Assembly (NCBI RefSeq): GCF_021028975.2
Contig: NC_059436.1
Location: 1,612,001-1,676,000 of the forward strand
DNA length: 64,000 nucleotides
From: Sphaerodactylus townsendi
Taxonomy: Eukaryota
Direction: 5' to 3'
Shown here: in pieces, positions 1 to 64,000 of the stretch
How the letters are laid out: every line of letters starts with the position of its first letter
How positions within the stretch are numbered: the stretch's first letter is position 1
The notes under the pieces: generated by a model
The model's database searches: none
Told to the model about the DNA's origin: nothing
The model's input: only the letters and a program-made list of their open reading frames with translations
Program-made: the position numbers and the translations under genes

Positions 1-1829
1 ACTCCCTGAAATTTTGGCTTCTAACCTAACAAACTGCGTCCCCTGTAGGCCTAAAACCGAAAAACACTAAAAAAAATACAAAAAAGAAACCTGAAATTTT
101 TGCTGCCTCGCCCCCCCCAGGCGCGCACCCAGTGCAATGCACACCCCTGTTCCCCTTGTAGCTACGCCTCTGTGCACAGCCCATACTGGATGGATACAGC
201 TATAAGAAATAAACTTTTGGTCAAGTCAAGGGCATTTTGCCCTTCCTCCGAGAAACTCAGAGTGATCTTTCATGGGGGTTCCTTGATACATCTTAAAAAA
301 TAACCCAGAGAAAGAAACTCTCAATCACAGTGCCACTCAGTACTCTTTAGTACTGCACAGAGATTTGAATCCAAGCCTCTTTGGTCCAGGTCTATCCACT
401 CTACCACATTAGCTTTTTAGCCACTTCAGAGAACTGGACAGAAGCAGAAATCAGGTTTTAGAAATGGAAGCCTACTGAAGAGAAGTAACAAGGCTCTGAG
501 AAAGAATAGCATTCAACAAGCCTCTCAAAACAGCCAGCAATGGCAGCCAGCAAAGTCTTTGGACTTTGGAACTTACTCTAAGGAAGGGGTCTTCACAACT
601 GCAGCCCTCAGAAGCTTATTCAGATACTATGATACTACAGTGAAAATGATGTATGCAAAGTAAAAAACACGCGCCAAAATAAATATATACATACACACAC
701 ACACAATAAATCTAATACTTAAAAAATGAAAAGTACTAAAATCTCCCTTTTAGGATTTTAGCTTTGCACCAAAAGATTTATATCTGCTTCCAAAGTGCGT
801 AAAAATCATGTAGAAACAGAAAAAAAACTCAGGAAACATTCCTTGGGAGTGTAGAGAAATGCAATGTTGTTTCAACTGCAAAACTACATTTCCTGAGTAT
901 CTGTGCTTTTACTCAATCAAATTTCTATTAATTATGACTGAAAAAATAAGATTGAAAAGCTGTGTGCAACTAATGTTGCAATCACTAAAGGCAGGGGAGG
1001 GGGAAAGGTGCAGAGTTGCTTCTTTTTTTTTTTTAAACAGCTCTTTAGCCTACTCATAATTTGCCAATATGGCTAATAATCTGTTCAATCTGTACTGCTG
1101 AATTTAAAATTATGCACCTAGAAAAACAGACCTGCTCATCTCACATAAGTTATGTATGCATTAACATCTCTGCCAAAAGAAAAGCAAATGCCACTCCAGC
1201 TTTTCAAATTATCTGAAATTCTTCTCATACCTGACAGCAGCAGGATTCGGAAGCACTAATGTCCAGAGTTCCCACTCCCAAGACAACTTTGGTACAAAAC
1301 TAAAAGAACCAAGTATCTAATCAAACATACCCAAAGATGCTTTGTTTGCAGAAGGTATAAGAGGTTTTTAGGTACCACAAGTGAAATCACTTTCTAAAAT
1401 GAAGAAAAATGGGTGCCATTTTCCATTGGAAAGGCTCAGAGTGGCACAATTTTTAGAGTGCAAACAATTAACTCAAACAAAGAGGTATTTTTTAACAAAA
1501 CTTCTCTCCAGAGAAACATACTGAATATGAATATTCTGGACCAGGAAAGGATTTATCACTGTCCAGTGGCAAGAATCTGGGTCCCTGAGGTTGGCAACAC
1601 CCAGTTACCATAAACTGCCAGGATACATTCTCTACCCCTTGCAATTCCTTGAAAAAAATACTTTTTCAGCAAATCAGTTTTCTGACTGGGCAGCAGGTAT
1701 CAGCAGCTACAAGGTCCTGGCACCAATCATTAGAAACGAATTAAATGGCTGTAAGAGACACACCCTCTCCAAGGAACCCGAGGCAGGCAACTACTGCTGA
1801 TGGAAAACAGGCAGCCCTGTTTTTAGGAT

Positions 1830-2128
1830 TCATTCTTCGTAATAATACATCTTCCTATCGATCAGGGCTTCCCTTATTCTCATCTCAACCCCCTTGAGAT
1901 TCACAGTTGGGTCACAGAGTGTCTTCAGTAAAGTGTCCAAAGATGCATTCTTCCCGTTTTTATCCAGCCATTTCCGAAGCATCTGATGGTGCTGTTCAGC
2001 CACATCGCCGGGGGAGTTTAATTTTGCCGTGTCAATCTCGTTGTACGTCAAACCAAGGACCGACATGTAGGAATGCCACTTGTTGAGGGGCACCTCATCC
2101 ACAAAAAGAAAGAAAGACTGACGCAAAG
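1830..2128 (-). CDS. TNFRSF10B: TNFRSF10-like exon 10, death domain
   Basis: ttccttctag acceptor; LRQSF...W..YM..LGL..NEI..AK...MLRKW..KNG..AS..TLL pattern of the DR4/DR5 death domain; TGA at 1830-1832. Confidence 0.95.
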
Positions 2129-5100
2129 CTAGAAGGAAAGCAGATAAAATGCTGTGAATGACATAATTCTGTGGAAATCAAGGCAGTGGGGAAAAGTCCA
2201 AATAGTGGGATACCTGGGGCAGAATTAATTTAACAACAACAGCAACAAATCTTAAGCCTGTAAGTGCCAATAAAAATGATATTAATCTCTGAAGGCAAAG
2301 CCTGAACACAATTCACAGGTATTGGCGACAGGGCTTCAAAGTGATATGACAGCAGGATGGGCTGAAGATAGGCCACAATCCATCAGTAAATCCCTGGCTG
2401 GGTCATGATAGATCTCTGAATGTTCCTGCCTCAGAAGCCACAGAGAGCCCTCATTTTGGCAGCTGTAGACATTCCTGACCTGACCACTGGCATGCAGTCG
2501 TTGGTAACATCCAGATTGGACTAATGTAATGGACATAATGTGGTCCAGAAACTTCAGTTGCTAGGAAGTGCAGGAGCAAGATTATTAACAACCTGAAGGA
2601 AAGGCTGCCTCCACACATACATTCTAGTTCAAGGCTCCCTATGGGATTCTTGCTATGGGAACTAACCAGTGGTGGGATTCAGCAGGTTCACACCACTTCA
2701 GCAGAACCAGTTGTTGAAATGGTGCTTGTAAACAACCAGTTGTTAAATTATTTGAGTCCCACCACCAGAACCAGCTGTTGAATTATTTGAATCCCACCGC
2801 TGGAACTAACACTTTCACAGATGGAGGTAGCAAAATTTGCAGTAGTTGCACCACAGAAGCACAACAGGTACAAAAGTCCTTCGCCCCCCCCCCCAAAAAA
2901 AACCCTCAGAAAACTTGTCCAGAAAGCCTTTGATGACTTGTCATGAGTTTGAGGCTGATTGCATTTTGTATGACATTTTATTTATCATTTAATTGTTGTG
3001 GAATCTTGGACACTCATATAATTCATTCATATAATTTTCTTTAAACAAACAACATTGCCCTATGTTCTTTGGCTTGAAAATAGCTCTTGGGATGAACTTA
3101 AGTCTTCTATTCTGATTTGTAGAAAGTTCCTGTGTTGGATTAGACTTTTAGTAATGGCAGTCAATTTGGATGTAAGCAGCTGATTCTCTAGAGTTAAGAA
3201 AACTGACACTAATAACAGTTACTTAAAAGTTTCAGATAGGATGGTACAATATGGTAGTATCAACAGGCTGCTTGTGACAAGTCCTTCTCGTAGCATTTTT
3301 TGGGTGCAGATGCTGGAATTTCTGATGTACAGTAACTCAGATGTAAGTATGTTTTATACAGGCAGATATCCCAGAGAGTGGGGAGAAGCAGTTGTGAGAG
3401 ATTATGGCCCGTTATGCACGGGCCACTACAGAGGCTGCACAGAGGCATATATGATACCAGTGTGGCCCCGGGGCCATTCGCACGCTTTCAGGCAAGCGGA
3501 CCCGGAACGGCCGCGGCCTGTGAACCTCTGTTTTGGTTCCCCAAACTTACCTCTCCCTGCGGAGCTCCACAGGGATGAGAAGACACACCCACGCTGCCCT
3601 CTGACCCCCACAGCTCCGCAGGGAGAGAAAGTAAGTTTGAAGGAAACAGGAGGTGCCTAAAAGCGGCACCTGCAACCTGATGCTGTTGGCATGGCACCCG
3701 TGGGAAAACGCTGTTTCCCAAAAGCCTTGCTCATTGAGTGAGGCAAGAAAACAGCATTTCCCCGCCAGTTGCATTCTTAATTATAGATCTCTTAGGAGAT
3801 TTTACAAAATGTCAAATGGCAGAGCACAAATGTTTTAAGTGAACAAGATCAGGCCAAACAGCACCCATTGCAGAGAGAAACAGGTACATTTTACTGAGGC
3901 CCAGGACTGCCCATCCATTGTAGTCAAAGTGAAATGTATATTATTTCAGAAGTTAGCTTTTTTTAAAAAAAATATCATGCATACAAAGGATGGGATTGAG
4001 GCACTACAAACTGTCCCATTGGGTCCTCTCATTTATGGGATTGAGACACAAAACCATCATGGCACAGAACCAGCAAGCACTATTTTCCCTGAAGCGTTCC
4101 CCTCCCATGTAGTAAGTACAAACATCAGTTGCAATGTCTAGCAATCCTAGAAACAGGCCCACGTTAGGTTCACTGTGAGTTCGGCTCAGGTCTCTGAATA
4201 CTGAGGAACAATTTTTCTTGCACTGACATGTGCACAGGAATATGCTGTCCAGTGTGTTCAAACTGGGGTACAAGATCAGAAGAACACTCACCTTCTTCTG
4301 CGTCCTTCCCATTTGCAGGAACCAGCTTCCCCTTCTCCTCTTCAATGAGTACTGAGCATTCCTACAAGAAGTCAGAAAGGAGACAAACTTAATAAGATGT
4401 CTCATGGAACAGTATAGGGGGTATATGCAACACTGTAGGCATTGCTGCTGTCTAACTCTACAAAGGAACTAGTTCTAGTGAATAGCTGAACAAGAGAGTG
4501 GGTATCTGGCTATTTGTAATTTAATTAGCAGAATCAGCACTGGCCTCTTTTGTTCCAAGGAACCCTGTGGACTGATCCTAGGCTTACAAGTTTGATTTTG
4601 ACTTTGTTTCATGATTCAATCAGTATGCATGCAAAGCAAGCCTCCAGTTACCTTCTCTCGCAAAGGAATGGTTTCTTCAGGCTGCCCTGTTGTATTGGAG
4701 CCAGAGTGACTCTGGGATGCCAGGTCTACTTGTGCATTCCATTCATTGTCTCCACTCTCTGGTTGTCCACGAGTCAATTTTGTCTGCAGCCACAGGAGAG
4801 TCTTGCAATAAGTACAAAACTTGCATTAGCCCACACATTTACAAAGTTAGTAGTAGGCCACACTGAGAGGGAGTGAGAGCAATTGAAAGACAAAATCAAG
4901 CAGCCGGTAGAGCAGCAATAGGAAGTCTCCAAACAGGAAAGAGACTCCATCAGCTGCCAAAAGATTTCGGACATTGTTATTATTGTTGCTATTACCATCA
5001 CCCCCACCCCCACCCCCACCCCCCACCCCCCACCACCCCCACCCCCACCTCCTCCTCCTCCTCCTCAATTCAGAGTGGTTTTCACCACAAAATATACATT

Positions 5101-8100
5101 GTAAAATATAAAATAATATACATAATAAAATACAATATGTTCTAAAACCTGCACGCATAATGCATAATTAAATAATCTTGGAACTTCTGGATGTCCCAGC
5201 CCTACCCTAAAACCCACAAAACACAGAGGGGAGGGACAAATAAAAGAAACAGGAGAAAATGAGGCCAGAAATGATCGAACCATAATTCAATTCTGTCCTC
5301 AACGACAGACCTGGCTGAACAGGCCCTGCAGAACTGAGACAAATGTCATTTGACAGAGTGTTCCACCAGGCTGGGATCAGGACCGAAAAACCCCTGGGTT
5401 TAGTTGAGGACAGGAAGACGCTTTTCAGGCCAGGGAACAACTACCAAGGGCTGCTAAAGGTTTTAACCTGTTTGTAAATTGTCCATAGTCATGCCATTTG
5501 AAAGATAGCGTATTAATCTTCAAAATAAAGTCCTGTCATTTATTGTCAGGGTGAGAGGGTGAAATCCTCCTTCTCTGCAAGATCTCACTAGTCCCTCACA
5601 TGTTAACACTTAATTTTTACCTCCCACAGAGTTGGAAGCAGATCACAATTACTCACCTTTGAGCGGATCGAGTTTGCTTTAGTTCCTGTTGTGTGGTCTG
5701 CAAAAGAGGACAAAATGCCATTAGTCAACATCAGCCTGAAAAGCCCAGATCAGGGCTATAGAAACCATTTTAATCAACTGGACAAGAACAGGGGTTGCCT
5801 CTTGCCCAGCCGTCCTTCTCAAGCTCAACATTCTCAAAACTGTCTGATGCAGAAGAAGTGTTGGTTTTTATACCCCATTTTTCTCTAAAGAATCTTAAAG
5901 CAGCTTAAAATAACCTTCCCTCCCCCCCCCCCCCCCCAGCAGCAGTGGCGTAGTGATTAAGAGCAGGCGCATTCTAATCTGGAGGAACCGGGTTTGATTC
6001 CCAGCTCTGCCGCCTGAGCTGTGGAGGCTTATCTGGGGAATTCAGATTAGCCTGTGCACTCCAATACATGCCAGCCAGGTGACCTTGGACTAGTCACAGC
6101 TTTTCGAAGCTCTCTCAGCCCCACCCACCTTACAGGGTGTTTGTTGTGGGGGGGGGGGGAGGGAAAGGAGATTGTAAGCCCCTTTGAGTCTCCTATAGGA
6201 GAGGAAGGAGGATATAAATCCAAACTACTCCTCCTCTTCCTCTTCTTCTTCTTCAACAACAGGCAACTTGTGAGGTAGGTGGGGCTGACAGAGTTCTGAG
6301 ATAACTGTGACTAGCCCAAGGTCACCCAGCAGGCTTCATATGTAAAAGTGAGGCATCATACACAGTTCTCCAGATTAGAGTCCACCACTTTTAAGCATTG
6401 CACCATTACACTGTCTCTGCTAAAGAAGCCTATCAAAAGATTACCCTCCTTCTCCAAAGTCGAAATGGCTGCACCTCCCACTCACCAAGGCAACAGTGAG
6501 AAGACAGCTGTGTCTGACAACCTCTTTGTTCTGTCAGAGAAGCTACAACAAATTATCAATGGACTTTGGTTTCCTGCAGTAACCATGACAGACAGGTGAA
6601 ACACTACATTCTCCCTTTAGTACAAGGTGCTGCACGAATGTCACTGTCCTTTCACAGATGCAATTAAATGCGGCAATGCCTCTATCTTAAATGACTTAAA
6701 GAGGGGATTATATAAGTTTATGGATAAGTCTATCACTGACTGCTGTCACAAAGGTTACATTTAGTTCACTGGATTTAGTATTGTTTGTGGTTTCATGTGA
6801 AGTCCTACCAATATGAGCACGATGGAGGCAAAAATTCCTTTCCTATTCAGTGTATAAGTTTTGAAGAAGAAGCAAAAAAAGAGAGAGCAGAATGCAGAAG
6901 CAGCAGCAAGTTTAGAATCCAGCATCTGGAAAAAAATTGTACTTTTTAAGACAGCAAATTTCTAGACCTTATGCAGCAGAAACATATTAGAAAGCATGTG
7001 GGCCAACTCCAGAAAAATCACAGAAGCCGCAGAATATGATTTTCAGCAATTGGAAGGCAGGAGCTTCAATGTTTCTTGCCCATCTTCTTGACTAGCAACT
7101 TCAGAATTAAACTATGCCTGATTATAAAATACTGGTTGCTGTATTCTGTAAATGTCAGTGCTTGGGCACAAATTTTTGGTTTCTTTTAATATAGGATACC
7201 CAAAGCCCCAGAATTACAACTATACCCTGCCCATTGACAACTGAGAAAGTTAGGACTTGTCTTCCCAGTAGTTAAGGCTGAAATACAATTTTACCTCTGG
7301 AGCACTGGAGAACTGGAGCACTGGAGCGCTGGAGAGTCTTTCTGTACTTATACATCACACAACCGAGGATAATCAGAAGAATGATGCCCAAAAGTATCCA
7401 CAGTGGAACAATTGCTTTGGAATCTCAAAAGAAAGATAAAAGATAATTAAGTAGGCATGTAGGTAAAATCCATTGTGTGAGGCCAAAGGCCACTTCACAA
7501 TATAACAAAAATAACTGCCCAGGCAATAATAAACAAATATAATTAGGGAAGACAATAATGAAGTTATAATTAGAATTGCTCGTAATACCAAACTGGACTA
7601 CTTTTGGCCCAATACTAGAAGGAACGCTGTCTCCCCACCTGAGCGCACACACAACCTGCACACACAGAGAAACCTACCGCTCTTTCCTGATGGAACAGTT
7701 GGTGAGCTTGTTGTAATCGGCACACACTGTATATCACTTTGTGGCGTGCAAGGCTGCACCATCTCTTCTCCATCAGGGCACCTAGGAGACAGAAAAAACA
7801 CTGTACTTTCTCCAGGAGAAGACAAGAAACTCGAATTCCAGACTCATCGTGTGAAATATATCTTCAGAATAAATAAAGAAGTATAGCTTCCTCAGATAGG
7901 CAGATAAGCAACATNNNNNNNNNNNNNNNNNNNNNNNNNNNNNNNNNNNNNNNNNNNNNNNNNNNNNNNNNNNNNNNNNNNNNNNNNNNNNNNNNNNNNN
8001 NNNNNNNNNNNNNNNNNNNNNNNNNNNNNNNNNNNNNNNNNNNNNNNNNGGAGGGCTCAGGGCGGTGAACACGTATAGATAGAGCACAATAACAATTTAA

Positions 8101-11100
8101 AACCACAATTTCAATAAATACAGGCTCTAATAATTAAAATATAAACCCTATCTCGTCTTGAAGCAGCATTAAAATTAGCATTAAAACAAGAATGGCATCT
8201 GCTATCAGTTCCCTCTAACCCCAAAAGGGGAAGAGACGGTAGGATCCACTTGATGTTGTAAATGGAGGGGGCCCCTATCAACTAGGTCGCATTAGGTCGC
8301 ATTACACCAGCCAGAAGAACAATTCACACTTTTGTGCTGATCATCTGGAAACAAGGCACCTGGGTTCCAGTTGTCATAAAGGTGCTGCTTGTATGTTTAC
8401 AACTCTCATTTGCCTTCCTATTTAAACCTAAGACTGCACACTTCCCTGCCTAGTGTGCAACTGACTACAGATGTACATTTACTGCTTTTTCTACTGCACA
8501 ATTAAACCTCTCCACCACTCTTAACCACTACACCACGCTGACAGAAAGGAGGTGTGGGTAGGATTCCAGGCACTGTAAAATCTTCCTAACCTCTTGCTAT
8601 GAGAATAGAAAATGACAAGCTTGTGTTTCTAAAAAGCATCTAACATGCATTGTTTTGAACTGACCTGGGTTTGCAGGTATGGCATGTTTCACATGGCTGG
8701 CTGGGGGAACAAAAAAAGGCGCCCTCCTTGCAGGCACATTCAGCATTGCTGGTTCTGGAACACAACTTTAGTGTCACTTGATCTGGAAACACAAACACAC
8801 TTGAGTTTGCATAGTTTAATTCTTTTAATTCCCAGGGAATAAATACAACACGCTTAATTAATTTTCACCTAAGCACCTGTGGCTTTTGTACAACCTGGAC
8901 GGTGCACGGATGGCAATTTGGCATGAGCAAAAACCAAAACCCAGTGAATCTAGAGACTTTCAGTTTAAAAAGAAAACAAACCTGTAGTCTTTACAACTGT
9001 GTAGTTGGTTTGGAAATGCTTGTAGATATGCTTGACATATCTCAGAAAGTCAAAGGAAGTAGTTGAATTAGATTCCCAGCTGGAGGACAGGTATTCCTGC
9101 CCAGCTGCCTGCTCTGCCCACAAGTAGCAAAAACAAAATAAAATCGTGCAGAAAAAGTAAATTGGCATAAATGCAGAATAGAGAATCCAGCTTCTCTTGA
9201 TCTAGAATGTTATTAGTGTTTAGCATGAAGTTCACACTGCCCTGAGTAGAGAAAGCCTAAGAGTGCTTAGCACCTTCCTCTATAAGTTTGAAATTATGTG
9301 CAGTCACTGATATACGTAAACTAGCTTTATTCTGAGTCAAGCCTATGGTCGATACTGACTATTCGGATGGCAGCAACTCACCAGGGTTTCAGATTATGGT
9401 CTTGCACATCACCTGTTACCTGAGCCTTTTAACAGGCCATGCAGGAAATGAACTTGGGACTTCCTGCATGCAAAAAGATGCTCTACCACTGTGCCGTAGC
9501 CACTCCTCAAACAAACAGAGCCCACCCTCTTTGAAGGACAGCTGTTCCAACCACTAAGCTGTTGGTGGATTTTGAACGTAACCCAAGGCTACCCTTAACA
9601 TGAGAACCTCCCTTCCCACTTCTTCCCATGCAAAATACCTAGAGGTCTGCAGACTTTGCAGGGAACACACTCATGGAAAGAATTCCAGTGTGTAGAGAAT
9701 GAATCGTTGGAACAGGGCTTGCAAGTCGAGTTACTGCCAGAGGTCTCACAGTGTTGTAAGACAGAATTACCTGCAAGAAGGCAATCAAATAAGAAGGCAT
9801 AAATCACTGAATCAAGGAGTATAGATTTTAAAATGACAATCTTTCTGTTCCCCCCACCCCTGGTATACAAAGTCTCCATGGTATGTTGTTGTTACCATTA
9901 GGTGGCAGGAAGAGTAGATTTTTTAATTATTATTGGGGAAGAAGAGCTTGGATTTTTCTGTCTCAAGTACCAAAAGTTCCTGGTAGACTCTTCTATGAAG
10001 AGACAATTAAATTGGGGGACTAGCATCAATCCTCATGTTTACTGGGCAGAATGGCAGGTGTATACAGTGGCACATATCTAGCTATTTTCACGGTCCACAT
10101 ATTTCTTACACCTTTATCCTGCCCTTCCTCCAGAGAACTTGGGGCAGATTAAGTGCCCCTCCAATAGTTTATTCTCCCAGCAACACTGAGGGAAGATTAA
10201 GCTGAGAGAAAGAGACTGGCTGAAAGTTACCCAATGAGCTTCATAGAACTAATTTTTCCATTTATCCAAGACCGACCAATATTGATTGTTCAAAGTGTCA
10301 GGTTCAATATATATGAACACATCTAGGTTCCAGATCTAGGTTCAAATCCTCGCTCATTCCGTGAAAGTTCGCTGGGTGACATTGAGCCAATCATATGCTC
10401 TCAGTCTGACCTAACTCACACGGTTGTTGTGAGAATAAAATAGAAGACAGGAGAAGGTTGTCAATCATTTTGGATCCCCACTGGGGAGAAAGCTAGAATA
10501 TAAGTGAACTAAATACATTTTAAACATTCATGAAAGTAAGCAACAAAAGTATAGCAAGGGCTATACTGTATTGCACCCTGCACAAGCAAAAAGGTGGCTC
10601 AGTATATGCCATGTATAACTTAGCTCAAGGGGCTAATGTGAGGGGTTTTTATCACGCTTCTGCAAGGGCACTGATACATGTCAAAATCTTCCAGTGGACA
10701 CAAGCCAAAGCCCCTGGAGATAATCTTGGTATGGCAAATGCAAGACATTGCTATTTTATATTATATTAGCTATTGCTAATCAACTCCCGAAGACCACAAC
10801 TGAATCTCTGTCATTTTAATGGAAAAGCTATTTCATTAAAAGAAAAATAATTTTCCCCCAGTGGCCAGTGGTGGCAAACCTATGGCACTCCAGATGTTCA
10901 TGGACTACAATTCCCATCAGCCCCTGACAGCATGGCCAATTGGCTGATGGAAATTGTAGTCCATGAACATCTGGAGTCCCATACGTTTGCCACCACGGCC
11001 CCAGCCTGAGCAATAGGACAGTAATCAGCTGTTAAACTAACTACCTAAAACTCTATGACTCTATTGATTCCAAATCAAGCAAGTTTTAGATTGTTTTCAA

Positions 11101-14100
11101 CTCAGCCATTGAATATTAGCAACAAACTATCCCATGAATAAACAATAACCAAAACTAGACCAGTCATCAGTCACAATAAAAAAAAGACTGAAGGAGGTCT
11201 AGTCCTATCTTTTTCTGAATCTGCAGGTGTACCTTGGAATCCTTACAGCAAACAAAGCTGAAATATCATTTCTCTTCCTACAGTAAGTTTATCCCCACAC
11301 TTCAAGAGTCTCCTTTGTAATGCTTTTTCTTTTAATTAAGTTTGTGTATTTCTTGAACAACTTGTGCCCAACTCATATTGTTCCACAAGGAGCAACACAG
11401 GTAACTGAGAAGAGTGAACTAAGGGTCAGAGAGATCTGGGGAACATGGTACCTGGCGGGCACATCCTGCAGAGATGCCCTTTATGATCATAGAACTCATT
11501 CACCTCGCGGCTCAGTTTTGAGACCACAGGAGTGGAATTCTTCTGAGAGACACTCAACGCTTTGGTGTGGTACTGAAAAACAAAAAAAAGTGTGGGTGAA
11601 AAAATTAGTCAGGAAGCTTTTTTGTTCAAGCAGCAAATGTCTACTATACTCTGTTCCACAGAAAGATGTTAGTCCGGTCAGTTAAGGTGCAGTGATTGAG
11701 ACAATGGTATGCTTCTGCATTAGAATATAGTCCCGAACGAATATGAGAATTATCGTTCATTTTTACATTGTCAAAACCATTATTTTGTGCATTATTGAAC
11801 GTGGTGCTTTGATACAAGAGCATTTATGCCAAAATGTATTTTTACTTTCAAACTTTCAAATGGATGTGGTGGGGGGAAGAGAACGGCTAGGTAGGCACTA
11901 GGCCCAGGAGGAGAATTCTACAACAAAAAAGATCCAGCACACTGTGTTTTGTAGAAGATACAACCATCTTCTAATTGTTCCTGGGCTCTAGCCAGAACTA
12001 GTTCAGTACCCAAGTAACAGCTGTACAGGAAAGGTGGTTTGGGTTGGCAGTTTGTGTTAAGTTGGTCCTGGTTCTAGCTATCGTATTCCAGATGGAAAGA
12101 CTGGATTATGATTTAAATTAGAGAACAAGATTTCTAACAGAATTAGCCAGGTTGCGTTGTCTCCGTTGTTGATTTTAGAGAAAACACATACGAAGTCAAT
12201 GCTGCTAGCCTTTATTCTGCAGTGAAAATGTTTCTGGAAATTCTTCTGCTGGTGAAAAAGGGTCTTTGATCACCACAGAGGCTATGCTGAGAAACATGGC
12301 ACCTACATGTATGAAAGTCAAGAAGAATAAGGGTGAATGGGTGAGACTGAGCAAAAAGCTGACTGGATCTAACCAACCTATAATAATTATATTGTGGTTG
12401 GTCCTCATACATTTCTCTCCTTCCATGGACCATCATAGTTGACCTACAATTTTGCTGATATATGTAGATGTGCCTTGCTCAGTGATAATCCTCAGGACTG
12501 TCACTCTGTTTATTATCAGCTTTCCTCTTGTTTGAGAACAAGAAAGGAAAACATACTAACCCACTTGAATATGTTTTGAAAGTTAACATTTGTCATATGC
12601 AAATGATCTCCTTCTGCTCTACAATTACCTTCTACTTATCTCAATAGCTTGAGCTCTAAACAGCTACCCATCTTGTATGGAAAGCTTAGGGGAGAGGAAG
12701 TCTATTCAGTCTTCACCATCCATCTATGTGTCAAATTAGTTTGAGCATCAGGCTAGATTGTACCATTGCCTCAAAAGATAAGGTCCTTTTTTGAAATAAT
12801 GGAGCTTTTTCCTCTGAAAATGTTCTGTTTCATCCATTCTTGGAACAAGTGTCTTTCAGCGTAAGGGCATTGTTCAACTAAATACAGAACTGTATCACTG
12901 AGTTTCGTAAATGACTTCTCTGCTTATTGAAGCTCTTTTAAAATTTACTTTTATTTCATTTGCGCTATTTATAGTATACTTTCTCTCTGAGATGTAAGGT
13001 GGATTACACAATGTAAGTCATTACAGTCCACAGGATGGAATATTTTAAAAAATGATTAGGACTGCAGAAATATGAAACCAAACAGAAATCTGAGTTAACG
13101 CTGAAACAAAGCAGAAGTGTTAACATGCCATGTTAAAGATGCAGAATGTACACAGTAGGATCATACAGCAACAGACAGCAGGTACTACACGCAGTAGAAT
13201 AATCCAAGTCAAAGCAAGTGAAAGGGAAAGTTCTCAGATATCCTGTGAATTGTTAACAGTTTATGATGACTCTATAGAAAAAAAGTATTCTGATGCAATT
13301 GCAGCCAATAAAGCTGGGGGGGGGGGGTGCAGTCTAAACCATCTCATCTGCTTTTGATGTAGAAATGGCTTTCAGCAATTCTTATCTGAGTTTAGGGGGG
13401 AAAGGGGGCTCTTGCAAGCCCAACCCACAAAAAGACTCCAGAGGAGCTCGCCTGACAATGAGAAATGTTCAGCTCAGTGTTCAAAGCTTGGAACTCAACA
13501 ACGGGGAATTCCCCCTGTTTTGAATGGAATTCCCCGACCTTCCTTACTGATTTAATGGAAGTCAGCCCTGGACACAGAAGATTTTGGTATGTTTGTGAGC
13601 CCCTAACTGGCTCTGTTGGGGGAAATTCTGGGAGATGAAGCCATATTTACTCTACTGTAGGAATGATTTATCATCAGGAGAGATGCAAGAAGTGCTCTGA
13701 GAAGGTCAGGGGCATTTGACTCTCAGGAAATGAATGTGTTTAATGAATTCCCAGTAAATTAACATGGATTTCAGAGATTAAGTCTTCTAACCACAAAGGT
13801 TAGAGCAGTACTGGATTGTGGTTTCCCATCCTACAAACCTGTTACTGCTGATGAGAGTAAGATCTGACAGATGCAGATGCCACACCTGTTCACAGATGTG
13901 AAAACTGGCATGGACACAGAGATGGGCATGGATAAATTATTAGGGACTGTGGTTTTTATTACTGTGTTAAACTTGCTGAATCCAGGATCCTAATTTGTCA
14001 TTTCTGCATCATTTATTGTTCGCTTTAGTTCTGTTTTTAGATTTCTGATTGGTTTTACAACCCTAATTCTATTAAATTGTTTACTGAATGTCCCATCCTG

Positions 14101-17100
14101 TTGATTATATTGACTCACTAAGTAATCTGCCTTGAATCCAAGTGAGGAAGATGGCCAATAACATATTGGTTCCTAGGAGGAGAGTAGATGGTGAAGAAAG
14201 GTAGAGTCCCTGTAATGGCAGATTTTCCTGATGAAACCAGAAGCTATTGAAACAATCAAAATAATTTGCATTGTTGCATAAATTGTCAATAGGCCGGGTG
14301 AATTCCCCGAAAACTAACATGGATTTCGGGGATTAAGTCTTCTAATTACTTTCAAATTACTCAAAAAGCCTCTTTTACAGCTATTAGATAATTTGGCTGG
14401 GTTCCTCAACTGAATGAAGCTGAGTCAAAAATATGGGGACAGATTTCCTGTGCAAACTCAGGCTCAGAGCAAAGTGTTTTGTGTGTGGGTGTGGAATTCT
14501 CATGGAATATATTTATCTGATGTTTTGTCATCATTTTGCTTTAATTATTTCAAGGAAACTTAATAGAGAAGCCTTCTGGATATGAATTTTGATGAATTAT
14601 AATTGCATTTTGACCTTGGGATTTCTACCATTATTATTCTCAAAAGCCTTCCGTTATAAGCAAGTCTACACCTGAGGAGGCGGGGGGAGAAGAAGCAGTA
14701 AATATAATGCAATTTATGACTCTGATGGGAAATGCATTCAGATGGTATTGGACCACTACTGAACATATGGGAAAATTTGCTCTCTTCAAGTGCTTACATA
14801 CTAACCATCCTTTTGAAATGTAATGCTGTTCTGCCTGTATATGCAGGCTTAAGAAGCAAGAAGGATGCTGTAGAAAAGTCTAGAAAACCTGAGCAAATAT
14901 TGTGTGGGAGAAACTGGTTCTAGTGTAGCAATGACTTCTACCTATACTAGACTGCAAGTCATAGATCGTAAGGCAAACTCATAGATCGTAAGGCAAGACC
15001 CAACTGCACAGGATAAAGGGTGCCCATGATCTTTTGTGTGACCAAATGATGTCTACAAGACCCCAAAACAGAAGCCACACACCATTTAATAGGACCACAC
15101 CATGATTTGGACCATCATAGCTACTTGCAACCCTTTTTGTGAGAATATAGAAGAGTGTCTTTGGTTTTTGGTCTTTGAAATCAGGGGCAATGGTGTAAAT
15201 TAGGGATGAACAACAGTTAGCCAAAAAATTACCCTCACAGCCACAACTAATAAAAATAGCAATAGCCATTATTACTCTTAGCAGTCCACCCCTAGACAAC
15301 ATATGGGTGGAGAGGAAGAGGCAGAAAAGTAGTACTAGTAGTAGTATGTGTTCCTCACCCCCCCCCCCTCTCTCACTCCCCCCGCCCAATAACTTTTGGC
15401 CAAACAGAGGTTTTCTGGAAACATGAAGAAGACCTGGAATATGCTTTGTGTCCAGAGCAATAAGATATTGCTAATCTGGTATAGAAGTTAGAGTGTGGAA
15501 CCTAGATTCAAACCCTCATTTTCTTATGGAAACACAGTGTCTAACCTATCTCACAAGGATATTTTTGCGAGAATAAAGTGGAGAAGGAGAGAACAATGTT
15601 GCAAGCAGCTTTGAGTCCCCATCGAGGAGGAAAGTTAAGACCAACAATTTAAAATGCCAGCATCTTACTGAATCTTAGCACCAGTTATGATTCACCAAGA
15701 CAAATGTAGACACATGTTACTCCAACTGAGCACCTCTTACACTAGACAATGCACTGTACATAGGCACAACAGCCAGTTTAATGCTAGAAGGGGTAACAAG
15801 GAATGTACCGCTGCCAAAGACTTGGCCCGTTTCCCTCCTCACTATCAAAGAAGCGCAGCTGCAGATCAGCAGCTTATTTGCTTAGTTTCCTCCCCGCACC
15901 TCCCTCCACTGGGATGAAGACCAAGAATGTTTCCAGAATGAATCATGCAGGGAGGGGGAGAGGCACAAAGTGCTTATCCAGCATGCACCTGATTTCTCTT
16001 TCTAGTTGCAGCTACTCTGTTGAAAAGAAGCACATTGGGTCCCACAGTCCTAGTTCTCGACAAGCAGAAGGTGTTTGGATGGCTGGGGGTGGGGCAGACT
16101 TCATCAGCTTGCCCAGCAACAGTACCCTGAAGCCTGGATGACTTCACTCCTACAAGGCTTCCTGTACATTAATGAGCTCTGTTGGCCATACCATTTCCTC
16201 TCCTCTTCAGATCTCTGCCAGGTTCTGTTGCTCAAAAGACAGAGAGAGGCAAGGGTCACTCCAAAACAGAAGCACAGCCGAGTCATGGCATGGAAAACTT
16301 CACCACAAGGTTTGCTGCATCATTCAGATGCATAAGAACATGGGAAAAATCATACTGGGTCACCCCAAAGGTCTCTCTAGTTCAGCATTCTGTTCAACCA
16401 GCTACCTCTAAAAAGCCTACAAAAGCGTGGCCACCCTGCTTAAGAAGCCTACAAACAGGAATAATATTGTTTACCCAGGTGCAAATTGTTTTCAGCCATA
16501 AAGAAAGAGAATTTGTATTCCACCTTTCTCTCCTGTAAGGAGACTCAAGGTAGCTTTCAAGCTCCTGTCTCTTCCTCTCCCCACAACAGACACTTTGAGG
16601 TAGGTGGGGCTGAGAGAATTCAGAGAGAACTGTGACTAGCTCAAGGTCACCCAGCAGGAACGTAGGAGTGCGGAAACACATCTGGTTCACCAGATAAGCC
16701 TCTGCCACGCAGGTGGAGGAGTGAGGAATCAAACCCAGTTCTCCAGATTAGAATCCACCTGCTCTTAACCAATACACCATGGTGGCTCCCTGAGTTACCT
16801 CTGAAAATTTCACAACAGACCTATGCCGTGAGTCATCAAAAGTTGAGAAATTCCAACTAAGCAAAATTGGCATAATGAAGACTCTAACAAAGGTGACTCC
16901 AGGGTACAGATCCTTAGGATAAGTGTGCAGAATTCAAAATGGATATCTATCTTTCTTCAGCTGTACTGGTTCTGACGGGGTGGGGGTGGTGTTTTCCCAA
17001 CCCACGGGGGAAAAGGGCTCAAGTCAACAAGTGAGTGCACACACATTTTGCTGCTGTAGAATAAGAGCCTCTTTTTCATGACTCAGGAAGAGCCATATAT

Positions 17101-20100
17101 AAAAAAGAACACTGATCTGGGTGAAATGGCTTCATTGAACAACTAACCAACATTTTATTATCACCCAAGAACACCTCTGCTTTTCAAAGAAGGCTAGTCA
17201 CACATTTGACTGAGAAAGACAATGGATCGGTAAAAGAGGTGCATGCAAGAACTGGTCCTGCCCTCATTACTGTAGGAAGCTGATCAGGAGATAAGTTTGC
17301 CTGGGAGGGAGGGAGGGGCAGTTAAAGCCACAAGTGATGAGCTCAACAAAATGATAATGTAAACAAGAGAGGGTAGCGATCACAATGATGTCATTCTTCC
17401 AGGCACAAAAAAAGCACCAGATCTTAAAATAGCAGCCCTTCCCTCAATTGCACAGGATGATGCAACCTCCCCTCCCCTCACAGACCCCCTGCCTCTTTTG
17501 GAGGATGAGGCATTGCATCATCCCTTCGGGAACCATTTGTGTCAAACTCTAACAAACTGTTGTGCTGGATCATTGTGAGTTTGGCACTCAAGACCCCTTA
17601 ATTTGGCACTCAAAACCCCCTAATGAACAAGATACGAGAAATTAAAAGCAGTTTTACTTGGCTACATTAGTAAAGTAAAAATTCCCTGCTACTTTTCAGG
17701 AACATGAGTAACGCCTGTCTGCATGGCACCTGCAGGTTTTGAATGACAAAGTGACAGTTGTGGAAGAAGCATTCAAAAGAAAGAGTAAGCAATCTTCCGG
17801 TTACATCTGGGTTTACAAAAAGCCATTATAGTAACGTCCAAGATTCAGCAACATCTTTCAGAAGACTAGCCACATCAGTGTGTTGCAAACAAGATACCAA
17901 AAAAGTGTTGTGGCACCCTGAAGACCAGCAAATATTTTTCAGCAGAAGTTTTGTGAACTGGAGTCTACTTCAACGCATGCCTGAAGTTATAGAATAAATG
18001 CACAGGTCCAAACTGGGGTTGCCAGCTCCAGGTTGGAAAATTCCCGGAGATTTGGGGGGTTGAGCCCAAGAAGGGTGGGGTTTGAGGAGGGGAGGAACCT
18101 TGGTGGGGCTTTATGTCATAGACTCGATTTTCCAAGCAGCCATTTTCTCCAGGGGAGACTGATCTCTATTGCCTGGAGATCAGTTGTAATAGCACATTTT
18201 CAACTACCACCAGGAGGCTGGCAACCCAAATACAAGCAGAAGAGAGGGGGGAGAGGAACATGCAAGTACAGGAAGATAAAAAGGTCCAATAGTTTGGGAG
18301 ATAGATAGTACCCGACAAACAAGAAAATAAATTCCTGCCAAAGACCGCACCCTCTGATGACTTCACTATTGTGAGGTCAAAAACTGTGCTTAAGGATCAA
18401 AGTATCTCAAAACAAGTTACGTCATCCAAGCAACCTTAGGTAAGACTGCCCCCAGCACTTGTAATATTATCGCTGTGGCTTCCTGAACTGTGTTTTGCCT
18501 CACGTGCTATATGTAGCATTAAACAGAACTTAAGCACGCCAGGGGTGTTCTTAAAGCCACACAGTTGTTAACAGCAAGGGGAGACTGTATAGCTGGAGGC
18601 TACTCTGGTTTCAGCCTGGTGATTATCGGTTCCAATGCAATCGTCACAATACAATAGCCATGCAAATGGCGTTTCTCCAGTGGTACTGCAGAAGAATGAA
18701 GGTGCAAGCTTCTAACTGAAACCCATAAGGTTAACCACCTCTACTGAAACCAAATGCTAGCCAGCTTCTTCACTTTAAACAGCAAAGCAAGCTCCATTAA
18801 GCAAGATGTGAACAACTCTTAGCTACTATAGAGATGCCTTCATCATCACACCTGATGGGTGTGATAGTTTATTCCACACCCCAAGAAAGGAAGAGTTGAC
18901 AAGATGTTCTAAGTAAACTTGAGACTGACTTTAAAAACAAACAAACAAATCTGGCAATAGTTTTTCTTTGGTACTCGTAACAAGACCTGACCTGGATAAT
19001 CCGGGATAGTCAGATCTTAAAAGCTAAGCAGGGTTGGCCCTAGCTAGTACTTGGATGGGAAGACCACCAAGGAAGTTCACAGTTGCTAGGCAAAGACAGG
19101 CAATGGCAAACTACTTCCATTTGTCTCCTACTTTGAAACCCCTACAAGATCACTGTGGCCCATTATGTGTGGAGCACTTTCCTCAGGACTCTCTGCTGCA
19201 CAGTGGGGTTGTAGTGGGGTCTCCTAATGTTTTTCTTTTTGTACATGAGGAGGTATCCCATTGCCTGCTGAACAATCCTGCTGTTCCTGCTTCTTTTAAC
19301 TCATTCCATCAGTTCACTCTTAAAGGCACACATCTCATCACACCCGGTAGTTGCAAGATTGCTGGCTTTATTAAAACCCTTTGGTGTTATATCAAAATTG
19401 CTGCTATTGTAGCCCTTTTCCAAAAATAATTCCCTGCCCCCAATGAAAGGGCAAGGCTATTCCCTGGATCACACCCTGCTGAAGAAGGGGACCATGTCCT
19501 GACCTAGAACTAATATTCTCTTCCCTCACTACACACACACACACACACTTCCTGCCATGGAAGGGGAGAGAGACTTCTCATATCAATATTTCTTGGTATT
19601 TCAATATTCATGTATTAGATATGTCATTATTTTGATAGATCTAATAAGGTACAAAAGCTTGAAGTTGAAATAAAGCTTTAAAAAGCCCTCCCCTTATTGT
19701 TGAAAAATAAAAGAGATAAACAAAAGAAAAGAAAAGAGACTAATGAGGAGAAAAGGGGAGGCTGTTTTGAAGAGTTCAACTGCTCACCCACACTGCTGAT
19801 TCTGGATGTTTTCAGAACTAGGGGGTCTAAAATCCAGGCCCTTCCAGTTCACCTGTCTAATTTAAGGTCCCCAATATCTGGGGAAGAGAAAGCTAAGAAA
19901 AATTTGCTGTACAGCCGGCAAAATTGCCCCTGTTAGCAATGTGTTGTCTGGGGGCACTCGGAGGTTCAACCAGAGTGAAATGCCATTCCACTGGAAGTCC
20001 TTAAAAAGCCCGCTCGATTATTGGGGAGGGCAGGGTAGAGTGAAAAAGCAAAGAATAAGGCAGGGCCATTTGTTTCATCTTCCCTGTGAAGCAGGGAAAG

Positions 20101-22453
20101 GGGTCACCTTTTTATGAGAGATTATGAGATCTGATGTGCAGCGAGTGTGAGGGTGTGTGTGTGTCCATAACGGAATCTTTGCCCTGAAAAGAATCTCCCT
20201 TCCACATGGGGCAGAGCACCACTGTATAATCAGCCTCAAAGTAAGCTGCAACTTGAAGGCAAACAAAGAAATGGTAACTCAACACAGCTCATCTACAGGA
20301 GGGCCCATGGAGTACCATGCTTGCTTTTAAACATGCAAGCTCAGAGGAACCAGATTCTGGGGGTTTCAAGCCTCTGCCCCCCACCCCCAGTTTTTGGATT
20401 CCTGCAAGTCTGATCATTGCAGAAAAAAAGAAGAGAGTTGTGAGCCCCATCATAGACTCCCGGGCATCTTATCTAGTTGGGCTCTCAGAGGACCTTCTTT
20501 GCATGCTGACAGTCAAGGCTCAATCTTATCTGACAATTGCAAAGGTTTTTTTCCCCCTGTGAGTCTGTTGTTTCAAAATAAAACAAAAATCTAGTAGCAC
20601 CTTAATAATACACCGCTACATGTTTCTAATCTTTCAAGTGCCACTGGAGGTTTGTTTTGGTTTCACTCTTATCACCGGATAAATAATCTCAGCCGCTGGG
20701 ATCCTCTCTCGTTGCCGGAAGTCCTGAAGGACTCACTCCGGCGCCACAGAATAAGACAGGAGTTTTTTATTCCAGGCCACCTTAAAGATGAACAAAACTT
20801 CTTCCAGCTGAAACTAAAACAAATCTGTCATGGGTAGAGAATACAGAGCTAGATGGACTAGCACAACTTCTGGTGTTCAAAAACACTGGCTCCTTTGCTA
20901 CTTTCAACAATAGCTCCACTCCGGATTCCCGCTGAACTGAAATTCGCAAACCAGGATAAAAACTCCCCTCCCATTCATCAAATTACACCGACTCTCAAGA
21001 GCACCCGTGAGGCGGCCGACTCCTTCATGGTGCCTTTAAGGAACGGGAAATCACGCCGAGGAAATAAGGGCTCTCTGTCTGTTCCTTTCGGACTATTCAG
21101 CCAATTCCAGCCAGCCAACAACCAATATGGAAACCGTGCAAAATATATAGTTCCCGCCCAGTAAAGATCACGTCTAAGCTAGCACCGATTCCCCTTAATC
21201 CTTTGGATGCCATCATAAAGCTGAAGGTGGGTGAGCCGCCCGGGACCTTCCCCCTGGCAATCCAACTTCTGCGACGGAGCCCGAGCCAAAGCGTGGGATG
21301 GCTCCAAGGAAGAGGCTGCCATCCCGGAATAAGCAGCACCAGACCCAGAACCACCGCGCCGGTGCTGAAACAAACGGAAAGGGAAGAGCGTGCGAGAAAA
21401 TGCAGCAGTTCAAATCTGACCCGCGACGGCTGCCACGCGCGGCACAGAAGCTGCCAGAAGCGGAGCAACTCCCCCGGGCAGAAGGCCAACTCCTCCGCAA
21501 ATGCACGTGGCTGCGCGAGCCCGACGGAAGGGGCAGGAGATGGGGGCGGCTCAGAAGGTGTCACTTAGTCCAAGGGGAGAGGGAGCTCCGCTATCTCTCG
21601 CGCTCCCCCCCACCCCCCAGTCCTTCCCCTCTGCCCGCTCCACTAGGTTTCTCCACGGGTCTTCTGACTGTGGTGGGCTTTATGAATGCGTCACGTGGGA
21701 ATGCAATGATCCGGGTCGAGATTCGCGGGACTGGGGGGACGGGACACGAGCAGTCCCAGAGACAACTCGGCCAATGGAAGTGTCACGTTTGTCTTAAGGA
21801 GCAACTGGTTGGTCGCCGGCGAAAACACCGCTCCCCTTCCCACCGAGCGTCCTCCGCAGCCCGCATCCAGCAGGCGGCCTGTACATGCCCGGGCATGCCC
21901 CCAGCCCAGAGGAGCTGCAGCCAGGCTTCCCGGCAGTGCGACCCCCGGCCCCAATTCTCTGCCCCAGCGGGGGAAGGGCTGGCTCCAAACCCACCGCCCG
22001 CACACCCAGGCCGGGACCCCAGTGCTATTCTCGCCTCCCCGCCCCCCGCAACACCGCTTCCAAGCCGTGGCTCCGGGCTCCCCCGGCGTGCGAGGGAGGA
22101 GGGGGCCCGCCGCGGAGACACATCCTCCAACTTTGCAGGGAACTTTTTAAAGCGGGACGGGGAGAGAAAAGCGACTGAGAGAGACAGCCCCTTCCCAAAG
22201 GTTGGAGCCGGGACGCCCCCAGCGAGGGTGGCTGCCCAGAGCCTTCCTCCGCCGCACCCCTGTCTGGGTGGCCTCCCTTCCAAAGCCCGACCCTCGCCCC
22301 TCACATCTGCCCAGATGCGGCCACCTTCGCGAAAACGCAACAGGCAGCAGAGGAAGCGTCGGTCCGAAAGCGGCCGCGAGAGCTTCGACTCACCAGCAGA
22401 CAGAAAGGCAGCGAAAGGGCCAGAAGCGCCCCGGCAGGCAGGGCCGTCCGCAT
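1830..22453 (-). CDS. TNFRSF10B: TNF receptor superfamily member 10-like death receptor (TRAIL-R/DR4/DR5-like), whole gene, 10 coding exons, 398 aa
   Basis: Hand-spliced exons 22394-22453, 11452-11572, 9639-9770, 8665-8782, 7678-7781, 7295-7414, 5657-5697, 4652-4783, 4292-4361, 1830-2128 total 1197 nt, all GT-AG and in phase. Product has signal peptide, CRDs, TM and a death domain preceded by LVPANG, as in DR4/DR5. Adjacent to CHMP7 as in human. The A versus B label is not resolvable; probably a co-orthologue of the mammalian cluster. Confidence 0.9.
2667..2802. mobile_element. hAT-type MITE
   Basis: TIRs CAGTGGTGGGATTC / GAATCCCACCGCTG; 8-bp TSD GAACTAAC at 2659-2666 and 2803-2810. Confidence 0.85.
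3470..3775. mobile_element. Palindromic non-autonomous DNA transposon remnant
   Basis: Inverted repeats at 3543-3566/3612-3638 plus a second hairpin near 3702-3763; locally CpG-rich. Confidence 0.55.
4292..4361 (-). CDS. TNFRSF10B: TNFRSF10-like exon 9 (ECSVLIEEEKGKLVPANGKDAEE)
   Basis: ttgtag acceptor, G|gtgagt donor, 70 nt, LVPAN motif. Confidence 0.9.
4652..4783 (-). CDS. TNFRSF10B: TNFRSF10-like exon 8 (TKLTRGQPESGDNEWN...IPLREK)
   Basis: ctgcag acceptor, AAG|gtaact donor, 132 nt; DNxxN resembles the EDNxxN motif of TRAIL receptors. Confidence 0.85.
4999..5066. repeat. (CCCCCA)n followed by (CCT)n simple repeat
   Basis: Seen directly in the sequence. Confidence 0.9.
5657..5697 (-). CDS. 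TNFRSF10B: TNFRSF10-like exon 7 (HTTGTKANSIRSK)
   Basis: ttttgcag acceptor, AAG|gtgagt donor; 41 nt converts phase 1 to phase 0 as required. Confidence 0.8.
5940..6255 (+). mobile_element. tRNA-derived CORE/MIR-related SINE (Squam3-like), nested in an older opposite-strand copy (about 5855-5938 plus 6256-6413)
   Basis: A-box TGGCGTAGTG, B-box-like GGTTTGATTCC, GGTGACCTTGG.CTAGTCAC core, (TCT)n tail. Confidence 0.8.
7295..7414 (-). CDS. TNFRSF10B: TNFRSF10-like exon 6, transmembrane (IVPLWILLGIILLIILGCVMYKYRK...)
   Basis: Hydrophobic helix of about 21 aa followed by KYRK; G|gtaaaa donor. An alternative in-frame acceptor would extend the exon to 7423. Confidence 0.85.
7297..7336. repeat. 8-bp tandem repeat CTGGAGNN x5 within the TM exon
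   Basis: CTGGAGCA CTGGAGAA CTGGAGCA CTGGAGCG CTGGAGAG. Confidence 0.9.
7678..7781 (-). CDS. TNFRSF10B: TNFRSF10-like exon 5 (CPDGEEMVQPCTPQSDIQCVPITTSSPTVPSGKS)
   Basis: tctcctag acceptor, G|gtaggt donor; CTPxSDIxC motif typical of TRAIL receptors; S/T-rich stalk. Confidence 0.9.
7915..8049. other. Assembly gap (N run) in TNFRSF10-like intron 4
   Basis: Run of N; the flanking exons join in phase. Confidence 0.99.
8665..8782 (-). CDS. TNFRSF10B: TNFRSF10-like exon 4 (QVTLKLCSRTSNAECACKEGAFFCSPSQPCETCHTCKP)
   Basis: tgtttccag acceptor, AG|gtcagt donor, 118 nt, CxCxxG and CxxC CRD pattern. Confidence 0.92.
9639..9770 (-). CDS. TNFRSF10B: TNFRSF10-like exon 3 (GNSVLQHCETSGSNSTCKPCSNDSFSTHWNSFHECVPCKVCRPL)
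   Basis: cttgcag acceptor, gtattt donor, 132 nt, TNFR CRD cysteine spacing. Confidence 0.93.
   Translation of the reverse strand, partial: VILSYNTVRPLAVTRLASPVPTIHSLHTGILSMSVFPAKSADL
10866..10998. mobile_element. Palindromic hAT-type MITE
   Basis: CAGTGGTGGCAAACC...GTTTGCCACCACGG with internal ACTACAATTCCCATCAG palindrome; same family as 31758-31903. Confidence 0.8.
11452..11572 (-). CDS. TNFRSF10B: TNFRSF10-like exon 2 (YHTKALSVSQKNST...YDHKGHLCRMCPP, partial CRD1)
   Basis: tttttcag acceptor, G|gtacca donor, 121 nt, CxxCPPG motif. Confidence 0.88.
12945..13270 (-). mobile_element. LINE 3-prime fragment (L2-like); related copies at about 13950-14165 (+) and 23995-24270 (-)
   Basis: The three segments are mutually similar by eye; family assignment is tentative. 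Confidence 0.45.
16500..16787 (-). mobile_element. tRNA-derived CORE/MIR-related SINE
   Basis: Reverse complement of the 5940 SINE family, including the extended head. Confidence 0.8.
18014..18229. mobile_element. MITE with GGGTTGCCA termini (hAT-Blackjack-like)
   Basis: GGGTTGCCAG...CTGGCAACCC; related copies at 34153-34329, about 28731-28810 and about 59268-59400. Confidence 0.7.
18985..19152 (+). mobile_element. 5S rRNA-derived SINE
   Basis: AAGCTAAGCAGGGT...AGTACTTGGATGGGA (5S A and C boxes) followed by a GGCAATGGCAAAC RTE-type tail. Confidence 0.75.
21881..21900. promoter_or_regulatory. p53 response element, two half-sites with no spacer
   Basis: GTACATGCCC-GGGCATGCCC, 19/20 match to RRRCWWGYYY x2, with both CATG cores. 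Confidence 0.8.
22394..22453 (-). CDS. TNFRSF10B: TNFRSF10-like exon 1 (signal peptide MRTALPAGALLALSLPFCLL)
   Basis: ATG with A at -3 inside a CpG island; hydrophobic leader; CTG|gtgagt donor, phase 0, matches exon 2. Confidence 0.85.
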
Positions 22454-23139
22454 CCTCCGCCACGGGATCGCCAGGGGCAGCTGCGCCCACCTGCAGGGCC
22501 CGTTGCGAGGCTGGGGACGGCTGTGCGCCTCCTATCCCGTTGAACTTCAGCTCCGCTTCACTGCCAAGAACCTCCCGCTTCGCCAGCCACCGACTGTGTG
22601 AAGCATCCCGGGCCGGGGCAGGTTGTGGTGCAGATGATGTGAGCAGAGGTTTCCGCCCAGAGGCGGTTTCAACAGGTCTCGGCGGCTCCTCTTATTCGGC
22701 CCTGAGTCTCCCGCGAGTTCCCCGAGCGGTGAGCAAGCCAAAGTTGCGCAAACTTCGCCGTTCAGGCTGCGTGTTGAACAAGTGGGCGGGAGGATGGAGG
22801 AGGGGAAGGAGATACTTCACGCCTGGAAAAAAATAGTGCAGAAAGACTGCGTGAGGTTTACTTACTGTAGGCCTTCAGGAGGAAAAAATGGCAGAAGGAA
22901 CAGTAGCGATCTGAGATCTGCAGGTGACCCCACGACGTGTTGCTAGCAGACGATAGGGAAGACCCCCAACGACTCCTGATGAAGGTTTCAGTGGCAAATG
23001 CCAAAGCAGGATTGCAGCCAAATGTCAAAACGACCAAAGTAACAGCTACAGGGTAATCTCAGAACTCTAAGAAGAAATTGGCACGTGTTCAGGTTTTCTG
23101 CTCCTTGGCTCCATCAACAGTCACTGGGCATGAGACACC

Positions 23140-23306
23140 ACGAAGAAAGCAGGCAGGGCAAAAGTTGATTCCTTTGAAAAGTGCCTTTGGAAGAGTGTTG
23201 TACAAATATCATGGATGACCAAAAAGACAAAAAAGAGGGTTCCAGACCAGTTCAAGGTTGAGCCCTTCTTAGGAGCTAAAATGGCTAAACTGAGGCTATT
23301 GTGCTT
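23140..23306 (+). mobile_element. RTE/BovB-like LINE fragment
   Basis: Translates as KVDSFEKCLWKSVVQISWMTKKT...MAKLRL, resembling the RTE ORF C-terminal IDAFELWCWRRLLRVPWTA motif. Confidence 0.6.
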
Positions 23307-24402
23307 TTAATATTTTAAAATCTTTTATTGTATTGTGACCTTTTGGGTTTATTAAAAACCAATCATAGATTTTGTGGCTGACTTCAAAGCTGATGTTTTT
23401 TTCTATTTAACAATATGCTTCATGTTAATATTACTTGTTTGATATTTAAAGTATTTATTGTTGTTTTGATTTTTTAAAATCCAAACAGCAGCCTGAAGAC
23501 CTATTAAGAGTGCAGGGGATGTTTTATATAAATAAACAGTAGCCCAGGATGGAACAGAGCAGTTGTTATTTAACCTTTATTAAATTGGACCTATTGAAGC
23601 CTGGTGTACCTCCATGTTCAGAAGCAGTCAAACTTTTAATACCGTGCAGAGGGAACAACAAGGGGAGGTTGGCTGCTGTTTCAAGCTTTAGGCCTTACAA
23701 TATAGCTTCGGGGGTCCCTAACTTTTTGGAGTCTGTGGGCACCTTTGGAATTCTGGGTAGTGTGTGCAGTAACAAAATGTGAAGCCAACCATAAAGAGTC
23801 AAGCAGTGAGGTTATGCATAACACTCATAGTAATTCTTCGACATTTAAGGTAGAAGCTCTGTGTAACTGGATGTCTTTTAATCTGCACAACCAATCAGAA
23901 GCTCTGCTGGGCATTAGCTTCACTTGGCCCTGTTCACTTTTTAAAAAAAATCTGGAAGGTGTGTCAGGAAAGGTGTTGGGGACCCTGCCATTTATTTAAA
24001 TTTTTAAATTTATTTGTAGTCTACCTTTCTCTCTGGAACTCAAGGAAGATTATACAAATACTATCTGGAGGATTGGACCCTGATAAACTATTAAATAGGA
24101 TTTGGGTCCTAGAACCAACCAAAAATCTAAAAACAACAGCAAGAACTGAAGCAAAGTTAACATGACACATTAAATAACACAAAATTACACAGTAAGATCC
24201 AAATTACAGCAAACGATATAATCTACTTATGCAGCCCATTAAACTATATGGCATATCACTACATACGTTTTCCCAGTGAGACAGTGAAGCTCCTGTGATC
24301 CATTTTAGGTTGGGGAAAATGTGCATGAGATTGAAATACCAATTGTCCCCTGCAAGCTACTTTCCAAACATGGCATTTCCAGAACAACAGGACCTGCAAC
24401 AA

Positions 24403-24686
24403 TGGGCGTTTCCCCACTCATCAGGATCCCCCCTGTGCCACGCGCTGCTCTCAGCGTGCTGCATCCCTGGCGCACGCCCAGGCGTCCCCACAACCCAGCG
24501 CTCTGCGCGGGGTCACCAAAAGGCACCGTTTTCTCCAGTGCCAGGGATGCCGTGTGCTGAGGGGGCGTGACAGCGGCAGCAGCGAGGCTGCTACGTGGTC
24601 GCCGCCCCTGTCGTGGGGAGTGCCCCGGGACCCCGCACTACTTGAGGAGAGTAATGCGGGGCTTAAGGTAAGTGGGGAAAGGCCCA
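24403..24686. mobile_element. CpG-rich MITE
   Basis: TIRs TGGGCGTTTCCCCACTCA / TAAGTGGGGAAAGGCCCA, 16/18 complementary. Confidence 0.75.
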
Positions 24687-25893
24687 CTCACAAAGACCCT
24701 GTAACATGTAGTTAGGCCCACTGGTTTTTAGTTTTTAAACATTCTTTCACTAAATTATTGTACATGATCAAAGAGTGGTGGTGTAAATTGAGGAAATCAC
24801 CTTGAGAATCACGCTGTTCCCAAATGTAGAACTGTTTTCATTGACCATTGTAGGAAGGAGCTTCAATGAAATCTTTCTGGCTTGTGGCTGTTGGTTTGAT
24901 GCAGGAATGTTCTGGCATTGTGAGATTTTTGTGAGTGTCAACTCCCCTTTTGATTGTTCTCACTCTCATTGCACTTCCTGTCAGGAGAAGAATATTGTTT
25001 CACGTTCCCCACAGAAGAGTCTTGTGGTAACAGGTAGGGATAACCCTTGACATTATCACTGAGGAGGGAGTACTGGGGACTTACATCATTTTAAAAGCAT
25101 TTTTTGTTTACAAAGATACATGATGAAGGCAGGGGCACGCAGGGGGGCGGGGGGTGGGGGGGCAGTAGAGAACAAGCAGAAAAATTATTTTCTCCAAAGC
25201 AAACAGCATGTTGCCCAGAGATAGGCAAGCCTCAGGTTCCTATAGATACTTATGCTAATCATGTGTTTTCTTATCTAGCTTTCATAACCTTTGTAGAGTT
25301 CAGTAGCTTGTCAGGAAAAGCATGGGACTACCTTTTAATCTAACAATTTATTGGTGTAGCTGAATAAATAGTAGATTCATTTCTGTTCCAATCTGGAAGG
25401 AGTGCCAAATTTAGCCTTATAACTTTGATTTGAGAAAAAACATGCGCATAATCAAGGTATATTCCAAGTGCAACTCTTATCTTATCTTTATAATTGCTTT
25501 TGGGGACCAGTAATTTAATTTAGAGGACAATCAGGCATTAAAGTTAAGAAAGATTTATTTCTGTGCCTGTTGCTTTCTCTAGAAAAATTGTAAAGCAAAG
25601 AGTTAATCATGGGTTAATCAAGCAATCAGAGATTTTAGGTGAGATGTCTCTGTACCTACAACACTTTGCATAGCATTCCACCAGCCACTGAAAACCTGAT
25701 TTGTCTTGAACTTTATGTATTTAGCTAAATTTGTTTGAGAAATGTTAGGAGACCTGGCTTTCAGTGCACACATTTTTTCTGTGATTATAGTATCAATTAG
25801 TAAACAAAGTGCCTGACCTAGAAGATTGTGCTGCCCGCAGAGCTGCGCCAACCTAAAGATAGATACCAGGGCAGCCAGGAATGGGCTAGGCCG

Positions 25894-26390
25894 CAGGGGT
25901 AGGGAACCTGCGGCTCTCCAGATGTTCAGGAACTACAATTCCCATCAGCCCCTACCAGCATGGCCAATTGGCCATGCTGACAGAGGCTGATGGGAATTGT
26001 AGTTCCTGAACATCTGGAGAGTTTAGGTTCCCTACCCCTGGGCTGGATGGGAATTGTAGTTCCTGAACATCTGAGAGTCAAGAGGTTCTCAAATCCGTCT
26101 GACTAAGAAGCCAGCGCGCCCTAACCCCATTCTGTTCTGCAAAACGTGTTGTTTGAAGCATGGCAGGGACTTGAAATGGCATTTGTTACGAGTCTCAGGA
26201 ACAACTTTGTCATGTAACTGCATAGTGTGGTCTTTCTTCTGCTCCTCTCCCACTGGCAGTTAAGCCTGGAGTTTGTGAGGTGGCAAATAGAGAGTCAGTG
26301 CCTTGCGCGAAGGGGACTGACATCAACATCAGAGGCTGATGGGAATTGTAGTTCCTGAACATCTGGAGAGCCGCAGGTTCCCTACCCCTG
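25894..26390. mobile_element. Palindromic hAT-type MITE (25894-26040) with two extra right-arm copies
   Basis: CAGGGGTAGGGAACCT...AGGTTCCCTACCCCTG; the arm recurs at about 26043-26078 and 26330-26390. Confidence 0.75.
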
Positions 26391-26532
26391 GGCTAGGGGC
26401 AGGGGCCAGGGCCAACCTTATACAGCTTCCACTGGGCTTTCAGCACAGTGCATTGGAATGCCCCCAGTGCAGATTGATAGCTTTATGGCACGATAACATT
26501 AATTCCGACTCAGCGTTCTGGGAGACAGCGGG

Positions 26533-26622
26533 GTTTTTTTTGCTCTGCCGCTTGCTATACCACCCAGAGCTTCATTGGAGGCGGCATGATGCCATCTTCG
26601 CCATGCTGTCTCTGGCCACTGC
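26533..26622 (+). repeat. Dispersed repeat shared with 39063-39151
   Basis: About 90 nt of visibly homologous sequence (TGCCGC...CCACCCAG.GC...TTGGA...GCATG...GCCATGCT). Confidence 0.6.
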
Positions 26623-28194
26623 GGAACATCTCCCAAATCTGGATTGTGCTGTAATGGCTCTGCAGAGGTTATGCAGGCAAACGATTGCCAGGAATCCAGC
26701 TGTGAACTATGCACAGACCTATCCTAGTATACAAACAATGGCACAAAGTGCTTGTGTGTTTGATTGTGAGATTCATGTGTGCCTCTCCCTAATAAGGGAC
26801 TTGCATCATGGATCTCTGCCAGTCATTCCCTTCACCTGCTGGTTTGGTTGGACAAACAAATGAAAGAGAGGAAGAGGAGTGGTCTCAAGATTTTCCCTGG
26901 CAAGGAGGCAGGTTACAATGTCATGGCTGCTTTCCCTTGCAACCCTGAGGTTGGTGAAGCTAACCACACCTTCAGGTGTTTGCACTGGTCAGTTTCCAAT
27001 AAAAAAACCTATGCAAAAAAGCAGTGACTGGGGGGGTGCTTTCAAGACCCCATTGACCCCAGGTATGATATCCCACTGCCCCCACATAATGATTACATCA
27101 TCTATTCTATGCTATTTTAGGCATTTTTATTTGGAAAAAAAACCATGCTCCCCAGTGATGAAGGTAGTGACAAAGAGCTCACTCATTTGATTGAAGGATG
27201 TAAAGGAAGTTGCAGCCGGGCGGTTCCTCAAGATAACGCTTACGTCCAATGGTCCTGCTAAGCCTTGCCATGACATCACATCTTGTGCTTGAAGGGGTGT
27301 GTCAACAGCTAGGTCAGCACAGTGTCAAAAAACACAACCACATCTGTTCTGTCTAGAATAGCTGCTTTCTGGTCGGTTTTTCTTAATATTCCCTAGAAAG
27401 GGGAAGAGAAGTGACACAGAAATTTCCAAATCAAGGGCTGACTGACAGGAGTTTAGAAATGATTTTTTTTTTAAACTGGAAAGTGATTTCTGGTCCTGTA
27501 GTGCTTACGGCTGGGGGTGGAGGGTCATGCCGTGGAATGCATACATTTCTTCCTCACTCCCTTGCTTTCACATAGGGTAGTGGTACCGTTGTGCACCTTC
27601 TGTCTTTGTTGTATTTTCTCCTAAACCCATTTGATTATGGTATTTTAGGAAAGATTACAGCAAAGCCAAATCAGCTTCTGTGTGAATAGGAAAGTCTGGA
27701 TCTTTCTCACTCCTGTTAACATCAGCGCCATTTTCCATGCCCCAGTCTCCTGTGGTGGTCAGGACTCATCTCCTCTCCTTGTGCCATCTTGGTAACTGAT
27801 AAATTGCTATAATTTATCAATGCTATAGCAATTAGTCAACTGATGAACGCTGAAAAAGAACCAAACCCCAGTGGTGCAGGGGTACATGCCTGACATGAGG
27901 GTCCTGGGCAAGAAAAATTGAGAAATCCTCCCCCCTCGGCAAGCCCTGTTGTTGCTGTAGTTGATAAGCAGCTGCAGCAGCAACAAGGAAAAACTCATTT
28001 TCTGTCCCATAGAAGTTCCCTAGCATCGGGTTGCAAGGCTATGACCCTATGGACACTTTTTAGGATACTGTTTCCATTGATCTCAATGGCATACTGCTGT
28101 AGCCCTAAGCTCAGTTACTAGTGCAGTTTTTGAGTCTTCTTACCCCTGGATGGAGGGAATCAGTAGTGGGGGAGATTTCCCTCCTCATGGCCAA

Positions 28195-28372
28195 GACTAC
28201 TTTATCTTGTCAGATCTCAGAAGCTAAGCAAGGTTGGCCTTGGTTATACTTGTATGGGAGACCATCAAGGAATACTCAGGTCACTTTGTCAAGGACAGCA
28301 ATGGCAAACCACTTCTCTCTTGCCTTGGGTTGCCATAAGTCATCTGCAACTTGACAGCACTTCCATCACCAC
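28195..28372 (+). mobile_element. 5S rRNA-derived SINE
   Basis: GATCTCAGAAGCTAAGCAAGG...TACTTGTATGGGAGACC head with a GCAATGGCAAACCAC tail. Confidence 0.75.
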
Positions 28373-31300
28373 CAGCTGTAGCCCTATGCACTCCATCCTG
28401 AGTGGGCTCCCAATTTCCCAGTTCCTGAGACTATTCTAAGACAATTTTTAAAAACTGTCTGTGGATCATTTTTAGATTTTAGCTTACTCACCATAAATTG
28501 CAGTATATTTTAATTCTATGTGTTATGTGAATCAGGTCTTTTTTGTTTGTTTGTTCCCTTATTACTACTCACTCACAGTAACTGAGATGATGATCAGTGT
28601 TTTTAATGCAGCTATTAGGAACAATTATTCTAGTTGTCTTATTAGAAAAGAGATGTTAAAGTTGAGTGGCTAAGAGACTGAGATGCAACTCAAGGAGTCT
28701 GAGATTTAAATCTTGCCTCTATGTCCGGGGTAGGGATGCCAACCTGCAGGTGTCCTCTGGAATTTCAGCTCATCTCCAGACAATAGAGATCAGTTCCCTT
28801 GAAGAAAATGGATGGACAAACTTCTTTCTCTAAGCTTAGCTTCCATGCTCCATCTGCAGCATTGAGGTAATAATACTCACTGACCAATCAGGATTGCTGT
28901 GAGGTTTACAAAAAGATACTGCCCATGATGCACACTCAATACTGTTTAAATAGTGGATCGCTATAATTAGACAGAGATTGCAAAAGTGGATTGCATCTAC
29001 AATCCGTTAGTTTGGTGCCACAGATTTCTCATAATACTCATTGTTTATAGAGCACTGAGCTGGGGTAGGCAACCTTTTTGTGACCTGAGCACTGAGTGAA
29101 ACACAACACCTACCTGTCCAGATGCTGGCTGATGTGTTGATAAACAAAACTGGGGGAGAGAAAGGTGATGTTGGCCTCAGAGATGGCTTCACCTATGCAT
29201 GAGTGGAATGCGGGTGGGGTCCCACTGGCAACCTCATGTATCTGTCTCTCAGCCTGTGCACACTGAGCATCAAGGCTACATGTTTGCAAAATACAACACT
29301 GACCACAGGGAAAGGGCTGCTGGTACTTACTGTGATGCAGCTAGAAGAAGCTCTGCTTGATGACATCACTGATTCATGCCTAGAGCTCTATTCCTGCCCA
29401 GCCTGGCTTCACTGCATTCTTGTTTTGGGGGTAGAGCAAGAAAGCTGTCACGCTAAGCAAAATGCTCTGGCATGCCAGCATTTGGCACACATGCCAGGAA
29501 GTGTTTATCCCTCCACCAAGTGCTACATGAGATTTAAAAAAGAGAAACCCTGTGCACTATTAGGAGTTAATCTTCTCTTCTCTACCATATTTGGGAGATG
29601 TATCTCTCAGTACTATTTACTGTTGAGCTTGTGCTGTGGAAATGCTAATTGCATCATGAAAGTTAGGATTTGGGGGGAAAGATACATACAAACAGCACGT
29701 CAATTTTTCTGAAACTGACTTCAGTTGCAGCCCTTTGCGCAACTATAAGGCAGTGAAGCCCACTGAACTGAAGCAGGCTGATCTCCGAGCCTCTAAACCC
29801 AAGTTTATGATTCAGGGCTGTTAAGGGCAGGAAGTGCTATTTTTGTTCTTTAGTAAAGAGATGTTACCTCCTTCATAAGTTTCTGCCAGCACCTGACTGG
29901 CAACTCATTTGACGTCTTTGCCAGGGTTCAGAGTGCAAAGTTCATGTTTGTTTTTCACAGATCTGATGTGATAATTTATTACATTTTTCTGACCTCCTTT
30001 GAAGAGCCAAATGAATGCCAGAGGCATCCTCAAAGGGACAGTGCCAATAAATGCAAGTGTCATAGAATAGTTAGAATGTCCTACTAGGATCAGGTTCAAA
30101 TACTGGCTCTGCTACGAAAGTTTGCCTTGGGCCGTTCAACACACTTTCAGTGGTGGTGCCCAAGGAATGGAACTTCCTTTTAGTCTGTTCACCTTCCTGT
30201 TCTGTACATTTCTATCAATGTGTAAAGACTGTTTTTTATCTGACAATGCCAGTAATGCCATTAATAGTGTTTACTGAGCTAGCATTAATTCTTAAGGCAG
30301 GCAAAAGTACAAAAACAATGGTTTATTGTTCTGTGGTTTTTGACTGTTTTGAAAAAAATTGTTTTGATTTTTTTCTTTTGTTTTATCATCATCTTTCCAC
30401 TCCCAGTTTCATTTTGTGAGTCATCTTGAGTTCTTGGTTGAAAAATGATGCATTCACTTGCACACATACACATTCACTTAGTTGTGGCACCACAAAATAT
30501 GTGGACTGGGGAAAGAGAATATTCCAGCTTGGAGTTGCAATGTAGCTTACAAAAGAGATGGATTTTCTTTCAGGTAACATGGGAAGGGGATGGAATGGAG
30601 ATTACAGATCTCTGTCAATCTAATTACAGTTATACTCAGCCCCTGGGTGTTTGATCTTTCTACCCTCACATGCTTTTGCTAATCCAAACTACTCACACAA
30701 TGCTGTTATGGGACCTTTAAAGCAGGAAGAAAAGAAAGGTTGCAAGTTGTAATAGGACTGTAATAGCACAAGGAGTCCTGGTTTGAGTGGTAAAAACCAT
30801 GTGGATGTGAAAGAGTTAACTTTGCCTTCCCAACATCATTCTGATCTGAATGTGGCTGTAATCTGACCTTAAAAGGTGATGGGAAGATCACTCAGCACCT
30901 TTTCTGCTTCCTCTCTAGGATGGGGCAGATGTAGGTTTAAATTCCTGACCAGCTATGAAACTCACTGACTTACCTTGGGTAGCTGTCTCTGTCTCTCTCC
31001 TACCCCCACATTTTAGTAACACATGAATACATTAATAAACAAATACATTAATAAACAAAATTAAGAGGAAACTTGAGAACATATAACATGTTACTGGACA
31101 CATGCCTTTTAAATCTTTCTATGTCTAAGCTGGTGTCCCTTCTGTTAGCTCTTCTTTTCTTTCAGAACTGCAAGGAATTTAGAGCAATGGAGCAATTTAG
31201 AGCAATCTTTGTTTGCATTATATTTCCTCAGCAGAAATATGGCACCTGACTGTGGTTCTCTCTGGATGTAATTGGCTCACCTTGCTGCTTCATCTTTGCC

Positions 31301-31757
31301 CTCAGGTAGGAGTGCTATACCATATATGGCCACATAGTTGTTATGCTGAGTCATTCAGTCACACTTACATGGAATTTCCATCATCGTTGCAGCAAGTAGC
31401 AAATCCTCCAAACGGACATGTTTCCCACCCAAGGATCTGAGTGACAGACAAAGTTTATCTCTCTTATACAGACTTGCTGTACCTATATCTGAAACTGTGC
31501 AACTGACTTTGAATAGGGAAGAGTGACAGAAGAACAAGGTTCAGGGAGATATCGGAGGTCTGTGGGAAAGGGCTGCAAACTTATTGTGGTGCTCTGAAGC
31601 ACGGTTTCCATCTCCCAGTGACGTGGTCAAATGAACTACAAACGAGTGTGATAAAGGAAATAAAAATTAAATTAAATTGCAGGTAGCTGTGCTACGTTGT
31701 TGGGTTTTTTTTAAAAAAGCAACAGGAACACAACATCTTACTTAGGACTAACTACAT

Positions 31758-31903
31758 CTGTGGTGGCGAACCTTTGGCACTCCAGATGTTATGGACTACA
31801 ATTCCCATCAGCCCCTGCCTGCATGGTCAATTGGCCATGCTGGCAGGGGCTGTTGGGAATTGTAGTCCATAACATCTGGAGTGCCAAAGGTTTGCCACCA
31901 CTG
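31758..31903. mobile_element. Palindromic hAT MITE
   Basis: Near-perfect 146-bp palindrome; 8-bp TSD AACTACAT at 31750-31757 and 31904-31911. Confidence 0.9.
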
Positions 31904-33077
31904 AACTACATCATTGTGAAGTGGTGAAATTTTAAGTCCCACCACCAATATCTAGGAAACCAGCCCACGTAGTCCATGTCAGAGCTGCAGATGTCAACTC
32001 TCCACAGATGTTAGCTCTCCACAGACATGATAATGATGATCTTTATGCTCATGACTTCTGCAAACCAAATGACTGTAAAAAGGAAACAAACTCGTGGCAC
32101 CTGAAAGACTGGCACCCCAATCCAGGGGTGGTTGTGGTAGTGAGGTACAATCGGGGAGCAGCATGGGCTCGCTTCAGTTTTTGTTGCCTTCCAGCACCAC
32201 CAGGAAGCCCTCTGCAGGTGGTGCGGTGGCATGAAAGTGGAGCCATCCATAGCCACCACAGCCTCTGGGTTGGGCAGTTAATGAACTAGAGCTCCCTTTA
32301 TGGAACTCAAAAGCCAGCAAAAACTGATGCCTCAAAAAAAATAAAAATAAAGGTGCCACAAGTTCTTGTTAAGGGTTCAGTCATTAAATGAAACAGTGAA
32401 GGGGACAACAGATACCCCTGAATACTATAAACCTGTTATGGTTTAAAGGACTCTGAAGAAACCTTATTTTCATTTTGGACTTTTAAATCTCTTCCCCTTT
32501 TTCTAACTGCCAGAGAGGTTTTCATGTCTGCTAAATAGGAAATACTATCAAAGTTCTTTTCAGTTTCCCGAGCATTTATTTTTCAAGTTAGAAATCCATA
32601 GTCCTTTTCTGAACTTCCTGTTACAGGAAATACGTTGTTTCACGGTTCACAGCAACTGCTTGATAAAACAATAGTGAACATATGCTACAATTAAGCACAT
32701 AGTTGAGTCAGACTTTTTTCCTTAATGGAGTTGTTATATGCTGGGGCCTTTTGTTCCCGCTCAGTACGTTTCTAAGGTTTTCTAACCAGTGAGAATTTAC
32801 AAGCTGGAGCAAAAGTTTGCAGTGTTCATAGCTGGCTCAAAACATTTTGGAGTATGAAGTGGAAGATCTAAGTGACATTTCTGCACTCATTGATTAACAT
32901 GGCTCACAGTCTCCAGAGAGGCTCACCTGTGCAAGTGAAATGGCAGAGAATAACTGCACATGTATACAGCATAAATAAATATGGACCTGCTTGATTTGAG
33001 TCCGCCCATTGTCCAGTAAGCTCAGTGATGGAAGGGCTTCAAGTGATGAGAAGTCAGTGTAGTATACTGATGACACG

Positions 33078-33413
33078 AGGTGACATGATAGCCACATTTA
33101 GATATTTGAAGGAATGTCATGTTGGAGAGGGAGCAAGCTTGTTTTCTGCTGCTCCAGAGACTAGGACCAGGAGTAATGGGTTCAAGGTGAAGGAAAAGAG
33201 ATTACACCTAAACATAAGGAAAAAAACTTCCTGACAGTAAGGGCTGTTCGACAGTAGAATGCACTACTTTGGAGTGTGGTGGAGTCTCCTTTTTTGGAGG
33301 TTTTTCAACAGAGGCTGGATGGCCATCTGTCAGGAGTGCTTTGATTGTGTGTTCCTGCATTGCAGGGCTTGGACTTGATGGTCCTTGGGGTCTCTTCCAA
33401 CTGTGATTCTATT
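33078..33413 (+). mobile_element. CR1 LINE 3-prime fragment
   Basis: RGDMIATFRYLK...RTRSNGFK..KRLHLNIRK ORF2 end and a CR1-type 3-prime UTR ending TGATTCTAT. Confidence 0.85.
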
Positions 33414-36400
33414 ATTAGTGAGCTGGACTAGAATCTTGGAGACACGGGTCTGAATCCTTAATCTGTCATGGAAGGTTGCTGGATGACCTTGGGCCAGTCA
33501 ATATCTTTCAGCATCGCCTACCTCACAGTTGTGAGGATAAAACGGAAGAGGGTAGAACAATGTCATCAACCACTTCAGGTCTCCATCGAGGAGAAAAGTG
33601 GAATATGAGTTATTTTCATTTAAATATGTTAAGGACTGCAAGAGAAAAAGCAGGCGATGACATCACAGTGATCAGCAAGTTTCGTTTGACACATTGTACG
33701 TTATTGTGCATTTTCTTCAGTATCTGCTTTAAAGGTTGTAATCATATGCAAATGTAATCAGAGGAAATGACTAAAAAGTGCTGAGATGAGCCAGTTTTGA
33801 GAAAGCAGCAGATGAACAACAAACAGCAGTTAAAAAACATAACGACTAGAGAGCAATTAGTGATTAAAAACTATTTTTAGTTTTTCCCAGTTTATATCAC
33901 GTGACAGCCTAAACAAAGACATTGTGCCCTGGGAGCAGAGCAGTGTGATTTTAGGTGTGTTGTGGGCTGGGTGGGGTGCTGGAAGTCATCAGCTCCGGAT
34001 CTGCAAGATGAATATCTTGCTGTGACTCAGCTTCAGCTTGCAGCTCTTTGCTTTATTACATAAAAACACTACCTCAAAAGTTTTCTTTCTCCTGATTTTC
34101 CAGTTAGGTATTGGTTTTCTGTCTGACTATACATGCATAAAAATGTTTGAGATGGGGTTACCAATCCCAAGTAGAAAAATTCCTGGAGATTTGGGAAGGA
34201 AACTGGGGAGAGTGGGGAAGGGAAGGGATTGTAATGGTGTTCAGTTCTAGAGTCCACCCCCAAAGCAACCATTTTCTCAGCTGTAATTCTAGGCATTCTC
34301 AAGGCCTTACCTGGAGGTTGGCAACCTTAGTTCAACCTTAGTAAATTGACCAATAGGGAATAAAGCACAACAGGTCTAGTAACTCCAGGCTGATCCTTGA
34401 GGTTGGTAACAGTAACCATATGTTACATATTGGGTTTGACGACCTTGCAGGGGAAGAGCTAGCCAGTACAAGCAAAAGATCCAAGATTCTGTAGTTTAAG
34501 AATAATCAGAGAATCTTCCAAGGGGCAGGAAAACACAGTTTCCCCCCTTCCACCCTGCCTGTGTAATCCTGGGACTTTAAGATATGAATCAGGCTCTTGA
34601 ATGGCAAAGGCAGTCTGTTGTTGACTCAGATTTACCAATAATGTTTGTCAGAAAAGTTGTATATGAACATACATGGGGAATTTTGCTGAGTCATCTCTCA
34701 CAAATGGTTGTCAACATTGCCTCTCCCAAAAACAAGGCTATTCTTCTGCTTTAGTCAATCAAGCCAGACGGTGTCTTGAGGATTTGGGGGCAGAGCTGGA
34801 TTTCAGGCTAAACTACGGTAACTACTGTTCTGGACCTCAGATAATGAAGGAATTCTAAATACAAACAAATTTGCTAAAAATTACTAAATTACCACCCGGG
34901 GGGGGGGGCGTTACTAAAATGTCATTGGTCACTAGATCTTTCTCCTCCCAAAGTAACCAATGCAGATCAGTGTGGATCTTGGAATTTCTTGTTGTCAGGA
35001 AAATAGCATGCAACTTTGTTATGCATTTATTCAGAAAATGTCTGTCCTTTTTGCTCAAACGACACGCAACAGGGTTTACTTAGAGTTGTAAAAGTGAACA
35101 TATATAAATCATCAGTCACAATAAACATAGGATCATAACATTCATGAATATCATAACCGAAATCCGCTAAAATAGCAAATAAATAGTGACATCTTAAAAT
35201 AAGAATAAAGTAAGAATAAAATTTCATTGTGTGTGGGCATGAGTGATTTTATAATAAACCAAATTGTTTTTTGAAGGAAAGGGTTGATAGAAGTACCATT
35301 ACACTGCCTGTATAGGGTGAAGGCTATGTGAATTCCTGTTGCCCACACAGTTCACTTCAGCTAAATCTATGCAGATTCATAAACATTAAAAACACTAGTC
35401 CTCTTGATTTTAGATTAGGTTTCCTGGTTACTTTTGTTGCCATGTATTGATTTTTTTTTCTTGTTAGAGGGGTAGAATTGTGTGATCATGCAATTTTTTG
35501 TTCCTGGAGAGTGTGGTGCCCAAAATACCAGGGTCCAGATTGCACAAAAGTGTTCATCCATTCAGTGTGTGTGTGTGCTACCCACACATACACATATGGA
35601 TGCAAGATTCAGTACATATCTGCATACAGTCTATGAATGTCCAGCAAATAGTTTAACTTGTAATATAGAATGGTATTAGGAGTCAAAGTTTTGCAGGTTT
35701 AAGAGAGGACACATAATTAATTTGATTAAGAAGAAGAAAAAGATTTTGGATTTATATCCCACTTTTCTCAACCACAAGGAGTCTCAAAGCAGCTTACAAG
35801 CTCCTTCCCTTCCTCTTTCCATAACAGATACCTTGTGAGACCAGTGGGACTGAGGGAGAGAACTGTGACTAGTCCAAGGTCAATATATATATATAATGAG
35901 CCAGAGACAGTATCTTGTTTACAGAAGGGAAAAGAACCTGTCTGGCTCCAGTGCGAATTTTAAAACTCTATTTTTAACTAAAATAATTAAAACATTTATA
36001 TAACAGAACCACAACTCTTAAAGTATGCATATTATAAACAACAACAACAAAACAATAAATAATACACACACGGGGATCCCAAATATCAAGTCTTTGTAAT
36101 AAAGTTATCACTTTGAAAGAGATCTACTAATGGTGTAGAAGTGAAGGATACCTACGTCTGACGCCTTTAAATACTCAACTTCCGTAGATGAGTTTCATGT
36201 ATTCATAGATGAACGTGGATGAATGTACACACATCAGGATGTTGATAGAGAAATCATTGGCTAGTGGTCAATATAATTCTGTTGACCACCAGCCAAGGAT
36301 TTCTGTCAACATCCTGATGTGTGTACTCGGGTGGTTTTTACACTCAAATCTCAACTCAAAACCTTTTATTGGCATAATAAACAGTACAGGTTAATAGTGA

Positions 36401-36639
36401 TCAGAGTGATACAATCATGGCTGCAATTTAATGACATAACACAAGTACTCAGCCACTATTTCAAAGATAGCAGACGAATCGTTGTTTAAAAAATAAGAAA
36501 AACTTTGTTGGTCTGATAGACCTTTATTAACGAGTAGAGGGGTCAGCAAGTTGAACCTGAGCAGGTGATTTTTTAAAAAAGTTTACCTAATTAAGTTATT
36601 CCCCTCGTATAAGCGAATAGAGACATCAACACGCTCCAC

Positions 36640-37240
36640 TCACTGCCACCCCCAGCGCAAAACGAGAGTCGTAATCAAACCGGAAGTCTAGAAACGCACG
36701 TTCGTTACTATCTTTTTCTCTTTCCCTATTCTTGGATTCGCGCCAGTCACCCGTCTTCTGTGCGCATGCTCAATCTGCCGGCGGCGCATGCGTGTTGTTG
36801 CGTCTTCGTCTCTGAGGAAACGCCTGGCAAGGGAGCGGTGAAGGGAACTAGGCCAAAGCCGGGGACTTGCGTAAATGTGTTCGCCGGAGGAGGCGCGCGT
36901 GGCGCCTGTCCCGGAGAGAGACTTGCCCCCGGAATGGGAGACGGACGAAGAGCGAATGGCCTTTCTGTTCTCTGCTTTCAAGCAGAGTCGGGAGGTCAAC
37001 GCCACCGACTGGGATAGTAAGATGGGGTTTTGGAGCGAGCTGGTGCTTAAGCGCGGGCGCCGCCGGGGAGAGGTGCGCACTTGTTTACGTGAGCTCCAGC
37101 TGGCCTTCGAGCGGCGGGGCAGCGTCCCGTTGGGGCTGGGCACCGTCCTTCGCGAGCTGCTCAGGTACCGCAGACGGGCCTTTTGTTTTTTTGTTGCTTG
37201 TGTTTGCCAGGATCACCGGCGCCTCTGAGCATGTGCAGAA
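36640..37240 (+). promoter_or_regulatory. CHMP7 CpG-island promoter with ETS and NRF1 motifs
   Basis: ACCGGAAGT at 36679-36687; TGCGCATGC at 36761-36769; GCGCATGCG at 36784-36792; housekeeping-type promoter architecture. Confidence 0.75.
36875..37164 (+). CDS. CHMP7: CHMP7 coding exon 1
   Basis: MCSP...[37 protein letters not shown]; AG|gtaccg donor. Confidence 0.95.
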
Positions 37241-40200
37241 CGCGCTGCTTTGTGTTCTGAGGACCAGAGCCAGTTTTCTCAAATTTAGATCGGAAAAAGT
37301 CAAACCGGGCCAAGACGTGAGTTGGGAGGCAAGATGGCAGGGGGTTCTATTTATGGCTTTAGATCTTGTCACGCTTCAGTTCTAACACCCATCATACTGG
37401 GGTGTTGTGGGGTTTCCGGGCTGTATGGCCGTGTTCCAGTAACATTTTCTCCTGACGCTTTTGTCTGCATCTGTGGCTGGCACCTTCAGAGGAGCTGATG
37501 GTAGTAAAGCAAGTGGGAGTACATATACCTGTGGAATGTCTACCATCTTTACTACCATTAGATCCTTTGAAGACGCCAGCCACAAATGCAGGCGAAAACA
37601 TCGGGAGAAAATGCTACTGGAACACGGCCATACAACCCGGAAAACCCACAACACCCCAGTGATTCTGGCCATGAAAGCCTTCGACAATATCCATCATACT
37701 GTTTTCGTGTTTCAGCTTCATTTTGAGTACATTAAAATTATATGTTAAAATAATCCGATGTATCAACAAGCTCTGTCTGCATTGTATATTTTTCTCATGC
37801 ATGCAAACTGTTCATGCTTTCTGTCTGCATTATATATTTTTCTCATGCATGCAAAGTGTTCATGCTTTCTGTCTGCATTGTATATTTTTCTCATGCATGC
37901 AAAGTGTTCATGTTTTCTGTCTGCATTGTATATTTTTCTCATGCATGCAAACTGTTCATGTTTTCTGTCTGCATTACATATTTTTCTCATGCATGCAAAC
38001 TGTTCATGTTTTCTGTCTGCATTGTATATTTTTCTCATGCAAAGTGTTCATGTGCTTTCAAATGGAAACAACTGTTATAGCTGGGCAAAGCAGTTTCAGT
38101 TTCCATAGTATATCATGATGTTTGACATTTTTGGCTGTCATAGACTGTTACCAGATGTATAAGCATAATTATACAGACTATCCTAGGTTTTGTGAACCAG
38201 TCTTCATAATGCATCTATTTATTTGCTAACATGGTTTTTGCTCTTCATTAAGAAATTGGTGAGCGCAATGAGATGGACTTCTTAACTTTATTTTGATTTT
38301 TCTCCAAAGACTGTCAGTTTGGTGTCTCCCATCCCCCCCAGTCTTCCAAACAACCCTGCGAGGATGGTTAGGCTGAGAGATACTGATTGATCCAATCAGG
38401 TCATTCAGTAAGGAATCTCTTTGTAGTTTTAGTGGGAATTTGAACTCCTGTTGCCCTAGTGTACGCCCAACACTAATTGGTGATTGTCTGAACAACACCC
38501 AGTCTGTCACCCTAACCTCCAGGCTTGTAGGGGTTAAAGTGGGACAATCATATATTCTGTCCTGAACTGCTTATAATAAGGTTGTGTATAGGAAGTCATT
38601 GAGTGCTTCTGTTCCGCGGGAGGAAACATGAAGCCTTTATGGGCTGTGAAGAAGTGAAAGTTATCAAATGTGGATTCAAAGGAGGATTGGGGACAATATG
38701 TCAGGGAGGGGTAATAAGGTGTGATTTACAGGGGTAGATGCAAAAATTAAGGACCTTGAGTTTTAAATAGTGGGAACAAATGCTGGTGTTTCTTATAGTC
38801 CACTCCAGATGGGAAGGCAGAATGTACATAGGGAGCAGCTGGGGGTTGCATGATGCATCTGCCAATGAAAGGGGCATTCCTGCCAATGGAGAGGGCACAG
38901 GCGTTCCCAGAAGTTGTAACTGCTGTGGAGCAACTCTGGCATCTGATCCGACACTGGTGTGTGTGTGTGTGTGTGGGGGGGGGGGATTCCCAGCTGTGGG
39001 GCCAGTGTTCCAGCTGGGAACACCAGCCTCCGGACCTGCAGCCTATGGGGCAATTTGGATAGTTTTTTGTTTTGCCGCCCTTCTGTGCCACCCAGCGCCC
39101 CTTTGGAAACAGCATGGTGCTGCCTTTGCCATGCTACCTCTAGCCACCGCAGTGGATTGCACTATTAAGTGATTCAGGCTGCAAAGCGGGGATTGGGGCA
39201 TGCCTGTGTATTCCATAATATTTCTGTCTTTTCCATAATTAGGCGTTGCAAGTTGCAGCGGGAATCTGACTTTATGGCAAGCGTGGACAGCAGCTGGATC
39301 TCCTGGGGTGTGGGAGTTTTTATTCTGAAGCCCCTGAAGTGGACTCTGTCCAGTGTGTTAGGTGACAGCAAAGTGCCAGAAGAGGAAGAAATCTTGATAT
39401 ACGTAGATTTACTTCAGGTAGGTCCTCTGATGCTTGAGAAGCTGGTGACAGTTGGCAAGGTTTTCTTTAAACATATAAAATGTTTTGTTTAAAAATGTAA
39501 AAAAAACTACTAAAGAGACTGGTGCCTTTTAATTTCTATCTGTCATATAAACTGTGGGTTCAGATATTTTCCTTCTGGTATGTTCTGGCATTTTGCAGTT
39601 CTCCTCTTGCATTCTTTTTTAAGGTCGTGATTTACATTTTTGCACTGTACATATAAGATTTGTTCTTGAAATGCCTTTTTTCTGTGGTTACTCAGAAGCT
39701 ACAATTTGCATAAAACCATGTAAAAGACTTGTGTTTGATAAAAGTGAATAAGCGAAAGTCTGAATGACTATAAACACGTCTGCCCTTTTGCCCTACAAAT
39801 TAAAACATGGCTCTCTTTTTTTCCCATCACCAAAGGCCTGATTGAATTTTAGGTAACTTCAACTATGGTTAGCATAAAAATTAATATATTTATTTAAAGT
39901 TTTTGCTTATTTATTATCAGCACTAAAATTAGTTTGAATATAGGGCTCCTGAATGTTATTGTTTTTAAAATAAATTTTAGTTTATTAAAACAAATGAATG
40001 GCAAAGGAAATCCTAACATACAAAGATATGTAAAATACATAAGCATCCCTTTTCCTCTTCACAAATGTGGACATAGACATCCTTTATCAGTATAGAGCAA
40101 TTAGGATATTAATTCTCTCTGTTCTATTGCCAATTTAATTTTCTGAATAGTAGGTTTAATTCAAATGTTTTTCTGCTTTGTTGGTATGCTGTTAATATAC

Positions 40201-43200
40201 ATCCCTTGTTTTTTTAACAGTCTTGTAATGTAGGAGTTTTTTTTGTTTCCATTACCTTGAAAAGACCAACCTGACTCTAGTAATTATGTCTAAGACTGTC
40301 AAGAAAACATTCATCTGAAGAGTATCTTCCTGTTTTAATTCACATGAAGCCTGGCCAGGTTCAGAGAGGGTTTGCTTGCTTGTTTGTTTATTGCTTATCC
40401 ACAAGGACAAGTTCCCAGACAAGTTCTAATTAGAACATTCAGTGTAGCTGAGAAGCTTTCAACTGGGAGAGGTGATTTGCTCCTGGCCTAGAAAATTCGG
40501 TGAGGGCAGCCCCAGGATAAGTTGACAGGGGTCACAGACTTTGGACAGAGTTTTCCATAAAAAGTCTTCCAACAGTCATCTCTCTTTACCTCTCCCCGCC
40601 CTTTTAGCTGCCAGAGAGGACTTGGCTTTATGCTTTGAATCCTAAGGCCTCAAGAACAATTATACTGTGTACAACTTCAATAAGTAATGCGGGAGTTAAT
40701 CTTTGTTATTTTCAGTGGATCCTGTCATTGCCAGATTGCAAATCTGTTTGATTTTTAACATCTTTCTAATGTTCTCAATAAAGCTCTGTTTGCTTTTTAA
40801 ATGGTGTGAGGTTACTGGACAAACCCAGAAGTGCTTGATTGCATTACTGACAGCAGCTGGCCTTTGCTTCTATAGAGATAAACATTAACAGGCCATTAGG
40901 GATATCAAGTTGATAATTCAGCAGCAGCAGTTCTGGTTTATGGAGTGTCTATTTTCTTCACCCAGCTGATTTTTTTAAGTACATATTTTAGGTAAGACAT
41001 GTGAATATTGACCTGATTAGAATTTCAAGGTCCCATTCCCAGGTTATTTATTTGAACATTTTAATTGCAATTAGATTTCAGAAGCTGGTGGATTCAGACA
41101 ACCCTGGCTTTTAACTAAGGATTTTATCTCACCAGACTTTAATGATTTTCTTCAATATCGTAAATAAATAAATTTGTTAGGTTGTCTGAGCTGTCTTTGT
41201 TCAGGATGAACAGAGAATTCCAATATTTAATCATATTATTTTGTGGACTTGATGTGACGGATATAATCTCTTGCAGTGTCTTTCTGAATGTTTGGTGCTG
41301 GCTATTGAGGCAGCAAATGGAGTTAAATTCTGCTATTTTTTCCTTCTCTTTAGGAGAAGGCAGAAGAAGTTTATCATCTCTACCAGAATTCTACACTATC
41401 TTCACACCCTGTTGTTGGCTTGTCGGAGTTGCGTTCCTTGTGTGCCACTGTCTGCCCAGATGAAAGGACATTTTGTCTAGTGCTTCTCCAGCTGCAAAAG
41501 GAAAAGAGGGTTACAGTCCTGGAGCAGAATGGAAATAAGGTACAAAGTAAAGCTGCTGGCTGAATGATGAATTGCCAACTCTATCATTAACTGAACAGAA
41601 TGCTAAGTGGGAGTGAGACTTCGACCAGAAACTAAGAGTTTTCCCATTCTAATGTAAAAATCTAAGATGGCAATAAAGATCTTGGCCAAAAACCCCAACC
41701 AGTGCAATGAGAGTGTTGTAATTTCACAATTCAAAGTGGCAACAAGGAGACAAGGCAGGAGAAATTCCCATATTTTATAAAGGTCTGTGGAATATATAGA
41801 CTTTAAATGTTTGCGACTGTGATATATGGGATGGACACGGTGAATGTTGAAAAACACCATTGTGCTGTGCAGCGTCATGGAGTTTTGCATTGTTTTTAGA
41901 CATCCTTAATTTACTCAGGTTCTGTTGTAGCATGCTTGTTGGAATTATACCTAGGAAACAACTTTTAAAAGTTCCTCATATTAACTTCAAGTGCTGTATA
42001 ATTATTTCATCAACTGTTCCAGTAATCAGAAATAGATGAAATTAAATGTTTGATAGCGAGGCAGGGCGTTAGAATTCAGTGAAGTTCACTTAACAGATTG
42101 GAGCTTGCCAATCTATTCCAATAATAGTGGGACTTTCTTCTGGTGCAAGGAGCTTTACGTTATATATAGTCTGAACACTAATTTGATAAACATAGTCTGA
42201 ACACTAATTTGATAAATAAAGTTGTTCAGTCTTAATTTTTGAACTAGATATTTGTATACTTTATCCGCTTTTATACTAGCTATTTATGATGATTTTATTG
42301 TGTGAGGCTATTTTAAAACATAGTTATTTTTTGTTATGTACATTTCCTGAGGCTCCTGTTTGTATCTGTATTTGTAATATGACTAGTTCAGTTTTTGTAT
42401 TGGGTAGACTGGATGGAAAAGTCTAACAAGTCAGTGTGCTTTGTGGACTGCTCTGCTGAGAATAAAAAGTGCATACACATTCTTCCTAGTAAGAGCTATC
42501 TCAAAAAAGTTGATTACAATTTTCAAACTGTCCAGTTTTACTGGTTTTGCACCATTTATCATCTTGATAATTTTATGAATCAATGCATATTTGGAAAATA
42601 GTCCATGGAAAAATGCAGCCATGGATAATTCATGATTGCAAGTAATTTTCTGTGGAAAGTCTTCCTCTTCTATCATTGATGCTCTGAAATGAGCACAATC
42701 AGCTTTCTGAAAATTCTGCTATGGCAGGACAGTTCTGGCTTGTAAATTCAAATCCTCAAACAAGGTAATTAGTTGAGAAAAGAAGCACTTTATATGGGAT
42801 AGAGCACAATAATACCTACATTGTCTAATTTGATTTTATAAGCTCCCGGTGCACTATTGGTATCACTCTTTCTTCTGTGCTTTTAGTGACGCAGTATTGA
42901 TTAAAGGGTCTATACGCTAAGCTAAATGTAGTTGTCTGTGATAGCAAATATTTGTCAACCAAAGAGGTTAAACATTTAAAATGAGTTTAAGAAATAATGG
43001 TTGCATGAAGAAATTATGATTTTTAACACAGGATCCTGTGATGAAAATGGTGAGATTTGTGGTTCCAAGTTCTGTAACATTTTTTTCCAGATAATGAAGT
43101 TTGCACGAGGTCTTCATGCCAAAGTGTCTCCAGTGAATGATGTGGACATTGGGGTGTATCAGCTGATGCAGAGTGAGCAACTACTGTCACAGAAGGTGGA

Positions 43201-46200
43201 ATCCCTTGGCCAAGAAGCAGAGAGGTAATGTGTACCATGTTATTAAGCTGCATTCTTTATGAAGGGCAGAAAACATAACTACTTTACTGGTAGTCAGAAG
43301 TAAGTTCTCCTTGTGAGCTTGAAAGGCATCATTGTGAAATGGTTTGCTTGTTTGTTGGATATGAAAAGGGGAGAAACACTTCTGTAATTGGCTTGGAGGG
43401 TGACTGTAGGATAGCAGCTCTTATTCTTAGAAAACTGAGCTTTTGGCATTCTTCTTTTGTAGGTATAAAGAGGAGGCCCGGAGTGCTTGTAGAACTGGGA
43501 AAAAGCAGTTGGTAAGTACAGATAAAAAGATTGTAAGCACATTTGCAAAGCTACCTCAATCCTGCATTTTCCGAGGGTTTGGGGGATTTTAGAGCCTGCC
43601 AGATCTATTGTTGAAACAGAGGAGTATGTCACCGATATGTGAGTACCTTTTCTTATAGCTGCAGGTGTCATAAATACTCAGTTTTGACTTCTTGCGTATC
43701 TATGTGCCTTTTCTCAAAGCACCATACTGCTGCACTGTGTGAGCCTTCTTGAAAGCAAAAATGAAAGACACTGTCAGGATCAGCTTTTGGCTTTATGGGA
43801 ATAGCATACTATTTTCTGAACCTTTTTAAAAAAATTAGAGGCTTTTCTAGCCCACCTGGGTTTGTAGTAAACAAGTCCTTGCATTCATAGACATTTGGAT
43901 TAGCTGTGGGGCTAGAGATGCTGAGAAGAATCTAAAACAAGGTACATTGTTGTTGATTGTACTGAAATTATTCATATCTTACCAGATTGGCTTCTGCGTA
44001 ATAACATATAATTGAAATCAGTTGCAATAAAAAACAAAAGTCCAGGGGCATAGCAAGAACAGGGGAGCATAGATTTGTCACTCACAGTTGCATCTTCATT
44101 TTGTTTCCTTTCTTTCATTTTGGATTGTTCTTGCTATAACCCACCTGATCAACCTAGTCTTTGTATGTTCTCTTGATTAAAACCAGTTGATGTACATGGT
44201 TGGATATTTTTCTATTCAGTGGAAGAAGGTTCATAGGGCTTGTGGACACAGTTATAAGAACATGGTGGCAGAGTGAGCACGGATACAAAAGTTGTAACAA
44301 ACAGTTAAAGGTATCTGCTGTCATACCCAAGACAATGTCTAATCTAGCTAGCCCCTCAGTTTCTAGGTATGACAGTGGAAGAAGTCTTTTAGATGAGCTG
44401 TATGTGCTGTCCTGCACAGAGGCTGTTGTTTTAAGGGGGTCTTTTTCTAGGAGTGTCTGTGTTTCTTTTCATCCAAATTGGTTTTTTTAATGTTCATAGG
44501 CTCTGAGATTTTTGAAATCCAGGCGAAGAACAGAAAGACGCATTTCAGAACTTCACTCCAAGCTAGATGTGGTACAAGGAATTTTGGATCGGATATACGC
44601 CTCTCAGACAGATCAGATGGTATTTTTCTATTTGTTTCTCTGTATCTTGTGTGCACCTTTGAGTTTTTGTTTGAAGCTTTCCAAGCTTTTTCTGTATAGA
44701 TCTGCTTTATATTGGAAACATAATTCTTTTCACTCTGATATTGAATATTGAGCTTGTTCACATGTCTTAACCTAGCTCAAATATCTTTTCCTTCTCTTTC
44801 TAGCCTTTCTTTCTGACACAATGCATGCTATATTGTTGTTCGCTTTGTGCTTGTTAAAGGGCACTTTGCCTTGTGTGGGTCACTTGCTTCCATTTGGTTT
44901 CTCTCTGTGCCTTGCTTTTAGGCAAGTAATTGCTAAGGTGGGAGAGCTTTAGAGATAAAATTGCCATAAGATGGTTGAAAATGTTTCAAAAGTAACGCCC
45001 CATTCTTTCTTCCCATTAAGGTATTTAATGCCTATCAAGCTGGAGTGGGAGCTCTAAAGCTATCCATGAAAGATGTAACAGTGGAGAAGGCAGATAATCT
45101 GGTGGATCAAATTCAAGAGGTATTTCAAGAAGAAGGGATTTCTCAGGCAAAGGGAGAGGGTATTTGTGAGAGAAGTGTGCCAGTTTGAGACAGTTTAGGA
45201 CTGGAGATTCCTAGGGGAAAATCCCACTAGTGGATTCGAGCAGCCTTTCAGGCACTGGCCAATGTTATGGACTACAATTCCCATCAGCCCTGCTGGCAGG
45301 GGCTGATGGGAATTGTAGTCCATAACATCTGGAGTGCCAAAGGTTCCCCACCACTGTTCTAGATCCATCAAAATATAATTGCAGGCTGTTTCAAACCTTT
45401 GTACATAGTGACTTCTGTATTGCTCGGGTTTGCCTATGTGGAATCATTCTTACTGAACTTGGTAGACTTTCATATGCTAGTGTGGAAGAGCTAGGATGTG
45501 CAGTGGTTATCATGTTGGACAGGCCAAAGAGACTGTGGACAGTTGCAAGTATCTGTTCAACCTTCCTCATGGGGTTGTTGTGAAGATTAAGTGGTGGGAG
45601 GGAGCCTTGTCTGCTACCTTGAGTTTCTTGGAAGAAGGACTTACTCAAAAGTAATAGATATTTGTTTGTGTACTTTTTTGCAGCTTTGTGACACTCAAGA
45701 TGAAGTATCCCAAACTTTAGCAGGAATAGGAATCAATGGCTCAGGTGAGTGCAAACTACTTAGGTCCAAAGTTGGTCTTATTAAATTTTCTTCTTTACAA
45801 CCTGACATCTAGGCATTTTGGAACTTTTCCTTAAATTATTCTGATACTTTTAACTGTTGAAACTCATCTGTTCTTTCATTCCTTAAAGAGGAAATAGATT
45901 CATATAGATTCATGGCAGCTGTGAAAAAGGCAAACTCTATGCTGGGGATCATTAGAAAAGGAATTGATAATAAAACTGCAAAGATTGTCATGCCCTTATA
46001 TAAAGCAGTGGTGCGACCGCACTTGGAGTACAATTGCAAGTCCAGTTCACCAGTGGTCACGATCTCAAAAAGGATACGCTATTGAGGGAGATAGAAAAAA
46101 GTGCGTAGAGAAGGGCAACAAAGGATGAGATTGAGGGGACTGGAGCACCTTCCCTATGAGGAGAGGGCTGCAGCCGCTTTTGGGACTCTCTTTAGAAGTT

Positions 46201-49200
46201 TGGAGAGGAGGCGGCTGAGGTGGGGGGATATGGATTGAAGGTCACCACTAAAATTATGCATGGGGTAGAAAATGTTGACAGAGAGAAATTTTTCTCTCTT
46301 TCTCACAATACTAGAACCAGGGGGCATTCATTGAAAATGCTGGGGGGAAGAATTAGGACTAATAAAAGGAAACACTTCTTCATGCAACGTGTGATTGGTG
46401 TTTGGAATATGCTGCCACAGGAGGTGGTGATGGCCACTAACCTGGATAGCTTTAAAAGGGGCTTGGACAGATTTATGGAGGAGAAGTCGATTTCATGGCT
46501 ACCAATCTTGATCCTCTTTGATCTGAGATTGCAAATGCCTTAACAGACCAGGTGATCGGGAGCAACAGCCGCAGAAGGCCATTGCGTTCACATCCTACAT
46601 GTGATCTCCCAAAGGCACCTGGTGGGCCACTGCGAGTAGCAGAGAGCTGGACTAGATGGACTTTGGTCTGATCCAGCTGGCTTGTTCTTATGTTCTTATG
46701 TTCTTATATGATGCCTGAAACTGTGTTTGTGAGCAAGATCCATTTCACAGTTGGCATGCATTATAGTTCTAGAAGCTTTGATGCTTAAGAATAGCTGATT
46801 AGTTTTGCACAGTGGGGAACCCAAGGATTTGGAGAGGAATTTCATTTTCCCTTCCATGTCGTCTTTTCCTTCTACGAAAGTCCCCATGGCATCTTCCCTT
46901 TCCTGCGTTCTTCTTTCCTTCCCACCAACCAACTAACCTCCCTCCCTCACCTGTCTTCAGAGTTCTCTCCTTCCTTCCCATTGGCTGACTCTCCCTGTGA
47001 AAACTCTGCACAGTTCTGGCTGCTGGGCTGGGTCCACTTGCACAGTGGGGAAACATGTAAAGGCTTGTGAGGGGCAAACCTCACTTTCCCCTGTATTCCC
47101 CTCCCAACACTGTTTCATCTTTCCCTCCTCCTGGCAACTCCATATCTTCCCTTTTCGCCTCCATTTCTCCTTTTACCTGCTACCAGCTTCAGCTATATTT
47201 ATTATGTACTTCATTGATAACACCACCTTCTCCACAATGGGGACCCAAGCAGCTTACAAAATTTGCTTCTCTGTTTTTATGTTACAACAATCTTTTGAAG
47301 TATGTTAGTCTGAGAATGTATAATTGGCCCAAGTTTACCCAGTAAGCTTCTGTGACAGAGTGGTGATTCAATCCTGGTCTGAAACTGTAACCATTACAGC
47401 ATGCTGGGTTTTGTGGGGTGGCTTCTGTTGAACAGTAGGAAGCAGCTGGCCTGTGTGAGTCATACAAGTCAGATAGTAGCAAGTAATTTGGGGGTTGCTG
47501 CCGAGCCTGACTATGATGAGTCCTCCCTCAAAGGCCAAAACAGCCCTGCAAAGGGACTGTCCCTCCCTGTTTTTTACTGTCAGACGCCAAGGCTCAAAAT
47601 CTGCCCATACTGTGGTGGTTACCTAGCAATTGACACTAAGGACATCTGTTTCTTAAAGCTACAGGTGCTCCTTTTATCATTTTGAATTTCTGTAACCCCC
47701 AGTGCTTATGTGTTTAGCTTTCAGATTTTTCTGCAAACCTAGAGCATTTTTCAGGTTTGTAGACAGATCTGTCTTGTCTGATCCTGTTTCCTGGATTTTA
47801 GTATCCTGAGATTTGGCCATGTTGAGAATTACATATATTTATATGCTGCTGTGTTGTAGCTTGTGTCAGTCCTTCTAGGTCTTCGATACAGCACTTCGTT
47901 GGTAGATACCTCCCCAACATTTCTATTTAAATAAGCACCTGTGTGCTCTGTATACCCACTGTGATATCTCAAATTGAACACCTTTAATGGTAGTCATGAT
48001 GACCTACGTGGTTTGAATCATGAAAAGCCTCCTTTTTAGCAAGCATGTGGTGCAGTCCTTTTGATCTTACTACATGGGAGGTTTGAGTGGGACTGTTTGA
48101 TTTGCAGAATTGTTGCTATTTTTCCATTACATTTAGAGTTTGATTGGCAAACTAACAACTATTCATCATGATACCTTCTGTTCCAGCACTTGGTTTAATA
48201 TTTTTTAAAGAGATCCCTCCAAACTGGAATTTGATCTAAAGGATAGATGGAGATTCTTACTTTGATATTGTTGTGTTGAATGGTCAGATTTCTCACAATA
48301 CTAAAACCAGGGGGCATACTTTGAAAATGCTGGCGGGAAGAATTAGGACTAATCAAAGGAAACATTTCTTCATGCAACACATGATTGGGTGTTTGGAATA
48401 TGCTGCCACAGGAGGTGGTGATGGCCACTAACATGGATAGCTTTAAAAGGGGCTTGGACAGATTTATGGAGGAGAAGTCGATGTTCCTCCTTGATCTGAG
48501 ATTGCAAATGCCTTGGCAGACCAGGCGCTCAGGAGTAGCAGCAGCAGCAGCAGGCCAATGCTTTCACATCCTGCATGTGAGCTCCCAAAGGCATCTGGTG
48601 AGCCACTGCGAGTAGCAGACTGCTGCACTAGATGGACTCTGGCCTGTTCCAGCAGGCTCTTTCTTATGTTCTTATCTTCCTCTTTAAAAGCTAGTTATCT
48701 TTGCGGGAGGAAATTAACTTAAGGCATATTTTTGGTACCTGCATCACAACACGCACAAGGTTGGCCCATATGTCATGTTAAAATGTGTTTGTTTTCTAAT
48801 CACAGAGGCTGACACTGAGGAACTGGAAAAGGAACTGCGTAGTCTACTCCTGGACTCTTCCAAAGATCTTCCAGACCTGCCTTCTGTTCCCCAGAAACCT
48901 TTGTTTCCTGAGTCTGTGGTGCTTCCCAGCATATCAGATGCTGAGCTTGAAGCAGAGTTGGAGAAGCTCATACTTTCAGATGGAGGTAGGTTTCTGTCTT
49001 GGATCTGATATTGCCTTGAAAGGAATCACCACCTGCACTCTGGCCTTTCTTACTCTGCTTCCTTTCTTCTCTGATAAATTTGAGGTTTTTTTCTCATTTG
49101 TTGGTGGTCAGAGGATTCTTTGCTGGGTAGCTGTGCTGGTACAGAACTATTTCTCCGAAGGAAGCTCTGAGTCTCTTTGTGGTTGAAATCATCTGACCAC

Positions 49201-49947
49201 TTTATCTGTCAATCTTACTCAGTTCTACAGTTTCTGCATTCAGCTGAAGTTGAGCTGCACTAGATCTTCGTTAGTACAAAGCAGTAGCTCATGTATCTTG
49301 AGAATGGTCCAGCTTGCAACTTCCTAAAATATTGGTTGAAAATTTACTGGAACCTTGTTAAGAAAATGAAGCTATTTAACAGGAATGAGGCATCTATCAT
49401 TTTCATTATGGTTAATCCTATTTGTATATAGAGTGCTTTCCAAATGCTATAAAGAAGATAGAACCTTGTGTCAGGGAGCTTACAAACTAAGCTTTAATTT
49501 GGAAGTTCTGACCAGAAGAGGCAAAGGGATGGAAGGGTGAAGAGTCTAGGATGGGGGTCGAATCCAGACTAAAATTACTGCTAGCAGAAGGCCCTCATGT
49601 CAGCAGAACTTTCCTACCTCCTTCTGCAGCCCACTGGTGTCCTTAAAGGGCTGTTGGTGGGGGACACTCTGGAATGGCATGGGGGCAATTTGTGGATTTG
49701 CAGCAGGAAAGGGGAATTGGTGGAAATTATACTTCCCTTTTAGTTAGTGGAAATTTAATTTGGATCCATCCCAAGGAATGACTGTTTAATTAAATATACG
49801 TACCAGCCTTGTTTCGGTTATAGTTACAAGTGTTTTTGATGCCTTTCTCCCGTCACCTACTTTGCTTTTGCTTTGTTTACAGGATTGGCACAAAAGACTG
49901 ATTCGGGCTCCTCACAGCCTGAAAGAGCTCTGGAATTGCATCTCTAA
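36875..49947 (+). CDS. CHMP7: Charged multivesicular body protein 7 (ESCRT-II/III hybrid), whole gene, 10 coding exons, 452 aa
   Basis: Exons 36875-37164, 39243-39417, 41354-41539, 43091-43224, 43463-43511, 44500-44619, 45021-45119, 45684-45744, 48806-48985, 49883-49947 total 1359 nt in frame; recognisable CHMP7 sequence throughout. Confidence 0.97.
37396..37690. mobile_element. Penelope-like element remnant with inverted termini
   Basis: Inverted arms of about 110 nt (37396-37510 / 37548-37660); direct repeat CCATCATACTG at 37389-37399 and 37691-37701; degenerate hammerhead cores. Confidence 0.75.
37772..38058 (+). repeat. 48-bp minisatellite, about 6 copies
   Basis: Unit TCTGTCTGCATTGTATATTTTTCTCATGCATGCAAACTGTTCATGCTT; gives 16-aa periodicity in the ORF track. 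Confidence 0.95.
39243..39417 (+). CDS. CHMP7: CHMP7 coding exon 2
   Basis: [30 protein letters not shown] (membrane-binding loop); CAG|gtaggt donor. Confidence 0.96.
41354..41539 (+). CDS. CHMP7: CHMP7 coding exon 3
   Basis: [21 protein letters not shown]...[29 protein letters not shown], 186 nt. Confidence 0.96.
43091..43224 (+). CDS. CHMP7: CHMP7 coding exon 4
   Basis: [44 protein letters not shown], 134 nt. Confidence 0.96.
43463..43511 (+). CDS. CHMP7: CHMP7 coding exon 5
   Basis: [16 protein letters not shown], 49 nt, gtaagt donor. Confidence 0.94.
44500..44619 (+). CDS. CHMP7: CHMP7 coding exon 6
   Basis: [40 protein letters not shown], 120 nt. Confidence 0.95.
45021..45119 (+). 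CDS. CHMP7: CHMP7 coding exon 7
   Basis: [33 protein letters not shown], 99 nt. Confidence 0.96.
45250..45355. mobile_element. Partial palindromic hAT MITE
   Basis: Same family as 31758-31903. Confidence 0.75.
45684..45744 (+). CDS. CHMP7: CHMP7 coding exon 8
   Basis: [20 protein letters not shown], 61 nt, G|gtgagt donor. Confidence 0.95.
45913..46707 (+). mobile_element. CR1-clade LINE 3-prime fragment
   Basis: [20 protein letters not shown]...[12 protein letters not shown] and [10 protein letters not shown]...[15 protein letters not shown]; (GTTCTTAT)n tail. Confidence 0.9.
48290..48676 (+). mobile_element. CR1-clade LINE 3-prime fragment, same family as 45913-46707
   Basis: Near-identical to about 46300-46700; TTCTTATG tail. 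Confidence 0.9.
48806..48985 (+). CDS. CHMP7: CHMP7 coding exon 9
   Basis: [15 protein letters not shown]...[18 protein letters not shown], 180 nt. Confidence 0.94.
49883..49947 (+). CDS. CHMP7: CHMP7 last coding exon
   Basis: ttgtttacag acceptor; [21 protein letters not shown] then TAA; phase matches exon 9. Confidence 0.85.
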
Positions 49948-51587
49948 CAGCTCCAAATCAGCTTCCTGCTCTGAAGATGTCTTATTTTGGTGATCATTCT
50001 TCAAGGACTTGTGGAATGTGGGCTGATGCCCCCTCCTTGCTAGACAGCACTTTTTTTGTAAGAGACGGGATGTACCGCCATGACAATCCATCCTCTTTCA
50101 AACGGACCCCAACTGCTGTTGCTGTTGTCTTTCAGTGCCAAACTACAGTGTTACTGAGTGACTTATTCACCTGTGTTGCCAATAATGGTCTCTATTTTCT
50201 GTCAAGTTGGCTCCTGCTGGTATTTTAATGTGCCACTTCATGAGAGCCTGCTTAACACTTAACAGAACTAGGTGTAACAACCACTGCTAAGAACTGGAAA
50301 CACAGCAGAGCTGCAATTGCTGTGGTGTTCAGCTGTGTTATGTGGTTGTACAAATCATTAGGTGCACAGTACACACACTGTTTCTGACAGCCAACTTTTT
50401 GGCAACAATCTTACACATGTTGATGGTCTTTTCTTCTTCCTTATCTGTGTTTGCACGGTTGTGGAAAATTTAGGTGTATGACAGTTTTATTGTAGGAGAC
50501 ATTTCCTGTTGCTATTCCCATGAGGGGGTAGCATCAGCCAAGCACAGAATAAAACCTTTCTCCAATACTAGCGTAGCCTTAAAGGAACCTGCAAAATATT
50601 TTGAAATGAAGGGGTTGCTGCTTGAAGGCGATAAAGTCTTTTGATGTTTTAAAATTGCTTTTTTTGTTTAACTGGAGGAAGAGTAATTAATGTTGTGTTC
50701 TGGTTCAGTGGAATGCTCCCTTTAATAGCCACAGAGAATTTAGGGTGAGCAGTTGAACCAGAAGCAAAGAGATGTTGGTTTTGTATCCTCCACAAGGTTC
50801 TTTTTTTTTTGTATGTGTTGAAAAATCTTGAAAAACAATAGATTTGAACGAAGTTTCCCCCACTTCAGTGGGATCTCCCTCGGGGAGTGTCACTTTTTCC
50901 CAGAAGCTCAAGAGGCAACTGGTGAATCTGAAGGCCAAACAAGAATGGGATGGCTTTTATGTATCTATAGAAAAGAAATGTGCAATTGGTCTTCCCCTTT
51001 GCAGATCACCTTTCTCACTCCTTTATGTGCACGTGAGAAATGCAGGCCTGCTCTCTCTTGAGGGCAGCTGCTTTCTGTGTGGCCAGAGTCACTGCTTGAG
51101 GAGGAGCCAAGCACTCAGTGCAAGGGTTCTTCACAGAGAGGGGCCATGCCATGCACTTAAACTGGGAACCGGCTATAGCAAGAATGCGTAGTAAGTAGTG
51201 GCTGTTAGTGAACTTGCAACCTCTTCTGTGACAGTGTGTGTGCTACCAGAAATAATGGCCTTATGGTATCCGCTGTTCCACCCAACTTTGTGCAAAGTGG
51301 AGGAAAGCTTTGAATGTTTTTTTCAAGGATGACACTGGAGCCTGAATTTGGGAGTGGGGAAACCAGCGTCATTTTTACTTTCAGCACACTACATCGGAAT
51401 GGACACTTTGCTGTTTCCCCACAAGACACTTCCTGGGCTTTCTGTCAGGATGGCACATCGAGCAGCCTTGTAATGAAGGCAGGCTACAAACAGAATCGTG
51501 TGAAACAGTTTTAATGACGTTGTGTTACTTTTGTTTAGTAAGCAGGCGAGAGAAGAAAAAGTAATCACTGTTTTTTACCAATGATGT

Positions 51588-51593
51588 AATAAA
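51588..51593 (+). terminator. Candidate CHMP7 polyadenylation signal
   Basis: AATAAA followed by a U/GU-rich tract; other candidates at 50548-50553 and 53772-53777. Confidence 0.35.
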
Positions 51594-52365
51594 GGAGAGA
51601 AAAGACTTTTAGCTTCTAGTTCTCTGTCACTGTCTGTGCTAATAGTCAGCTGTGCCTTCAAAGATACATACATAACTTTGAAACAATCATCTTGCCTCTT
51701 ATTCCCTTCTTTTTTCATTTTGCCCTTCTTAGATGCTAATACACGTGTGTTTCTCCCCTGATCCTTTTTATTCTCACAGCAGCCCTGGGCAGGAAAGTTA
51801 CTAATAATCAAATGAAGATTTGCACCAGAGTCTCACCAGTCCTGGTCCAACATTCTAGCCACGATAGCAACTTTGGTCTCAATATAAGTGCATCTTTTCC
51901 TCTGCCAAGGCAGAAATGCCACTTAAGTTTCACCTTGGTTTGGGTGTACGGCAGGTCCAGTGTTTAAATGATTTAACCCCACTGTCAGCACCAGAGGGCC
52001 CTAGGTCATAATATATTATTTGCTGATCATTTGTCAGAAGATTCTACTCCACTGTTTTTTGTAAGGTGGGTAGGATCCAAACTTGTCTTTGCTGATGAAA
52101 AAGGAAGGAGGCAATATTTGACACACACACACACACCCCAACTAGGCTATGCTGAGAATCATAGGATCTGCATGGACTGGAGGCTATGGTTTGGAGGAGA
52201 ATTGGGTAACAATGAGTGAAAGAGTTTGCTGAATCCATCCTAAAATATTGTTTCCCCCAAGAATTTGGTCACAAAACTCACTCACTAATTTATTGTTTTT
52301 GTTTGATTTTCACCAGGATGCATGTTGATAACAGGAATAACCTACTTTTTTTTTAAGTTAAAATT

Positions 52366-52530
52366 GTATTGTTGAAGGCTTTTATAGCCAGACTTCACTG
52401 GCTGTTGTGAGTTTTCTGGGGTGTGTGGTTCTGGTCTGGTAGGTTTTGCTCTTTTCACCCTCAGCTGTGGCTGCCATCTTCAGAGGCATCTGAAGATGCC
52501 AGCCATAGATGTGGGCGAAATGTTAGGAGT
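52366..52530. mobile_element. Penelope-like inverted terminus remnant
   Basis: Homologous to 37396-37690; CTGAAGA at 52490-52496 and GAAA at 52517-52520. Confidence 0.65.
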
Positions 52531-53895
52531 GTATCTTTGGAGCCTTAAGGTCTAGAAATGCAATTTTAAAAAAAAGCAAACTGAATTCTCTACCCATATC
52601 GCATTTCTGTAAATTTAATTTCTTTAATCCAAAGACTACTCCATTGATTCATACTTAGGTTTTCTCTACCCATACCACATTTCACATACAGCCCTATAGG
52701 GACGCTAGTTCCTTGAGATCATACTAATATGCATTTTAAACAGCCCTTTCCTGGATTCTCATAGCTATGATTTGACTGCAGAGAAGTTAATAACAGCCCC
52801 TCCACCCAGCTGGCTGTGGTGCCGCCGCCTCCATAGAGGCTTCCCGGCAGTGGGGACAGGCTTGAGAAGCGAAAAAGCCTCCCCACTGTTGAGAAGCCTC
52901 CATTGGGCTTAATAAACTTACACAACCTTTTTGGTGGCGTAGATGTAAAGCCCTGGCTGCCGGCATAACCGAGCTAATGGCAGAGAGGAAGATGACTGGG
53001 ATGCTGGTGCGGCACCTGGTGCCACGTCCCAGTGCTGGAGAAAGTGGCTGCTATATGCCAGCAGAAAACCCCCCCTCCTCTGGTGTAAGTGTGGATTACA
53101 CACACACACACACCCCTTTGGATGGGGCTCTAAAGGATTATCTTTTTTTTTCATTAGCTCAGAATCCTGTGCCTTTGGTACTCAAATGCTAAAGGTTTCT
53201 GCTGTCATTTTGAATATTCAGGATCTTTCAGTCCTGCGCAGGAGACAGGAAGCAGAGGCATTACTGTTTATATCCCTACTGCTTCTGCATCTAAAATATT
53301 TGCAGCTCTGGAGGGCTGGAAGAGGTATTCAACAATTAATGCCAAATAGCTCATGCTTTGTTTGAAGTGGCCTGCAATTTTCATGCTCTGGCATCTCAAG
53401 TGGGAACGTAATCAAGACAATTGAAGAATAGGAAACACCGAGACACAGTTGTTCAAAGAGGGCAATTTACATAGGGAACATCATTTTCTCCGGCATGTGA
53501 GAGAAATTAAAGAAACATTGCAGTTTTAAATAAGGTAATGGTGGTGACTGGAATACTTGATGAAGTATAAGCACAATCCCTATGGCATTGTGGGAAAATG
53601 CAGCGAATAGAGGTTTTCTTTCCATACAGACTTTTACATGAAAGTGTGCTTCAAATATCACCAAACCTACTTATGCTTAATTGGCATGAATTTGGATTTT
53701 TCACGGTTGAGATTGACCATGATGGTACATGAAAAGAGTGGATACAAGACTTGTACTGATTAATTTTTAAAAATAAAGTTAATGGCTTAATATATGGGGA
53801 AGAAAACATGGCTTACAGCCCAGTCTGATTTTTCCTTACTTATAACCCTTTGCTTACTTTTTGCTTACTTATAATCCGCTTTTCTGGACCAAAAG

Positions 53896-54200
53896 CAGGG
53901 GCATATACCACCCATGGGGGCATGTGGTGTCACATGTCCCCAGGAGCACGCCATCTAATCACATGGGGGGGGATGCTGGGCCGGGGCCGTGCTTGTTGGC
54001 TCTGGTCCGTAGACCTGGGCACTGTTGCCGGCTCCAGGCGGTAGGCCTGGGCATCGTTGCCAACCTGGCGCTCCTCTGTGAGACCAGCAGACAGGTCGAT
54101 TTCCTCCGCCCCCCTATCTAGCAAAAACAAAGCCCCAGGGTGGGCGGGTGTGAAAAATTAAGATTTTGCCCAGGCTCCATTTTCCCTAGATATGCTTTTG
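53896..54200 (-). mobile_element. hAT MITE nested in a SINE
   Basis: 8-bp TSD ACCAAAAG at 53888-53895 and 54201-54208; same family as 63607-63919 in opposite orientation; the host SINE continues to about 54437. Confidence 0.8.
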
Positions 54201-55194
54201 ACCAAAAGGAGTCTCAAAGCAGCTTACAATGACCTTCCCTCCCCACCCCTTTCCCTCAACAGTCACCTTGTGAGGTAGGTGAGGCTGAGGGAACTGTGAG
54301 GAGAACCAGCAAGCTGCATGTTGAGTGTGGAATCTAACCTGGGCCTCCAGGTTAGAGTTTGCTGGTCATGTGGAGGAGTGGAGAATCAAACCTGGTTCAC
54401 CAGTTTAAAGTCCACTGCTCTTAACCACCACTACACCCTGCAAGCAAATCTCACTCGTTCAATGCAGCTTCTCCTAGTTAGTAGCCATAAGTCCTCCTGG
54501 TTTTATGGGATAAGCAGAAGTACAGTCCAAAATCTTTATGCCTCTTGCAGGCCTTACTTGAGTGTTTTATATCATTGAGGGCTTGAATCTTGATTTTGTT
54601 TTGAGTGACAGTTTAGTTTTTCAAACACTAAGCTATCAACATGTGAGATTCCACAGGCAAATGAGACATGGCTACATAAAACTTTATATTTAAGAGAGCC
54701 TACTGCCTTGTTTTGTGTATCTGACTGGAGAATTTCATCCAGGCAGGCTATAATTGAACTTGTATTGCAATTTAACGATGACATCATTTCACTTGAATAG
54801 CCTGAGGGGAATTATAATGAGGCTTATTTCCTTTGCTCGTCTGAACTTTGACCTCTCTCAACCATATAGCTACATGTTTCCCTGAAAGAAGGAACCTCAG
54901 TATAGAAATCATCATGAGTTTTTGCAGTGCTTCGTAACTGAAGAAACAAATCCAAGATGACTATGGAGGCAAAATGTGTGGATGGATCTTAGAAATTATT
55001 CCTGTATTATATATATTCTGTTACGGAGGATAATGGGGTGACCTTGAGCCAGTCATTCTCTTAGCCTAATCCACCTTCCTAGGCGGTGGCTATGACTGTA
55101 AAATGGAGGCATAGGCTGCTGTGGGTCCCTGTTAGGCAGGGCAGAAGGCTATAAATATCTAAATCAGTGATGTCCTGATTTAAAGGCTGCAATT

Positions 55195-55483
55195 AGAAGA
55201 AGAAGAGTTGGATTTATATTCCCCTCTTTCTCTCCCGTAGGAGACTCAAGGGGCTTGCAAACTCCTTTCCCTTCCCTCCCTCACAACAAACACCCTGTGA
55301 GGTAGGTGGGGCTGAGAGAACTCGGAAGAACTAGCCCAAGGTCCCCCAGCTGGCGTGTGTGGGAATGCACAGGCTAATCTGAATTCCCCAGATAAGCCTC
55401 CACAGCTCAAGCGGCAGAGCAGGGAATCAAACCCGGTTCCTCCAGATTAGAGTACACCTGCTCTTAACCACTACACCACTGCT
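55195..55483 (-). mobile_element. tRNA-derived CORE/MIR-related SINE, young full-length copy
   Basis: Reverse complement closely matches 5940-6255. Confidence 0.85.
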
Positions 55484-56369
55484 AAGCTGGTCCACAAACA
55501 AATCCCCAAAGCAGTAGTTGTGTAGTGCCTTTTTATTAGGTCCAACCAAAATATCACAAACCAGTGCATAAGTTTTGGGTTCTCAAATTACTCTTTAGGG
55601 TAGATATTCAGTGCAGAAACAAAGGGACAAAAGAAAGAATAAGCTACTTCATGGTGGGTTATGATAGCAAAGGTCAAAGTCTGCTATTATACTCTTAAAA
55701 TGGGAAGTGGGAATGTCCCATAGTCTAAACTGGATTTGTGCCTGTCGACACCTTTTCTGGAACCTGTAAAGTGTCTTTAGGGAGTGGGTGGGGTCAGGTA
55801 GAGCTTTTGCCCAGGAAGGCTTCTTATTGACTACTAGCGGGCCCGGCCACGCATTGCTGTGGCTCAGTCTGGTGAAGTGGAAAAGAAAGAAAAGGGGAAG
55901 CGAATGGTTCGAACATGTGTCATTGCACAATGCTTGCAAGGGAGGGGAGGGGTAAGGGGCCCCTCACTCCCCTCCCTCTCTCCTGTTCCCTTGCATGGCA
56001 CCCCGCCCCGTCCCTCCCTAACGTTCCCCTTTCTCTGCTAGGGTGGGTGGGCTATGTCCAGGTGGCGGACCCTGTCTCTTTCACTCCCTTCCCTTGCAGG
56101 CGAAGTACCTAGCTTAAAATACGCTGGGAGGCATGAGCTACGTTGTGTTCAAATTTCAGAGCGTTTGGTCCAGCAAACCCTTGGACCCGCCCTCACCTTC
56201 CCCTTCCTCCGCTAGGGTGGGCCTGTGAGGTAGGTGGGGCTGAGAGAACTCGGAAGAACCAGCCCAAGGCCCCCCAGATGGTGGGCCCCATCTTTATCAC
56301 TCCAGGTGGCAGTGGTTTTCAAGGAAGGCATGGTTGTTTCCCTTGTATCAGAGGGTGTTGGTTTGACGG

Positions 56370-56383
56370 CCAGCAGATGGCAC
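56370..56383 (+). promoter_or_regulatory. CTCF-like motif
   Basis: CCAGCAGATGGCAC matches CCASYAGRKGGCRS at every position. Confidence 0.6.
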
Positions 56384-59300
56384 TGTTGCGGAACAGAACT
56401 GTGGTTCCAACTGTCACGGCTGTGGCATGTACACAATAACTGGCACAGTTGTGACATGTACACAACAGGAGGTGTGGAAACAGTATGGAAACCTGGCCGC
56501 ACACGAATGCGACATGTGAAAATTTCAAAGCAATCGGTCCAGTAATTTGGGAGATTACCTGTCAGCAGAAAAATGCACTGATAGATTTTTATATATAGAA
56601 ATTGGAGATTTGACTGGCAGTGCAGATTTTTTTTTTTTGGCGTTGGCAGCAGTTGCCACAGCAGCACAAGGATCTGCACTGTGTTCTTGAAGTTAAGCTG
56701 TGGCAGTCATTTTGTAACTGGCTTCACCTCCTGGGGCAGCCATTTTGTGGCAACCCTTTTCTTGCTGCACCCACCATGCCACGTTAGAATTCCAGATGTA
56801 TCTACATATTAACCGGGGAGTCACTTCTAAGGCCCTACCAGTCATTTCTTGATATCATAGACAGCCCAGACTAAGATGGATGCCAGACTGAATTCAAGGG
56901 CTTTGGTATCAAGAGCGTTTGCCAGACACATGCTTTCCCCCTCTCAACTCAAGTATACCCAGCAGCAAACAATGCCTTCCCTGAAGGCTCAGCCACTTGA
57001 ATCTGGATAACAGCGCAGCCTTGAGAAGGCACACCTGTTTCTGACCTCACAAAGAACTTACAAATGCTTACACCCTGATTCCATCAGCAGACTGGCTAGA
57101 TAACCTGCAACCTTTTCCCCAAAACATTAACTTAATCTTAAGCCTCCTGCCCAGCCATTAAAGAGCCGCCAGTCTTTCTTTGTTTTACAGTCTGAGCTCA
57201 TCCAGACTTGGAATGCCCCTGATCTTAATTTAATCAACACAGCCCAAACCTCCTCTAGGGATGGGCGCTCTCAGGTCTTAATTCAATCAAGCTTTTTCCA
57301 ACAGCATTGCCTGTACCTGGGAATGGAACTATTCTAGGAAGATTGCCCATCTTATCATTGCCAGAGGTCAATTTTTCCTATAAATAGACCCCCAAAATCC
57401 ATGTCTCTTTGCACTCGGATTATCCTCATGCCCATAAGCAATGCTGGCACTGTCTCTCATTCTCCTTGGACCTCTTCGCTTCAGCAATTGTAGATATCAC
57501 CTTCTCCTCAATGCCCTCTTCTATTCCCTCTATCAATCACCTCTCTTTATACCCAAGGCTTCTCAAAACACTGCGTGCGCGTGTTTGCAACTCGTGTGTG
57601 TATTTTTACTATTTTTAATCTTAAAAATGTCAACCTTGTCCTTAATTCTGGTTTTTGCGCAGATTTCTAAGGGGAGTGACCTCTGTAGAAATAGGTCTCA
57701 TTGCACTGTAGGTCTGTTCCCAGCTAATTTCCCAACCAAAAAGGGAACAGACCAGACTATTTTGGGTGACACAACAGGTTCAAAAAGGTTGGTTTTGGTG
57801 CTGCTGAGTGCCAAAGAAATTTCCAAGTACTCTAAATTCCTGGGACAGAGGAGAAATGGTTTTGTGAATGGGGGTCTCTCCAGCATTAAATGAGACTCAA
57901 GTTTCAAGTTTTTCTTCACAAAAAAATACAAAAGCAAAGTTTTGGTAGTTTCTGTGCTTTCTGATTTTTAAGTCTTCAACATTATGCTGATGGGGAATGG
58001 CCAAGCGAGACAAACGAGTTTCACTGTAACTATATTCTTCAAAGATCTAATTGTCCCTTCCAGAACCAGCTCACCTTTTTGCTCTAAAGGATTTAGTCTC
58101 TGTTGGGCCGGTTGGAAGGAAGCTGTAGTAGAACTTTCATAGTGGAAGAGGTCTGGCTGAGAGGCTATTTTGTTTTTGAGCAGGCAGAATGCTGGGAATT
58201 GTGCCTGGGAAGGAAATCATTAAGGGAAGGGGTCGTGTGGGCTGTCACTAGAGGGACTGCTGTTTCCTTTTGGAAGAGCACACTTTATGAGCCTGGATTA
58301 AGGTCTCTGTGCAAAGTTACAGCAAAAGGCCAAGATAATTAGAAAGGATAGTGCTGAAATGTTTTACTTGGGGCTGGTTTCCAGGGGAGAGTGTTGGCTT
58401 TGTAGAGCTTGCCTGCTTGCATTTTAAAAGACTTGCCAAAGCAAGGATTATAGTCGCTATTTTCCTCCTAGTAGGAGAGTGCTTTCTATAGTGTTGGCAC
58501 AACATGGCTTTATGGCAGCACAATAAATTTGAATCTGTTAAGGCAACACTGTCTTCCTCACTTGCAAGCTTTCCTATATTTAGGCCAATTTATTTAGGGT
58601 TTATTTGCTGCTTCTGCATACAATGCAGGCTTTCTGTTACAAGAATAGCATCTAGTAACTTTAAGTACAAACTCTAAAAGTGTGCTATGCAATGAGCAAA
58701 AATTCACCCCCATAAGATGTAGCAGCAGATTTTTGTCTCCAGGCTCCATTTTTCCTAGATACGCCTCTGCCCACAACAGGAGTGCCCTGACCATGAAGCT
58801 CTAGCTCACTTCCTGAAAGCAAAAGACCTGGAGTCCCTGGAAATAATTTTTTTTAAAGCAGGATTATCGTGGGGGGAAAACACTTCTGCCGATCCGCTGG
58901 GCTGCATTTTGCAATAATAGCTGCAAAACAATTCAAGTGGATGTTTGTTTCCTTTACCTGGGCAATGTTTTGCCACATTTACTTCTGGGTGACTTCAAAG
59001 AAGCAAACAGAATGCGTTCGCGATAAAAGGAAACGCACTAATAAGAGCACATATTTTGTACGAAGGCCATTTCCCCCCGCTCTGTTTGGTGTCAAACCTA
59101 GCATTGTGGGCCATACTGATCTTGGCTGAAGCCCAACTGAACTGAAAAGTGAATAAAGTCTATTAATCTTCAGATTAAATTGTGTCTGAATTAGGTAGGT
59201 CAATACTGCTAGTTCCTAGACTTGTTTTACAAGTACTGGTTAGTCATAAGAGTTGAAACCATAGACAAGATTGCCAACTACCTAGTGATGCCTGGATATC

Positions 59301-61759
59301 TCTTGGAATTACAAGTGATCTCCCTACCACAGAGGTCTAGTTACATGGAAGAATTGGCTGCTTTGGAGGGTGGACTTGGCATTATACCCTGCCCCTCTAC
59401 AGAAATTTCCCAGTCTAGAACTGGCAAGGTTGTTGGCTGTGCACTGGGTCAGAGTGCATGTTATGTGCAATTACATGTTTCTGCAGAAAAGGCTTGTTGG
59501 GGGCTGTCACTGTAAGAGTGAACAATAATCAAGGAGGGACCAATTAACATTCCCTTCCTCTCCCAACAAAAAGCCACCTGGAGAGGATGACAAATGTATA
59601 GTGTGGAGGGAAAGGATGAAGGAGCCCTTCCCTCCATCTTCTGCTCTTAGTTCAAATCTGCAAGGCTGCTTTTCTCAGATAGATCAAAAACTAAAACAAC
59701 AACAAAACAAAACAAAAACATTATGGTTGTGGGGAAGGAAACATTCCATTGTAGTTCAACCCTAATGGGTCTTGAGTAAGTGAGGAAGTTGAAATTGTGG
59801 GGCATGTTCTACTGCAGTGTCCTTTTATGGCAATCAGATGTGCTTTTATTACTGTTATCTTCCACTATCGTGGTAAATCAGAGGAATTGTATACTTTGTC
59901 TTCTCTCAGACCGTGATGAGCTTTGGATTACAGATACAGTGATCAGATTTTGTGTTGCTGCTATAATACTATAGCTCTGAATCAATTTAATGAATTATAG
60001 TTTCAATTTTTATTCCATATTAAAATTTTAATATAAACTACACGATGGCTGTTTATATACATGTTTTTGGTATTGTATGCATGTTTATGCTGGTCTATGA
60101 CCATAACAATTCAATCTTATGTCGTCAGGGAGGGTCATCAAGTTGGGTTAAGGACGGATGTCCCCCCAGCTGAAAAATGTGAGAAGCAGACATTGAGATG
60201 CAAGTACATTCACACATGCAGTTGCTAGTATTGTCACTTGACTGCCCTATAACCCAGGAACTCATTTGAAAAGCATTATGTTTGATATGATATGAAAACT
60301 GGGGCATTAAGCTGGGAAAATCTTTTAGAAACAGTGAGAGTTATGATTATTGCGGAGTTCCAATAGCAACAAACGTTCTTAAAATACACTGCATTTTACC
60401 TCTTGATTTTGAACCTTGCTAAGAATTGTGCAGAATCAGAAATGGTGTCCCCGGTCACACATGCAAGCGATGTTTCAGTGTTGCAGTCATCAAGAAATGA
60501 ACATGCGTGTGGGAAATGTTGCATAAGCGTATAAGAACTGAAAAACTGCAAAGGATGTCAAAATGTGAGAGGAGTCATTAATAACAAGACCACATAACAG
60601 CATCTGTAGTATAAATGGCAGGAATTGTCTGCAAACAGTATTTTCAGTGAACGCTTAACTCTGCAGACATTCTGATGTAATATGGAATCTCCCTGCCACC
60701 ACAAATTACACCGATGAGTCTAGGTTTGCTTTCCTTCCGTTTTTCATAACGTATGCTAGGTTCTTGTTGCATGAGCTTTCTGTACGGCACTGTTTTCTTA
60801 GGGGAGGGGAGTGAGATATAAGCAGCATTGGTTTCTGGCTATTTAATGAAAGGTGGATACACAAGAAAGACATTCAGTGAAAAGTTAACTACCCTAAACA
60901 GGATCCATGTCCCTAATGTCAAGGAAGGTTAGTGTCATGAAACACTGAAGAATTTCTTACAATAAGAATCTAAAAGTTCCTCTTAAAGGAATGGAAAATC
61001 CCTAGCGAAGGTAACCCAGCAGGGCTGGTGATAAAATCTTCAGAATACAACTCCATGCGTCCTTAGAGAGACTGGTGGGTCCTAGCAGAATTTACTAGTT
61101 GTGAAACTAGAGATTCCTGAATCCACTTCAGTCTTCATTCTCTCACTTCTCGTCCTACATTTTCTGTGAGCCCGTCCACCTTAGTACACCAGGTTGTGGG
61201 TCGTGGCACTTCTGAACAGACAGAGAGAAAGAGCGAAGGAATCTCTCACTCGAGAACAATTCTCAGCAGGCTGGTATCAGCGGGGAGCGCAGCAGCAACA
61301 GCGGCGGAACGACTGGAGCTGAATTGTAGAGAAGAGCATCCAGCCGGCACAGTGGCAGAAGCCCAGGTCTCCCATTCATCTCCGGACAAGTCCTGGAAAA
61401 TGCAAAAGAAACTAGAATTTTGCAGCAAGCGATAGACGAGCTGTTCATCTGCTGAAAAGAGGTGAGAGAGGCTTGCACCTGAATCCACCCTGCAAAAATA
61501 AAAGTGCTGCTGAAGGTGAGAACTGGCTGGCTGTGAGTGGCACTCTGGAAAAAAAAGGGGTGGGTGGGAGGAAATGTCAGGCTGCCGGTAGGAATCTTGG
61601 AAAGGAACAAAAGGTTGGAATGCAGCTTTTTGTAGCTGGAAATCTTGCTGGGATTCTGGGGCTTTAGGAGTCAGAGGTGGTTGCTTTTGAGATGCAAGCA
61701 AAGAAATAGAGGAGGCAAGATATGATGGGCTGGTAGACATCTAACACCAAGGGAGCATC

Positions 61760-63148
61760 ATGGATTCTTCGGGACCTCTAGTAGCCATGAATGGACTTTA
61801 CCAGCATGGACGAGGAGGTGGTGCATCGGCGATGACTAATGATAGCCTCACAAAGGAAGGCAAGGTGAAAGAGGGCACGCCAGAGCTTTCCTTACGAGTG
61901 GTGATGGCCCCTTTGCTGTTCCTCCTCATCCTCTCTACCCTGCTGGGCAATACTCTTGTGTGCCTGTCTGTGGTCAAATTCAGGCATTTGCGCTCCAAGG
62001 TCACCAACTTCTTCGTCATCTCACTGGCTGTTTCTGATCTCTTTGTGGCTGTGCTGGTGATGCCCTGGAAGGCAGTCACTGAGGTGGCCGGCTTCTGGCC
62101 TTTTGGTGGCTTCTGCGATGTCTGGGTAGCCTTTGACATCATGTGCTCCACAGCATCGATCCTCAACCTGTGCATCATCAGCGTGGATCGCTACTGGGCT
62201 ATCTCCAGCCCCTTTCGCTATGAGCGGAAAATGACCCAGCGGGTGGCATTTGTAATGATTGGGGTGGCCTGGATGCTCTCTGTTTTGATCTCCTTCATAC
62301 CCGTCCAGCTGAGGTGGCACAAAGCTGGCGAGCTTCTCCCTGCCCGCGAAATGGGCCCCAATGTCACATGGAGCCCTGAAGAAAACTGTGACTCCAGCCT
62401 CAACAGAGCTTATGCTATTTCTTCCTCCCTGATTAGCTTCTACATTCCTGTTGCTATCATGATAGTGACATACACCAGGATCTTCCGCATTGCCCAGAAG
62501 CAGATACGGAGGATTTCTTCTTTGGAGAGGGCTGTGGAGCATGCCCAGAGCTGCCAGAGTCCCCGTGGCTGTCCTCATGACATCTCTTTGAAGAATTCCT
62601 TTAAAAAAGAAACCAAGGTCCTCAAGACCCTCTCGGTCATAATGGGCGTTTTCGTCTTCTGCTGGCTTCCTTTTTTTGTCCTCAACTGTGTGGCACCGTT
62701 CTGTGACCCCAGCCTTCACACACTGGGGAAATTCCCTTGTGTTAGCAAGACGATCTTCAACATCTTTGTGTGGTTTGGCTGGGCAAATTCTTCCCTCAAC
62801 CCCATCATCTATGCTTTCAACGCTGACTTCCGGAAGGCCTTTGCTACTCTCCTCGGCTGTGGCCGATTCTGCCCCAGCAATGCGGTGGAGGCAGTGAATT
62901 TCAGCAACGAGCTGGTCTCGTACCACCATGACACCACCTGTCAGAAAGACTTGGTCACTCTGAGTTACCCACACCTTCTCCCCCATGCAACCTCCCTCCA
63001 AGGGGAGGACAATGATGCTGCTTGTGAAAAGGCCTCCCAAACCTCTCCCAAAAATGCCGCTGTCTTGTCTGCTGTAGTGCACATGGAGTGCGAGACTGAC
63101 TTATCATTGGAGAAGATCACACCTGTCACCTCTCATGTGTTGGATTGA
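61760..63148 (+). CDS. DRD1C: D1-class dopamine receptor, D1C-like, intronless ORF, 462 aa
   Basis: 7TM GPCR with [15 protein letters not shown] (Asp3.32), [12 protein letters not shown] (TM5 serines), CWLPFF and [13 protein letters not shown] and [18 protein letters not shown] match amphibian D1C as I recall it. Subtype needs a phylogeny to confirm. Confidence 0.9.
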
Positions 63149-63572
63149 AAAGGATAGAATGGCAATAGGGAGGAGACAAGGGCACTGTCTGGGGCCATCC
63201 ATATTTGATCAGTTTTGTGGAATGCATGTAAAGAAGAAGGGTGGGAGGAGAGAAAATCAGTATTTCCTTATTACCAGCCACTCAGTGGGAAAACCAATTA
63301 TCTTGTTAATCGATATGCAGATGATCATCTATGTCTTTTGGATATACTTCAGAAGGAGAATAGGGAGTGGAGACCTCTGGTGCATCTGCCACTAGTTAGT
63401 GAATGCCAGTCATTTGCATGCCCATGTGAAAGCAAATGGATATCAATTTTAGAAAGCTGTTAAGGTCAACAGGGCCACAGGCTACAGTCATCAGGAGGCG
63501 GTAATGGAAGCTACAGAGGTCATGTCCTCTCTGAGGTACAGGCTTCTTCCATGAATTTTCAACTCGCTTTTT

Positions 63573-63578
63573 AATAAA
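63573..63578 (+). terminator. Candidate dopamine receptor polyadenylation signal
   Basis: First AATAAA I found after the stop codon, about 425 nt downstream. Confidence 0.45.
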
Positions 63579-63606
63579 TGAAGGTACGTATAAATTGTAC
63601 AAGATG

Positions 63607-63919
63607 CAGAGGCATACCGGGGCCAAATGGCGCCTGGAGACAAAACCCTCTCCGGGCGTCCCCCGCTTGCGGAGCGCAGAAAGTACTGAAACTCAGTTTG
63701 AAGTCCTTTTCCCTTTAAGCAATCTTTGGAGAATTGCTCCTTCAAGATATATGTGAAGGCTTCACAAGAGACCAGCCTTCTCCATTGATGGAGGGGGAGG
63801 GTGGCGGCAGCAGCTGGTGGGGGGGGGCAGGAGCCTGCTTGGCACCCCCCCCACATGACCCATAGGCATGCGCCCAGAGACATGGGTGTCCCCATGTCTC
63901 CATAGGTGGTACGCCTCTG
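63607..63919 (+). mobile_element. hAT MITE
   Basis: TIRs CAGAGGCATACC / GGTACGCCTCTG; 8-bp TSD ACAAGATG at 63599-63606 and 63920-63927. Confidence 0.9.
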
Positions 63920-64000
63920 ACAAGATGTAAGGGAGTTGTAGATGATGCTGTACCAAATGCTCATGAGGAGGCATGGCTCAGAGACAGCAAGAGAAAGAGA

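What the first reader, a model, noticed from the sequence alone, without database searches (positions are those of the whole stretch)
21881..21900. Near-perfect intronic p53 element in a reptile TRAIL-receptor gene
Seen: the gene-strand sequence GGGCATGCCC-GGGCATGTAC, with zero spacer, about 490 nt into intron 1. Established: human DR5, DR4, DcR1 and DcR2 and mouse DR5 are p53 targets through an element in proximal intron 1; from memory the human first half-site is GGGCATGTCC. Inference: the p53-to-death-receptor link and its intronic position date back to the amniote ancestor, unusually deep for a p53 element.
Basis: partly seen in the sequence, partly recalled or inferred. Interest (0 to 1): 0.7.

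Follow-up and report, generated by a model that had tools for sequence, protein, structure and literature searches.

The report
p53 site in gecko death-receptor intron
A near-perfect p53-type binding motif lies in the first intron of a gecko TRAIL death-receptor gene, the same-numbered intron that carries the known p53 switch of human DR5, so p53 likely turns this cell-death gene on in lizards too; whether the motif was inherited from the reptile-mammal ancestor or arose anew is untested.

Summary
The 20-mer matches the p53 consensus at 19 of 20 positions, with two CATG cores and no spacer. It starts 494 nt into intron 1 of a gecko TNFRSF10B-like gene that lies between a RhoBTB gene and CHMP7, inside the promoter CpG island. 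Chance is about 0.0002-0.001 per kb. A gecko LTR-like family spreads perfect p53 sites, but this one is not detectably derived from it. Gecko CDKN1A and a sestrin also carry strong sites, whereas FAS, BTG2 and RRM2B do not. It is likely a functional p53-family element. The claim of amniote ancestry is not shown. Its 15/20 identity to the human DR5 element is equalled by unrelated LTR sites. Only very close relatives could be compared: they are unchanged, which is uninformative. No turtle, bird or distant lizard intron was reachable. A chicken p53 study does not list TNFRSF10B, zebrafish TRAIL receptors are not early p53 responders, and TP53 itself was not found in this assembly. The scan has noted deep p53 sites at other genes (skate FBXW7, placozoan MDM2) but not this one. 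New member of a known kind; interest 0.38.

The parts
21881..21900 (-). p53-family response element, two decamer half-sites with no spacer, both cores CATG, 1 mismatch to consensus (position 19)
   Evidence: 18/20 identical to the perfect test site ConA of PMC2667269; unchanged in organisms B, C and D
22394..22453 (-). Coding part of exon 1 of the TNFRSF10B-like gene (20-codon hydrophobic signal-peptide-like segment), followed by a GTGAGT donor at 22393
   Evidence: upstream DNA read in another frame matches the N-terminal extension of the Euleptes model P0002 at 10/13 residues, E=0.003; inferred from DNA, no RNA evidence
11573..22393 (-). Intron 1 (10,821 nt, phase 0)
21001..23000 (.). CpG island over the promoter, exon 1 and proximal intron 1, containing the element
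   Evidence: GC 61-63%, CpG observed/expected 0.75-0.76, against about 0.2 in most of the window
7678..11572 (-). Exons 2-5, encoding the cysteine-rich ectodomain (11572-11452, 9770-9639, 8782-8665, 7781-7678); transmembrane exon near 7418
1830..2128 (-). Last coding exon, death domain
   Evidence: PF00531 E=1.6e-14; only one TNFRSF10-like death domain found in G000
36875..37168 (+). First coding exon of CHMP7, head to head with the receptor gene
   Evidence: 95% identical to a gecko CHMP7
21600..21841 (-). Segment just 3' of the element with an 83%-identical, CpG-decayed second copy at G000:C7:53239306; the homology stops about 40 nt short of the element
22744..22751 (.). Palindromic C/EBP-type core about 290 nt upstream of the ATG (motif recalled; untested)
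   Evidence: 2 places in the window

Best explanation
The 20-mer is a near-consensus p53-family motif in the proximal first intron of the gecko TRAIL death-receptor gene, and it likely works as a stress switch: a p53 tetramer would bind both half-sites in the open CpG island and raise transcription from the promoter about 0.6 kb upstream. More receptor would then sensitise damaged cells to TRAIL-type extrinsic apoptosis, as for human DR5. Shown: the motif, its position, the gene identity, its rarity, and no detectable transposon origin. Inferred: binding, activation, and that the p53-to-TNFRSF10 link is old (amniote). Whether these same bases descend from the ancestral site, or replaced it by turnover within the same intron, is open.
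For: Motif quality and rarity: and about 0.2 such sites per Mb genome-wide, repeats included (562 strand matches, roughly 320 places by my estimate from the first 100 rows). All four core C/G positions are intact, and these are the positions that most affect binding (PMC2667269 section 7). Same gene family and same intron number as the validated human sites. The human TNFRSF10B peak lies about 540 nt from the TSS in 24 of 28 ChIP sets and the mouse peak about 240 nt from the TSS in 7 of 9. Mouse Tnfrsf10b induction is p53-dependent. Strong sites concentrate at p53-target orthologues in this genome: 3 sites with <=1 mismatch in 265 kb around 6 target orthologues (this one included), against 0 in 269 kb of 11 control regions and 0 in a further 60 kb around 6 BTG/TOB paralogues. 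RRM2B, which is not p53-regulated in mouse, lacks a site in the gecko. The flanks are unlike the p53-bearing LTR family.
Against: There are no binding, expression or reporter data. TP53 itself was not found in G000: two searches returned only two loci, p63/p73-like by my recall of the sequences. Chicken TNFRSF10B is not in the direct-target table of an LMH p53 study, whereas MDM2 is. Zebrafish hdr and tnfrsfa are absent from the early irradiation lists and rise only in the mdm2-null 18 hpf table, which holds many secondary genes. Only 2 of the 6 other target orthologues examined (CDKN1A and the C6 sestrin; not the C1 sestrin, FAS, RRM2B or BTG2) have a <=1-mismatch CWWG/CWWG site, so turnover is common. 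Invariance in close relatives is not significant (P=0.38). Identity to the human site is uninformative. I chose the target and control groups myself, and they are small.
Confidence: 0.55

Rival explanations
1. Convergent gain: the site is functional but arose by point mutation in a gecko or squamate lineage, in a GC-rich island where GGGCATGCCC-like words are only a few changes away, and was then kept by selection independently of mammals.
For: 15/20 identity to the human site is expected of any strong GC-rich site (43% of GC-weighted perfect sites). The gecko second half-site is identical to the first half-site of the unrelated mouse Fas element. 28 of 86 shared human-mouse targets use different sites, and apoptosis elements are poorly conserved even among mammals (PMC1934401 abstract). 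The chicken table lacks the gene.
Against: It needs independent recruitment of the same gene in the same intron. Human and mouse both have a TSS-proximal site. The chicken study used p53 overexpression in one hepatoma line.
Confidence: 0.2
2. The site is used mainly by p63 or p73 (for example in epidermis or immune cells) rather than by p53.
For: The human TNFRSF10B element is a shared p53+p63 site, bound by p63 in 12 data sets (PMC7735755 supplement). Only p63/p73-like loci were found in G000.
Against: Two CATG cores with no spacer and G-rich flanks are 18/20 identical to the optimal p53 test site. Failure to find TP53 is more likely an assembly gap or a first-look miss (inference).
Confidence: 0.1
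3. Neutral coincidence: a non-functional motif produced by the GC-rich, palindrome-prone island.
For: No functional data. Conservation in close relatives is not above background.
Against: Chance of 0.0002-0.001 per kb; 0 such sites in about 329 kb of control regions; the longest change-free stretch of the 739 nt compared (85 nt) covers the element (P about 0.06, post hoc).
Confidence: 0.1
4. The site was delivered by a transposon, namely the gecko LTR-like family that carries a perfect p53 palindrome with the same 14-nt core.
For: 13 of 20 fetched genomic p53-like sites (hand-picked by sequence type from the first 100 rows) lie in this family, and 60 copies keep both the 5' end and the site. 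There is precedent in fish and human (PMC3485254 abstract).
Against: The anchored flank score is 9, against 41-156 between family members. 57 of 250 (best score) and 24 of 250 (mean score) random island flanks do as well. No LTR end lies at the expected distance. The nearby dispersed 250-nt segment lacks the site in its other copy.
Confidence: 0.04

Closest known systems
Human TNFRSF10B (KILLER/DR5) intron-1 p53 element, and the matching sites of DR4, DcR1 and DcR2 (element in the PMC1888811 appendix; PMC7563660 passage; Takimoto 2000 and Liu 2004/2005 seen only as reference titles)
   Same: Same receptor family, first intron, zero spacer, a strong first half-site and a second half-site that departs from consensus at its 3' end; 15/20 identical.
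   Different: The gecko site is closer to consensus (two CATG cores; the human second core is CAAG). It lies 553 nt after the ATG, against about 0.25 kb in human (recalled). One death-domain-bearing gene was found instead of the four-gene primate cluster. No binding or activity has been shown, and the flanks were not aligned.
Mouse Tnfrsf10b p53 peak (PMC6755996 supplement row; p53-dependent induction in PMC12145846 supplement rows)
   Same: A DR5-type gene with a p53 site close to the 5' end.
   Different: The mouse peak is about 240 nt from the TSS. I did not see its sequence, so its homology to the human or gecko site is unchecked.
Core of 86 direct p53 targets shared by human and mouse, proposed to be kept across vertebrates (Fischer 2019, PMC6755996; passages, Table 1 and supplement rows)
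   Same: Gecko CDKN1A and a SESN2-like gene, both on that list, carry strong sites, as does this gene.
   Different: TNFRSF10B is not in that table, which was limited to one-to-one orthologues. Gecko FAS and BTG2, also on the list, lack strong CWWG/CWWG sites.
Transposon-borne p53 sites (zebrafish EnSpmN6_DR, human LTRs; PMC3485254 abstract)
   Same: This genome has an analogous p53-site-bearing LTR-like family.
   Different: The intronic element is not detectably part of it.

Membership tests
Canonical p53 response element | Two RRRCWWGYYY decamers, with few mismatches and intact core C/G | tested here: met
   19/20, both cores CATG
Canonical p53 response element | Spacer of 0-1 nt | tested here: met
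   zero spacer
Canonical p53 response element | Close to the TSS (promoter or intron 1) in open chromatin | tested here: inconclusive
   494 nt into intron 1, inside a CpG island; TSS and chromatin state not measured
Canonical p53 response element | Bound by p53 in cells and drives p53-dependent transcription | not testable with these tools
   no gecko ChIP, RNA or reporter data
Canonical p53 response element | A p53 gene is present in the genome | tested here: inconclusive
   only two p53-family loci were found, p63/p73-like by recall; these searches score only the best candidates
TNFRSF10 (TRAIL receptor) gene | TNFR cysteine-rich ectodomain closest to DR5/DR4, a transmembrane segment and a C-terminal death domain | tested here: met
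TNFRSF10 (TRAIL receptor) gene | Lies between RHOBTB2 and CHMP7 (human gene order recalled) | tested here: met
   a Ras+BTB exon lies about 11 kb left of the window; CHMP7 is head to head on the right
Orthologue of the human DR5 intron-1 element (ancestral amniote site) | Sequence identity beyond what the p53 consensus imposes | tested here: not met
   15/20 is equalled by unrelated LTR sites and by 10-43% of perfect sites
Orthologue of the human DR5 intron-1 element (ancestral amniote site) | Present at the alignable position in intermediate lineages (other squamates, turtles, birds, monotremes) | not testable with these tools
   only relatives about 96-99% identical were reachable; indirect searches were empty
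Orthologue of the human DR5 intron-1 element (ancestral amniote site) | Under purifying selection | tested here: inconclusive
   unchanged in 3 of the 3 other organisms that cover it, but P=0.38 by chance
Gecko p53-site-bearing LTR-like family | Flanks homologous to the family, with an LTR end about 38 nt upstream | tested here: not met

The most novel reading that the evidence does not exclude
The intron-1 p53 element of the TRAIL death receptor is one inherited site, gained after the split from bony fish and kept in geckos and mammals since the amniote ancestor. It would be one of very few apoptosis-gene p53 elements to survive that long, and it would date the wiring of p53 to extrinsic apoptosis.
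Probability: 0.3. Interest if true: 0.6.

Novelty: new member of a known kind. Interest (0 to 1): 0.38.

Why it matters
p53 elements in apoptosis genes turn over fast even among mammals (PMC1934401), and a zebrafish-mouse comparison suggests that p53 control of TNFRSF10B is a later adaptation (PMC12145846). A working site in a lizard would bracket the origin of the p53-to-TRAIL-receptor link between the fish split and the amniote ancestor, or else show repeated recruitment of the same gene. Either result is directly testable with public sauropsid genomes and one reporter assay. It extends a known circuit to a new lineage and does not reveal a new mechanism.

Tried and rejected
Transposon origin from the LTR-like family: rejected. 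Origin from the adjacent dispersed segment: rejected, because the homology ends about 40 nt away and the other copy lacks the site. Identity to the human element as proof of homology: rejected. Deep comparison through sequencing runs reached only close relatives. No RNA holder was listed. In the change count I left out the rows that came from the second, paralogous contig of X5 (21685-21732) and merged duplicate events at the same place. Host contigs in metagenomes through CHMP7: none. Spurious reading frames across the element, used to catch orthologous DNA in protein collections: no hits. MDM2 was wanted as a benchmark but was not found by PF02201, which returned only SMARCD-like loci (naming recalled). 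The FAS benchmark is weak: its exon 1 is uncertain, and two 1-mismatch sites with a broken CWWG core (one about 7 kb into the putative intron) were excluded by the criterion. One such site near a TOB gene was likewise excluded, and one 2-mismatch site lies there. The reversed-pattern control turns CATG into GTAC and is not composition-matched, so the 17-fold excess is not a clean enrichment. Literature: searches listed no paper on a reptile TNFRSF10 p53 element, but one search was swamped by general reptile papers and most subscription journals are not held. The supplements of PMC1934401 could not be read and Jegga 2008 is not held; both may give multi-species alignments of the DR5 element. 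That zebrafish hdr and tnfrsfa are TNFRSF10 orthologues is recalled; searches did not confirm it. NF-kB, CRE, CHOP and CARE consensus scans of 21000-23200 found nothing.
Full report
Observation. The sequence is as described. Window 21881-21900 reads GGGCATGCCC-GGGCATGTAC on the minus strand. It has one mismatch to the doubled p53 decamer and is the only such site in the window; the three 2-mismatch hits are at chance level. Markov models of the surrounding CpG island gave an equally good site in 7, 1 and 1 of 6000 simulated kilobases, and none with two CATG cores. It is 18/20 identical to the perfect test site ConA and keeps the four core positions that most affect binding (PMC2667269; passages and section 7).

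Gene. The host gene is on the minus strand. Exon 1 encodes 20 hydrophobic codons (22453-22394) and splices in phase 0 over a 10,821-nt intron to exon 2; the element begins at intron nt 494. The database model P0001 lacks this exon. The Euleptes model P0002 has a similar signal peptide at that place, and its N-terminal extension matches DNA upstream of exon 1 (10/13 residues, E=0.003). The protein has TNFR repeats and a death domain, and its nine best PDB hits are human DR5. CHMP7 lies head to head on the right and a Ras+BTB gene on the left, which is the human 8p21 order (recalled). One TNFRSF10-like death domain was found in G000 among 23 death-domain matches.

What is known in mammals. First-intron sites in DR4, DR5, DcR1 and DcR2 are stated in PMC7563660 (passage). 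Human TNFRSF10B has a p53 peak about 540 nt from the TSS in 24 of 28 data sets, and mouse Tnfrsf10b about 240 nt from the TSS in 7 of 9 (PMC6755996 supplement rows). The human element is also bound by p63 in 12 data sets (PMC7735755 supplement rows).

Is it transposon-borne? The pattern RRRCATGYYYRRRCATGY has 282+280 strand matches in G000. Of 20 hand-picked sites, 13 lie in one repeat family, 5 in a second and 2 in neither. The first family is about 420 nt with TG..CA ends and 5-nt target duplications in 7 of 8 copies examined (3 exact, 4 with one mismatch), so it is solo-LTR-like. It carries a perfect p53 palindrome 38 nt from its start, and 60 copies keep both features. It shares the 14-nt core with the intronic site, but the flanks do not match: score 9 against 41-156 within the family, with 57 of 250 and 24 of 250 random flanks doing as well. 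A 250-nt segment just downstream has a decayed copy on C7 that lacks the site.

Is it the same site as in human? The identity is 15/20, but two LTR-borne variants also reach 15/20, as do 10% of all perfect CATG/CATG sites and 43% when GC-weighted. The gecko second half-site equals the first half-site of the unrelated mouse Fas element. Public runs gave only close relatives. The element is unchanged in organisms B (X4), C (X5) and D (X6-X8). With 35 changed places in 739 nt, an unchanged 20-mer has P=0.38, and an 85-nt change-free stretch around it has P=0.06 (rows of the paralogous contig left out). No distant sauropsid sequence was reachable.

Benchmarks in the same genome. CDKN1A (named) has a 1-mismatch and a 2-mismatch site upstream of its CpG island. 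A sestrin on C6 (SESN2-like by my recall of its N-terminus; searches do not separate the paralogues) has a 1-mismatch site about 600 nt into intron 1. FAS, RRM2B, the C1 sestrin and BTG2 have none at <=1 mismatch with intact CWWG cores. The totals are 3 sites in 265 kb of six target regions (this one included) and 0 in 269 kb of eleven control regions; a further 60 kb of BTG/TOB controls and 10 kb of BTG2 also have 0. CDKN1A, SESN2, FAS and BTG2 are among the 86 human-mouse shared targets, while mouse Rrm2b is not p53-regulated. So strong sites in this gecko sit preferentially at p53-target orthologues, which argues against chance. Only about half of the shared targets keep one, which shows turnover. 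The groups are small and were chosen by me.

Other vertebrates. A chicken p53 ChIP-seq and RNA-seq study found the human-like motif (passages), but its direct-target table lacks TNFRSF10B while listing MDM2 (supplement search; the only TNFRSF10B hit is in a figure of human targets). In zebrafish, TNFRSF10B orthologues were not among the early p53-induced genes, and the authors call the induction an evolutionary adaptation (PMC12145846 passages). hdr and tnfrsfa (orthology recalled) do rise in the mdm2-null table (log2 2.3 and 1.2), which includes secondary genes. Horvath 2007 reports poor conservation of apoptosis elements (abstract and passages). Fischer 2019 finds a conserved, apoptosis-enriched core and suggests wider vertebrate conservation. 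TP53 was not found in G000, which is a gap in the chain of evidence. Also consulted, as passages only: PMC5511239, PMC12462388 and PMC3430210; PMC3485254 as abstract only.

Mechanism and verdict. Most likely a p53 tetramer, stabilised by stress, binds the site in the promoter CpG island and raises receptor transcription, priming extrinsic apoptosis (inferred). The link is probably old, but inheritance of this exact site (about 0.3) cannot be told from turnover or convergent gain with the data reachable here. Searches listed no report of this element, within the limits of the library. Earlier scan notes hold none on this gene but several on deep p53 sites elsewhere. It is a new member of a known kind, with interest 0.38, or 0.6 if the single-ancestral-site reading proves true.

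Noticed in passing
G000, e.g. L006:963-1378, L007, L011, L012, L021, L023; 60 places listed: A solo-LTR-like family of about 420 nt (TG..CA ends, 5-nt target duplications) carries a perfect or near-perfect p53 palindrome 38 nt from its start. It is a gecko parallel to p53-site-bearing LTRs in human; the parent element was not identified.
   Followed up: partly
G000, L014-L018 (motif at 1001-1020): A second, unclassified repeat family of about 600-800 nt carries a perfect-consensus p53-like 20-mer and makes up many of the genome-wide matches.
   Followed up: no
G000:C5:80379322 and C5:80387810 (L098, L099): Two strong p53-like sites upstream of the gecko CDKN1A CpG island, recalling the two upstream sites of mammalian p21.
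   Followed up: partly
G000:C6:109908655 (L116): A 1-mismatch p53-like site about 600 nt into intron 1 of a SESN2-like gene.
   Followed up: partly
G000 whole: TP53 was not found; only two p53-family loci (C16, C8; p73- and p63-like by recall) were returned. MDM2 was also not returned by PF02201. These are probably assembly gaps or search misses.
   Followed up: partly
window 22744-22751: A palindromic C/EBP-type core about 290 nt upstream of the ATG. Human DR5 is also induced through CHOP (PMC3430210 passages), so a second stress input may be shared.
   Followed up: no
window 21600-21841 and L002:1501-1750: A 250-nt piece of the intron-1 CpG island has one CpG-decayed copy on C7, and a similar second contig is seen in organisms C and D. 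It contains a CCAAT box and an E-box; how it was copied is unknown.
   Followed up: partly
protein P0001: The public model of this receptor starts at exon 2 with a lone Met and misses the signal-peptide exon at 22453-22394.
   Followed up: partly
G000:C2:82952732-82978437 (L052, L070-L072): Another death receptor with cysteine-rich exons and a divergent death domain that I could not name; it has no strong p53 site.
   Followed up: no
window 61760-63145 (+): An intronless rhodopsin-family receptor (PF00001), D1-class dopamine-receptor-like by recall, beyond CHMP7.
   Followed up: no
G000:C3:124092952 (L135): A 2-mismatch p53-like site with two CATG cores about 8.7 kb upstream of a TOB coding exon, near an exon of a neighbouring gene.
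   Followed up: no
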